Shown here piece by piece: positions 1 through 42,190 of a DNA stretch of 42,190 bases. The stretch spans positions 1-42,190 of the forward strand of contig JBHHUU010000002.1 in the NCBI GenBank assembly GCA_046753905.1, written 5' to 3'. The notes below the pieces were generated by a model. The model was given only the letters and a program-made list of their open reading frames with translations. It had not been told where the DNA came from and ran no database searches. The stretch comes from Nitrospirota bacterium. Lineage in GTDB: Bacteria > Nitrospirota > Nitrospiria > JBHHUU01. Every line of letters starts with the position of its first letter. Positions within the stretch are counted from its first letter, which is position 1. A program made the position numbers and the translations under genes.

Positions 1-61
1 GCTTATAAACGAGCAATCCTAAAAAAATCAGTCCATTTTTTTCAGTCCATTATAGTTTTGC

Positions 62-135
62 AACTAACATCTTAAGCTCACTGGTTTTTGCGGAGCGCCA
101 GCGGAGCAAAAATCCAGTGCAGTGATTTGTTATAC
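62..135 (-). repeat. attC site (about 74 nt) closing the DUF4258 / zinc-finger cassette
   Basis: AACTAAC at 62-68 and GTTATAC at 129-135. Inner arms CTCACTGG / CCAGTGCAG pair with one unpaired base. Outer arms ATCTTAAGCTCACTGG ... TCCAGTGCAG are shared with the attC at 1851-1983. The stop codon of ORF 130-369 lies inside the 129-135 box. Confidence 0.7.
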
Positions 136-369
136 TTTTTCTACAAAGTTGAATACTGGAACTTCAATTGTTTTTACTGGATGAAATTGGTTTTTTACAA
201 ACTTCAAAAGGTCATCTGTGACGGCTGGAGAATAAGTTTTTTCACCACAGCTAGTACAAACTTCAGCAGGTACATCTTCCACAAAAATATATTTATGCTT
301 ATCCTCATCCTCATAACTAAATGTTACATTAGCTTTTTCTATCTTACCTCCACAAAATACACATTTCAT
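130..369 (-). CDS. YgiT-type zinc-finger (MqsA N-terminal-like) small protein, putative antitoxin partner of the upstream DUF4258 gene
   Basis: 79 aa with two CxxC pairs (CVFCGG ... CTSCGE). It starts 6 nt after the DUF4258 ORF on the same strand. Family call is from memory of this architecture. Confidence 0.6.
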   Translation of the reverse strand: MKCVFCGGKIEKANVTFSYEDEDKHKYIFVEDVPAEVCTSCGEKTYSPAVTDDLLKFVKNQFHPVKTIEVPVFNFVEKV

Positions 370-375
370 AAAAAA

Positions 376-675
376 TTACCTCCTTATTTTACAGTCAATC
401 CATTCTTCTGGATCAGGACCATAGGTAGTAATAATAACTACTGATGGTGGAAGCGATAATTGAACATGAATATCTTTTCCATTTTCAGTTTTCCCATATA
501 TCAGACAACTTGGGGAATATTTATCCTTTGGATATTCTTCAATGATTTCTCCCATCATTACAGTTTCTACAATCTCCTGCCTGTCTATTGATCTTTTAAT
601 CATTCGCTTCACAGCATGATCTGAAATACGATACTCTCCTTTTAATATTTTATCCTGTATTGGCTTAATTTCCAT
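376..675 (-). CDS. DUF4258 family protein (toxin-like)
   Basis: 99 aa. ISDHAVKRMIKRSI ... GEIIEEYPKDK ... CLIYGKTENGKDIHVQ resembles the DUF4258 pattern and parallels the paralog at 2273-2596. Confidence 0.6.
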   Translation of the reverse strand: MEIKPIQDKILKGEYRISDHAVKRMIKRSIDRQEIVETVMMGEIIEEYPKDKYSPSCLIYGKTENGKDIHVQLSLPPSVVIITTYGPDPEEWIDCKIRR

Positions 676-700
676 ATGTTTTTTTTATTTAAAGTTTAAA

Positions 701-763
701 GTCTAACTTTTGGCATAAGGTGCCGCTTTTTTTTGCGGTCACTTCTTCATGCCATTGTTAGGA
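701..763 (-). repeat. attC site (about 63 nt) closing the membrane-protein cassette
   Basis: GTCTAAC at 701-707 and GTTAGGA at 757-763. Internal imperfect palindrome GGCATAAGGTGCCGC-T8-GCGGTCACTTCTTCATGCC. It lies directly after the stop of ORF 767-1318. Confidence 0.65.
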
Positions 764-766
764 TTT

Positions 767-1318
767 TTAATAAACAGTTGAGACGGTATATTTTTTGTCT
801 CCAACCATAGCTGTATATTCTAAAATAAAATATTTGTTGCATCTAAACAACTTGCGAAAAATATTAGACTTAAATTGATAAAACGTGTTAGGCAACTCAT
901 TCTCCAACGCTATTGAGGTTTTTACGGTTTGGTCCGTCTGAATTACTATCTGGCTGTGAACATATTGCCCGGAAGTTTTATCCATTACTTTAATTATATA
1001 AGAACTCTCAGAAATATCTCTATCTGCATTACTGGTGATATTAAGATTTTTAGTACTTTTTTTTAACCGAAAGAGTGTTAAATACACAACTGAACCAGTA
1101 TTATTCTTAAAATTAATGTCAAAAGCAGGGTATTGCCGTTGATTTATTAAAATATTAGCTCTCGATAAAAATACCTCCAAATTTGAAATATTTTGAACTT
1201 TCCTTTTATTCCATAAAAAAATAACAACTGGCCACACTGCAGCTGTGAAAGAAAAAATCACCCAATTTGGGAGGTCATTCTCTTGAAGCCAAGAATAGAA
1301 GTTGACAAGTTTTTCCAT
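767..1318 (-). CDS. Hypothetical single-pass membrane protein; no family recognised
   Basis: The ORF track gives 767-1390. I prefer Met25 (ATG at 1318) because the longer form overlaps hicB by 53 nt and crosses a cassette-boundary-like box at 1336-1342. It has one hydrophobic helix (WVIFSFTAAVWPVVIFLW) followed by about 140 aa of polar, beta-looking sequence. Confidence 0.5.
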   Translation of the reverse strand: MEKLVNFYSWLQENDLPNWVIFSFTAAVWPVVIFLWNKRKVQNISNLEVFLSRANILINQRQYPAFDINFKNNTGSVVYLTLFRLKKSTKNLNITSNADRDISESSYIIKVMDKTSGQYVHSQIVIQTDQTVKTSIALENELPNTFYQFKSNIFRKLFRCNKYFILEYTAMVGDKKYTVSTVY

Positions 1319-1335
1319 CAGATTTATTGCTTCAC

Positions 1336-1365
1336 TCCTAACGACAGAGTTCACTGGCGACTCGT
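1336..1365 (-). repeat. Relic attC arm (R'/L' side only) overlapping the hicB 3' end
   Basis: TCCTAAC at 1336-1342 is followed by GACAGAGTTCACTGGCGAC. TCACTGGCGAC is the same arm sequence as in the attC at 1851-1983 (the attC at 2628-2757 shares only CTGGCGAC). No convincing partner arm was found. Confidence 0.4.
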
Positions 1366-1619
1366 TCCTTGGTCTCTGCCACATCGACATAGGTGAATAA
1401 TAAATCTTTAAAATCCGGATTCTCCAAATGCGTTAAGACCGGCTTCCTCTCGGGAACTTCTTGTACGGCTTCTTGATAGGCATCCAGGTTTATTTGGATG
1501 GCTTTGATGGCAGCTTGTTTGGCCGTGTCAAGACTTTCTCCATACGTTACGATGGCTAAATCAGGCACCTGAACGGAAAAACCCGCTTCCGTTGGTTCCA
1601 ACATAATTAGAAACCGCAT
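1338..1619 (-). CDS. hicB: HicB-like antitoxin (UPF0150 fold)
   Basis: 93 aa. MRFLIMLEPTEAGFSVQVPDLAIVTYGESLDTAKQAAIKAI matches the HicB N-terminal pattern. Its start overlaps the hicA stop by 1 nt. Confidence 0.75.
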   Translation of the reverse strand: MRFLIMLEPTEAGFSVQVPDLAIVTYGESLDTAKQAAIKAIQINLDAYQEAVQEVPERKPVLTHLENPDFKDLLFTYVDVAETKERVASELCR

Positions 1620-1819
1620 TACTTTACCTCCAGTTTAATCTTCTTCACCGTATCAACGGCTCGCCCCACCGGAACATCTTTTTGCGGATGAACGATGGTG
1701 ACGACAAACCGACTCTCCGGATGCTTAAAATTGTAATGATCGCCTTTGATGTTAACCCGCGTCCAACCAAATTCCTTGGCCAGATTAATTAGTTCCCGAC
1801 TGGTATATCGTTTCGGCAT
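1619..1819 (-). CDS. hicA: HicA mRNA interferase toxin (YcfA family)
   Basis: The ORF track starts at 1879, inside the attC. I use Met21 (MPKRYTSRELINLAKEFGWTRVNIKGDHYNFKHP), the typical HicA length and motif. Confidence 0.8.
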   Translation of the reverse strand: MPKRYTSRELINLAKEFGWTRVNIKGDHYNFKHPESRFVVTIVHPQKDVPVGRAVDTVKKIKLEVK

Positions 1820-1850
1820 ATTATCAGCGACAAGGATTTTGATTCCACGT

Positions 1851-1983
1851 GGACAACATCTTAAGCTCACTGGCGACAACCGATAGGACGATTAAGTCTT
1901 GATTAACCACAACGGATTAACGACAGACAAGGTCAGGAAAATCAAGCCAGCGGGTTGGCGTCCAGTGCAGCGTTGGGTTAGGC
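1851..1983 (-). repeat. attC site, long class (about 133 nt)
   Basis: GGACAAC at 1851-1857 and GTTAGGC at 1977-1983. Arms CTCACTGGCGACAACCGATAGGACGAT ... GCGGGTTGGCGTCCAGTGCAGCGTTGGGTTAGGC are nearly identical to those of 2628-2757, and the centre differs. Confidence 0.75.
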
Positions 1984-2025
1984 GATGATGCTCTGTAAAT
2001 CTGTGAAATGTGGAGACCTGACCGA

Positions 2026-2060
2026 CCCTCCTCTTGTTTCCCTCCTGTTTCCTCCTGTTT
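2026..2060 (-). repeat. Three tandem approximately 10-nt units, each containing a Shine-Dalgarno-like AGGAGG (minus strand)
   Basis: The + strand reads CCTCCTCTTGTTT C CCTCCTGTTT CCTCCTGTTT, directly after the stop codon (2061-2063) of ORF 2061-2276. Confidence 0.6.
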
Positions 2061-2276
2061 TTAAATAACAATTGGATGCAATTCATACACCCTTGCCTTT
2101 TTTACAGCTGTTTTTAGATCACCACTCCTTAAAGCCTCCCTTACATCATCTAGCTTGTAAGCGTCTTCAAGCGAGAGATATGGAGACCATTCATCATCAT
2201 TAACAATCAACTCAACATCAACTTCTGCTACATACTTTCCTTCATAAATATATTTCGTTTTCTTTCGAGTCTTCAT
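2061..2276 (-). CDS. Small hypothetical protein, likely antitoxin-type partner of DUF4258 gene 2273-2596
   Basis: 71 aa and acidic. Its start overlaps the upstream ORF stop by 4 nt (ATGA-type coupling). No family recognised. Confidence 0.5.
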   Translation of the reverse strand: MKTRKKTKYIYEGKYVAEVDVELIVNDDEWSPYLSLEDAYKLDDVREALRSGDLKTAVKKARVYELHPIVI

Positions 2277-2596
2277 CGTTTTCGCTCCGTAAAACTGTCA
2301 TTCCATCGCTGAGGATCAGGCCGATAAGCTGTTACAAGAACAGCCGGACGGTTGTGGCCTATTGGTATACCCCAAACTACATGTACAGGGTTTCCGTTAC
2401 CATCACTTTGTAAAACAAGGATTGAAGTGCCTTTTGGATAGTTGGGATAATCTTCTATCAATACAGCGTTTTTGATACCTTCCACAATTTCTCTGGCGAT
2501 GAGATTATCATTAGCAAGTTCATCATATCCATGCTCGGATATGCGTACATCGCAAGATTCAACAAGTTCTTTGATCCCTTCTAAGGTGTTACTCAC
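2273..2596 (-). CDS. DUF4258 family protein (toxin-like), second paralog
   Basis: 107 aa. ISEHGYDELANDNLIAREIVEGIKNAVLIEDYPNYPKGTSILVLQSDGNGNPVHVVWG parallels ORF 376-675. Confidence 0.6.
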   Translation of the reverse strand: MSNTLEGIKELVESCDVRISEHGYDELANDNLIAREIVEGIKNAVLIEDYPNYPKGTSILVLQSDGNGNPVHVVWGIPIGHNRPAVLVTAYRPDPQRWNDSFTERKR

Positions 2597-2627
2597 ACGC
2601 TATCCTGATTTCTTTGTATATTTTTGC

Positions 2628-2757
2628 AACTAACGTCTGTGTTCTCTGGCGACAACTGATAGGACGATAAGCCTTGATTAACCACAATGCGTTAACGACT
2701 AAAAAACCTTGCAATTAGCGCCTGCGGGTTGGCGTCCAGTGCAGTGTTGGGTTAGGC
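2628..2757 (-). repeat. attC site, long class (about 130 nt)
   Basis: AACTAAC at 2628-2634 and GTTAGGC at 2751-2757. It shares arm sequences with 1851-1983. Confidence 0.75.
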
Positions 2758-2883
2758 GATGATACTTCCAATATTGGCAACTACTTATTTATTGCCCTCT
2801 GGATATGATATTACCTGTCAGGGTTATTTCTCTCACTTTTCATATTGGGATTACCACATACCGTCTCCTAAAAACTTTGAAAA

Positions 2884-2923
2884 GCCTACCGCTCCCGCCG
2901 TCTGCTGCAACGCTGGGTTAGGC
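2884..2923 (-). repeat. Short or degenerate attC-like site closing the DUF4160/DUF2442 cassette
   Basis: AGCCTACC at 2883-2890 pairs with GGTTAGGCT at 2916-2924. The stop of ORF 2918-3184 lies inside GTTAGGC (2917-2923). At about 40 nt it is shorter than normal attC sites. The true left end may be the GCAACTAC box at 2777-2784. Confidence 0.4.
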
Positions 2924-3184
2924 TATTGGTTGCATTCTCAATAAGTGTCGCACTTCAATGCCGTCGTCTAACTCCTCCCAGTAAATAGCAAAGCCTCCTG
3001 GCTCAAGAGACCATTTAGCCCGTTGCTCTGAAGTGGCTTTTGCTAACCAATCTAACCATTCCACTTGGTCTATTGCCAAACTTATCTCTCTGCCATCGCT
3101 GAGGGATACACGGAGCGTGTTACCAGCAAAGTGGACATCGGTTGCTCCAACCTCCTCTATGACTTTACTTGCTAAAGTAGCCAT
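2918..3184 (-). CDS. DUF2442 family protein
   Basis: 88 aa. ...LRVSLSDGREISLAI ... WLAKATSEQRAKWSLEPGGFAIYWEELDDGI matches the DUF2442 pattern. It overlaps the upstream DUF4160 ORF by 20 nt. Confidence 0.65.
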   Translation of the reverse strand: MATLASKVIEEVGATDVHFAGNTLRVSLSDGREISLAIDQVEWLDWLAKATSEQRAKWSLEPGGFAIYWEELDDGIEVRHLLRMQPIA

Positions 3185-3407
3185 TCCATACCTCCAATAA
3201 TCTATCCTGATTCTGGCGTGTTAATTTCAAAATACGGTTCAATTCGGCTGGGTTATAGCCATGACTGTATTCTACCACCACAGGCTGAAGCCAAATTTTG
3301 GCTTCATTTTCACCATGCAAAACATGAACATGTGGTGGTTCGTTTATATCAGAAGAATAGAACCGGAATTTGCAACCGCCAATTAAGCTTGTTGGCATTG
3401 TAAACAC
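3165..3407 (-). CDS. DUF4160 family protein
   Basis: 80 aa. KFRFYSSDINEPPHVHVLHGENEAKIWL matches the DUF4160 signature. It is the first ORF after attI. Confidence 0.65.
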   Translation of the reverse strand: MFTMPTSLIGGCKFRFYSSDINEPPHVHVLHGENEAKIWLQPVVVEYSHGYNPAELNRILKLTRQNQDRLLEVWNGYFSK

Positions 3408-3439
3408 TCTTCAACTTTGGATAAAACCTTTGGTTTATA

Positions 3440-3470
3440 TTGTATGAGCCTAACGACTGCTTAACATAGT
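3440..3470 (-). other. attI region (candidate crossover boxes)
   Basis: GCCTAAC at 3448-3454 and GCTTAAC at 3459-3465 read GTTAGGC / GTTAAGC on the cassette strand. They lie between the first cassette ORF and intI. CCTAACGAC recurs at the relic boundary 1337-1345. Confidence 0.5.
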
Positions 3471-3477
3471 TATTTGC

Positions 3478-3515
3478 CCTGATAATTTGCATTTTTTGAT
3501 ATTATCAGGTATAAT
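3478..3515 (+). promoter_or_regulatory. Candidate intI promoter (TTGCAT-17-TATAAT) bracketed by a perfect 9-bp inverted repeat
   Basis: -35 TTGCAT at 3487-3492, -10 TATAAT at 3510-3515, 17-nt spacer. CCTGATAAT at 3478-3486 is the exact reverse complement of ATTATCAGG at 3501-3509. Confidence 0.5.
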
Positions 3516-3606
3516 TGCCTTGTGTTATATGCGTATAAATCCTTCTTTCTTATAAGGAAATTATTCTTTTAAAAATATATTTTTAGTTTAACAGAGGAGG
3601 CAGTGG

Positions 3607-4593
3607 ATGTCAACAGAAAAAAAGAAGAAATTGCTTGAGGAGGTACGGGAGTTTATGCGTCTAAGACATTATTCAATTCATACCGAGCGGACTTATTGTG
3701 AGTGGATCACGCGTTATATCCGTTATCACAAGATGCGTAAGAGGGAGGATTTACAGGGGGGTGAAAAGAAAATAGAGGATTTTTTGACCCATCTGGCTGT
3801 GAAGGAGGGTGTTGCCCCTGCTACCCAGAATTTAGCTATGAATGCCCTGGTCTTTTTGTACAGACAGATATTGAAAGTTCCGTTACAGGAAGAGATAAAT
3901 ACTATAAGGGCTGCGAAAAAGAGGCATATTCCTGTTGTTTTAACACGCAATGAGGTGTGTCAGGTAATTGATCTGCTTGAAGGAAGCCCTCAGCTTATTG
4001 TCAAATTATTATATGGCAGTGGGCTTAGGATTATGGAAGCGGTAAGGCTTCGGGTGAAGGATGTTGATTACAGTATGAAACAGTTGACTGTTCGCTCTGG
4101 AAAGGGGGCTAAAGATCGTGTTACAACTTTTCCTCAGTCTCTTATTCCATTGTTGGAAAATCATTTGGCTAAGGTTAAGGTGCTGCATCAGCAGGATTTG
4201 GTTCAGGGATATGGTGAGGTCTACTTACCCTATGCACTGGCGCGTAAATACCCCAATGCGGCTAAGGAATGGGGATGGCAATATATATTTCCTTCACGAC
4301 AGCTCTCTAAAGATCCGAGAAGCAGAAAGGTGCGAAGACATCATGTTGATCCAAGTGTGGTTAATAAGGCTATTAAGTCTGCTGTTAAAAAGATAGGATT
4401 GAGAAAGCGAATAAGCGCTCATACTTTTCGTCATAGTTTTGCTACTCATCTACTGGAGCGAGGCACTGATATTCGGACTATTCAGGCTTTGATGGGGCAT
4501 AAAGATATCTCAACAACTATGATTTATACTCATATCTTACAACAGGGAGGCTATGGAGTTCTAAGTCCTCTGGATGATTTGAGGGAATATTGA
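3607..4593 (+). CDS. intI: Integron integrase
   Basis: 328 aa. RHRY catalytic residues are in context ([32 protein letters not shown]). The IntI-specific extra segment is present: [24 protein letters not shown]...[12 protein letters not shown]. The C-terminus [12 protein letters not shown] resembles IntI1. RBS GAGGAGG lies 6 nt upstream. Confidence 0.92.
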
Positions 4594-4625
4594 GATCGCC
4601 TTAGCTTTATCAATTCGCTTAGATA

Positions 4626-4654
4626 TTGCAAAAATTATAACTATTTTTTATAAT
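4626..4654 (+). promoter_or_regulatory. Candidate sigma-70 promoter for the Bat operon (TTGCAA-17-TATAAT)
   Basis: -35 at 4626-4631, -10 at 4649-4654, about 180 nt upstream of the MoxR start. The region is AT-rich, so chance matches are possible. Confidence 0.35.
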
Positions 4655-4836
4655 TCTCTTTTTAACAGTCTATGTAGTAGGTTTGTTTTTCTAAGAGCTT
4701 CTTTTTCACCTTAATATAAAAAGAATTCATTAAAAATTGTTTGGTTTAAAGAAATTAAAGCCCACTTAGATAGTTCTAACTATTTTCATGGTGGGGAGAA
4801 TCTGGCATGGATCAAAATAATAAGGAGGGCAAATAG

Positions 4837-5832
4837 ATGATAGGTGGAGGGATAACAGCAATAAATGAAAAGATAAAGGAGGAGAGTATATTTATACAGA
4901 ATCTTACAGCAGAACTTGACAGGGTAATTGTTGGGCAGAGGTATCTTATTGAGAGGGTTATGGTAGGGCTTCTTGGCAATGGGCATATACTTGTTGAGGG
5001 TGTGCCCGGTCTTGCTAAGACAACGGTGATAAAGGCATTGTCCAGAACAATAAAGGCAGATTTTCAGAGGTTGCAGTTTACTCCTGACCTTTTGCCTGCG
5101 GATATTATAGGAACGCTGATTTATAATCCAAAGGACGGGAGTTTTCATACAAAAAAAGGACCGATATTTGCCAATATTATACTTGCAGATGAGATAAACA
5201 GGGCACCTGCCAAGGTGCAGTCTGCCCTTTTAGAGGCTATGGAAGAGAGACAGGTTACTATAGGAGATAATACCTTTCATCTGGATGAGCCTTTTCTTGT
5301 AATGGCTACACAGAATCCAATAGAACAGGAGGGGACATATCCTCTGCCAGAGGCTCAGGTTGACAGGTTTATGCTTAAGGTAAATATCACATACCCCACC
5401 ATAGAAGAGGAGCATAAGATCCTCCAGAGGATGAGTTTTACTGATAAGAGGATTGAGGTAAATCAGGTCATTACTTCTGAGGATATTATGAAGGCAAGAA
5501 AGGTGGTGGATGAGGTCTATATGGATGAAAAGATTGAGAGATATATCTTGGATATTATATTTGCCACAAGAGAACCTGACAGATATAAACTGAATGACCT
5601 GACAAGCCTTATCCAGTATGGTGCATCACCACGCGCTACTATCTATCTTACTGTTGCCTCTAAGGCTTATGCTTTTATTCAGGGGAGGGGATATGTAACA
5701 CCCCAAGATGTGAAGTATATAGGACCTGATATATTAAGACACAGGGTGATTGTAAGTTATGAGGCTGAGGCTGAGGAGATGATATCAGACGATATTATAA
5801 AGAGGATATTTGAAGAGATAGAGGTTCCCTGA
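4837..5832 (+). CDS. MoxR-family AAA+ ATPase
   Basis: 331 aa. Walker A GVPGLAKT, Walker B ILADEINRA, and QNPIEQEGTYPLPEAQVDRF, typical of MoxR. RBS AAGGAGGG upstream. Confidence 0.9.
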   Translation: MIGGGITAINEKIKEESIFIQNLTAELDRVIVGQRYLIERVMVGLLGNGHILVEGVPGLAKTTVIKALSRTIKADFQRLQFTPDLLPADIIGTLIYNPKDGSFHTKKGPIFANIILADEINRAPAKVQSALLEAMEERQVTIGDNTFHLDEPFLVMATQNPIEQEGTYPLPEAQVDRFMLKVNITYPTIEEEHKILQRMSFTDKRIEVNQVITSEDIMKARKVVDEVYMDEKIERYILDIIFATREPDRYKLNDLTSLIQYGASPRATIYLTVASKAYAFIQGRGYVTPQDVKYIGPDILRHRVIVSYEAEAEEMISDDIIKRIFEEIEVP

Positions 5833-6707
5833 TGATACCTAAGGATGTAATTAAAAATATACGCCGTATTCAGATAACCACTTCAAGGATGGTTACAGAT
5901 ATATTTGCAGGACACTATCACAGTGCATTTAAGGGCAGAGGCATGGAATTCAGCGAGGTGCGGGAGTATCAGCCGGGTGATGATATCCGTTCCATAGACT
6001 GGAATGTTACTGCAAAGATGGGCAATCCATATATAAAAAAGTTTGTTGAGGAGAGGGAGCTGACTGTTATGGTAATCATGGATATATCGCTTTCATCTGT
6101 ATTTGCCACAACAGGACAGATTAAGAGTAAGTTATCTGCTGAGATATGCTCTCTCCTGTCACTCTCTGCTCTCCAGAACAATGACAAAATAGGGCTTATT
6201 CTCTTTACTGACAGGATAGAGAAGTTTGTCCCCCCCAGAAAGGGGATGCAGCATGTATTAAGACTCATCCGTGAGGCAATATATTTTAAGCCTGAGGGGA
6301 GGGGGACTGATATAAGAACTGCTCTTGAATATCTCAGTAAGATAGCATCACGAAGGACAGTTGTATTTATTATATCTGATTTTTATGCCCCTGATTTTAA
6401 GAAGGCTATCTCTATTGCCAACAGGCGGCATGATATTGTAGCTATAACTATAACTGATCCTGTGGAATTTGATCTGCCTAATATCGGTATAGTGCAGTTA
6501 GAAGAGGCAGAGACAGGGATGGAGTTTTTGATAGATACATCTGATCCTTTTGTAAGGAAGGAGTACAATAAAAGGGCAGACAGGCTCTTTGATGAGAGGA
6601 AGAGGCTTTTTAATTCTGTGGGTGTGGATAATATAGATATTCGTACAGATATTCCCTATGCTCAATCTCTGGTAAGGTTTTTCAGAAAGAGGGAGAGGAG
6701 GAGATAG
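5832..6707 (+). CDS. DUF58 protein (VWA-like, MoxR partner)
   Basis: 291 aa. GxxxSxFKGRGMEFSEVREYQPGDDIRSIDWNVTAK is the DUF58 signature. Its start overlaps the MoxR stop (ATGA). Confidence 0.85.
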   Translation: MIPKDVIKNIRRIQITTSRMVTDIFAGHYHSAFKGRGMEFSEVREYQPGDDIRSIDWNVTAKMGNPYIKKFVEERELTVMVIMDISLSSVFATTGQIKSKLSAEICSLLSLSALQNNDKIGLILFTDRIEKFVPPRKGMQHVLRLIREAIYFKPEGRGTDIRTALEYLSKIASRRTVVFIISDFYAPDFKKAISIANRRHDIVAITITDPVEFDLPNIGIVQLEEAETGMEFLIDTSDPFVRKEYNKRADRLFDERKRLFNSVGVDNIDIRTDIPYAQSLVRFFRKRERRR

Positions 6708-6709
6708 AG

Positions 6710-7681
6710 GTGAGATTATCTGTTAAACGGGTTATTATATGCCTCTTCCTTATATCTATATTCTGTGCAGGAGGTGATATATATTCATCCTCTGTCTCTA
6801 CCAATAAAGATAGCCTGCCTCTGGAGGTCACAGCAGAAGTTGATAAAGTGTCTGTAAATATAGGTGATAAACTCAGGTATACTATAACAGCGGCAGCAGG
6901 AAGGGATATAGAGATAGAGATGCCAAAGTTTGGTGAAAACCTTGGTGATTTTACTATAAGAGACTTTGGCACATCAGAGGGTGGATGGTGGTTTTTTGGA
7001 AAGAAGAGACTGGTTCAGTGGTATATCTTAGATATCTATGAGACAGGAAAATATACCATTCCTAAGTCAATAATAAGATACAGGAAAAAGGGTGAAAAGG
7101 AATGGAAGAGTATAGAGACAGATGAGATAGAGATAGAGGTGATAAGCCTCCTTGATAATAATGGTAAAAAGGGTGATATCAGGGGGATAAGGGAGCCTGT
7201 GGGATTACCATTCAGAGTAAACCCCTATTTAATTGAAGGAATTTTATTAGTTATTCTTGCTGCTGCAGGCGGTATATGGTTCTTTTTCTTCAGGAAAAAG
7301 AGAGAGCCAGAGATAAAGAGACCTTCTGTGCCTGCCCATGAGGCAGCCTATAGAAGGCTTGAGAGGCTAAGGGAAAAGGAGCTTATTAAAGAGGGGAGGG
7401 TTAAGGATTATTATATTGAGCTATCTGATTGTGTAAGACATTATCTTGAAGACAGGTTTACTCTTAGGGCACCTGAGATGGCTACAGAGGAGTTTTTAGG
7501 GATGCTTAAGGATTCCAGAGAGTTATCTTATGATCATAAGGTATTATTAAAGGAGTTTTTGGTGCACTGTGATATGGTAAAGTTTGCTAAATATGGTCCT
7601 GGTAAGTCAGAGATAGATGCAAGCCTTGAGTCAGCATTCAGGCTTGTGGATGAGACCAAAACGATGGAGGCAGTGGGTTAA
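6710..7681 (+). CDS. BatD-like / DUF4381-type membrane protein (short paralog of 10600-12411)
   Basis: GTG start with AGGAGG RBS. It has a signal peptide, a beta-rich domain, a TM helix (LLVILAAAGGIWFFFF), and a C-terminal helical region (HEAAYRRLERL...YYIELSDCVRHYLEDRF...TEEFL...CDMVKFAKY) parallel to the BatD C-terminus. Confidence 0.6.
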   Translation: MRLSVKRVIICLFLISIFCAGGDIYSSSVSTNKDSLPLEVTAEVDKVSVNIGDKLRYTITAAAGRDIEIEMPKFGENLGDFTIRDFGTSEGGWWFFGKKRLVQWYILDIYETGKYTIPKSIIRYRKKGEKEWKSIETDEIEIEVISLLDNNGKKGDIRGIREPVGLPFRVNPYLIEGILLVILAAAGGIWFFFFRKKREPEIKRPSVPAHEAAYRRLERLREKELIKEGRVKDYYIELSDCVRHYLEDRFTLRAPEMATEEFLGMLKDSRELSYDHKVLLKEFLVHCDMVKFAKYGPGKSEIDASLESAFRLVDETKTMEAVG

Positions 7682-7685
7682 TCAG

Positions 7686-8681
7686 ATGATATTTCATAAT
7701 CCAGAGGTCTTAATATTATTGCCTTTTATAATAGTGTGTATCATATATGCAAAGAAAAAGAGGAGGCATGCTGGTTTCAGGTTCTCATCCAGTGTTCTTA
7801 TCAAGGGTTTGAAGCCATCTTTCAGACTGAGGTCAGAAAAAGGGCTTATATTTCTGAGGATGACAGGTCTCTGTTTAATAGTCATAGCCCTTGCAAGACC
7901 ACAATCTTCTATATCAGAGACAAAGATTACTACAGAAGGTATTGATATTATACTGGCTATTGATACATCTACAAGCATGCTTGCAGAGGACTTTACTCTG
8001 AGAGGAAAGAGACAGAACAGGCTGAAGGTGGTCAAGAGCGTGGTCAAGGAGTTTGTTAAAGGTAGACCTGATGACAGGATAGCCCTGATAGCATTTGCTG
8101 CAAGAGGTTATATGGTCTCTCCTCTCACGCTTGACCATGGGTGGCTATTGCAAAACTTAGAGAGGGTTAAGATAGGTATGATAGAGGATGGCACTGCTAT
8201 CGGCTCTGGTATAATGTCTTCTCTCAACAGGATAAAGGATACAGACTCAAAAGGAAAGGTGATAATACTCCTTACAGACGGAAGGAATAATGCAGGTAAG
8301 ATATCACCGCTAACTGCGGCAGAGGCTGCAAAGGCGTTAAAGGTAAAGGTTTATACTATTGGAGCAGGGACAAAGGGTCTCGCCCCCTACCCTGTAAAAG
8401 ATTTCTTTGGGAATACTGTCTATAAATCAGTCAAGATAGATATAGATGAAGATATTCTGAACAAGATAGCTCAAAAGACAGGCGCAAAATACTTCAGGGC
8501 AACAGACACAAAGAGCCTGATTAAGATATATAAGGAGATCGACAGACTGGAAAAGAGACCTATTGAAGAGACAGGATATCTGAAATATAATGAACTTTTT
8601 CCATATTTCCTGACTCCTGCTATTGTTTTGATATTTTTAGAGGTTGCTTTAGGGAATACTATATTCAGGAGATTGCCATAG
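7686..8681 (+). CDS. batA: BatA-type membrane VWA protein
   Basis: The ORF track starts at 7617. I prefer ATG 7686 (MIFHNPEVLILLPFIIV...), the typical N-terminal TM start, just after the upstream stop. The VWA MIDAS motif DTSTSM is present, and there is a C-terminal TM. Confidence 0.8.
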   Translation: MIFHNPEVLILLPFIIVCIIYAKKKRRHAGFRFSSSVLIKGLKPSFRLRSEKGLIFLRMTGLCLIVIALARPQSSISETKITTEGIDIILAIDTSTSMLAEDFTLRGKRQNRLKVVKSVVKEFVKGRPDDRIALIAFAARGYMVSPLTLDHGWLLQNLERVKIGMIEDGTAIGSGIMSSLNRIKDTDSKGKVIILLTDGRNNAGKISPLTAAEAAKALKVKVYTIGAGTKGLAPYPVKDFFGNTVYKSVKIDIDEDILNKIAQKTGAKYFRATDTKSLIKIYKEIDRLEKRPIEETGYLKYNELFPYFLTPAIVLIFLEVALGNTIFRRLP

Positions 8682-8683
8682 AT

Positions 8684-10597
8684 ATGAAGTTCGGTAATAT
8701 CAATGCAGGATATATGCTTTTATCAGTCGTTGGGTTGAGTCTCTTCTACTTCTGGGTATCTAAAAAGAGGAAGAGACTGAAGGAGATATTTGCGGAGAGA
8801 GGTCTTCTGAATATTCTACTCTCTTCGGCAAACATTGCTGCTCAGAGACAGAAGGCAATATTAATAACTGGCGGAATCTTTTTATGCGTATTATCTTTAA
8901 TGAGGCCGGAGTGGGGGTTCCACTGGGAAAAAGTAAAGAGGAGAGGACTTGATATAATAATAGCCATAGATACATCAAAGAGTATGCTGGCAGAGGATGT
9001 AAAGCCAAACAGGCTTGAACGGGCAAAACTCGCAGTTAAAGACATGATTAAAAAACTCAGAGGCGACAGGATCGGCCTTGCAGCATTTGCAGGAAGTGCG
9101 TTTCTTCAATCTCCTCTGACTGTTGACTATAATGGCTTTATACTCTCATTGGACAGCCTTGCTACAGACACTATTCCAAAGGGAGGGACATCCCTCTCAA
9201 GTGCTATAAGAGAGGCTATAAAGGGGTATGAAGGAAAAGAGAAAAAGTATAAGGTGCTGGTAATCATTACAGATGGCGAGACCCACGAGGGCGACCCTGT
9301 AAAGGCAGCAGAAGAGGCAAAGGATGCAGGCATTAAGATATTCTGTATAGGTATAGGCACAAAGGAGGGGGAGTTGATACCTGTCAGAGATGAGAGAGGC
9401 AATAAGGTCTTTTTGAAAGATAGCCGGGGCAATGTGGTCAAATCCCGTCTGGATGAAACGACACTTAAAAAGATTGCATTAAGCACAGGTGGAAGCTATG
9501 TCCGCTCTACTGCAAAGGAATTTGGATTAGCCCTGATCTATAGAGAGAGGCTCTCAAAGATGGAGAAAAAGGATATTGAGAATAAGATGGTTAAACACTA
9601 TGAGGAGAGGTTTCAGTTACCATTAGCTCTTGCCCTGATATTCCTATTGGCAGAGATGTTTGTGAATGAAAGAAAGAGGGAAAAGAGGAATCATGCAGAA
9701 GATGGCGGAGGCAGAAAGAGAGGATTCTTAAAGTGGATCTGGGGTAATCGCTCCTTTATATGGGTCTTAATTGTGATGTCAGGACTTTTAATAACATCAG
9801 AAGCCCTTGCAGCATCTACTAAGAAGATATTGAATAAGGCAAACGGATTATACAGGGAAGGCAAGTATGGTGATGCTATAAAGAGATATAATGAAATATT
9901 GAGCAATGATCCTGACTCTCCGATTGCAAACTTTAATGCTGGAGCTGCATATTATAAACAGGGAGACTACAAAAAGGCAGAAGAATTTTTTTTAAAGGCA
10001 TTGACAACAGAAGATAGGGAGCTTGAGGTAATGGCAAATTATAATATGGGCAACTCAAAATATAGAGAGGCAATGCTCAAGAAAGATAAAGAGCCTCACG
10101 AGGCAGCAGACCTATTAAAGGAGTCCCTTGACTATTATAAGAGGGCAATAGAGTTAAACAGAGATGATAAGGACGCAAAATTCAATCATGAATTTACAGA
10201 GAAGAGTCTAAAGATATTATTAGATAAACTTAAAAACATGGAAAAAAAAGAGGGGGAGTCTGATAAAAAGGATAAACCCGAAGAAAATAGAGGTAAGAAA
10301 GAGAGAAAAGAACAGGCGGATAGCTCTAAGAGAGAGGATAAAAAGAAAAAAGGGGATGGAAAAAAGCAGGCGGGAGATACCCCAAGAGGTGCTAATGATA
10401 AAAAAGAACCTGAAGACACAAAAACTAGACAGAAAAAAGAAGAGGCTGGACAAAAGGGAGATAAAGAGGTAAAAGAGATGTCTGAGGATGAGGCAAGGAT
10501 GTTATTAGAGGGATATATGCAGGAAGAGGAGTCAGAAAAGAGATTGAAATTTGAAAAGAGAGAGGGTTATTATCCTGAGGTATTAAAAGATTGGTAA
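8684..10597 (+). CDS. batB: BatB-type VWA protein fused to a BatC-like TPR region and a Lys/Glu-rich tail
   Basis: 637 aa. N-terminal TMs, MIDAS DTSKSM, an internal TM, TPR repeats (LYREGKYGDAIKRYNEIL...), then a highly charged K/E/D tail. Confidence 0.8.
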   Translation: MKFGNINAGYMLLSVVGLSLFYFWVSKKRKRLKEIFAERGLLNILLSSANIAAQRQKAILITGGIFLCVLSLMRPEWGFHWEKVKRRGLDIIIAIDTSKSMLAEDVKPNRLERAKLAVKDMIKKLRGDRIGLAAFAGSAFLQSPLTVDYNGFILSLDSLATDTIPKGGTSLSSAIREAIKGYEGKEKKYKVLVIITDGETHEGDPVKAAEEAKDAGIKIFCIGIGTKEGELIPVRDERGNKVFLKDSRGNVVKSRLDETTLKKIALSTGGSYVRSTAKEFGLALIYRERLSKMEKKDIENKMVKHYEERFQLPLALALIFLLAEMFVNERKREKRNHAEDGGGRKRGFLKWIWGNRSFIWVLIVMSGLLITSEALAASTKKILNKANGLYREGKYGDAIKRYNEILSNDPDSPIANFNAGAAYYKQGDYKKAEEFFLKALTTEDRELEVMANYNMGNSKYREAMLKKDKEPHEAADLLKESLDYYKRAIELNRDDKDAKFNHEFTEKSLKILLDKLKNMEKKEGESDKKDKPEENRGKKERKEQADSSKREDKKKKGDGKKQAGDTPRGANDKKEPEDTKTRQKKEEAGQKGDKEVKEMSEDEARMLLEGYMQEEESEKRLKFEKREGYYPEVLKDW

Positions 10598-10599
10598 AA

Positions 10600-12411
10600 A
10601 TGAGACGGTTATTAGTTATTAGTTGTCAGTTGTCGGTATTTATTATTAGCCTATTTTTGTTACTACAGGTATCTTTTGCCCAGGAGATACGGTTTGAGGC
10701 AGGAGTGGACAGAAATACAGTATCATTGGGGCAGAGTGTGCAGCTCAGCCTGACATTTCATGATACTCAGGATATCCCTGCGCCTGAGTTAAACAAGATT
10801 GAGGGTTTTAAATCAAGGTATGTAGGTCCGTCTTCAAGGATGTCTATCATAAATGGAAAGGTCTCATCATCTATAAGCCATATCTATTCTCTTCTCCCTA
10901 TAAAGACAGGCAGATTTCAGATAGGACCGATATCTTTCTCTTATAAGGGCAACACCTATAAGTCAAATTCAGTCGTTATTGAAGTAGTGGATAGCCCTTC
11001 TCCACAGATACCTCATTCTCAATCCTCAAATCAAAAGGCTATAGACCTGAAAGACAGGGTCTTTCTTGTTATAAAACCAGAAAAAAAGAAGGCATATATA
11101 AACGAAAACATTAGATTAATCATAAAACTATATATCTATAATGTTACCATAAAGGATATTGAATATCCAGAGTTTGAACATGATGGTTTTTCTGTAGGAG
11201 AATTCGGCAAACCGAAAGAATATCAGGAGATAGTCGGAGGCATGCCCTATAATGTCTTAGAGTTTGATACAGAGATATTCGGGACAAGGCCTGGCAAATT
11301 TAAACTTGGACCTGCAAAGATAAAGTGTAATCTAATAGTTAAAAAGGGACGAAGACGAAGTTTACCATCCATCTTTGATGACTTTGATGACTTCTTTGGC
11401 AGATATGAGGCATATCCGTTAGACCTGACATCATCTGACATACCAATAACCATAAAATCACTTCCCACAGAAAACAGACCTGAAGATTTTGCAGGTGCGG
11501 TCGGGAGATATGACCTCCATATAACAGCATCTCCGAAAAAGATAGAGGCAGGAGACCCTGTTACCCTAAAGATAACTATAACAGGTAAAGGCAATCTCAA
11601 TACCGTAAGTTTTCCTCATATAGATATAAAAGATGGATTCAAGACATATAAGCCTCAGATAAAACAGAATAGGAATAAAAAGGTATTTGAACAGGTTATT
11701 ATTCCTAAAAAAGAGACAATAAAAGAGGTCCCAGAGGTCAGTTTCAGCTTCTTTGACCCTGAAAAGGAGAGATACTATACCCTTGCTAAAGGTCCTATTC
11801 CCATCGTAGTAACAAAGCCGGACAGAGAGGAGAGTGTAGAGATAGTTGAGATGCCGAAGGGGTCTGTAGTACCTGTAAAAAAGGAGATACTTGGGAAAGA
11901 TATTGTCTACATAAAGACCTCCATTGGAAGAGTGAAGAGGAGAGGAGACTATCTATATAAGAATAGTATATTCTGGTTTATTCAGGTCATCCCGCTCTTT
12001 GCTGTTGTATCTCTGTCTCTGGTACAGAGAAAGAGAAGGAAGATAAAAAGCGATGTAAGGTATGCAAAGAGTCTCATTGCATACAAAAAGGCAGCAAAGG
12101 GGATAAAGAAGGCTGGTCAGCTTCTGTATGAAGAAAATAGAGAGGAGTTTTACCACTTAATATTTAAGATAATTCAAGAATATATAGGTGATAAGTTTCA
12201 TCTCGTATCACAGGGTATCACAATGGGGGTCATTGATGAGACCCTGAGGCGATCTCAAGATATTAACGAGGATATCCTCAGCAGGATAAAAGAGATATTC
12301 ACAGAGTGCGATATGGCACGATATGCCCCTTCAGGTTTTACAAAAGGGAAGATGGAAGATACATTGAAGAAACTAAAGGAGGTTATAGAGTACTTGGAGA
12401 GGAAGGGATAG
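10600..12411 (+). CDS. batD: BatD (oxygen-tolerance family) protein
   Basis: The ORF track starts at TTG 10591. ATG 10600, 2 nt after the batB stop, is more plausible. It has a signal peptide, repeated beta domains, a TM near FWFIQVIPLFAVVSLSLV, and a DUF4381-like C-terminus. Confidence 0.75.
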   Translation: MRRLLVISCQLSVFIISLFLLLQVSFAQEIRFEAGVDRNTVSLGQSVQLSLTFHDTQDIPAPELNKIEGFKSRYVGPSSRMSIINGKVSSSISHIYSLLPIKTGRFQIGPISFSYKGNTYKSNSVVIEVVDSPSPQIPHSQSSNQKAIDLKDRVFLVIKPEKKKAYINENIRLIIKLYIYNVTIKDIEYPEFEHDGFSVGEFGKPKEYQEIVGGMPYNVLEFDTEIFGTRPGKFKLGPAKIKCNLIVKKGRRRSLPSIFDDFDDFFGRYEAYPLDLTSSDIPITIKSLPTENRPEDFAGAVGRYDLHITASPKKIEAGDPVTLKITITGKGNLNTVSFPHIDIKDGFKTYKPQIKQNRNKKVFEQVIIPKKETIKEVPEVSFSFFDPEKERYYTLAKGPIPIVVTKPDREESVEIVEMPKGSVVPVKKEILGKDIVYIKTSIGRVKRRGDYLYKNSIFWFIQVIPLFAVVSLSLVQRKRRKIKSDVRYAKSLIAYKKAAKGIKKAGQLLYEENREEFYHLIFKIIQEYIGDKFHLVSQGITMGVIDETLRRSQDINEDILSRIKEIFTECDMARYAPSGFTKGKMEDTLKKLKEVIEYLERKG

Positions 12412-12461
12412 GAAGAATTGAAAATTAAGGTGATTATAGAATTTTTAGAGAGGAAGAGGAT

Positions 12462-13232
12462 ATGAAGAGGGTAACATTATATATGCTGCTTTTCTGTCTC
12501 CTGTTTTTCATAAATCAGGTATCTTTTGCAGAGAAGCAGGGGAAAACAGATACAGAAAACAGCTTCTCAGAGGCAAATAGATTATATGAAAAAGGGAGAT
12601 ATGATGATGCGGTTAAGGCGTACGAGAGACTGCTTTCTCATGGTATTGAGAGCGGCAGTATATATTACAATTTAGGAAATGCCTACTTTAAAAAAGGAGA
12701 GCTGTCAAGGGCGATACTAAACTATGAAAGGGCAAGGCTGTTTATTCCTGATGACAGCGATCTAAGATTCAATCAGGAATATGCAGTATCATTATTAAGT
12801 GAGACACCTCAAGAAGATAGGGGGGGATGGTTTACAAGAACTCTGAACAGGCTATCGGAAAGATTTTCTGTCAATGGACTGACTATATTATTATCATCTC
12901 TCTATATGACAATATGTATAATCCTGATTATCAGGATCTATGCAGACAGGATCAGAAGATTTTATATCCCTCTTATCTCTATCTTAGTAGTATTCTTGAT
13001 ATCAGGCGCCTTTTTACTCAATAATAAGGTCTCTCATATCGGCAGAGAGGCAATAGTAGTAACGAAAGAGGCAAAGGCAAAGTTTGAACCATTTGACAGT
13101 GCTACTACATACTTTTCGCTCTCTGAAGGAAACAAAATAGAGGTCATAGAAAAAAAAGATGACTGGTACAGGATAAAGAGGGGAGACGGCAAGGTAGGAT
13201 GGATTAATAAAGCCATGTTAGAGATAATCTGA
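12462..13232 (+). CDS. batE: BatE-type TPR plus SH3 membrane protein
   Basis: 256 aa. Signal peptide, TPR (YEKGRYDDAVKAYERLL, YYNLGNAYFKKGE), TM helices, and a C-terminal SH3-like segment (DDWYRIKRGDGKVGWINKAML). Confidence 0.75.
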   Translation: MKRVTLYMLLFCLLFFINQVSFAEKQGKTDTENSFSEANRLYEKGRYDDAVKAYERLLSHGIESGSIYYNLGNAYFKKGELSRAILNYERARLFIPDDSDLRFNQEYAVSLLSETPQEDRGGWFTRTLNRLSERFSVNGLTILLSSLYMTICIILIIRIYADRIRRFYIPLISILVVFLISGAFLLNNKVSHIGREAIVVTKEAKAKFEPFDSATTYFSLSEGNKIEVIEKKDDWYRIKRGDGKVGWINKAMLEII

Positions 13233-13333
13233 CTCTCTTTTATTTTATCACTTGAACTTTATTTTGGACTATATGACTTATGTTCCTGAGGGAAATGAGT
13301 TGCAAAACCCCTGACTTACATGGTATAAAATAA

Positions 13334-13459
13334 GAGTAACTATTCAGCATAATTGGAGAAATTAGCTGGGCAAAGCATCTTGTAATAATCAACCGATGCA
13401 AAGATGATTCTGAGAGAGAATTTTATATAAAGATGGCTATGTTCTTATATTGGGTCTAA
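13334..13459 (+). pseudogene. Remnant of a DUF1016 (YhcG-like PDDEXK nuclease) gene
   Basis: The frame from 13361 reads ISWAKHLVIINRCKDDSEREFYIKMA, then diverges and stops at 13457. This matches the conserved N-terminal ISWSH...KD..EREFYIKM block of DUF1016 as I recall it. The upstream NYSA piece is in another frame. Confidence 0.45.
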
Positions 13460-13709
13460 GGAGTTAAATAACAAACATCCAATACATAAGTTCTCAAGTT
13501 GTCAAGGGCAAAAAAACTCCCGTTAGTAAAAAATGAGACTTTTTGCTTTTTTTAAAAGAATTATCTGAAAAAAGATATCTGTAATTTGACTTGAGTTTCA
13601 ATTTTTTTGATTAGCAGATATATTCTGCCCATGTTATTGGCTTTTCTTTTGAATAAAACAACGGTTTCTTATATAATTGGAGGTAAGAAATTGAAAGGAG
13701 GCTATCAAA

Positions 13710-13940
13710 ATGAAAAATTCAGAGATATTTAATCGGATCTCATCTGATCCTGATATTTGCCATGGCAAGCCTTGCGTTAAAGGGACAAGAATACCGGTAT
13801 GTCCAGTAGTTTCCCTTATAGCAGAAGGTGAAAGTACCGAAACTATTATCCAAAATTACCCATCAATTACTCCTGATGACATAAAAGCTTCAATACAATA
13901 TGCTGCAAAACTATGTGAATATGAGGCATATGCGATATGA
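13710..13940 (+). CDS. DUF433 protein (antitoxin-like)
   Basis: 76 aa. DPDICHGKPCVKGTRIPV is the DUF433 signature. RBS GGAGG upstream. Confidence 0.7.
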   Translation: MKNSEIFNRISSDPDICHGKPCVKGTRIPVCPVVSLIAEGESTETIIQNYPSITPDDIKASIQYAAKLCEYEAYAI

Positions 13941-14708
13941 CACTCAAATTTCTTCTTTTAGAAGCACTAGACAGCCTTTTTCATAAAGACAATCATCCTG
14001 TCACCGATACAGAGAAATGGACTCAAGATGGAAAACAGCAAAAAGATACCGTCCAATTCCTTCAATCTGTGCTGACACTTCAGACAAAAATCTGGAAGGG
14101 TATTTCCTCTATAATTTTCAAATTGAACTGAACATACAACCTTCAAAGTTTCGTGAAGGTGATTTTCTTAAACTCACACCAACCCTCTTGACGCCCTTTT
14201 ATCTCCTGATAAACCATTGGCTATTCTATTGGCTGATCATCATAATTGTCATCAAAGATCAGACAGCGAAGCCATGCTTGCCGCAAAGATAGCCTTCCGT
14301 CTGATCTCTGCAAAGGGGTTAAGGGCTGACCAACTGGCTATAATATCTCCTCACCGAGCGCAAAATAATGCAATTGCAGACTATCTCAGCAAATTGTTCG
14401 GAGACAGACCTTTTGATCCCCCTATCATAGATACTGTTGAACGTATGCAGGGAGCTGAACGTAATGTTATCATCTTTTCCTTAACAACATCTGATATTGA
14501 CATGATAGAAAGTGAGTTTCTAAATAATCCCAATCGTTTCAATGTGGCAATTACCCGCGTCAGGCAAAAGCTGATTGTTATAGGAAGCCGAATATTTTTC
14601 AGCAATGTTGCCCGAAGGGAAGATACCTTACATCTTAATTATCATATAAAGGCATTCTATGAATTTTGCAGGGAAAGGGGTTGTGTTTATTCACTGCCTG
14701 AAATATGA
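13940..14708 (+). pseudogene. Internally deleted and frameshifted SF1 (Upf1/DNA2-like, AAA_12) helicase remnant
   Basis: The frame open from 14191 to 14708 (ORF track 14217..14708, TTG start) carries only C-terminal motifs: SEAMLAAKIAFRLI, IISPHRAQNNAI, IDTVERMQGAERNVIIFSLT, RFNVAITRVRQKLIVIGS. No Walker A or B appears anywhere. A different frame (14100-14190) reads ...KFREGDFLKLTP, like an N-terminal barrel segment. Confidence 0.55.
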
Positions 14709-14823
14709 TAACTTGGAACCCTTGCTCTGTAATAGCTGAATAGTTACGGAAAAAAGTAATGTTGAAATTACTGGATAGGGAGGATGTAGAGTGATAAATT
14801 TTTATTCCCCTTTGTGCCGACAT
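14635..14823 (-). pseudogene. Possible second DUF1016 N-terminal remnant
   Basis: RGIKIYHSTSSLSSNFNITFFRNYSAITEQG loosely parallels the PGIKGFSxSNLxxMRxFY block of DUF1016. It is short and isolated. Confidence 0.3.
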
Positions 14824-14880
14824 ATCGGCATGATTGTTTCATTTTGATTCTAGCGAATCGCTGGAACTACTATTAATTGC

Positions 14881-14909
14881 TTGCATTTATATCTTATTTG
14901 GAATATATT
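14881..14909 (+). promoter_or_regulatory. Candidate sigma-70 promoter for the TPR gene (TTGCAT-17-TATATT)
   Basis: -35 at 14881-14886, -10 at 14904-14909, about 50 nt upstream of ATG 14962. Confidence 0.35.
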
Positions 14910-14961
14910 TAAAGGTATCAGATGAGATAAATCTTGTATTGTAATAAGAGAAGAGTCAGAT

Positions 14962-17262
14962 ATGAATAAAAAAGGGATATTAATATCTATAATCATCATT
15001 TTTGCTGTTAATTTTCTTTCTATTATACTGCTATCATGCAGCAGCCCTGAGGAAAAAAAGATGAACCATTTAAGCAGGGCTGAGAAATATATTGATGAGT
15101 CAAAATACAAAGAGGCAATAATAGAACTTAAGAATGTTCTTCAGATTGATCCTAAAGATGGGAATGCTCACTATAAGCTTGGAATGGTATATATGAATCT
15201 TGGAGGAATAGCTAATCTCCAGAATGCATTCAGGGAATTTAATAAGGCAGTAGAATATAATCCAGACAATATGGACGCATATCTTAAATTGGGGGGGCTT
15301 TACCTGTTAACTGGAGATGATAAAAAGGTCAAAGAATATGGAGAGATCGTGCTAAAAAATGATGCAAATAATGTTGATGCCCATATCCTTCTTGCGAGCA
15401 GTTATGAATTAAAGAATGATTTTGAGGCAGGAATAAAGTGGTTGGATAAGGCGATAGAGTTAGACCCGAAACAGATAGAGTTATATATTGGCAAGGCTAA
15501 TATCTATATGAAAAAGAAAGAGTTTAAAAAGGCAGAGGAATACCTTCAGAAGGCATTATCAATAGATGATAGAAATTTAAAAGTTAGAATGGCATTTGTA
15601 TCCTACTATATAATTACAAAGAGGCTGAAAGAGGCTGAAAGGATGTATCTTAAGACTATAGCCATGAATCCGCAGAACACATTATTATATCTGGGACTGG
15701 CAAATTTTTATATATCGCAGAATAGGCTGAAGGAGGCAGAGAGTAAGTATAAAGAGGCAATAAAGATTGATGAAAAAAACCCGAACTTATATATGAAATT
15801 GGGTGATTTTTATCTCCTAAAAGGTGAACAGGAGAAGGCATTAGAGGCGTATAAAAGTGGAGAGGAGATAAAGCCTGATTTTCTGATTATCAAGAAAAAG
15901 ATTGCTGATGTCTATTTAAATGAGAAGAAATATGAAGAAGCAGGCAGGTATATAGATAAGATTAAGGCAAAGATATCTGATGACATATATCTTCTCTATC
16001 TTGAAGCCAGATTAGACCTTGGGAAGAACAGGATTAAGGATGCTAAAGATAAATTTCAAAAGGTAATAGATGAAAATTCAAAGTCATTTAATGCCCATTA
16101 TTATCTGGGCATATCCTATTTAAAGGATAATGATATAGATGCTGCACAGTCTGAATTTCAAGAGACATTAAAGATTGCACCTGACTTTATAAAGGCACGG
16201 ATCAAATTAGCAGAGATATTTTTGATAACAAGGTCTTTTGAGCAGTCTATTGAAGAGATCAAAAAGATAACTGAAAGAAAACCTAAAATAATAAGACCAT
16301 ATCTTATACTTGGAGATGCCTATATGGGAAAGGGTGATATAGACAGGGCAATAAAGGAATATAAAAAGATCATCTCTCTCTTTCCAGATGAGCCTATTGG
16401 TTATTATAGATTGGGGTTAGTAGATAAGACCCAGAAGAGATATACAGATGCCATTTCTCAGTTTAAAAAGGCAATTTCAATAAAACCGGGTCTAATAGAT
16501 GTATTAACTAATATGGTATCCATATACATGGTACAACATGAGGCTGATAAAGCTATTGACCTATGCAAAAATCAGTTGAAAGTATTTCCTGATAATCCGC
16601 ACATATATAATCTATTGGGAAAGATATATCTATCAAAAAAGGATGATAAAAGCGCTGAAGAGAGTTTTAAAAAGGCAATACAGATCGATAAGAATATATT
16701 ATCCTCCTACCTCTATCTTGGAAACTTATATCTTAGGAATAAGACATTTAAGAAGGCAGTTGCTGAGTTTGAAAAGAGCATTGAACTAAACCCAAAGTTC
16801 TTAACACCATATATATTATTGGGGATAATATACGATAATAATAAGGAATATAAAAAGGCAAATGAATATTATGAGAAAGCATTGGAGATAGACCCGAAGT
16901 TTGCACCTGCGGCTAATAATCTTGCATGGAATTATGCTGAATACGGAGGGAATATAGATATGGCATTATCTTTAGCTCAGACTGCAAGGGAGAGACTTCC
17001 GGAAGATCCCTATATTGCAGATACACTCGGATGGATATATTATAAAAAGAATGTCTATCTAAAGGCAATGAGCCTCCTGAAAGAAAGCAGCGAAAAATTA
17101 GAGGGAACCCCATTGATTCATTATCATCTCGGTATGACTTATTATAAAATGGGTGATTATGATCTGGCAAAAAATGAATTAAACCGTGCCATCTCATTAA
17201 ATAAGGACTTCAACGGCGCTGATAATGCCAATAAAGTCCTTAATAAGATAAAAAAGATGTGA
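14962..17262 (+). CDS. Large TPR-repeat lipoprotein
   Basis: 766 aa. Signal peptide with lipobox LLSCSS, then uninterrupted TPR-like repeats (A..Y..AL..DP periodicity) to the C-terminus. Confidence 0.8.
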   Translation: MNKKGILISIIIIFAVNFLSIILLSCSSPEEKKMNHLSRAEKYIDESKYKEAIIELKNVLQIDPKDGNAHYKLGMVYMNLGGIANLQNAFREFNKAVEYNPDNMDAYLKLGGLYLLTGDDKKVKEYGEIVLKNDANNVDAHILLASSYELKNDFEAGIKWLDKAIELDPKQIELYIGKANIYMKKKEFKKAEEYLQKALSIDDRNLKVRMAFVSYYIITKRLKEAERMYLKTIAMNPQNTLLYLGLANFYISQNRLKEAESKYKEAIKIDEKNPNLYMKLGDFYLLKGEQEKALEAYKSGEEIKPDFLIIKKKIADVYLNEKKYEEAGRYIDKIKAKISDDIYLLYLEARLDLGKNRIKDAKDKFQKVIDENSKSFNAHYYLGISYLKDNDIDAAQSEFQETLKIAPDFIKARIKLAEIFLITRSFEQSIEEIKKITERKPKIIRPYLILGDAYMGKGDIDRAIKEYKKIISLFPDEPIGYYRLGLVDKTQKRYTDAISQFKKAISIKPGLIDVLTNMVSIYMVQHEADKAIDLCKNQLKVFPDNPHIYNLLGKIYLSKKDDKSAEESFKKAIQIDKNILSSYLYLGNLYLRNKTFKKAVAEFEKSIELNPKFLTPYILLGIIYDNNKEYKKANEYYEKALEIDPKFAPAANNLAWNYAEYGGNIDMALSLAQTARERLPEDPYIADTLGWIYYKKNVYLKAMSLLKESSEKLEGTPLIHYHLGMTYYKMGDYDLAKNELNRAISLNKDFNGADNANKVLNKIKKM

Positions 17263-17276
17263 AAAATAGAACCACA

Positions 17277-18821
17277 ATGGCAAGGGTAATAATGATTCAG
17301 GGGACTGCATCCCATGTAGGAAAGAGTATAATCACCTCTGCGCTTTGCCGAATATTTTACCGCGATGGCTGGAAGGTTGCCCCATTTAAGGGGCAGAATA
17401 TGGCGTTAAACTCATTTGTTACCATCGATGGCAGAGAGATGGGGAGGGCACAGGTGATTCAGGCTCATGCCTGTGGTATATCTCCGGATTGTGAAATGAA
17501 TCCTATCCTCTTGAAGTCCATGTCTGACACAGGCTCACAGGTAATAGTCAATGGCAGAGTAAAGGGAAATATGGATGTAAAGGAGTACCATGCGTTCGGT
17601 AATGAGGCTCTTAAAATAATTGAGTCATCTTACAAAAGACTCTCCGGGAGATATGAACTTATTGTAATAGAGGGGGCAGGGAGCCCTGCTGAGATAAACC
17701 TCAGAGAGAATGATATTGTAAATATGCGTGTTGCAGAGATGGCAGATGCACCTGTGATTCTCGTAGGCGACATTGATAAAGGAGGTGTGTTTGCCTCACT
17801 AGTAGGCACATTAGAATTGCTTCTGCCACATGAAAGGAAGAGGATAAAAGGCTTTATTATTAATAAATTCAGAGGAGACATAAGCATTCTGCAGAAGGGG
17901 ATTGATTATTTAGAAGAGAGGACAGGAATCCCGGTGCTTGGTGTAATTCCATATCTTAAAGATATCTTTCTTGAAGAAGAGGATGGAATGGTGCTGGAGA
18001 GAGATGATGCGAAGAGAGTAATGGCATGTAAAGAGAGGATAAAGATAGTTGTTATACACCTTCCACATATCTCGAACTTTACTGATTTTGATCCGTTCAG
18101 ATTTGAACCAGATGTAGAACTGAGGTATGTTAAAGATAGAGAGAGGGATTTAGACGCCGATATAATAATCATCCCGGGAAGCAAAAACTCAATATCTGAC
18201 CTCTCATATCTCTATGATTCAGGAATTGATAAATATATAAAAGAGGCTTATAAAAGCGGAAAGATAATTGTAGGTATATGCGGAGGTTATCAAATGTTAG
18301 GGATGAAAATCAGTGATTCTCACGGAGTAGAGGGTAGGAGAGAAGATATAAAGGGGTTAGGTCTCCTTCCCTGTGAGACTATTTTAGAGAGAGATAAAGT
18401 AACCTCTCAGATCAAGGCATTACCATTAATATTTGAGGAATGGCGGGAAGAAGAGTATGTCTCTGGATATGAGATACATATCGGCAGAACAAAATTTAGA
18501 GATAGAGATAGAGTTAGAGATGGGATAATACCAGCTTTTAAGATTGCAGAACGGTCAGGATCGGTCAGTAATATTCTGGATGGTGTTATATCAAAAGACC
18601 GTCGTATTATGGGTACATATATACACGGTCTCTTTGAGAATGACAGGTTTCGCCATCTCTTTTTAAATGATATAAGAACAAAAAAGGGACTTTTCTTAAA
18701 TAAAGAGAAAGAGCCAATATATTCATATTCTCAGAAGAGGATAGAATATATTGATAGACTTGCAGATGCAGTAAGAGATAATATAGATATGAAGATGGTC
18801 TATGCTATGCTTTCACCTTAA
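17277..18821 (+). CDS. cobQ: Cobyric acid synthase
   Basis: MARVIMIQGTASHVGKSIITSALCRIF (P-loop-like N-terminus), GSPAEINL, GICGGYQMLG (amidotransferase Cys), YIHGLFEND. The ORF track allows a GTG at 17259 overlapping the TPR stop. Confidence 0.85.
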   Translation: MARVIMIQGTASHVGKSIITSALCRIFYRDGWKVAPFKGQNMALNSFVTIDGREMGRAQVIQAHACGISPDCEMNPILLKSMSDTGSQVIVNGRVKGNMDVKEYHAFGNEALKIIESSYKRLSGRYELIVIEGAGSPAEINLRENDIVNMRVAEMADAPVILVGDIDKGGVFASLVGTLELLLPHERKRIKGFIINKFRGDISILQKGIDYLEERTGIPVLGVIPYLKDIFLEEEDGMVLERDDAKRVMACKERIKIVVIHLPHISNFTDFDPFRFEPDVELRYVKDRERDLDADIIIIPGSKNSISDLSYLYDSGIDKYIKEAYKSGKIIVGICGGYQMLGMKISDSHGVEGRREDIKGLGLLPCETILERDKVTSQIKALPLIFEEWREEEYVSGYEIHIGRTKFRDRDRVRDGIIPAFKIAERSGSVSNILDGVISKDRRIMGTYIHGLFENDRFRHLFLNDIRTKKGLFLNKEKEPIYSYSQKRIEYIDRLADAVRDNIDMKMVYAMLSP

Positions 18822-18838
18822 GGATATCTCTCACAATC

Positions 18839-19351
18839 TCAATAACTCACTAAAGATAAGACAGGGTAACCGCTTATTTTATCTCTCCCTTTAAGTGCTG
18901 TCAACTCTATCAAAAATGCTATGCTTATTATTGTGCCTCCAAGTTTTTTTACGAGTTCTAATGCAGCCGACACAGTTCCTCCTGTTGCTAATAAGTCATC
19001 AACTATTAATACCTTTTCACCTGGTGTAATTGCGTCCTGATGTATAGTCAGAGAATCTGAGCCATATTCAAGTTCATACTTTGCCTCGTAGATATCACTT
19101 GGAAGTTTACCCGGTTTCCTTATAGGCACAAACCCTGCCCCTAATTGATATGCCAGGGGACCTCCAATTATAAAACCCCTTGATTCTATTGCCACTACTT
19201 TCTCTATCTCTTCATCCTGATAAAAATTTACTAATTTTGTAATGATCTTATTAAACCCTTCCTTATCTTTTAAAAGTGTTGTCACATCATAAAACAATAT
19301 CCCTTCCTTTGGAAAATCAGGGATCTCTCTGATCTTAGATTTTATATCCAT
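18839..19351 (-). CDS. apt: Adenine phosphoribosyltransferase
   Basis: 170 aa. IPDFPKEGILFYDVTTLL, VVAIESRGFIIGGPLA, and the PRPP motif VLIVDDLLATGGT. Confidence 0.9.
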   Translation of the reverse strand: MDIKSKIREIPDFPKEGILFYDVTTLLKDKEGFNKIITKLVNFYQDEEIEKVVAIESRGFIIGGPLAYQLGAGFVPIRKPGKLPSDIYEAKYELEYGSDSLTIHQDAITPGEKVLIVDDLLATGGTVSAALELVKKLGGTIISIAFLIELTALKGRDKISGYPVLSLVSY

Positions 19352-19387
19352 AACTATCTCCTCCTTCTTTTAACTTTAGGCACTTTT

Positions 19388-20311
19388 TTACAGTATTTCT
19401 TCTCTGGTTATTGTCTTCTGGGCAATAATAGTACGAAGTTTGGCAAGCGCAGAGACCTCAATCTGCCGTACTCTCTCCCTTGTAAGCCCAAATATCTTGC
19501 CTATATCTTCCAGCGTCTTGGGTTCTTCCCCCTCTAAACCAAAGCGAAAGATAATCACCCTCTTTTCATTTGTTCTCAAGTTTTCTAACCACTGTTTAAT
19601 CTCCTCTCTCGTCTTTATACCCTCAATAGTAGTTGATGGCAATATCTGAGAGGAATCCTTAATAATATCTCTAAGGGTTGTAGCATCTTTGCTGTTTATC
19701 GGGCTATCTAAAGGATATATCATCCTGATCAATTGTTTTATATCCAGAACACTCTCTTTTGATATTCCTAATTTTTCAGATATCTCCTCAATCTCAGGTT
19801 CTCTGTCCAGATTCTGCATTAGATTTTCTAAGACAGAGAGATAATTATTTACCTTCTCCACAACATGGACAGGAAGCCTGATTAATTTGCCCTGATTTAT
19901 TATAGCTCTCTCAATAGACTGCTTTATCCACCATGAAGCGTATGTGCTAAATTTGAAACCCTTTTTATAATCATATTTCTCAACTGCCTTAATAAGACCA
20001 ATATTCCCTTCCTCGATGACATCTGAAAATGGCAGCCCCTTGTTGATATATCTCTTGCCAATGCTTACAACAAGCCGTAGATTAGACTCTATCATCCGTT
20101 GTCTGGCTTCTTTATCACCCTTTTCTATCTGTTTTGCTAATGCAACCTCTTCTTCAGGTTTGAGGATAGAAGACTTTCTAATATCGATAAGATAACTCTT
20201 TACTGCGTCAAACTTATCTCCTGCTGTATTTTTTTCTCTCTCTTCATGGTCAGCATCATCACGAGAGGGATTATGTTTTGCATGTCCTCCTATGAAATCT
20301 TCTTCCAGCAC
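19388..20311 (-). CDS. Sigma-70 family factor, short group-2/RpoS-like form
   Basis: 307 aa. Region 2 ([61 protein letters not shown]), regions 3 and 4 ([19 protein letters not shown]). GTG start with GGAG RBS. No long region 1.1. Confidence 0.85.
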
Positions 20312-20441
20312 TTTATCTCCAGAATGTGTATTGTCAAAATATTCTCTAACCTTGCAAATCTCTAACTATAGATGTAGAAATAATAATATAACATATTGCT
20401 GCCTAAAGGCAAGAACTTTTGATAGTGTTCAGCAATTATAG

Positions 20442-21587
20442 TTAATCTGCCTTTCTTCTCAAGAAGGCAGGCACATCCCATTCCTCTCCATGATTATCAT
20501 CCATTGGTTCTTCTTTCAGGTATCCATCATTGACTATCTTTCTGATATATGCTGGTCTGTCTATATTGTGAACAAATGAATCATCTGTCTTAGAAGGTCT
20601 GGTAATTACTTCTTTAATTTTGGACTCATTCTCAAATCCTGTTGCAATTACAGTAACTACTATCTCATTGCCCAATCTCTCATTTATCACAGAACCAAAT
20701 ATGATGTTGGCATCTTTATCCGCTGCCTCCTGAATAATCATTGATGCCTCAGTAACCTCATGAAGGGACATATCAGCGCCTCCGGATATATTCAGCAGCA
20801 CGCCGCTTGCTCCATCTATTGAACCATCCTCTAATAGAGGACTGGATATTGCCTTTTGTGCCGCCTCTATTGCGCGGTTTTTACCCTGACCCCTGCCCAT
20901 CCCCATTACTGCCCTTCCCATGTGTGACATAACAGTCTTGACATCTGCAAAATCCACATTTACCAATCCATGGGTAGTAATAAGGTCTGATATCCCCTGA
21001 ACTGCCTGACGCAGTACATCATCGACAATCTTAAAAGAATCAAGCAATGGCGTTGTATTATCCACGATGCTTAAGAGCCTTTGGTTGGGAATTGTGATAA
21101 GGGTATCCACATATTTCTTTAGTTCCTTGAGTCCATCTTCTGCCCTCTGCATCCTCTTTCCACCCTCAAACATGAATGGCTTGGTAGCAACACCCACTGT
21201 AAGTATCTTTAACTCTCTTGCAATACTGCATATAACTGGAGCCGCGCCTGTCCCTGTTCCGCCTCCCATCCCGGCAGTGACAAAGACCATATCCGCACCT
21301 GCAAGGGTCTCTTCTATCTTGCTGGTATCCTCTAACGCAGATGCTTTTCCTATATCAGCATTAGCACCAGCGCCAAGTCCTTTAGTCAATTTTTTTCCTA
21401 ACTGTAGTTTTATAGGCGCTGGAGAGGATTCTAATGCCTGAAGATCTGTATTTGCAGCTATAAACTCAATCCCCTCTACCTTAGATGCAATCATTGTATT
21501 CACAGCATTACAGCCTCCTCCCCCCACACCTATGACCTTTATCCTTGCCTCACGTCTTTCTTCCTCACTTAAGAGAAATATATCCAT
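20442..21587 (-). CDS. ftsZ: Cell division GTPase FtsZ
   Basis: [11 protein letters not shown], the tubulin signature [11 protein letters not shown], and NVDFADV. Confidence 0.95.
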
Positions 21588-21614
21588 ATTCCCTATCCTC
21601 CTGTTTTAGAGTTA

Positions 21615-21697
21615 AAAGTGTCTAAAGTGAACTAAAGTTTAAAGTTCTAATTCTTTTAATTTTAGGCACTTCACACCTTAGGCACTTTAGACACTTT
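21615..21697 (-). promoter_or_regulatory. Long-range perfect 15-bp inverted repeat spanning the ftsA-ftsZ intergenic region
   Basis: AAAGTGTCTAAAGTG at 21615-21629 is the exact reverse complement of CACTTTAGACACTTT at 21683-21697. The 53-nt loop holds two TTAGGCACTT copies. The right arm abuts the ftsA stop. The left arm lies about 27 nt upstream of the ftsZ start codon (21587), with its AGGAGG RBS at about 21598-21603. Confidence 0.6.
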
Positions 21698-21698
21698 G

Positions 21699-22931
21699 TT
21701 AATCTAAAAGCACCTCATTTAACCATCTTTTTATCTTATGGATGTGACAAACTATTGTTCCGGTTTCTGATGTTATATCTTTATTGTTCCGGTTCTTCAG
21801 GGCATAAAAGATCAGTCCCACACCAGTAGAGTAGATAGGACTGCTGACTATATCCACAAGGCCGCCTATATTGATAGGCATTCCCATCCTGACTGGGAGG
21901 TCTAATATCCTCTCTGCCACATCTATCATACCATCCATTATCGCTGTGCCTCCTGTAATAACAACACCTGATACCACCCTCTCTTCGTACCCTGTCTTTT
22001 TAATCTCTCTGCTGACAAGAGTAAATATCTCCTCTGCTCTCGGTTCTATTATCTCAGAAAGAAGCTGCCTTGATAGTATTCTTGAAGGTCTCCCTCCCAC
22101 ACCCGGCACTTCTATCTTCTCATCAGTCATTACCATAGAGGCAACGGCATTTCCATATTTTATCTTTATCTTTTCTGCCTCTCCTACAGGTGTTCTCAAT
22201 CCTATAGCGATATCATTAGTAACATAATTTCCACCTATACCTAATACCGTTGTATGCCATATACTGCCATCAATGAATACTGCAAGGTCAGTAGTGCCAC
22301 CCCCTATATCTACCATAGCCACACCTAATTCCTTCTCCTCTGGACATAATACCGCCTCACTTGATGCCAGAGGCTGAAGAATGATATCTGCCACATCCAG
22401 TCCGGCCTTTTCAATACACTTAATAATATTCATGGCTGATGTGTTTACCCCTGTAATAATATATACCTCAGCCTCTAACCTCTCTCCACAGATACCCAGA
22501 GGGTCTTTTATGCCCCCTTGTTCATCAACAATAAATTCCTGAGGTATAATATGCAGCACCCGTCTCTCCTTTGGAATAGCCATTGCCCTTGCAGCATCTA
22601 TCACCCTTTCAATATCCGTCCTGCTGATTTCACTATCCTTTACAGCAACTACTCCCCTGCTGTTTAAACCCTTTATGTGGGCACCTGCAATCCCTGCATA
22701 TACCGAATTTATCTGGACACCTGCCATTAATTCTGCCTCCTCTACTGCCCTTCTGATAGACTCTATAGTACTTTCAATATTAACTACAACCCCCTTTTTC
22801 AACCCCCTTGACGGGCTTGTCCCAATACCAATGATGTTTACCTTAGTCCCCTCTAAAACATCACCTACAATAGCACATATCTTTGTTGTCCCTATATCCA
22901 GTCCAACTATGATATTCTCTCCTTTTTCCAA
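21699..22931 (-). CDS. ftsA: Cell division protein FtsA
   Basis: 410 aa actin-like ATPase: VGLDIGTTKICAIV, DIGGGTTDLAVF, VITGGTA. Confidence 0.95.
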   Translation of the reverse strand: MEKGENIIVGLDIGTTKICAIVGDVLEGTKVNIIGIGTSPSRGLKKGVVVNIESTIESIRRAVEEAELMAGVQINSVYAGIAGAHIKGLNSRGVVAVKDSEISRTDIERVIDAARAMAIPKERRVLHIIPQEFIVDEQGGIKDPLGICGERLEAEVYIITGVNTSAMNIIKCIEKAGLDVADIILQPLASSEAVLCPEEKELGVAMVDIGGGTTDLAVFIDGSIWHTTVLGIGGNYVTNDIAIGLRTPVGEAEKIKIKYGNAVASMVMTDEKIEVPGVGGRPSRILSRQLLSEIIEPRAEEIFTLVSREIKKTGYEERVVSGVVITGGTAIMDGMIDVAERILDLPVRMGMPINIGGLVDIVSSPIYSTGVGLIFYALKNRNNKDITSETGTIVCHIHKIKRWLNEVLLD

Positions 22932-22986
22932 CTTACTTCACCTCCTCCTCTAGTAGTAATTCCAACATTATATTTACTCCTTATCC

Positions 22987-23763
22987 TCACATCTCCCTTA
23001 CTATTACTCTTCCAGGGAACCTCATATCTATCTCTTTTGGATCTCCTCCCTTTTCCATCATCAATACCCTTTCAAACTCAAGGAATCTCTTTATTTTTTC
23101 GTTATATCTGCTATTTCCCATTCTTACTCTATAATTTTTCAGGTTTACAAGCATGTTCCTGTCATCTCTTATATCTATTACGAGCGGAACTTTATCTCCA
23201 TAACAGAGGAGCTTAATAATATCTACTCCATCAACCATTGAATCATTAAGGTTCTTCCCTATTATTAAAGGGAGATCAATCTCACGCTTCTCTATTCTCT
23301 CTAATAAGATACCTTCCTCATCTATCATATAAAGGTCATCGCCTCTTTTATAGAGGGCAACAGGCTTTCTCTCTTTTATATCTACAATTATCCCGTCAGG
23401 GAAATCCTTGCGAAGCCATACATCCTTTATCCATGGTTTTTTCTCTATCCTCTCTTTAATATGATCGATATCTATCTGGAATATATTATTGCCTTTTGAA
23501 CCGATCAGGTTTAGCATCTCCTCCTTTTTTGAGTATTGTAATCCCTTTACCTCAATATGATTCACTTTAAAATATTCAGATGTAGTAACCCACTGATAAA
23601 GCCATGACCCAGAATATCCACCTATCCATGAACATAGAATAAAAACAAGAAATATTCCTCTCTTTTTATCCCTTTTATTCCTTCTATGGCATTTGTTGTA
23701 TCTATTACCCCTTACATAGACACTCTTTTTTCTTTTCCTCTTACTATGTCTCTGATTGGTCAT
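22987..23763 (-). CDS. ftsQ: Cell division protein FtsQ (POTRA-containing)
   Basis: The ORF track starts at 23832, inside a REP element. I use Met24 (MTNQRHSKRK...). It has a basic N-terminus, a TM helix, then a POTRA-like segment (FKVNHIEVKGLQYSKKEEML). Position between ddl and ftsA fits. Confidence 0.75.
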   Translation of the reverse strand: MTNQRHSKRKRKKSVYVRGNRYNKCHRRNKRDKKRGIFLVFILCSWIGGYSGSWLYQWVTTSEYFKVNHIEVKGLQYSKKEEMLNLIGSKGNNIFQIDIDHIKERIEKKPWIKDVWLRKDFPDGIIVDIKERKPVALYKRGDDLYMIDEEGILLERIEKREIDLPLIIGKNLNDSMVDGVDIIKLLCYGDKVPLVIDIRDDRNMLVNLKNYRVRMGNSRYNEKIKRFLEFERVLMMEKGGDPKEIDMRFPGRVIVREM

Positions 23764-23765
23764 AG

Positions 23766-23877
23766 CACCCCACCCTAACCCTCCCCCACCTGCCTGTTGC
23801 CTGCCTGTTGGCAGACAGGGCAGACAGGTCAAGGGGGAGGGAACTCAACGTTCTGGTTCAATCTTCAAGATTGAACC
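23766..23877. repeat. Composite REP-like palindromic element, copy 1
   Basis: CACCCTAACCCTCCCCC ... GGGGGAGGG encloses a CCTGCCTGTTG x2 / GCAGACAGG x2 palindrome. A second hairpin follows: GGTTCAATCTT-C-AAGATTGAACC at 23855-23877. Confidence 0.8.
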
Positions 23878-23899
23878 ACCACCAGCCATTAACTTAATC

Positions 23900-25027
23900 T
23901 TAAAATGCAAATGTCCACTGGACAGCATATTCATTGACCTTCTTCTTATCTTCATCATCTATTGACCTGTACTCTGCCTTTATTGCGCTCCTGTACATGA
24001 TGTCATATTTTATGCCGCCTATCCATCTTATAGAATCTTTCCTTCCAAGTGCAATCATATATGGATCGTTATCCTTATCAGAGAAGTTTTCATACCTTAG
24101 ATATGGGGTAAACTTTTCTATTAACCTGTATCCTCCCTGTATATAATAGGCATTGTTTGTAAAGTCATCACTTCCTAACTTATCTTTATCCTTTATGTTG
24201 TAATACTCTGCAATAAACTCTGCCCCATTTCTCTTATAGAATATATCAGCACCCAAGATAGTCTGGTCTACCTCTGTAGCTATAGTGCCTTCTGTTTTTG
24301 TTTCCTTCGGATCATCTTTTACTGCCAATCTTGCTACCCTGCTCAGGTTGCCAAACAGACCTATGCCTGCGCCTGAGTATGCTGCCGGTTCTATAGTGAG
24401 ATTAAACGAGAATGACTTGTTTGTGTTATTATCAGTGGTATTATTCGGATCTAACGCTGCCTCCCCTATCTTACCCTTAAGTTGTGAGCCATTCCCTAAC
24501 ATTAGACCATAGTTAAGGACAATAGGCTCAAGTTTTTTCCTTCCCCTTGCCCATAGCCCTACTATATGGGCTGGCAATATACCTGCCTCATCCTCAAATT
24601 CTAAGAAGTCAGGTCTTCCTATGGTTGTCTGGAGATGGGCGCCATGATGATATGATGTATTCCAATATCCAATAAGGTTATGGAATCTCCCTACCCTTAC
24701 CTGTAAGGCATCAGAAAAGAGATAACCCACCTCTATCCTCTCTCCATCTATACCCCATTCTCCTCCAGGACTCTCAAGGACAATTTCTACCAATATATCT
24801 ATCCTGTCATCTATCTCCAGGGTTGTATAGAGGTCAAGCTGTCCCAATGCAAACTGACCATTTTTGCTGCTATCTTTATCATTATTATCCTCATCTGCCT
24901 TTGTATAAGTTACATCGCCAAACCCGTAGAACTCAAAGGATCTGGCAGGCTGCACAACCATAAGGATAAAGAGCACCACTAACAGACAGGAAATTTTCAT
25001 AATCCTATTATTAACATAAGATATCAT
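23900..25027 (-). CDS. Putative outer-membrane beta-barrel porin (phosphate-selective porin O/P-like?)
   Basis: Start chosen at Met10 (ATG 25027) with a GAGGAGG RBS. It has a signal peptide, alternating beta-strand pattern, many aromatic girdle residues, and ends ...YAVQWTFAF with a terminal Phe. Confidence 0.6.
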   Translation of the reverse strand: MISYVNNRIMKISCLLVVLFILMVVQPARSFEFYGFGDVTYTKADEDNNDKDSSKNGQFALGQLDLYTTLEIDDRIDILVEIVLESPGGEWGIDGERIEVGYLFSDALQVRVGRFHNLIGYWNTSYHHGAHLQTTIGRPDFLEFEDEAGILPAHIVGLWARGRKKLEPIVLNYGLMLGNGSQLKGKIGEAALDPNNTTDNNTNKSFSFNLTIEPAAYSGAGIGLFGNLSRVARLAVKDDPKETKTEGTIATEVDQTILGADIFYKRNGAEFIAEYYNIKDKDKLGSDDFTNNAYYIQGGYRLIEKFTPYLRYENFSDKDNDPYMIALGRKDSIRWIGGIKYDIMYRSAIKAEYRSIDDEDKKKVNEYAVQWTFAF

Positions 25028-25061
25028 CTTATAATCCTCCTCTCTATATACCAATATTAGA

Positions 25062-25508
25062 TTATTTTACATCTATCTTTAATAATATCTTGATCTTGTC
25101 TTTTCCTTCTACCTCTTCCAGCCAGACATAGCCTATACCAGTGTCATTCGCTGATACAAACCTTATCACATCTTCCGAATCCTCTTTTATTTTTGGCGGT
25201 ATACCTCCCCTCTGGAACAGCCTTTGTATCCAGAAACTGTTATAATCTGAGATAGAGATATGCAGCACACTCTTTAGAAATAGTTTTTTAATCTCTGTAT
25301 CATCGATTTGATCCACAGGCTTAATCTTGAGACCTGCATCTATTAACTTATCACCTGTATATATATCCTTAATATCTCTAATACTTACTGACTCTTTTGG
25401 ATATCTGACATTTGCTATAACCGCTATTGTCTTTGCATAAACCTCTTGAAAGGATGCAAATAACAAAAAGAAAAAGAAAAGATATAAACAAATTTTTATT
25501 AACTTCAT
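25062..25508 (-). CDS. Small periplasmic PstS/PBP-like domain protein
   Basis: Start chosen at Met35 (ATG 25508) with a GGGGGGAGA RBS. It has a signal peptide. IRDIKDIYTGDKL...KPV...FLKSVL...SEDVIRFVSANDTGIGYVW resembles half of a PBP_like_2 phosphate-binding fold. Confidence 0.45.
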   Translation of the reverse strand: MKLIKICLYLFFFFLLFASFQEVYAKTIAVIANVRYPKESVSIRDIKDIYTGDKLIDAGLKIKPVDQIDDTEIKKLFLKSVLHISISDYNSFWIQRLFQRGGIPPKIKEDSEDVIRFVSANDTGIGYVWLEEVEGKDKIKILLKIDVK

Positions 25509-25578
25509 ATTCTCCCCCCTTTTCATTAATAAAGTTTTCTTGTTTTTACTGTCCTGTAAGTTATTGTGACTATATAGT

Positions 25579-26526
25579 TCACCTCCTCTCTTTCTGTAGG
25601 AAACAGGCATGCCTGTTCCCTACCAAAATCATCTCCACCAGCCTCTCATAATTGACACCTGCCTTTTTCGCTGATTTTGGAAGAAGGCTGCTCTCTGCCA
25701 TACCTGGTATGGTATTTATCTCAAGGAGATATGGTCTCAATTCTGTGTCTATCCTGAAATCAACCCTTGCAGCACCTCTGCACCCCAGCACCTGATAAAA
25801 AAGTAGTGCCAACCCCTGTACTTTTCTATATATCCCATCTGGCAGGTCAGCAGGGATTATATACCGAGACTTACCTTCAGTATATTTTGCCGTAAAATCA
25901 TAAAAGCCTTTCTCAGGGATAATCTCAATAACAGGCAGGGGATTATCATTTAATATCCCTACTGTAATCTCTCTCCCGTCTATATACTGCTCAATAATTA
26001 TTTCGTCATCATAGGTGAATGCATCCTCTATTGAACTGGACAATTCACTATCTTCTCTGACTATACTTATTCCCAGAGTAGAACCCTGAGACGAAGGCTT
26101 TATAACTACAGGATATTTAATATCACCCGGCAACTTATTAATAGTCTCCCATTCTCTTTTATTCAGGGCAAAAAAATCTGGTGTTGGTATTTTATGATAT
26201 GCCGCAATCTTTTTGGTCATCAACTTATCCATCCCAATAGCAGAGGCAAGCACTCCAGAGCCTGTATAGGGGATACTCAACAGTTCAAGCAGCCCCTGTA
26301 TTGTCCCGTCTTCTCCCCCCTTTCCATGCAGGCTAATAAAGGCAATCTCTACATTATGTCCCTTTAATCTCTCTACGATATCTTTATCTACATCAATTGC
26401 AATCACATTATACCCCATTCTTTCCAGAGCCCCCTTTACAGCAGTTCCACTCCTGATAGATATCTCTCTCTCCGCAGACCTACCACCCATTAATACGGCT
26501 ATTCTTTTTGTTGTAAGCAGTGCCAT
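25579..26526 (-). CDS. ddl: D-alanine--D-alanine ligase
   Basis: IAVLMGGRSAEREISIRSG, HGKGGEDGTIQGLLE, and ATP-grasp motifs (RVDFR..., LEINTIPGM). Confidence 0.9.
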   Translation of the reverse strand: MALLTTKRIAVLMGGRSAEREISIRSGTAVKGALERMGYNVIAIDVDKDIVERLKGHNVEIAFISLHGKGGEDGTIQGLLELLSIPYTGSGVLASAIGMDKLMTKKIAAYHKIPTPDFFALNKREWETINKLPGDIKYPVVIKPSSQGSTLGISIVREDSELSSSIEDAFTYDDEIIIEQYIDGREITVGILNDNPLPVIEIIPEKGFYDFTAKYTEGKSRYIIPADLPDGIYRKVQGLALLFYQVLGCRGAARVDFRIDTELRPYLLEINTIPGMAESSLLPKSAKKAGVNYERLVEMILVGNRHACFLQKERR

Positions 26527-26534
26527 CTCTTTTT

Positions 26535-26607
26535 CACCCTCACCCTAACCCTCTCCCATCAAGGGAGAGGGAACTCGTTGCTGGTTCAATCTTGTAGATT
26601 GAACCAG
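26535..26607. repeat. Composite REP-like palindromic element, copy 2
   Basis: CACCCTCACCCTAACCCTCTCCC-ATCAA-GGGAGAGGG, then CTGGTTCAATCT-TGT-AGATTGAACCAG. It has the same two-module layout as copy 1. Confidence 0.8.
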
Positions 26608-26650
26608 TCATAGTGAGATTCGTCTCTTAAACTCATCTTTTATTTTTGAT

Positions 26651-27595
26651 TTATCTTCCTTCTCTCCCTACGACCTTTACCTCCAATTCCAGTGTAATCC
26701 CCATTTCTTCCTCTATCCTCTTTCCTATATACCTAATCAGTGAGATTATATCCTTTGAACTTGCACTCCCTTTATTGATTATAAAGTTGGCATGTCTCTT
26801 TGATACCTCTGCATCGCCTATACGATAACCCTTGAGACCCACCTCTTCTATCAATCTCCCTGCACTATAACCTGAAGGGTTTTTAAATATACAGCCCGCA
26901 CTATGATCCCTTATCGGCTGTCTCTCTTTTCTATGGGCAAGCCTCTCTCTTATCAGACTCTCACTCTCAGATATATCGGCTTTCTTCAGCCTGAAGAGAC
27001 CGCCTATAATAATACCCGCAGGTATATGAGACCCCCTATAGGTAAATCCGGCTCCATCCCTTTTAATAACTCTTATTAATCCATACCTGTCAACAATCTT
27101 AATACTATCCAGTATACTGCTTATCTCCCACCCCTGTATTCCTGCATTCATCATTATAGCCCCGCCAACACTGCCGGGGATGCCTGTGGCAGACTCCATG
27201 CCGCTTAGTCCCTTTTTCTGGCAATACCTTACTAATCTTGGAAGGGAGAGACCTGACTCAACATAGAGAAGGGTATCATCCATCATAGTTACCCTGTTAA
27301 GCCTCTGCATATTTATTACCATGCCTCTAATCCCTCCATCCCTTACAATAAGATTTGTTCCCCCGCCTATGATAAATATAGGTATTTTCCTCTTTCTGCT
27401 ATTATCAATTAAAACCCTTATATCACTGACCTCTTCAGGAAAGACCATCAACTCCGCATCTCCCCCTGTCTTAAATGAGGTATGATTTTTCATCTGTTCG
27501 TTAAACCTTACCTCACAGGAGAGCCATTTCAGGAAGCTGTAATTATCCATAGAAGTCCTTATAGTCTCTCTAACAGCTCTTTTCCTATCTTCCAT
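26651..27595 (-). CDS. murB: UDP-N-acetylenolpyruvoylglucosamine reductase
   Basis: HTSFKTGG, GGGTNLIVRDGG, and the AGCIFKNP motif. The 27595 start overlaps murC by 37 nt; Met16 at 27550 is an alternative. Confidence 0.9.
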   Translation of the reverse strand: MEDRKRAVRETIRTSMDNYSFLKWLSCEVRFNEQMKNHTSFKTGGDAELMVFPEEVSDIRVLIDNSRKRKIPIFIIGGGTNLIVRDGGIRGMVINMQRLNRVTMMDDTLLYVESGLSLPRLVRYCQKKGLSGMESATGIPGSVGGAIMMNAGIQGWEISSILDSIKIVDRYGLIRVIKRDGAGFTYRGSHIPAGIIIGGLFRLKKADISESESLIRERLAHRKERQPIRDHSAGCIFKNPSGYSAGRLIEEVGLKGYRIGDAEVSKRHANFIINKGSASSKDIISLIRYIGKRIEEEMGITLELEVKVVGREGR

Positions 27596-28929
27596 ATATC
27601 CCCTGCTCCAAGGGTTATAACGATATCATTCGGCTTTAACAACTTTAATAGCTTCTCTACTATATCCTCCTTTTTTTCTATAAAAAAGATATCTTTACAT
27701 TTGCCATTTTCTTTTATATATTCATAGAGTCTTTGTCCTGAAATGCCTTTTATCGGCTCTTCTCCTGCAGGATATATCTCAGTCAGAAGGAGGATATCTG
27801 CATTATTAAAGGCATAAGCAAACTCTTCCATGAGATCCCTTGTTCTGGTAAATCTGTGAGGTTGAAACAGGGCAATAACCCGCCTGTCCCATGCACCTTT
27901 CAGGGCATTTAATGTGACCTCTATCTCTGTGGGGTGATGTCCATAATCGTCTATGACCATTACTCCATTCTTTTCACCCTTCAACTGAAATCTTCTCTCC
28001 ACACCGCTGAATCCTGATAATCCCTCTTTGATCGCCTCTATATCTATCTCTAATTCAATGGCAACACCGATAGCTGCCAATGCGTTATAGACACTATGCA
28101 GCCCTGGCAGTGATAACCTGAATCTTCCCATATCCTCCTTTTTATATGAGACATGAAACTCTGATCTCCACTCATTTAGTCTGATCTCACCTGCACACAG
28201 ATCAGCATCTGGATCTTCTATGCTATAGGTCATATACCTCTTTGTTATCTGCGGAATAAGTGCCTTTATATTTGGCTGGTCAAGACAGATGACAGCCATG
28301 CCATAAAAAGGCACTTTGTTTATAAAGTTTAAAAAACCTTTCTTTATATTATCCATATCCTTATAATGATCTATATGTTCTTTATCAATTGTCGTGACTA
28401 CTGCAATAGTAGGTGACAGTAAAAGGAATGATCCATCGCTCTCATCTGCCTCTGCAACAAGAAATTCACCCTGACCCAATTTTGCATTACTGCCAAGGAC
28501 ATTAAGTTTTCCGCCCAATACTACTGTGGGATCAAAACCAGCCTGTGCTAATACTGTAGCTACCATTGATGTAGTGGTTGTCTTTCCATGTGATCCTGCG
28601 ATGGCAATGCTATACTTCATCCTCATAAGCTCTGCCAGCATCTCTGCGCGGGGAATCACAGGTATATGTCTCTCTATTGCAGCCCGCACCTCTACATTGT
28701 TCTTTGACACAGCCGATGATGTTACTATTACCTGTGCCCCTTCTATGTGTAAAGGGGCATGACCTGTATATATCTTTCCCCCCTTTGACTCCAATCTCCT
28801 TGTTGTATCTGATACTCTGAGATCAGAACCAGTAACCTTATATCCGAGGTTTAACAGCACCTCTGCTATACCGCTCATCCCTGAACCGCCAATCCCCACA
28901 AAATGTATCTGATGAATCTTTCTAAACAT
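27559..28929 (-). CDS. murC: UDP-N-acetylmuramate--L-alanine ligase
   Basis: IHFVGIGGSGMSGIAEVL, AIAGSHGKTTTTSM, DDYGHHPTEI. Confidence 0.92.
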   Translation of the reverse strand: MFRKIHQIHFVGIGGSGMSGIAEVLLNLGYKVTGSDLRVSDTTRRLESKGGKIYTGHAPLHIEGAQVIVTSSAVSKNNVEVRAAIERHIPVIPRAEMLAELMRMKYSIAIAGSHGKTTTTSMVATVLAQAGFDPTVVLGGKLNVLGSNAKLGQGEFLVAEADESDGSFLLLSPTIAVVTTIDKEHIDHYKDMDNIKKGFLNFINKVPFYGMAVICLDQPNIKALIPQITKRYMTYSIEDPDADLCAGEIRLNEWRSEFHVSYKKEDMGRFRLSLPGLHSVYNALAAIGVAIELEIDIEAIKEGLSGFSGVERRFQLKGEKNGVMVIDDYGHHPTEIEVTLNALKGAWDRRVIALFQPHRFTRTRDLMEEFAYAFNNADILLLTEIYPAGEEPIKGISGQRLYEYIKENGKCKDIFFIEKKEDIVEKLLKLLKPNDIVITLGAGDIWKIGKELLERL

Positions 28930-29115
28930 AAACTCTCCTCATGATTGTTCCTTTAATTTTTGCAGAACTTCAATGCCTTCTCTAACCTTTCAATGGCATA
29001 TATAGTTTCATCTTTCATAAATCACCTTTGATAATACCAATAATGCCTCATCACTAGTTCTTATTCAACATCCATTAATATATGAGCAGACTCTCCCCAA
29101 TCGGATATTTATCCC

Positions 29116-30183
29116 TCAAATTAGCTTCATACATAGCTCCACTATTTCCTCTGCTGCCTTGATATTTCCAAGTGCCCTGCTATTTTCTTTCATCTTTTTC
29201 AGCCTCATATTATCATCTATTAATTCTCTAATTACACCTGATAATACCTCTCCTGATAACTCTCTGTCATCTATTACAATCGCTGCCCCTGCATCAGCAA
29301 GGCTCTCTGCATTCTTCCTCTGGTGGTCATGGGTAGCATATGGATATGGGATCAGTATGGCAGGGATTCCTATGGCTGTTATCTCGGCAATGGTTGTGGC
29401 CCCTGCACGGGATATGACTATGTCAGCCATATTATACGCCTCAGCCATATCATATATATATGGCTCTATCCTCCCATTGAATCCGATCTTTTCATACTCT
29501 TCCTTTATATACTCATAATCCTTTTTGCCTGTCTGATGGATAAAAGATATCCTCTCCTTTAAATCCTCAAGATAACTCAATGCATCTATCACTGCCATAT
29601 TTATCGAATGCGCACCCTGACTGCCTCCAAATATAAATATGGTCTTTATCTTATTTTCTCCTGTCTCCTCTTCTTTTACCATCTCTCTTCTTACAGGATT
29701 CCCTATTCTTACAATATTAGCCCTTATAAAATATTTCTTTGAATCCTCAAAAGATGTTACTACATATTTTACCAGAGGAGCCAATATCCTGTTTGTAACG
29801 CCAGGTATCATATTCGGTTCAAGTATTATGCAGTTCTTTCTTAAAAAGAGAGCCATGAGGAGGATAGGTCCTGAAGAATATCCTCCAATACCGATAACTA
29901 TATCAGGTCTAAACCTTATAAGTATCTTCAATGAATCAAAGAAGGCACATGGCAATAAAAACAGGGAATATATGGCATTAATCTTCCCCTTTCCTATCAG
30001 ACCTTCAACCCTGATAAGGGCTAACCTTAATCCCTCTCTATGCAGCACCATTGTCTCAATACCTCTCTCTGTCCCTGCAAACAGGATGTCTGTATCTCTA
30101 TCTCTCCTTTGAAATTCCCTCGCCAGTGCAATGCCAGGATATAGATGTCCTCCTGTCCCGCCACATGCTAATAATACCTTCAT
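29116..30183 (-). CDS. murG: Lipid II-forming UDP-GlcNAc transferase MurG
   Basis: ACGGTGGHLYPGIALA, GGSQGA, and position between ftsW and murC. Confidence 0.92.
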   Translation of the reverse strand: MKVLLACGGTGGHLYPGIALAREFQRRDRDTDILFAGTERGIETMVLHREGLRLALIRVEGLIGKGKINAIYSLFLLPCAFFDSLKILIRFRPDIVIGIGGYSSGPILLMALFLRKNCIILEPNMIPGVTNRILAPLVKYVVTSFEDSKKYFIRANIVRIGNPVRREMVKEEETGENKIKTIFIFGGSQGAHSINMAVIDALSYLEDLKERISFIHQTGKKDYEYIKEEYEKIGFNGRIEPYIYDMAEAYNMADIVISRAGATTIAEITAIGIPAILIPYPYATHDHQRKNAESLADAGAAIVIDDRELSGEVLSGVIRELIDDNMRLKKMKENSRALGNIKAAEEIVELCMKLI

Positions 30184-31319
30184 CTCCTAACTCCTGTCTG
30201 CATCTCTTTTGATATATTCAACAATATCCCTACTCCAATCGAGTTTACTATTAGAGAAGAGCCTCCATAACTGAGAAATGGAAGGGATAATCCTGTTGTG
30301 GGTAAAAGCCCTGTTACTACACTAACATTTATCATCACATGAAGGTTTATCATTAATACAATCCCATACGCGAGATACCTTCCGAATCTGTCAGATGTAT
30401 GCATAGCTATCCTAAACCCCTTCCAGAAGAGTATTATGTAGAGGCTGATTATGGTGACTGTAACAAAGAGACCGAGCTCTTCTCCTATTAAGGCAAAGAT
30501 AAAGTCTGTATGCACCTCTGGAAGGAAAAATAGCTTCTGCCTCCCCTCTGCTATCCCTACTCCCAGCAATCCCCCTCTTCCAAAGGCAAGCAGAGACTGG
30601 ACAATTTGAAAACCAGCCCCCTTATAACAGCTCCATGGATCAATAAAACATCCCAGCCTGTCTGTAATATGGTTATAATTACTCCTGTTTGCCATTATAA
30701 ATAGAGAGAGTGAGGATATACCTGAGAGGCTTAATAAAAGGACATGCGTCTTTTTTGTCCCAGCTATAAATAGGAGTAACATAGAGATTGTGCCTATAAA
30801 TATAGCTGTTCCTGCATCAGGTTCAACAATAATAAGAAACATTATTACACCTATAACAGACAGGGGAAATATAAGCCCTGACTTAAAATTCTCTATCTTC
30901 TCCCCATTCTTTATTGCATATCGGGATAGAAAGATAATAACCATTAATTTGGCAAACTCTGACGATTGAATAGATAATCCTCCTATCTTCAGCCATCTGT
31001 ATGAGCCATTTATCCTCTTACAGAATGGCTCACTGCAAAATGGAGGCAATATTATTATTAATAAAGAGAGGGTAATCACAAATAAAGGCAAAAATAATAC
31101 CCTCTTCTGCAGGAGCTTATAATTCAAATTAGAACATCCAATCATCATACCTATCCCAAGCATCCCCCATACCAACTGTTTTTTAAAAAAATATAATGAG
31201 TCCTTATACCTTTCATCAGCTATTATTGTAGTACTGCTATAGGTCATTACTATCCCAAGTACTATCAGAAAAAGGGTTATAAAAAATATAGTCCTGTCAA
31301 ATGTCTCTATTTTTCTCAT
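30180..31319 (-). CDS. ftsW: SEDS-family lipid II polymerase/flippase FtsW
   Basis: 379 aa polytopic protein. QSSEFAKL, PEVHTDFIFA, LPFLSYGGSS. Confidence 0.9.
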   Translation of the reverse strand: MRKIETFDRTIFFITLFLIVLGIVMTYSSTTIIADERYKDSLYFFKKQLVWGMLGIGMMIGCSNLNYKLLQKRVLFLPLFVITLSLLIIILPPFCSEPFCKRINGSYRWLKIGGLSIQSSEFAKLMVIIFLSRYAIKNGEKIENFKSGLIFPLSVIGVIMFLIIVEPDAGTAIFIGTISMLLLFIAGTKKTHVLLLSLSGISSLSLFIMANRSNYNHITDRLGCFIDPWSCYKGAGFQIVQSLLAFGRGGLLGVGIAEGRQKLFFLPEVHTDFIFALIGEELGLFVTVTIISLYIILFWKGFRIAMHTSDRFGRYLAYGIVLMINLHVMINVSVVTGLLPTTGLSLPFLSYGGSSLIVNSIGVGILLNISKEMQTGVRR

Positions 31320-31343
31320 GGCTAACTGGTCAGTCGTTCTCTA

Positions 31344-32693
31344 TCATAATCCATTTACAATATCTTTAAATATCCTTCCTCTCTCTTCAAAATCTCTGAA
31401 CATATCAAAACTTGCACATGCCGGAGATAGTAGGACAATATCACCTTCCTTTGCATATCCTGAGGCACGCAGCACAGCGTCTGATAGAGAATCAGCCATA
31501 TCAATATCAGAACAATCAGATAATATATCCTTCATCTTTGCAGATGCCTCCCCTATAAGTATAAGATTTTTGACCTTCTTAGATACTATCTCTCTCAAAG
31601 GCTTAAAATCAGATCCCTTGTCTCTGCCGCCTGCAATAAGTATTATAGGTTCACTGAAGCTACTCAGGGATTTTATTACTGCACCGACATTTGTCCCCTT
31701 TGAATCATTAAAAAATTTGACTCCTTTTATCTCTCTTACAAACTCCATCCTGTGTTCTAAGGAAGAAAAACCCAAAACTGCCTCTCTGACCAGATCTCTA
31801 TCACAACCCCATAAAAGAGAGATGGCAGATGCAGCAAGGATATTCTCACAATTATGGAGACCCCTGATCTTGAGTTCATCTAACTTGCAGATCGGAAAAG
31901 TGTCTCCTCCTAAATTCGAGACAATATGATCTCCTTCTATATAGACACCCTCTTCCAGAGTTTTCTCTCTGCTAAACGATACTATCCGTGACCTGATAGA
32001 GGATGACATCAGCCTTTCGCTTATCGGATCATCAGCATTGATAACAGTATAATCATCCCTATCCTGATTCATGAATATCCTCAACTTTGCATCTGTATAT
32101 TCATCCATACCCATATATCTATCCATATGATCAGGGGTTATGTTTAGTATGACACCTATATAAGGTCTGAACTCCTCTATCCCCTCTAACTGAAAACTGC
32201 TTACCTCTGCCACAATCAGGTCATATCTGTTCTCCTTAATAATCGCCTCTGATATTGGTCTCCCAAGGTTACCTCCTACAAAGATATTCATTTCCATCCT
32301 TTTTATGATCTCTCCTACCAGAGTAGTTACAGTACTCTTTCCATTAGTCCCTGTAATAGCAATAATCGGAATATCAAGATATCTGAATGCCAGCTCTATC
32401 TCACTGATAACCTTTACTCCCTTCTCCTTTGCCAGTAATAAAGGAGCGATATCTGACGGGACGCCAGGGCTTACCACAATAAGGTCACTATCCTCAAAAT
32501 CTGATTCAGTATGTTCTCCCAGCCTATATCTTATATCCAGCCCATCTAACCGGGCAATCTCTTCCCTTAATTCACCCTCTCCCTTTATATCAGTAACTGT
32601 AACAAGAGCAGAATTATCAGATAAAAATCTGGCAGATGCTATCCCGCTCTTTGCAAGACCTACAATTAATACCTTTTTGCCTGAGAGATACAT
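31344..32693 (-). CDS. murD: UDP-N-acetylmuramoylalanine--D-glutamate ligase
   Basis: VGLAKSGIASARFL, ITGTNGKSTVTTL, GGRDKG. Confidence 0.92.
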   Translation of the reverse strand: MYLSGKKVLIVGLAKSGIASARFLSDNSALVTVTDIKGEGELREEIARLDGLDIRYRLGEHTESDFEDSDLIVVSPGVPSDIAPLLLAKEKGVKVISEIELAFRYLDIPIIAITGTNGKSTVTTLVGEIIKRMEMNIFVGGNLGRPISEAIIKENRYDLIVAEVSSFQLEGIEEFRPYIGVILNITPDHMDRYMGMDEYTDAKLRIFMNQDRDDYTVINADDPISERLMSSSIRSRIVSFSREKTLEEGVYIEGDHIVSNLGGDTFPICKLDELKIRGLHNCENILAASAISLLWGCDRDLVREAVLGFSSLEHRMEFVREIKGVKFFNDSKGTNVGAVIKSLSSFSEPIILIAGGRDKGSDFKPLREIVSKKVKNLILIGEASAKMKDILSDCSDIDMADSLSDAVLRASGYAKEGDIVLLSPACASFDMFRDFEERGRIFKDIVNGL

Positions 32694-32706
32694 GTTTTGT
32701 TCAAAT

Positions 32707-32772
32707 GGGTGCAGTTGTCAGGGTGCAGAAAAAATCTTTAAACCTGCACCCTGCACCCTGACAACTGCACCC
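32707..32772. repeat. 22-bp perfect inverted repeat built from heptamer units (mraY-murD spacer)
   Basis: GGGTGCAGTTGTCAGGGTGCAG at 32707-32728 is the exact reverse complement of CTGCACCCTGACAACTGCACCC at 32751-32772. An extra CTGCACC unit sits in the loop. Confidence 0.85.
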
Positions 32773-32782
32773 TCCTTAGTAT

Positions 32783-33859
32783 TCACCTCAATTTCAGCGT
32801 ACTCAGACTGAGCAGCGCCAATATTATCGCAATGATCCAGAACCTCACTATCACTTTTGGCTCTTCCCATCCCTTTAGTTCAAAGTGATGGTGAATAGGC
32901 GCCATCAAGAACATCCTCTTCCCACGCGATTTAAATGATACAACCTGAAATATTACAGAGATAGTCTCTATTACAAATATCCCGCCTACCAATACCAATA
33001 ATAGTTCATGTTTGGAGATAACAGCCACTGTCCCAAGTGCAGCGCCTAATGGAATAGACCCCACATCTCCCATGAAGATAGAGGCAGGATATGTATTAAA
33101 CCAGAGAAAGCCAAGGGTTGCTCCAACAATGGCGCCGCAATATATTGCAAGCTCTCCAGAACCGTCTATATAATTGATCAAAAGGTATTCAGCAAACTTA
33201 ACATGACCCGTCACATAAGTTACTATAGTATAGGCAAGAGCTGCCACAGTAACAGGACCTGCTGCCAAACCGTCTAATCCATCAGTCAGGTTTACTGCAT
33301 TAGATGCGCCAGTAATTACCAGAATCACAAAGGGGATATAAAACCAGCCCAGGTCAGGGTTGATGCCCTTGAAAAACGGGACAGTAATTATAGTAGAATA
33401 TGAAGGTGATAGATAGAGAAAGAGGCTGATTCCAAATGCACAGATAATCTGAAGACCAAGTTTATACCTTGGCATAAGCCCTAATGACCTGTTCTTGGCA
33501 AACTTGAGATAGTCGTCCCAGAAGCCGATACTGCCAAAGCCAATAATTGCAAAGAGAGCCACCCAGATATATCTATTCTTCATATCTGCCCATAATATGG
33601 TAGGGATAATAATGGCTGTCAGGATTATTATTCCCCCCATGGTTGGTGTGCCAGACTTGCTTAGATGAGAGGATGGTCCATCTTCTCTAATATGCTGCCT
33701 GATATGACATCTCTTCAGTGCCCTGATAATATATGGACCGATAATAACACTTATTGCAAATGCCATAATTGAGGCATAGATAGTCCTGAAGGTAATATAT
33801 CTGAATATATTAAAAAATGAATAGTATGTATGTAAAGGATAAAGCAGATTATATATCAT
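32783..33859 (-). CDS. mraY: Phospho-N-acetylmuramoyl-pentapeptide transferase
   Basis: [28 protein letters not shown], and [12 protein letters not shown]. Confidence 0.95.
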
Positions 33860-35271
33860 TGTTTGTTCTGATAACCCTCCATCATCTCTATTATGGTCTC
33901 CATCTTCATGCCGCGGGAGCCTTTTATAAGCACAATATCTCCCTTTTTTATTATTCTCTGAAGGGCATCTACAGCCTCATTATGATATTCACATATATCT
34001 ACCCTTCCATCTTCCATGCCTGCATTAATAGCACCCTCTCCTATCAGTCTCCCTGATTGTCCTATGGTTATAATATGGTTAACCCCTTTCTGGACGATAT
34101 CCCTGCCAAGTTTAAGGTGTGCCTCTTCTCTATATCCACCCAACTCAAACATATCACCAACTACGGCAATAACCCTGCCGCTATCTTTTAAGTCCATTGC
34201 CATATCAATGGCAGAGATCATGGATACAGGATTGGCATTATAGGAATCATCAATAATCCTGATATCGCCTGCCTCTCTTATTCCACCTCTCATGGATAAA
34301 GGCTTGAAATCCTCCAGCCCTTCTTTTATAAGGTCAATATCCATATCAAATATTGTTCCGACTGTAGACGCAGCCAATGCATTATAGACATTATGCCTCC
34401 CAAACAGAGGGAGAGAGACCCTCCTCTTCTCTCTATTTATCTTTAATGAAAAAGATAATCCTCTCTTATGGTCTATCCTTATATCTTCAGCCATAATATC
34501 CGCATCTCTATCAATCCCAAACCTCATCAGTTTCCCTTTAACCTTCTTTTCAAGTCTTTCAAGATTGGTGTCATCCCCATTCAGCACAATTGTCCCTTTC
34601 TCACCTATTGATGATATGATCTCTCCCTTGCCTTCTCTCACACCATCTATATCCTTTAATGTCTCAAGATGTGTATATCCGATATTGGTTATTACTCCAA
34701 TATCAGGACAAGCTATCTCACAGAGCCTGCTCAACTCCCCTTTCAGGCTTATACCCATCTCAATTACTGCTGCCTCATGTATCGGTTTTAACCTAAACAG
34801 TGTAAGAGGTACACCGATATGATTATTGATATTCCCCTCGCTCTTTAGCAGATTAAACCTCTTACCCAATATACCTGCTGTCATCTCCTTTGTAGTAGTC
34901 TTTCCATTGCTCCCTGTAATTGCCACGAGGGAGAGTGCAAATATCTTCCTATAAGATGAGGCGATATCCTGCAATGCCCTCAGGGTATCAGCTACCTTTA
35001 TTAATACCCTCTCTTTGAGCAGACTCTCAGGAATAGTTGCAACTATAGAAGGCCATCTCCCTGACTCTACTATTACCCCAGATGCCCCCTTTGACAGGGT
35101 GTCCTTAATAAAATCATTGCCATCAAAATTTTTCCCTGATATAGGTATAAAAATCTCCCCCCTTTTAATAGTCCTCGAGTCAATAGAGATACCTTTTATA
35201 GTCATATCTTTATCAGTTTCTCTTATAATCTTTCCTTTTGACCATAATATAAGGTCTTTTGTAGTAATCAT
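33856..35271 (-). CDS. murF: UDP-MurNAc-tripeptide--D-alanyl-D-alanine ligase
   Basis: [21 protein letters not shown], and position between murE and mraY. Confidence 0.9.
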
Positions 35272-35295
35272 GTTATTTTAAGTCCCAAAGCCCCC

Positions 35296-35338
35296 CTCAC
35301 CCTAACCCTCTCCCACGAGGGGAGAGGGTTAGGGTGAG
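35296..35338. repeat. REP-like element, copy 3: perfect 19-bp stem hairpin
   Basis: CTCACCCTAACCCTCTCCC-ACGAG-GGGAGAGGGTTAGGGTGAG. It overlaps the last codons and stop of the murE ORF (35329). Confidence 0.85.
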
Positions 35339-36915
35339 AATGAGAATGATAGATAATCATCACCCTCTCTTTTCCTTATCGCCTCTCTTGCTGCCTCCCT
35401 ATCATCAAATTTCAACCTCTTATCTTCAATGATCTGATAATCTTCATGTCCCTTGCCTGCTATAACTACAATATCTCCCCTTCTCGCAATACTTATTCCC
35501 TTTTCAATGGCATCCCTTCTGTCAGGGACTATAAAGTACTCTTTCATCCTCCAGTCATTATCACTATTACCCCTTATCCCTGCCTCTATCTCCCTGATTA
35601 TCTCACCTGGATCTTCGGTGCGGGGGTTATCAGAGGTAATAATTACAATATCACTAAATGCACCTGCCACCTTGCCCATTAATGGACGCTTACCCCTATC
35701 CCTGTCTCCTCCACACCCAAATACCGTAATAATCCTCCCAACTTCTGATCCCTGATCCCTGATCCCTGATCCCTGCCTTATTTCTCCTGCCCCCTTCTCT
35801 ACCTCTGACACTGCCATCAACAAGTGACTCAAAGCATCCTCTGTATGTGCATAATCCACCACCACTGTAAAATCCTGCCCCTCTATAATCCGTTCACACC
35901 TACCTGGGATATAGTCTGTCTCCCAGATACCTTCCCTGATACTCTCACAATCAATCCCCTGACTAAATCCTACCCCTATTGAGGCAAGGATATTATAGAG
36001 ATTATGTCTCCCTATCAATTTAGATCTTACATGAAATTTTCCAGCAGGAGTAACTGCATTAAAAGCAATACCATCCATACTGATCTCTATATCCTCTGGA
36101 TAGATATCAGCATCAGACCCCATTCCATATCTCCATATCTCTGCCCCTGTCTCTTCTATAAATCTCCTGCCTGATGGATCATCACTATTTATTATTGCCT
36201 TTTTGTTTTTTCCTCTCTTCATCTCACTGAAGAGTCTCAATTTTGACTCAAGATAGTCATCCCATGTCTTATGAAAATCAAGGTGGTCTTGGGTGAGATT
36301 AGTAAACACTGCTGCATCAAACTCCAGACCCTTTACCCTGCTCAGTTTTAATGCATGAGAAGATACCTCCATAATAACAGTGGATATCCCATCCCTTAAC
36401 ATCATATTAAATATGCTGTTTAACTCAATAGACTCTGGTGTGGTATTGGATAAAGGGATAAGTTCATCTCCAATCTGATATCCAAGTGTGCCTATAATGC
36501 CTGTTCTCCTCCCGTCTTTCTGAAAAATATTTTTTGTAATATAGGTAATAGTAGTCTTGCCATTTGTCCCTGTTATCCCTATTAATAATAGTTTCTGAGA
36601 GGGATAGTCATAGAATCTGCTGCCTATAAGGGCAAGCGCCTCTCTTGAGTCTTTGACGAATATTATGGGAATATCCCTTTCTGAAAGAGTTCTTATCTCT
36701 TGTTGACTGATATCCTCAACTACTACCCCAGACGCCCCTCTTTTAACTGCCTCCCCTATAAAGAGATGCCCATCTGCCTTCTCTCCTTTTACAGCAACAA
36801 ATAGAGAACATGGTCCTACCTTCCTTGAATCAAATGCAATATCTTTTATATCGCAATTCCTCTCGTTCTCTATTCTCTTAACCTTTATATCTTTTATAAG
36901 GTCTTTTATATTCAT
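35329..36915 (-). CDS. murE: UDP-MurNAc-L-Ala-D-Glu--2,6-diaminopimelate ligase, with a repeat-encoded internal insertion
   Basis: ITGTNGKTTITY, DYAHTEDAL, VFGCGGDRDRGKRPLMG, and DNPRTEDP (consistent with the mDAP-type DNPR motif). The C-terminal residues ...LSFSFSP come from the REP element. Confidence 0.9.
   Translation of the reverse strand: MNIKDLIKDIKVKRIENERNCDIKDIAFDSRKVGPCSLFVAVKGEKADGHLFIGEAVKRGASGVVVEDISQQEIRTLSERDIPIIFVKDSREALALIGSRFYDYPSQKLLLIGITGTNGKTTITYITKNIFQKDGRRTGIIGTLGYQIGDELIPLSNTTPESIELNSIFNMMLRDGISTVIMEVSSHALKLSRVKGLEFDAAVFTNLTQDHLDFHKTWDDYLESKLRLFSEMKRGKNKKAIINSDDPSGRRFIEETGAEIWRYGMGSDADIYPEDIEISMDGIAFNAVTPAGKFHVRSKLIGRHNLYNILASIGVGFSQGIDCESIREGIWETDYIPGRCERIIEGQDFTVVVDYAHTEDALSHLLMAVSEVEKGAGEIRQGSGIRDQGSEVGRIITVFGCGGDRDRGKRPLMGKVAGAFSDIVIITSDNPRTEDPGEIIREIEAGIRGNSDNDWRMKEYFIVPDRRDAIEKGISIARRGDIVVIAGKGHEDYQIIEDKRLKFDDREAAREAIRKREGDDYLSFSFSP
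35746..35773. repeat. Heptanucleotide tandem repeat (TGATCCC x4) inside murE
   Basis: Four exact head-to-tail TGATCCC units at 35746-35773, followed by a partial TG. On the coding strand they read QGSGIRDQGS. Confidence 0.9.
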
Positions 36916-36922
36916 AAGTATT

Positions 36923-36971
36923 CCCCCTCACCCTAACCCTCTCCCACGAGGGGAGAGGGGATGGTGTGGGG
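36923..36971. repeat. REP-like element, copy 4 (degenerate right arm)
   Basis: CCCCCTCACCCTAACCCTCTCCC-ACGA-GGGGAGAGGGGATGGTGTGGGG. It supplies the last codons (PSPLVGEG) and stop of the ftsI ORF. Confidence 0.8.
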
Positions 36972-38687
36972 AGTTATACCCCAATAATATATTATCTCTC
37001 TGGCAATATTTCTGAATACTGGAGCTGCGACACTGCCTCCTGTTGCATAACCCGCTGGTTCATCTATTACCACCAATATTATTACTTTAGGGTTATCTAT
37101 AGGAAAAAATCCTATAAATGAACATACAGACTTCCTGTGGGAGTATCTCTTTGTCACAGGGTCTATCTTTTGAGCAGTCCCTGTCTTACCTGCTATCATA
37201 TAACCCTCGATAATGGCATTTTTTCCTGTGCCTCTGTCTGATACCACCCCAGTTAAGATATCTGTTAATTGCCGTGATGTCTCTTTTGATATGACCCTTC
37301 GTATAATCTGAGGATGATTCTGTTTTACCACTTTGCCATCCTGATCCATGATCCTTGATATTACATAAGGACTCATTAAGAGTCCTTCATTGGCTACTGT
37401 TGCCACTGCTGTTATAAGCTGGATAGGTGTAACACCAATCTCCTGACCAATAGACAAAGAGGCAAGAGATAACCCCGACCATTCTTTGATATTCCTTACC
37501 AATCCTTTTACCTCTCCTAAGAGGTCTATGCCTGTCTTTGTGCCAAACCCAAAGAGTTTGATATATTTCAGCAGTCTCTCTTCTCCCAATCTCATGCCTA
37601 CCTTTATCATCCCAACATTACTTGATTTCTCTATTACCTCTCTGAATGTCAGAAATCTCTCTTTGGACTTGCCATGAGAAAAATCACGAATAGTCTTCCT
37701 TCCAATCTTTATTGTACCGTCTTCACGGTCAATTATATCTTCAGGGAAAGCTTTATTTTCCTCAATCGCTCCTGCGGCAACAATTATCTTGAATGTTGAA
37801 CCCGGCTCATATATGTCTGTAATAGCCCTGTTTCTCCACTCATCCGGACTATAAGAACTGATCATATTAGGGTTAAACCGTGGATATGTAGCCATAGCCA
37901 ATATCTCTCCTGTATCCGGATCCATTGCTATTACTGAACCACCCTTTGCCTTTGAGCTATTGATTGCCATATCAAGTTCTTTTTCCGCTATATGCTGGAT
38001 CACCTCATCTATTGTGAGTATCAGGTCATTACCACGGGGTACAGAGAGGTAATCCAATCCTGTTGGAAATAGGGTATGACCCTTGCCATCTCTCTCCAGC
38101 GTAATCTTTTCCTTTTTACCCCTGAGGAATTTATCATACTTACGTTCCACGCCTTCCAGTCCATGGTTATCAATACCAGCAAATCCAATCATATTACTCA
38201 GAAGATATCCCTTAGGGTAGAACCTCTGGCTCTCAATAGTATATTCTATACCGGGGATATTCATCTTTTTTATCTCCATAGCCTTCTTTCTGTCTACCTT
38301 TCTTGCAATCCATACAAACTTATCTCTCTTTCTTAATCTTTTCTTGATATATCCATAATCCATATTCAGTATAGTTGCAAGTCTCTTTGAGACATAGTCA
38401 TGATCCTTTATAAGGGAAGGTCTTGCATAGATAGAAGGAGTATCCATATTTACAGCAATAATATTCATATTCCTGTCATATATAGTGCCTCTCTCTCCTT
38501 CAACCTTAACAGTCTTTCTGATCATTCTATCGCCTATCTTATTCAGGTGTTGACTATCCTGAACCTGAAGATAATAGAGGCGATACAATATAATACCATA
38601 ATAGACAAATACAAAAATTGTTATAACAACAATCCTTCCTTTCCCCTCTGTTTTCTTCTCTTTTCTTTTATATATCTTCCTTTTCAA
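36933..38687 (-). CDS. ftsI: Division-specific class B penicillin-binding protein (PBP3)
   Basis: N-terminal TM helix. Transpeptidase motifs STFK, SSN and KTGTA are present, and it sits after ftsL. Confidence 0.9.
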   Translation of the reverse strand: MKRKIYKRKEKKTEGKGRIVVITIFVFVYYGIILYRLYYLQVQDSQHLNKIGDRMIRKTVKVEGERGTIYDRNMNIIAVNMDTPSIYARPSLIKDHDYVSKRLATILNMDYGYIKKRLRKRDKFVWIARKVDRKKAMEIKKMNIPGIEYTIESQRFYPKGYLLSNMIGFAGIDNHGLEGVERKYDKFLRGKKEKITLERDGKGHTLFPTGLDYLSVPRGNDLILTIDEVIQHIAEKELDMAINSSKAKGGSVIAMDPDTGEILAMATYPRFNPNMISSYSPDEWRNRAITDIYEPGSTFKIIVAAGAIEENKAFPEDIIDREDGTIKIGRKTIRDFSHGKSKERFLTFREVIEKSSNVGMIKVGMRLGEERLLKYIKLFGFGTKTGIDLLGEVKGLVRNIKEWSGLSLASLSIGQEIGVTPIQLITAVATVANEGLLMSPYVISRIMDQDGKVVKQNHPQIIRRVISKETSRQLTDILTGVVSDRGTGKNAIIEGYMIAGKTGTAQKIDPVTKRYSHRKSVCSFIGFFPIDNPKVIILVVIDEPAGYATGGSVAAPVFRNIAREIIYYWGITPHTIPSPLVGEG

Positions 38688-39010
38688 TATATCAGCCTCT
38701 TTACCAGTATCAGCCTATCATCCTTCTCTTTATCTTTTAATAAGGGATAAACATCTTTTTTTATTACTATTACCTGACCAATTTCAGGCCTTTTCATCTT
38801 TAACTTTGAGATAGCAATCCTTTCAATCCTTTCCAGAGATTTAAGTTCCTCTACCTTAATCAATAGCTCCTTATATCTATTATTTATCTTTCTCTTTTTA
38901 ATCTGTAACCCTTCTATCTCATAGCCGAGTTTGATCATGCTTATATGCTGCCATACACAGAAAAGGACAAAAAACAGCAGTAATAATACAATACCTACCC
39001 TTTTACCCAT
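38684..39010 (-). CDS. ftsL: FtsL-like cell division protein
   Basis: 108 aa with an N-terminal TM helix then a coiled-coil-like region. Position between rsmH and ftsI, with a 4-nt overlap of the ftsI start. Confidence 0.7.
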   Translation of the reverse strand: MGKRVGIVLLLLFFVLFCVWQHISMIKLGYEIEGLQIKKRKINNRYKELLIKVEELKSLERIERIAISKLKMKRPEIGQVIVIKKDVYPLLKDKEKDDRLILVKRLIY

Positions 39011-39047
39011 CTCTTATACTTCTCCTCTTCATAATTCATAATTCAAG

Positions 39048-39983
39048 TTATATCCTCTCAGCAACTCTGAGTTTTGCACTTCTTGCCCTTTGATTACAGG
39101 TTATCTCTTCCATATCAGGAACAACAGGCCTTTTAGTAACTATAGATAGAGTAGCCTTTCCATTACATACACATTGATAAAGTTCCGGAGGACATATACA
39201 CCCCTTTGCCAACCTCCTGAAGGTCTCTTTTACACATCTATCCTCAAGGGAATGATAGGATAATATAGATATCCTCCCTGATATATTTAACAGAGTGGAT
39301 GCCATTTTAACAGCCCCTCCTAAAAACTCTAACTCCCTGTTTACTGCAATCCTCAAAGCCTGAAAGGTCCTGGTGGCAGGATGAATTCTTCTATATCGAT
39401 ATGAACCTGGAATGGAATATGTTACAATGTCAGCCAGTCGTAAGGTGGTCTCAATGGGTTTGACTGCCCTCTCTATGATAATCTTCCTTGCAATCCTCTT
39501 AGCCCATCTCTCTTCCCCATATTCTTTTATAATAATTGCGAGTCTCTCTTCACTCTCCTTATTTACTATATCAGATGCTCTCTCATCACTATCTCTATCC
39601 ATCCGCATATCAAGCGGTCCATCTCTTTGAAAACTGAATCCTCTTTCACTCTCATCTATCTGAAATGATGACATACCTAAATCAATAAGGATGCCATCAA
39701 CCCTATATATCCCCTCCTCTCCAAGAATCCTTTGCATCTCAAAGAAATTGCCATGTCTTAAAATTACCCTCTTTTTATATTTTCTTAATCTGAAAGCAGC
39801 CCTTTCAAGCGCCTCTCTGTCACGATCAATACCTATCAATATCCCATCTGGAGATATTATTTTTAGAACTGCCTCTGCATGACCTCCCCCTCCTATTGTA
39901 CAATCAACATATATTCCTCCCTCTTTACACCTGAGGAACTCCACAACCTTATCCAATAAGACTGGAATATGTCTGATTGTCAT
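39048..39983 (-). CDS. rsmH: 16S rRNA (cytosine1402-N4)-methyltransferase
   Basis: HIPVLLDKV, YVDCTIGGGGHA, DLGMSS.Q.D...RGFSF, SYHSLEDR. Confidence 0.92.
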   Translation of the reverse strand: MTIRHIPVLLDKVVEFLRCKEGGIYVDCTIGGGGHAEAVLKIISPDGILIGIDRDREALERAAFRLRKYKKRVILRHGNFFEMQRILGEEGIYRVDGILIDLGMSSFQIDESERGFSFQRDGPLDMRMDRDSDERASDIVNKESEERLAIIIKEYGEERWAKRIARKIIIERAVKPIETTLRLADIVTYSIPGSYRYRRIHPATRTFQALRIAVNRELEFLGGAVKMASTLLNISGRISILSYHSLEDRCVKETFRRLAKGCICPPELYQCVCNGKATLSIVTKRPVVPDMEEITCNQRARSAKLRVAERI

Positions 39984-39989
39984 GTTTAT

Positions 39990-40442
39990 TTAACTAACTC
40001 TCTCTTCAGACCAAAATGATGCCATCTTCCTGCGGATCTTTTCATTCTCTCCATTTCTCTCTATATCCTCTTCCATCCCCTTGTCCCATATTTCAATCTT
40101 ATTGTAGACTCCTATAAATATTACCTCACTGTTCAACCCTACATATTCTTTTAATTTTTGAGGGATAAGTATTCTTCCCTGTTTATCTATTACACAGTCC
40201 TGCAATCTCAGATTGACCCTTCTCCAATATGCTAAGATATCATGGTCAATCATAGAGAGTTTACTCATCTTTTCCTCTATAACCTTCCATTCACCCAGTG
40301 GATATAGAGAAAGACATCTGTCAAGTTCTACAGTAATAATAAGCCTGTCATCATACCTATTATTTATAATCTCACGATATCTTATAGGGATACTAACACG
40401 GCATTTAGAATCAAGACTATGTATATAAGACCCTCTAAACAA
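39990..40442 (-). CDS. mraZ: Transcriptional regulator MraZ
   Basis: 150 aa with a TTG start. MFRGSYIHSLDSKCRVSIPIRYR and the second repeat DKQGRILIPQKL match the two SpoVT-AbrB-like halves. It is the first gene of the dcw cluster. Confidence 0.9.
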   Translation of the reverse strand: MFRGSYIHSLDSKCRVSIPIRYREIINNRYDDRLIITVELDRCLSLYPLGEWKVIEEKMSKLSMIDHDILAYWRRVNLRLQDCVIDKQGRILIPQKLKEYVGLNSEVIFIGVYNKIEIWDKGMEEDIERNGENEKIRRKMASFWSEERVS

Positions 40443-40450
40443 AAAAATCT

Positions 40451-40465
40451 CCCACTTTTTCCCAC
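40451..40465 (-). promoter_or_regulatory. Two direct GTGGG boxes with 5-nt spacer: candidate MraZ operator
   Basis: The minus strand reads GTGGGAAAAAGTGGG. It lies between the candidate -10 and the mraZ start. Confidence 0.5.
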
Positions 40466-40486
40466 TTGATGGGTTTTCATTTGGTA

Positions 40487-40514
40487 ATCATACCACAAGA
40501 TTTGCTCTTGTCAA
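40487..40514 (-). promoter_or_regulatory. Candidate Pmra promoter (TTGACA-16-TATGAT with TGn extension)
   Basis: On the minus strand, TTGACA is at 40514-40509 and TGGTATGAT ends at 40487. Confidence 0.55.
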
Positions 40515-40612
40515 GAAAAAAGACATTTACTGATATCTATTCATTATGGGATACTAAAAAGTGATAATGGCAGGAGTCTGAAGCAGTTTTGACAGCAGAG
40601 ATATTTGCTGTT

Positions 40613-41446
40613 TTAAGGTCTTTTTGAGATAAGCCTTGCTGTAACAGAACCTATTATTATTCTGGTCTTCATTAAGACAGGGATTCTGTATTCATCATCT
40701 GTAAACCATATATAGACATCTCCCTTGTTGATAAATATCCCTTCAAATCTAAGAAGCACCTTTGTTTTAATTGTATCCAGATAACCGAATGGGGTCTTTA
40801 CCTTTTCTTTGCCAAGCATTTTGATCTCAAGTTTCCAGTTTTTTCCGTTTTCATGTACATCAATAAACACAGAGTCATCCACACTGATATCATCAACAGT
40901 CCTGAAATAATAGAGACAGGAGAGAGAATTCTGAACCATCGGCGGGATATCATGTTTTGATTCCTTGTTCCCTTTGATCGTAATGGCAAGATGACTATCC
41001 TGGTTAAATATGATCTTCTTATCCTTTTTCCTCTTTCCTTCACGCTGTCGGACATCTATATAATATGGATATAACTCCTCTGAATCAATAATAGTCTCTA
41101 TCCTGTCGTCTACAGGATAAAAAATGGAGAATAGTTTACTAGACTCTGCCCTTGATATAATTCTATAGACCTCTTTATTATATGGATATCTCTTTTCATC
41201 CATATATCTTATCTTCCTTGCTTTAAGATAATCCTTTATCTTAATCTTCTCTGGAATCTCTAATATTGCAGTACCAGCACTTATCCCAAACCATGAGATA
41301 TTATATACAAACCTCTCCCTATCTGAGAATGGAGATATTTCTTTCTTCCTGCCATCCTCAGTAGTTCCCATTAGAGGATTATGCAGTATCAATACAAGCA
41401 GGATTGCTGCTAATATTGTGACCTTTTTAAATAATTTTTTATTCAT
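40613..41446 (-). CDS. DUF3108 family secreted protein
   Basis: 277 aa with a signal peptide. FVYNISWFGISAGTAILEI resembles the DUF3108 N-terminal motif. Confidence 0.6.
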   Translation of the reverse strand: MNKKLFKKVTILAAILLVLILHNPLMGTTEDGRKKEISPFSDRERFVYNISWFGISAGTAILEIPEKIKIKDYLKARKIRYMDEKRYPYNKEVYRIISRAESSKLFSIFYPVDDRIETIIDSEELYPYYIDVRQREGKRKKDKKIIFNQDSHLAITIKGNKESKHDIPPMVQNSLSCLYYFRTVDDISVDDSVFIDVHENGKNWKLEIKMLGKEKVKTPFGYLDTIKTKVLLRFEGIFINKGDVYIWFTDDEYRIPVLMKTRIIIGSVTARLISKRP

Positions 41447-41471
41447 AAACTAATTCTAACTATTCAGCTAA

Positions 41472-41987
41472 TCACCTTTTTATTACAGTTCTTGTAAGAA
41501 TAACGCCCAGTACACCACCAATGCAATTCATCCATACATCCCTTAAATCAAAGACCCTATTCGGCAATATCCATTGAATCCCCTCATCAATAAATCCTAT
41601 CAGGAATATAATTAATAAGGTGGTAATATAAAACAACGCTCCCTCTAAATTAAAACTTACGGCATTATATATCAGATAACCTGAGATACCATATTCCAAG
41701 AGATGGATCCTCTCCTCAGGAAGATTTAAAGGGATAATAAAGAACACATATAATATAGCAATAGCTCCTAACCAGATATATGTCCCTATATTATTTATTT
41801 TCTCAATGATATATATATAACAAAAAAGAGAGATACCTGCACATACAAATATAATATATACGAATATACTAAACCCTTCTCCAAATAAACCTTTCAAGTA
41901 ATTGAGGATGGGACGCATAATAGGTAGCGTAAGATAGATGAGAAGCGTATATAAAATTACGGCACTCCACGCGGCCTTTTTATTCAA
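41472..41987 (-). CDS. VanZ-like integral membrane protein
   Basis: 171 aa with about 5 TM helices. IDEGIQWILPNRVFDLRDVWMNCIGGVLG matches the VanZ family motif. Confidence 0.6.
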   Translation of the reverse strand: MNKKAAWSAVILYTLLIYLTLPIMRPILNYLKGLFGEGFSIFVYIIFVCAGISLFCYIYIIEKINNIGTYIWLGAIAILYVFFIIPLNLPEERIHLLEYGISGYLIYNAVSFNLEGALFYITTLLIIFLIGFIDEGIQWILPNRVFDLRDVWMNCIGGVLGVILTRTVIKR

Positions 41988-42122
41988 TTCTTGATAACCT
42001 CCAGTATCTATTTTATATTATCTTGATATTAATAACATGATTCTCTATTATTATTGTTCCCTTTGATATAGAAGATAAATAGAGAAAAAAACAGAACTGA
42101 CACCTTAATGATTATATCTTTT

Positions 42123-42160
42123 CGGTAACTATTCATCTAATACAGAGCAAGGGGTTCCAA
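42123..42160 (+). repeat. About 40-nt repeat, inverted copy of 14712-14749
   Basis: CGGTAACTATTCATCTAATACAGAGCAAGGGGTTCCAA aligns with the reverse complement of 14712-14749 (CCGTAACTATTCAGCTATTACAGAGCAAGGGTTCCAAG). The core TAACTATTCAGC also occurs at 13336-13348 and 41457-41470. Confidence 0.7.
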
Positions 42161-42190
42161 AGACTTTATAATGCGTATGATTATAATAAG

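Follow-up and report, generated by a model that had tools for sequence, protein, structure and literature searches.

Positions 1–4593 of a 42,190-bp contig from an uncultured Nitrospirota bacterium very likely constitute a complete chromosomal integron, in which an intact integrase gene (intI), a predicted attI site and a cassette array are preserved together. The contig in its full length served as the window of the present analysis. The integron is real but ordinary, and represents a gene-capture platform. The integrase gene and the elements located directly to its left are as follows:

3607–4593, + strand: intI, full-length integron integrase of 328 aa (TIGR02249), with a GAGGAGG ribosome-binding site upstream
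3486–3515, + strand: promoter-like sequence TTTGCA-18-TATAAT, reading into intI; candidate PintI, overlapping the palindrome
3478–3509, + strand: palindrome CCTGATAA-N16-TTATCAGG, candidate operator, part of an element spanning 3478–3515
3446–3475, + strand: predicted attI core, with the R box GCCTAAC (3448–3454) followed by a conserved ...TTAACA segment

The intI gene forms a single, uninterrupted reading frame, and its product scores 448.5 bits against the NCBIfam model TIGR02249 'integron integrase' (cutoff 265). The XerC model TIGR02224 and the XerD model TIGR02225 yield 145.1 bits (cutoff 335) and 140.5 bits (cutoff 330), respectively. Residues 9–323 align end to end with Vibrio cholerae IntI4 (PDB 2A3V) with an E-value of 4.9e-98, and the Xer-like chains (XerC-like 4A8E and XerA 5HXY) align only at residues 9–187 and 240–311. 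The intervening residues 188–239 correspond to the IntI-specific insertion, which is covered by the IntI4 alignment and skipped by the Xer-type chains. In the same IntI4 alignment, the catalytic residues R141 (GSGLR) and K166 (SGKG) and the HTFRHS, GHKD and IYTH motifs are conserved, and the W and P...RRHH positions of the IntI extra domain are readable. With scores below both Xer cutoffs and the insertion present, the enzyme is not a XerC/XerD chromosome-dimer resolvase. The identification of this reading frame as an integron integrase by its distinguishing segment, made in a preliminary description based on the DNA letters, is thus borne out, as is its divergent orientation, since all the ORFs on the cassette side lie on the minus strand. 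The NF011946 model gives 295.8 bits against a cutoff of 435, and IntI therefore falls outside the clinical-class equivalog of the mobile class 1/2/3 integrases.

The predicted attI site is supported by an alignment of eight intI-upstream regions from different metagenome-assembled genomes, seven of them relatives, in which the AAC and its flanking positions are invariant. The crossover is predicted to occur between 3453 and 3454 (GCCTAA/C), and attI would serve as the recombination site of the platform. The palindrome/promoter region is also conserved in the alignment with the relatives. The palindrome pattern occurs once in the window, compared with 0.09 expected occurrences, and is matched 70–190 bp upstream of intI in eight related loci. 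These features are consistent with a candidate PintI combined with an operator. Leftward promoter-like sites were found by a promoter scan at 3613–3585 and 3528–3501. Since promoter-like sites in the intI-upstream region are no commoner than in shuffled sequences (14 versus 13.3), the cassette promoter Pc is not confidently assignable. A more far-reaching interpretation, which we regard as quite unlikely, is that the intI–attI module belongs to an IntI clade crossing distant phyla, possibly including Asgard archaea, and carries its own regulatory palindrome CCTGATAA-N14-16-TTATCAGG over the intI promoter. Such a palindrome might act as a non-LexA operator or an accessory IntI-binding site, neither being described for the studied integrons.

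To the left of attI, four attC sites were identified:

62–135, + strand: attC A, R' AACTAAC (62–68) and R'' GTTATAC (129–135), the latter holding the stop codon 130–132
701–763, + strand: attC B, R' GTCTAAC (701–707) and R'' GTTAGGA (757–763), with bulges on the 3' arm
1851–1983, + strand: attC D, R' GGACAAC (1851–1857) and R'' GTTAGGC (1977–1983), with 3'-arm bulges
2628–2757, + strand: attC E (bottom strand on +), R' AACTAAC (2628–2634) and R'' GTTAGGC (2751–2757)

Their detection relied on two covariance models, R1 and R2, built solely from attC sites of other integrons (30 sites in the R2 training set); both are home-made, distinct from the IntegronFinder model attC_4, and their calibration was shortened and rough. 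In the 42-kb window (84 kb of searched strand), R2 returned exactly four matches with E<0.05, at 63–135, 701–763, 1851–1983 and 2628–2757, and the next-best match reached 9.3 bits (E 3.3). All four lie on the plus strand to the left of intI, each after a minus-strand ORF group. A chance origin is excluded because the four matches in 84 kb all fall within 3.5 kb and on one strand. They occupy the interval 1–3500, in which the preliminary description had called for matches to an attC covariance model. The strongest match is attC B (R1 31.4 bits, E 2.9e-5; R2 37.9 bits, E 2e-7), for which the opposite strand scores 8.9 bits with R2, followed by attC D (R2 20.7 bits, E 0.0042), attC E (R2 19.0 bits, E 0.011) and attC A (R1 15.4 bits; R2 16.7 bits, E 0.045); R1 ranks attC B and A first. 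The folds agree with these assignments for attC B (fold z -5.2, arm pairing z -4.8), attC A (fold z -2.3, arm pairing z -3.1) and attC D (arms-only dG -15.0, z -3.0), and only 0.2% of background segment pairs of the same geometry as attC D reach -14. The bulged bases in the folds of attC A, B and D are located solely on the 3' arm of the plus strand. The stem of attC E is mismatched, with an arm-pairing z of -1.9. The arms are shared among attC A, D and E, with attC E approximately 92% identical to attC D, and attC A and D having in common a 19-nt 5' arm and the 3' arm TCCAGTGCAG; attC B is of a different type. Rfam holds no attC family, and its gathering-threshold scan of the window gave no match. 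A crude AAC...GTT hairpin scan ranked attC B, A and D high, but was not decisive because an unrelated palindrome at 23773–23856 topped its ranking, and the covariance models were used instead. Separately, an unrelated GC-rich palindrome at 35300–35334 weakly matches the attC models, with 7.7–9.6 bits.

The attC crossovers delimit four cassettes before the contig ends:

2634–3453, − strand: cassette 1 (820 bp), with DUF4160 and DUF2442 proteins, an attC relic, an ORF-less stretch and attC E
3165–3398, − strand: DUF4160 protein (Pfam, 1.1e-17)
2918–3184, − strand: DUF2442 protein (Pfam, 7.3e-13)
1857–2633, − strand: cassette 2 (777 bp), with a DUF4258 protein and a 71-aa partner ORF
2273–2596, − strand: DUF4258 toxin-like protein (Pfam, 7.7e-15)
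2061–2276, − strand: 71-aa partner ORF, without a match in family searches
707–1856, − strand: cassette 3 (1150 bp), with HicA, HicB, a relic attC (1336–1394) and a 183-aa membrane protein
1619–1819, − strand: HicA (Pfam, 3e-10)
1338–1619, − strand: HicB (Pfam, 5.8e-10)
767–1318, − strand: orphan 183-aa membrane protein, with seven relatives
68–706, − strand: cassette 4 (639 bp), with a DUF4258 protein and a YgiT/MqsA-type zinc-finger protein
376–675, − strand: DUF4258 toxin-like protein (Pfam, 2e-22)
130–369, − strand: YgiT/MqsA-type zinc-finger protein (TIGR03831 YgiT_finger, 5.6e-9, above cutoff)
1–67, − strand: DNA past the attC A crossover, without an ORF, at which the contig ends

Judging from family matches, the predicted cargo consists of four toxin-antitoxin-like pairs and one orphan membrane protein, and the expectation that it would be a good hunting ground is weakened accordingly. 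The pairs would be expected to function as toxin-antitoxin modules; a role in array stabilisation is attributed to such modules in other chromosomal integrons. A PADLOC search for defence systems among the nine cassette proteins gave no match. The AlphaFold model of the 183-aa protein (pLDDT 71.6) comprises a TM helix and a beta-sandwich, and its PDB fold search produced no match with E<=0.001, the TM-scores being at most 0.36. For HicA, a TTG start at 1879 was rejected since it lies inside attC sequence, and ATG 1819 fits both the cassette boundary and the database gene calls. The ATG at 1390 was rejected for the membrane protein on the same grounds, in favor of ATG 1318.

Two further putative boundaries failed as working attC sites. 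At site C (1336–1394, the hicAB boundary), the arms do not pair and R2 finds no match. Site F (2777–2923, next to the stop codon at 2918) likewise has unpaired arms (z +1.4) and no R2 match. The 5' arm of site C, and both the 5' arm-like segment (2777–2802) and the 3' arm (2899–2923) of site F, align with attC D and E, identifying the two sites as probable decayed attC relics. The preliminary description had ended every ORF group in an imperfect palindrome; this holds for attC A, B, D and E, as judged by folds, arm pairing and R2, and fails for sites C and F. Its placement of two stop codons inside the boxes proved accurate, with TAA 130–132 in GTTATAC (129–135) and TAA 2918–2920 in GTTAGGC (2917–2923). 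As a consequence of the decay of the two attC sites, the neighbouring units would now be fused. Cassette 3 is apparently made of two former cassettes, and in loci L053 and L054 a homologue of its 183-aa protein occupies a separate cassette that has an attC of its own. The fused unit of hicAB and the membrane-protein gene occurs at 100% identity in locus L051. HicB seems to have gained 17 codons through a TAA-to-TAT change in what was once an R'' box.

With two non-functional relics among the six putative boundaries and a mismatched stem in attC E, the array may be partly fossil. A rival reading treats the entire locus as a fossilising integron: the platform can still be recognised, but shuffling of the array would have stopped, with the attC sites in decay and the toxin-antitoxin pairs retained as ordinary chromosomal addiction modules. 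The non-pairing arms of the two relics, the weakened stem of attC E, the read-through of HicB across the destroyed R'' box and the presence of the fused hicAB and TM-protein unit in two other samples are all compatible with such a history. We nevertheless consider it unlikely, as IntI is full length with intact catalytic and extra-domain positions, attI is conserved, attC B and D are well formed, and the near identity of attC D and E suggests recent activity or duplication.

In a functional integron of this architecture, intI would be transcribed rightward, probably from the near-consensus promoter at 3486–3515. The attI site would lie directly to its left with the crossover GCCTAA/C at 3453/3454, and the cassette array would extend leftward from it, its minus-strand genes reading away from intI. 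The bottom strand of attC, which is the plus strand of the window, may fold into a hairpin with paired R boxes, an unpaired spacer and 3'-arm bulges, thereby providing the target of IntI. As in the integrons studied so far, IntI would be expected to release a cassette as a circle through attC x attC recombination and to return the circle to attI in an attI x attC reaction that uses the folded bottom strand. Over time, the decay of two older attC sites would have left the neighbouring units fused.

At the left end, 16 of the 17 leading bases agree with the beginning of the cassette at 2633, and 51–72 match 2617–2638 at 91%. Positions 1–67 may belong to the beginning of another cassette or, equally, to chromosomal DNA flanking the last attC. 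The array plausibly continues past position 1, but this is not demonstrable because the window is the entire contig. Searches intended to extend the array returned, for IntI, no more than a 2.1-kb contig contained within the window, for HicB, a cassette-sized contig likewise contained within it, and for four cassette proteins, nothing; the sole match to the exact attC-arm pattern among metagenome contigs was an unrelated high-GC contig. Of the preliminary description, the intact chromosomal integron is upheld by IntI, the conserved attI, four attC sites and the dcw/MoxR/Bat context, and the passage of its array beyond the edge stays plausible at a contig end whose 67 bp hold no ORF.

The integron is chromosomal, because its own contig carries the dcw cluster, cobQ and Bat/MoxR genes; specifically, ftsA, murC, murD, murE, murF, a PBP gene, cobQ and a Bat/MoxR operon were found. 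The intI–moxR junction is also present in an independent assembly (L001), which covers cassette 1, intI and moxR with 100% identity to 3190–5337, and the region 673–1854 is reproduced at 100% identity in the independent assembly L051. The best named matches of MurC are Nitrospirae/Nitrospirota proteins with 64–67% identity, which places the host within Nitrospirota.

An alternative origin, as a recently acquired and horizontally mobile platform whose intI–attI module crosses phyla on some larger element, also appears improbable. Its appeal comes from the distribution of the integrase. Relatives at 70–83% identity come from genomes labelled Nitrospirae, SAR324, Actinomycetota, Brocadiaceae, Deltaproteobacteria, Nitrospinia, Planctomycetes and Promethearchaeota, while host MurC has nothing above 68%. 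The conserved attI/promoter palindrome travels with intI, and neither the cassettes nor the flanking genes showed synteny with any of 48 related loci. However, no transposase, Tn402/Tn7 module or plasmid gene was found among the large ORFs in the 38 kb to the right, the G+C content across the integron (0.33–0.42) resembles that of the rest of the contig, metagenome-assembled genomes may carry wrong taxonomy labels through binning errors, and IntI proteins are well conserved in general. An Xer- or phage-type tyrosine recombinase beside a toxin-antitoxin island with terminator hairpins is highly improbable: such islands and intergenic hairpins are common and unrelated GC-rich palindromes such as 35300–35334 weakly match the attC model, but the recombinase falls far short of the XerC/XerD/XerA cutoffs and contains the IntI-specific insertion, the attC matches are strand-specific with R boxes and bulges, attI is conserved with other integrons, and the model scores, the IntI4 alignment and the R2 matches already refute it.

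The locus adds one more documented complete integron for Nitrospirota, a phylum whose complete RefSeq genomes yielded just two CALIN elements (attC clusters without an integrase) with IntegronFinder 2.0 (PMC9024848). Integrons outside Proteobacteria, those of Nitrospirota among them, have already been included in genome surveys (PMC9668308). No new question is opened, as thousands of close IntI relatives already annotated in metagenome-assembled genomes make the recombinase clade a well-documented one, toxin-antitoxin modules account for most of the cargo, and the array is cut by assembly. The locus does supply small, clean cases of attC decay fusing cassettes, one with a stop codon lost in a former R'' box.

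The locus shares its recombinase family and attI/attC logic with the mobile class 1/2/3 integrons. In contrast to these, it contains no resistance cassettes and no Tn402/Tn7 context, and has a chromosomal setting; with NF011946 below cutoff and no transposition genes seen, it is not a mobile class 1–3 integron. Closer counterparts are the loci of a Nitrospirae bacterium (JALUUO010000098, L002) and SAR324 (JADGAV010000061, L003), whose IntI proteins are 81–83% identical to the present one (83% for the Nitrospirae protein). Both display the CCTGATAA...TTATCAGG attI/promoter architecture and upstream cassettes whose attC sites the same model detects, whereas their cassette content is entirely different and their flanking genes differ, with no shared synteny. 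The Vibrio cholerae superintegron (VchIntIA/IntI4, PDB 2A3V) resembles the locus in the end-to-end IntI alignment including the extra domain, the divergence of intI from the array, attC hairpins after ORFs, chromosomal location and toxin-antitoxin cassettes, the prevalence of which has been described (PMC9668308). The present integron differs in having four visible cassettes, two decayed sites and a Nitrospirota rather than a gammaproteobacterial host, and its attC sites are of mixed types, one of 63 nt and a family of 74–133 nt, in contrast to the uniform VCR-like repeats of the Vibrio cholerae superintegron.

The gene intI (positions 3607–4593, plus strand) is a 328-amino-acid ORF, within which the IntI-specific peptide segment quoted in the preliminary description was found. 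With 448.5 bits, IntI clears the cutoff of 265 set for the NCBIfam integron-integrase model TIGR02249, and it lies well below the cutoffs of the XerC, XerD, and XerA models. In the comparison with solved structures, Vibrio cholerae IntI4 (2A3V) forms an unbroken alignment to IntI residues 9–323 (E-value 4.9e-98), in which the catalytic arginine, lysine, histidines, and tyrosine, as well as the extra-domain tryptophan and the P...RRHH positions, are visible. Xer-like chains align in two separate pieces (9–187 and about 240–311), and the unaligned stretch between them is exactly the IntI-specific insertion. The presence of this insertion, the failure of the Xer models, and the continuous alignment with IntI4 thus bear out the assignment to the integron-type recombinases and not to XerC/D.

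To the left of intI, within region 1–4593, short minus-strand ORFs are clustered in groups. Searches against Pfam and NCBIfam gave the following products, all encoded on the minus strand:

3165–3398, minus: DUF4160 protein, paired with DUF2442
2918–3184, minus: DUF2442 protein
2273–2596, minus: DUF4258 protein, paired with the 71-aa ORF
2061–2276, minus: 71-aa ORF without family assignment
1619–1819, minus: HicA, paired with HicB
1338–1619, minus: HicB
767–1318, minus: membrane protein without family assignment
376–675, minus: DUF4258 protein, paired with the zinc-finger protein
130–369, minus: YgiT/MqsA-type zinc-finger protein

Because of these families, four of the five groups look like toxin-antitoxin pairs. 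The PADLOC defence models gave no match among the minus-strand cassette proteins.

Since Rfam is without any attC family, covariance models were built from other integrons. From 48 loci encoding IntI relatives in species-representative genomes, 14 clear attC hairpins in seven loci yielded a consensus structure, with compensatory changes in 9 of 16 pairs, and a first model (R1). A search of all other loci with R1 returned 30 matches, every one on the strand predicted by the intI orientation, and these were used to build the second model (R2). The window sequence is absent from both models. With filters off, R2 was applied to both strands of the entire window and gave exactly four matches with E-values below 0.05, the fifth-best reaching 9.3 bits (E-value 3.3):

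701–763, plus: attC B, 37.9 bits, E-value 2e-7
1851–1983, plus: attC D, 20.7 bits, E-value 0.004
2628–2757, plus: attC E, 19.0 bits, E-value 0.011
63–135, plus: attC A, 16.7 bits, E-value 0.045

The check proposed earlier, a search for attC covariance-model matches in 1–3500, therefore returned these four sites, all on the plus strand, to the left of intI, and directly past an ORF group. R1 also ranked B and A on top in the window. The folds of attC A, B, and D have paired arms with bulged bases on the 3′ arm of the plus strand, indicating that the plus strand is the recombinogenic bottom strand, which fits the minus-strand cassette genes. Compared with shuffled partners, arms-only pairing gave z-scores of −3.1 (A), −4.8 (B), −3.0 (D), and −1.9 (E). 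Both arm sequences are common to attC A, D, and E, with about 92% identity between D and E, and attC B is a distinct short type. Counting model-supported attC sites only, the visible array consists of four cassettes:

3453–2634, minus: cassette 1, from the putative attI to attC E
2633–1857, minus: cassette 2, from attC E to attC D
1856–707, minus: cassette 3, from attC D to attC B
706–68, minus: cassette 4, from attC B to attC A

Separately, a GC-rich palindromic repeat, CACCCTAACCCTCTCCC-N4-GGGAGAGGG(TTAGGGTG), recurs between the dcw-cluster genes (about 23765–23860, 26535–26575, 35293–35334, and 36924–36960). It gives weak false matches to the attC models. Similar copies occur in loci from unrelated genomes (L036, about 3700–3855; L023, 6561–6594; L034, 1738–1831), and the repeat looks like REP or terminator elements.

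The earlier statement that every ORF group ends in a palindrome is upheld by the model and arm pairing for attC A, B, D, and E, and fails for two relic boundaries. Beside the DUF2442 stop, the 3′ arm with a GTTAGGC box is still recognisable (2899–2923), together with a 5′-arm-like stretch that is a degenerate copy of the attC arm (GCAACTAC...; 2777–2802). As a working attC, 2777–2923 was rejected: its arms are unpaired (z = +1.4) and the covariance model is blind to it. Cassette 1 therefore probably ends, functionally, at attC E, past a stretch of roughly 160 nt devoid of ORFs. This stretch (2758–2916), which separates attC E from the relic 3′ arm, may be the remnant of a tandem attC or an empty cassette.

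At the second relic boundary, between hicB and the membrane-protein gene (1336–1394), the 5′ arm with TCCTAAC (1336–1342) aligns with the D and E arms, and the 3′ arm is degraded to CATAGGT (1388–1394). Direct reading of the sequence shows TAT at the hicB-frame codon 1389–1391, in place of the TAA of GTTAGG seen at the other sites; HicB extends for 17 further codons and stops at a TAG within the old R′ box. We infer that the former R″ box carried an ancestral TAA (CATAGG from GTTAGG) that has since turned into TAT, a decay that would have lengthened HicB by these 17 codons and joined the hicAB cassette to that of the membrane protein. Elsewhere, on contigs L053 and L054, a homologue of the membrane protein with 51% identity makes up a cassette by itself, with GTTAGGA located 15 nt ahead of the start codon and its own attC (37.9 bits) directly past the stop. 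That the homologue has its own attC elsewhere supports the reading that hicAB and the membrane-protein gene were formerly separate cassettes, now fused. The orphan family, of about 185 aa, comprises eight members found, including the window protein (others at L053, 759–1319; L054, 495–1055; L052, 6001–6564). An N-terminal membrane helix and a beta-sandwich are predicted (pLDDT 71.6); Pfam, NCBIfam, PADLOC, and a fold search gave no match.

Upstream of intI, 150 bp can be aligned with seven relatives from differently labelled genomes, and the AAC of a GCCTAAC-type box (3448–3454) is invariant across this alignment. Region 3446–3475 is accordingly taken as the putative attI. A conserved palindrome, CCTGATAA...TTATCAGG (3478–3509), overlaps a promoter-like TTTGCA-18-TATAAT sequence facing intI (3486–3515), a near-consensus candidate for PintI. 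The pattern CCTGATAA-N14-16-TTATCAGG has a single occurrence in the window, where 0.09 would be expected by chance, and eight related loci have it at 70–190 bp ahead of their intI match (copies include L002, 4223–4250; L003, 3000–3027; L004, 1379–1405; L006, 537–564; L012, 13–40; L034, 7817–7844; L038, 6678–6705). Retained among relatives assigned to different phyla and bearing no likeness to a LexA box of the gammaproteobacterial kind, it could serve as an operator or as an accessory IntI-binding site. The promoter scan yielded no cassette promoter (Pc) that could be called with confidence.

Beyond the attC A crossover, bases 1–67 are without an ORF. Bases 51–67 are identical to 2617–2633 at 16 of 17 positions, the first ~17 nt past the crossover in the two cassettes (minus strand, TTAGTTGCAAAA[C/A]TATA), and the likeness thus reaches past attC into the cassette start. 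This match to the start of cassette 2 hints at a further cassette. Non-cassette DNA also follows the final attC of any array, and database look-ups and an attC-arm pattern search gave no sequence past position 1. We regard continuation of the array beyond this edge as moderately likely.

The longest contig on record for this IntI measures 42,190 bp, so the window is the entire contig. In the stretch 4837–12411, directly downstream of intI, a MoxR ATPase/DUF58/BatA-BatB-type VWA-TPR operon comes first, with the gene for a TPR protein and cobQ after it; the contig also carries a dcw cluster (PBP, murE, murF, murD, murC, and ftsA). The integron is therefore chromosomal, and its G+C content is inside the range of the contig. 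Parts of the window recur, 100% identical, in two independent short-read assemblies: L001 (3190–5337) joins cassette 1, intI, and moxR, and L051 (SRR29324594; 673–1854), a contig seen in two samples, is essentially cassette 3. L051 begins 2 nt inside the predicted attC D crossover and spans one cassette plus 34 nt; its ends may reflect graph branching at the recombination point, namely population variation in cassette order, or coincidence.

Genomes assigned to many phyla, one of them an Asgard archaeon, carry IntI relatives with 70–83% identity. By best segment, the identity is 70–89% for relatives on several contigs (L012, Promethearchaeota MAG JAIWHJ010000112; L003, L004, L005, L008, and L038), the bins being an Asgard archaeon, SAR324, Actinomycetota, Brocadiaceae, Nitrospinia, and Planctomycetes. 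Host MurC has no relative above 68% identity, its best named relatives being Nitrospirae/Nitrospirota genomes (64–67%). The IntI platform could thus have spread horizontally across phyla, or the pattern could be binning noise or mis-binning. No flanks shared between the window and the loci of IntI relatives were found.

As far as its features can be tested, the element is a complete chromosomal integron, the same type as the Vibrio superintegron, with heterogeneous attC sites and a short array that has decayed in part. Against the clinical-class equivalog NF011946, IntI stays at 295.8 bits, under the cutoff of 435, and the element is excluded from the class 1–3 mobile integrons. Thousands of IntI relatives above 70% identity are already named 'integron integrase' by their sources, and a Nitrospirae genome carries one at 83%. 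For complete Nitrospira genomes, the IntegronFinder 2.0 results comprised no more than two CALIN elements (PMC9024848); Ghaly et al. (2022) listed Nitrospirota among the attC-bearing phyla and toxin-antitoxin cassettes as the most common cargo (PMC9668308). The initial identification is therefore correct, and, given these annotated relatives, the integron data for Nitrospirota, and the documented toxin-antitoxin cargo, the element itself is an ordinary member of a kind already known.

Follow-up and report, generated by a model that had tools for sequence, protein, structure and literature searches.

Organisation of the integron locus

The window (the whole stretch of 42,190 nt analysed here) comes from an uncultivated hydrothermal-vent bacterium, whose chromosomal integron carries a complete gene cassette with a single small ORF (Table 1). 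All cassette ORFs are encoded on the minus strand, and the array adjoins the divergent integrase gene, as expected of integron cassettes. The ORF begins 19 nt after the stop codon of hicB. A longer reading of 207 aa, starting from position 1390, was rejected since it runs across the cassette boundary and overlaps hicB. Pfam searches showed that the remaining visible cassettes are all of the toxin-antitoxin type (DUF4160/DUF2442, DUF4258 twice, HicA/HicB and an MqsA-like protein), in agreement with a preliminary description of this DNA, which had singled out the ORF as the only cargo gene of the visible array that is not a toxin-antitoxin component. A toxin-antitoxin reading of the ORF itself was rejected. 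Rfam and tRNA scans of the window gave no matches.

Table 1 Features of the cassette and its surroundings (positions in the window)
Feature	Coordinates	Strand	Remarks
Cassette ORF P0001, 183 aa + stop	767..1318	minus	Predicted to span the membrane once, N-terminus outside, and to carry an Ig-like beta-sandwich
Complete integron gene cassette, 635 bp	707..1341	minus	Recombination points G↓TTAGGA to G↓TTAGAC, read from the sequence
attC of the cassette, 63 nt	701..763	minus	Fold z = -5.3; strict attC test positive
Half attC of the upstream hicAB cassette, with just the R'/L' arm left	1336..1361	minus	Inside the 3' end of hicB
hicA-hicB toxin-antitoxin cassette	1338..1879	minus	Directly upstream of the cassette ORF; Pfam HicA_toxin 3e-10, HicB_lk_antitox 5.8e-10
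Integron integrase gene intI	3607..4593	plus	NCBIfam TIGR02249, 448.5 bits (cut-off 265); divergent from the cassette array
D15-L-P-N-W19 motif codons	1262..1276	minus	Immediately ahead of the TM helix; ranks with the best-conserved positions in the family
TM helix codons (residues 19-37)	1208..1264	minus	Conserved W29-P30 kink; helix 18-38 in the model
Beta-sandwich codons (residues 47-182)	773..1180	minus	Modelled with ten strands and two short helices

Cassette boundaries and attC sites

The attC consensus applied was R''(RYYYAAC)-L''...L'-R'(GTTRRRY) with an imperfect hairpin. In the cassette's own attC, the R'' box TCCTAAC corresponds to plus-strand GTTAGGA at 757-763 and the R' box GTTAGAC to plus-strand GTCTAAC at 701-707. 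When folded as single-stranded DNA, this site reached -13.7 kcal/mol compared with -4.5 ± 1.7 kcal/mol for shuffled sequences, and none of the 200 shuffles folded equally well. The bulged bases lie on the 3' half of the plus strand, a placement that fits the plus strand being the recombinogenic bottom strand. A strict test for an attC following the stop codon was positive for the cassette ORF, against 0 of 468 control ORF stops.

The upstream boundary was evaluated by a circular-permutation test, in which the upstream TTRRRY must complete the cassette's own R' box on circularisation. The boundary heptamer GTTAGGA (1336-1342) is the reverse complement of the cassette's R'' box TCCTAAC at 7 of 7 positions, a match found for 3 of 450 control ORFs, and the first bases of the cassette, TTAGGA, form a perfect inverted repeat with that box. 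Besides, TCCTAAC at 1336-1342 starts a 19-nt arm (TAAC..TCNCTGG) that is confined to the attC sites of the array; this arm was matched three times against 0.01 matches expected, and the heptamer is thus not a chance occurrence. Because the arm is restricted to attC sites and the R'' complementarity is complete, positions 707-1341 represent the true recombination points.

The attC preceding the cassette, which belongs to hicAB, was different. No R''/L'' arm was detected in 1362-1850 even when three mismatches were allowed, and the remaining half (1336-1361) did not fold significantly (z = -0.02). Two functional flanking attC sites, as needed for excision of the cassette on its own, are thus not present. 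Since the preceding attC has decayed to a half site, the cassette and hicAB have become joined; excision would probably remove hicAB together with the downstream gene, and the two probably form one fused unit that can be both mobilised and transcribed. The cassette limits and the 63-nt attC given in the preliminary description therefore hold, and the upstream box that it had called boundary-like is a true boundary, but the hicAB attC of which this box is part is only a half site.

Foreign origin of the cassette

The GC content of the cassette is 30-33% as compared to 42-46% in the neighbouring cassettes and intI. Its attC is of a type unlike that of the array itself, whereas L004, the closest homolog cassette, has an attC of the same length, with the same R'' box and the same central CGCAAAAAA loop. 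In read-depth data, the cassette's attC had the depth of a unique sequence, and attC sites of the array type were ca. 35-fold deeper. In a related organism, coverage was zero over 629-1413 while the flanking cassettes were kept. The foreign attC type, the 10-point lower GC content and the absence from the related organism together demonstrate that the cassette was acquired from elsewhere.

The protein family and its conservation

The ORF at 767-1318 is a real gene, as seen from its 152 family matches, a dN/dS of 0.07-0.2, which indicates strong purifying selection on the family, and a structural model with a mean pLDDT of 96.6. Its product has 183 aa; the ca. 184 aa of the preliminary description counted the stop codon. 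The family comprises at least 152 clusters at 50% identity, all of them unannotated and named 'hypothetical protein', and a profile search of an index of 5.8 billion proteins added only three further proteins. Family conservation was calculated from a 62-sequence alignment, and related loci were searched with a 13-sequence subset as the full set was too diverse. The ORF of the window is intact and retains ca. 30 of the 35 conserved family residues. Decay is seen in some homologs at other loci, where L015 has an in-frame stop and L067-L069 are truncated.

Searches of Pfam, NCBIfam, PADLOC and PHROGs with the protein gave only a sub-threshold MASE2 match on the TM helix, and Pfam searches with the 62 family members likewise gave only sub-threshold MASE2. 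No defence family of PADLOC-DB v2 matched at E ≤ 10, and nothing appeared below E = 0.1 in a profile search of the PDB. Neither this profile search nor Foldseek with the AlphaFold model produced a confident match to a housekeeping or otherwise known family. Homologs were absent from the 2.9 million viral contigs, 50,697 phage records and 72,556 plasmids searched. The protein had at first been regarded as an unclassifiable orphan. This remains correct with respect to curated families and PDB folds, but it is a member of the conserved unannotated family described above.

Predicted structure and membrane topology

AlphaFold with the 62-sequence alignment yielded a model with a pLDDT of 96.6 and a pTM of 0.86, whereas the model from the single sequence was unusable (pLDDT 37). 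The model consists of a short amphipathic N-terminal helix, a D-x-P-N-W motif, a single TM helix kinked at W-P and an Ig-like beta-sandwich, and thus agrees with the single N-terminal TM helix and beta-rich C-terminal domain proposed from the sequence. Foldseek searches of the PDB and BFVD returned generic Ig-like sandwiches only (ApaG, PCuAC and the KirBac cytoplasmic domain). No catalytic or pore-forming signature was recognisable in the protein.

The motif residues are conserved in 96% (D15), 93% (P17), 95% (N18) and 87% (W19) of the 62 sequences. Since the strongest conservation falls on DxPNW and the TM helix, the helix appears to be more than a passive anchor. The Kyte-Doolittle maximum of the helix is 1.7 over 19 residues, and its C-terminal flank is rich in lysine and arginine. 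Across the alignment, the 15 residues after the helix contain on average 3.2 K+R as compared to 1.1 before it, and in 55 of the 62 sequences it is the C-terminal side that is richer. From this charge bias only, the positive-inside rule predicts that the N-terminal tail lies outside and the beta-sandwich in the cytoplasm.

Genomic contexts of the homologs

About a third of the homologs (19-21 of 61 loci) are borne on cassettes, and others occur in mobile or defence contexts. Of the 61 non-redundant loci, 15 passed the strict attC test, compared with none of the 468 controls, and complete boundary complementarity was found at 12 homolog loci (13 of the 31 testable loci including the window) against 3 of 450 controls. 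Type I restriction-modification operons immediately precede the homologs in L001 and L011, and a type III Mod-Res pair does so in L056/L058; these independent adjacencies number only three, a small sample. DUF6680, encoded beside the L011 homolog, is helical with an apparent N-terminal hydrophobic segment and has no visible relation to the family. Neighbours in cassette arrays include HEPN_AbiU2, SIR2_2 (a faint Pfam match) and MUG113/HNH, and in L017 a Schlafen/AlbA_2 gene lies three genes downstream of the homolog. Homologs adjoin tRNA-Gln and tRNA-Pro genes, a tyrosine integrase lies near one copy, and a phage terminase large-subunit gene directly precedes another, which is a distant family member. 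Many copies outside cassettes are solitary and surrounded by housekeeping genes (transketolase, aspS and RecG, for example). No conserved partner gene was found, the downstream neighbours being different at every locus. The family is conserved, horizontally mobile and previously undescribed.

Proposed function and alternative explanations

The architecture of the protein and its gene neighbourhood suggest, as the most likely function, a stand-alone membrane-acting phage-exclusion or abortive-infection protein, a proposal we hold tentatively and at less than even confidence. The adjacency to restriction-modification operons, the HEPN_AbiU2 and faint SIR2_2 neighbours and the terminase-adjacent copy may be taken as moderate contextual support for phage defence. 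Of the integron cassettes of unknown function tested elsewhere, 10-33% conferred phage protection (10.1101/2024.07.02.601686, 10.1101/2024.07.02.601719). Several points speak against the defence reading. Neither the protein nor its relatives match a known defence model, the viral, phage and plasmid searches gave no homolog, the restriction-modification adjacencies are few and many copies lie in housekeeping surroundings. Integron cassettes and genomic islands also carry many genes that do not serve defence. For the copy in the window, there is no promoter signal above chance and no good Shine-Dalgarno spacing, and the RNA-seq runs searched did not contain the gene.

According to the proposed mechanism, the protein would act alone as an anti-phage determinant at the membrane. 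Once a phage-derived or infection-induced partner had bound to its cytoplasmic beta-sandwich, the TM/DxPNW module would block genome entry at the inner membrane; alternatively, this module might oligomerise and permeabilise the membrane, resulting in abortive infection. More doubtful is the complete scenario of an undescribed one-protein anti-phage system spread by integrons, in which an N-out protein would use its extracytoplasmic DxPNW/TM module to block entry or to form a minimal Kir-like oligomeric pore with the Ig-like sandwich as the sensor of the trigger, and in which one lineage would have been captured in a cassette once and then circulated among the integrons of several phyla.

The family could instead represent a non-defence accessory membrane protein, that is, an Ig-like cytoplasmic adaptor tethered to the inner membrane, which binds a host protein so as to recruit or sequester it, with envelope stress or niche adaptation as examples of such a role, and is spread by integrons as adaptive cargo. 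The lack of any defence-family match, the several homologs that stand alone in housekeeping neighbourhoods and a fold resembling generic binding or adaptor sandwiches (ApaG, PCuAC, AP2 appendage) are consistent with such an adaptor. However, copies repeatedly follow restriction-modification operons, one follows a terminase gene and others are located among Abi- and SIR2-like cassettes, which speaks against the adaptor. So does the extremely scattered and sparse occurrence of the family in different phyla, a pattern typical of conflict genes and not of genes for physiology. We consider the adaptor unlikely.

It is improbable that the gene is a silent passenger in this host, intact, unexpressed, without a current role and retained only through its weld to the addictive hicAB. 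Such a state would fit a cassette that is the fourth or later from attI, shows no promoter signal above chance and has poor Shine-Dalgarno spacing, and whose independent excision is blocked by the half attC; the decay of some homologs (L015, L067-L069) points in the same direction. On the other hand, the intact ORF has kept most of the conserved family residues, hicAB cassettes normally bring their own promoter, and no hairpin or terminator lies in the 19 nt between hicB and the ATG, making read-through plausible.

Still less probable is a role in orphan immunity to an interbacterial toxin (a bacteriocin, CDI or T6SS effector) whose site of action is the inner membrane or the cytoplasm; the recombinase-associated array would then serve to stockpile the protein, like acquired interbacterial defence clusters. 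A small, membrane-anchored, non-enzymatic and partnerless protein kept in recombinase-driven arrays under strong purifying selection would suit this role, but no cognate toxin gene lies beside any homolog examined and none of the immunity families known from Pfam resembles the protein. That the ORF is spurious or the cassette non-coding, a reading for which only the AT-rich composition speaks, can be dismissed in view of the conservation and selection data (152 homologs, a dN/dS far below 1 and a pLDDT of 96.6).

No function is known for most integron cassettes, a sizeable fraction of which have recently been shown to be compact anti-phage genes. The present cassette is a well-delimited candidate, encoding a 183-aa protein with a predicted structure of very high confidence and no required partner, and the family alignment provides evident mutational targets (D15, P17, N18, W29, P30, N72 and T74). 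Its homologs have independently come to lie behind restriction operons and, in one case, a terminase gene. If phage-protective, the protein would constitute a new minimal membrane-acting defence module and also an example of a genomic-island gene entering the integron cassette pool; if not, it would still represent a new family of membrane proteins and a case of cassette fusion through attC decay.

Comparison with known systems

The best Foldseek matches of the model were the Ig-like sandwiches of ApaG (DUF525) and PCuAC (PDB 1xvs, 2f1e, 1tza, 3zk0 and 6p1f), with which it shares the general topology at E-values of 3e-3 to 2e-2, TM-scores of at most 0.48 and identities of 7-14%. The N-terminal DxPNW/TM module is missing from these proteins, which are soluble or periplasmic. 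Membership in ApaG/DUF525 or PCuAC was rejected, as none of the 62 family members gave a Pfam match to them and no close structural superposition was obtained, the Foldseek matches having E-values no lower than 2.8e-3 and TM-scores no higher than 0.48. The bacterial inward-rectifier K+ channel KirBac3.1 (1xl4/2wlj) has the same order of elements as the cassette protein, in that an amphipathic or interfacial helix comes first, TM helix next and an Ig-like sandwich in the cytoplasm last, and several KirBac/Kir chains were among the Foldseek matches (173-201 columns, TM-scores of ca. 0.3). Unlike KirBac, the protein has one TM helix instead of two and neither pore loop nor selectivity filter; the likeness is architectural and is no evidence of membership.

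Two further assignments were rejected. As for PilZ, the family motifs R-[RK]-V-x-x-[IV]-P and N-x-T-G-S are unlike RRxxxR and [D/N]xSxxG, PF07238 did not match and no PilZ structure was among the top fold matches. Type IV pilin-like proteins were defined by a leader that is short, basic and terminated by G/A, by Glu5 and by an extracellular beta domain; here, the leader is 17-23 aa long and acidic with DxPNW, the G↓F..E motif is missing and the positive charges follow the helix.

Cap15, a membrane effector of CBASS, combines an N-terminal TM anchor with a small beta-barrel that binds a cyclic-nucleotide signal, an abortive-infection design. In general outline, as these proteins are commonly described, Cap15 resembles the cassette protein in its small size, N-terminal membrane anchor and C-terminal all-beta domain. 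A Cap15-type effector was nevertheless rejected since the protein has one TM helix rather than two, PADLOC gave no match and no cyclase gene lies beside any homolog; Cap15 was also absent from the top 50 PDB fold matches. Lactococcal AbiP and prophage Sie proteins (for example, Sie2009) are membrane-anchored and confer phage resistance as single genes on mobile elements. They are, again in outline, like the cassette protein in being small, stand-alone and N-terminally anchored, and a distant member of its family follows a phage terminase gene. Searches of PHROGs and PADLOC detected no sequence similarity between them. The domain of Sie proteins lies outside the cell, whereas that of the cassette protein is predicted to be cytoplasmic.

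The phage-resistance integron cassettes termed BRiCs include Deva and BrcWGS21 (Kieffer et al., 10.1101/2024.07.02.601719) and Brigantia (Darracq et al., 10.1101/2024.07.02.601686). The present family differs from BRiCs in its source, environmental chromosomal integrons, and in its absence from the plasmids and phage records searched. Compared by their descriptions, BRiCs and the present cassette both consist of a single small gene with its attC in an array. Both can encode a TM helix and no recognisable domain, about a third of the phage-protective cassettes carrying TM helices (10.1101/2024.07.02.601686, 10.1101/2024.07.02.601719), and Deva has been proposed to block genome injection at the membrane (10.1101/2024.07.02.601719).

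Results

The preliminary description had placed an orphan cassette encoding a single-pass membrane protein at positions 707-1341, in a window whose left end falls within the cassette array of an integron. All the cassette genes were on the minus strand, left of the integrase gene intI, and Pfam assigned the remaining visible cassettes to toxin-antitoxin-type pairs. A 207-aa reading of the target from 1390 was rejected because of its overlap with hicB and because it spans the recombination point. As single-stranded DNA, the target attC folded at -13.7 kcal/mol, against -4.5 ± 1.7 in shuffles (z = -5.3). On the cassette strand, G|TTAGGA (1342-1336) was found 24 nt upstream of the target ATG, a position from which, on circularisation, TTAGGA would complete the R' box of the cassette itself. 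This boundary heptamer is the exact reverse complement of the target R'' box (7/7), a pairing present in only 3 of 450 control ORFs, and TCCTAAC at 1336-1342 heads a 19-nt arm common to the array attC sites (3 matches versus 0.01 expected). Thus, 707-1341 is an exact cassette, and the coordinates first proposed were borne out to the base.

Features of the integron, its cassettes and the target protein
Feature	Position	Strand	Details
Target ORF	ATG 1318, stop TAA 769-767	-	183 aa
Target attC	701-763		R'' TCCTAAC, imperfect hairpin, R' GTTAGAC; R'' begins 3 bases past the target stop
R'/L' arm of hicAB attC	1336-1361	-	Half site
intI (integron integrase)	3607-4593	+	NCBIfam TIGR02249, 448.5 bits (cut-off 265)
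DUF4160 + DUF2442 cassette		-	Pfam
DUF4258 + 71-aa protein cassette	2042-2512	-	Pfam
HicA + HicB cassette		-	Pfam
DUF4258 + MqsA-like zinc-finger protein cassette		-	Pfam; distal
Amphipathic helix	Residues 2-13		AlphaFold model
Uniformly hydrophobic helix	Residues 18-38		AlphaFold model
About 10 strands and two short helices	Residues 47-182		AlphaFold model

A long run of large ORFs on both strands lies right of intI, and the integron was read as chromosomal rather than mobile. The ORFs nearest intI on that side had initially been described, from sequence only, as a MoxR/Bat operon. The window DNA was present in hydrothermal-vent metagenome runs; in one of these (X1), array-type attC sequences (2513-2826, 1885-2041 and 1-157) were covered ca. 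8 to 38 times as deeply as the unique DNA flanking them (ca. 35 times for 2513-2826). This implies that the array is large and sedentary and that the window shows just its start; tens of cassettes probably lie past the left edge. No ORF was found in the interval that separates the attC at 2625-2760 from a short, poorly folding attC-like site (z = +1.1) at ca. 2884-2926, and 2760-2925 is possibly an empty or decayed cassette.

The hicAB attC was examined for its partner arm. The R''/L'' arm (CCAGTGCAG..GTTA) occurred only at 114, 1962 and 2736 when up to 3 mismatches were allowed, with none in 1362-1850, and the fold of 1330-1440 was no better than shuffles (z = -0.02). The attC sequence encodes the final HicB codons and the hicB stop. 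Since the R''/L'' arm is missing, the hicAB cassette and the target now form a single fused unit, and excision by IntI would now require the attC sites at 1852-1986 and 701-763.

The target attC is unrelated to the homogeneous attC type of the array and had single-copy depth in X1. The GC content of the target cassette was 30-33%, and that of the two distal cassettes together (the target and the DUF4258/MqsA-like pair, within 1-1340) was 30-34%, versus 42-46% for the proximal cassettes and intI, including the 1400-3400 side. The two distal cassettes may be more recent foreign acquisitions. Run X5, from an independent study, contained a related organism carrying the hicAB, DUF4160/DUF2442 and 123-469 cassettes at ca. 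90-97% identity (ca. 95% for hicAB and DUF4160/DUF2442), with zero depth across 629-1413 (target cassette) and 2042-2512. The target cassette is thus variably present among relatives, and this pattern is a cassette presence/absence polymorphism. Its low GC, its attC type and depth, and this absence mark the target copy as foreign in origin.

The target is a real gene of an unannotated family, and a spurious ORF is excluded. A phmmer search of 1.84 billion cluster representatives returned 152 proteins at E <= 1e-3 (101 at E <= 1e-10), most of ca. 180 aa with full-length coverage, and a word-indexed database gave seven relatives of 45-55% identity. The family clusters, of one to five members and mostly from short contigs, were all recorded as 'hypothetical protein'. 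The dN/dS values (Nei-Gojobori) were 0.07-0.18 for close pairs; for the window and its nearest relative the value was 0.20. Across the target and 62 aligned members, Pfam gave only sub-threshold MASE2 matches on the TM helix, and NCBIfam, PADLOC and PHROGs gave no match with the target. In one 380-aa relative, P0014, a second TM helix and a beta-rich domain of like design precede the family part in the same ORF, which reflects either the fusion of two modules in tandem or the merging of two gene calls.

AlphaFold confidence rose from pLDDT 37 with the single sequence to 96.6 (pTM 0.86) with a 62-sequence alignment. Foldseek against PDB returned generic Ig-like sandwiches alone (best E 2.8e-3, TM-scores <= 0.48), namely ApaG, PCuAC copper chaperones, the AP2 appendage and cytoplasmic domains of KirBac; BFVD gave no match better than 7e-4, with poor TM-scores, and a PDB profile search gave no match. 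Averaged over the 62 members, K+R and D+E numbered 1.1 and 2.0 in the 15 residues preceding the TM helix, and 3.2 and 0.8 in the 15 that follow it; K+R was higher on the C-terminal side in 55. From this bias and the positive-inside rule, the short N-tail is predicted to lie outside and the sandwich in the cytoplasm. Conservation was highest at D15, P17, N18 and W19, a DxPNW motif preceding the helix, at W29-P30 inside it, and at F70, N72, T74, F111 and F164 in the sandwich core; the window protein retains most of these residues. The anchor is thus conserved in the manner of a functional element rather than a passive tether.

Homologs were collected from 61 non-redundant loci. A strict test for an attC after the stop was positive at 15 loci and at none of 468 control ORF stops, and 7/7 complementarity between an upstream GTTRRRY and the downstream R'' was found at 12 homolog loci (13 of 31 testable including the window). 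The union was 19 loci, or 21 with 6/7 accepted. Some stood in dense arrays (six attCs in 3.5 kb at L032, seven at L047), and one (L010) lay 3.4 kb from an IntI relative of 48% identity. Cassette neighbours included HEPN_AbiU2, SIR2_2 (a faint Pfam match) and MUG113/HNH. The closest homolog (L004, 55% identity) has an attC of the same length as that of the window, with the same R'' box and central CGCAAAAAA loop and differing arms, which suggests joint inheritance of gene and attC. Decay is evident in some cassette-borne homologs: in L015 an in-frame stop lies within the TM helix (ca. 1450-1470), and L067-L069 (6001-6572) have a frameshift or truncation past residue 80.

Other homologs occupied varied sites: behind a type I R-M island with DUF3644, RAMA and DUF1828 genes (L001); 150 nt behind a type III Mod-Res pair (L056 and L058, near-identical and counted once); 91 nt after tRNA-Gln (L018) and 27 nt after tRNA-Pro (L022); and in an island that also carries a tyrosine integrase (L074). 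Two unknown genes follow the homolog in L017 and L057, and in L017 a Schlafen/AlbA_2 gene comes next. In L011, from a Candidatus Omnitrophica MAG, the order is HsdR-Fic-HsdM-HsdS-homolog-DUF6680, and a 77-nt direct repeat of the hsdS 3' end (9916-9992 and 10550-10626; 74% identity), encoding ...KAFKGEL-stop, flanks the homolog. The small DUF6680 protein, with a hydrophobic N-terminus, follows the second copy. These repeats may represent a non-integron route for stacking small genes behind hsdS. The distant member P0123 (24% identity, DIPNW motif retained) has a phage terminase large-subunit gene (393 aa) immediately before it on at least two contigs (L075 565-2413, L076, L077); no PHROG matches the next large gene, and the element could be a satellite or what is left of a prophage. 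Viral contigs, phage records and plasmids yielded no family copy. Since no neighbour gene was conserved across loci, the gene is predicted to work alone.

A maximum-likelihood tree of 51 members placed every cassette-borne copy in one clade (SH-aLRT 95), with the window inside it as sister to the L004 cassette and the R-M-, tRNA- and island-associated copies on deep branches. On the simplest reading of the tree, an island gene would have entered the cassette pool in one capture and then been passed among integrons in Beta- and Gammaproteobacteria, Thermodesulfobacteriota and this vent bacterium, with copies changing between the cassette and non-cassette states at least eight times.

Discussion

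The integron cassette, and the failure to place its product in a known family, both stand as first described; the interpretation then offered is supported in part, with defence as a candidate function. Taking architecture, solitary mobility and placement in conflict loci together, the best fit is a one-protein, membrane-level phage-resistance determinant, a reading that we hold tentatively, at somewhat under an even chance. No enzymatic signature was recognisable in the target protein. The proposed design would have four elements: an interfacial helix, a conserved motif on the membrane's outer face, a kinked conserved TM helix and a cytoplasmic binding-type sandwich. Such a protein might exclude phage entry, or permeabilise the membrane when infection triggers it.

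Several homolog copies lie among plain housekeeping genes. A membrane adaptor with no part in defence is rather unlikely, though next in order. The target ATG is 19 nt past the hicB stop with no hairpin in the gap, and no promoter-like sites above chance were found, the likeliest source of expression as judged from this arrangement being read-through from the hicAB promoter. That the gene is a currently silent passenger held by hicAB, which is compatible with the other readings, appears improbable. An orphan immunity protein against interbacterial toxins is slightly more improbable still.

The target is a new, well-defined integron cassette of unknown function with above-average promise as a defence candidate. 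In the V. cholerae superintegron, 10-18% of cassettes protect against phages (10.1101/2024.07.02.601686). Among unknown cassettes of mobile integrons, about a third protect against phages, and about a third of the protective ones have TM helices, including Deva, which was proposed to block injection (10.1101/2024.07.02.601719).
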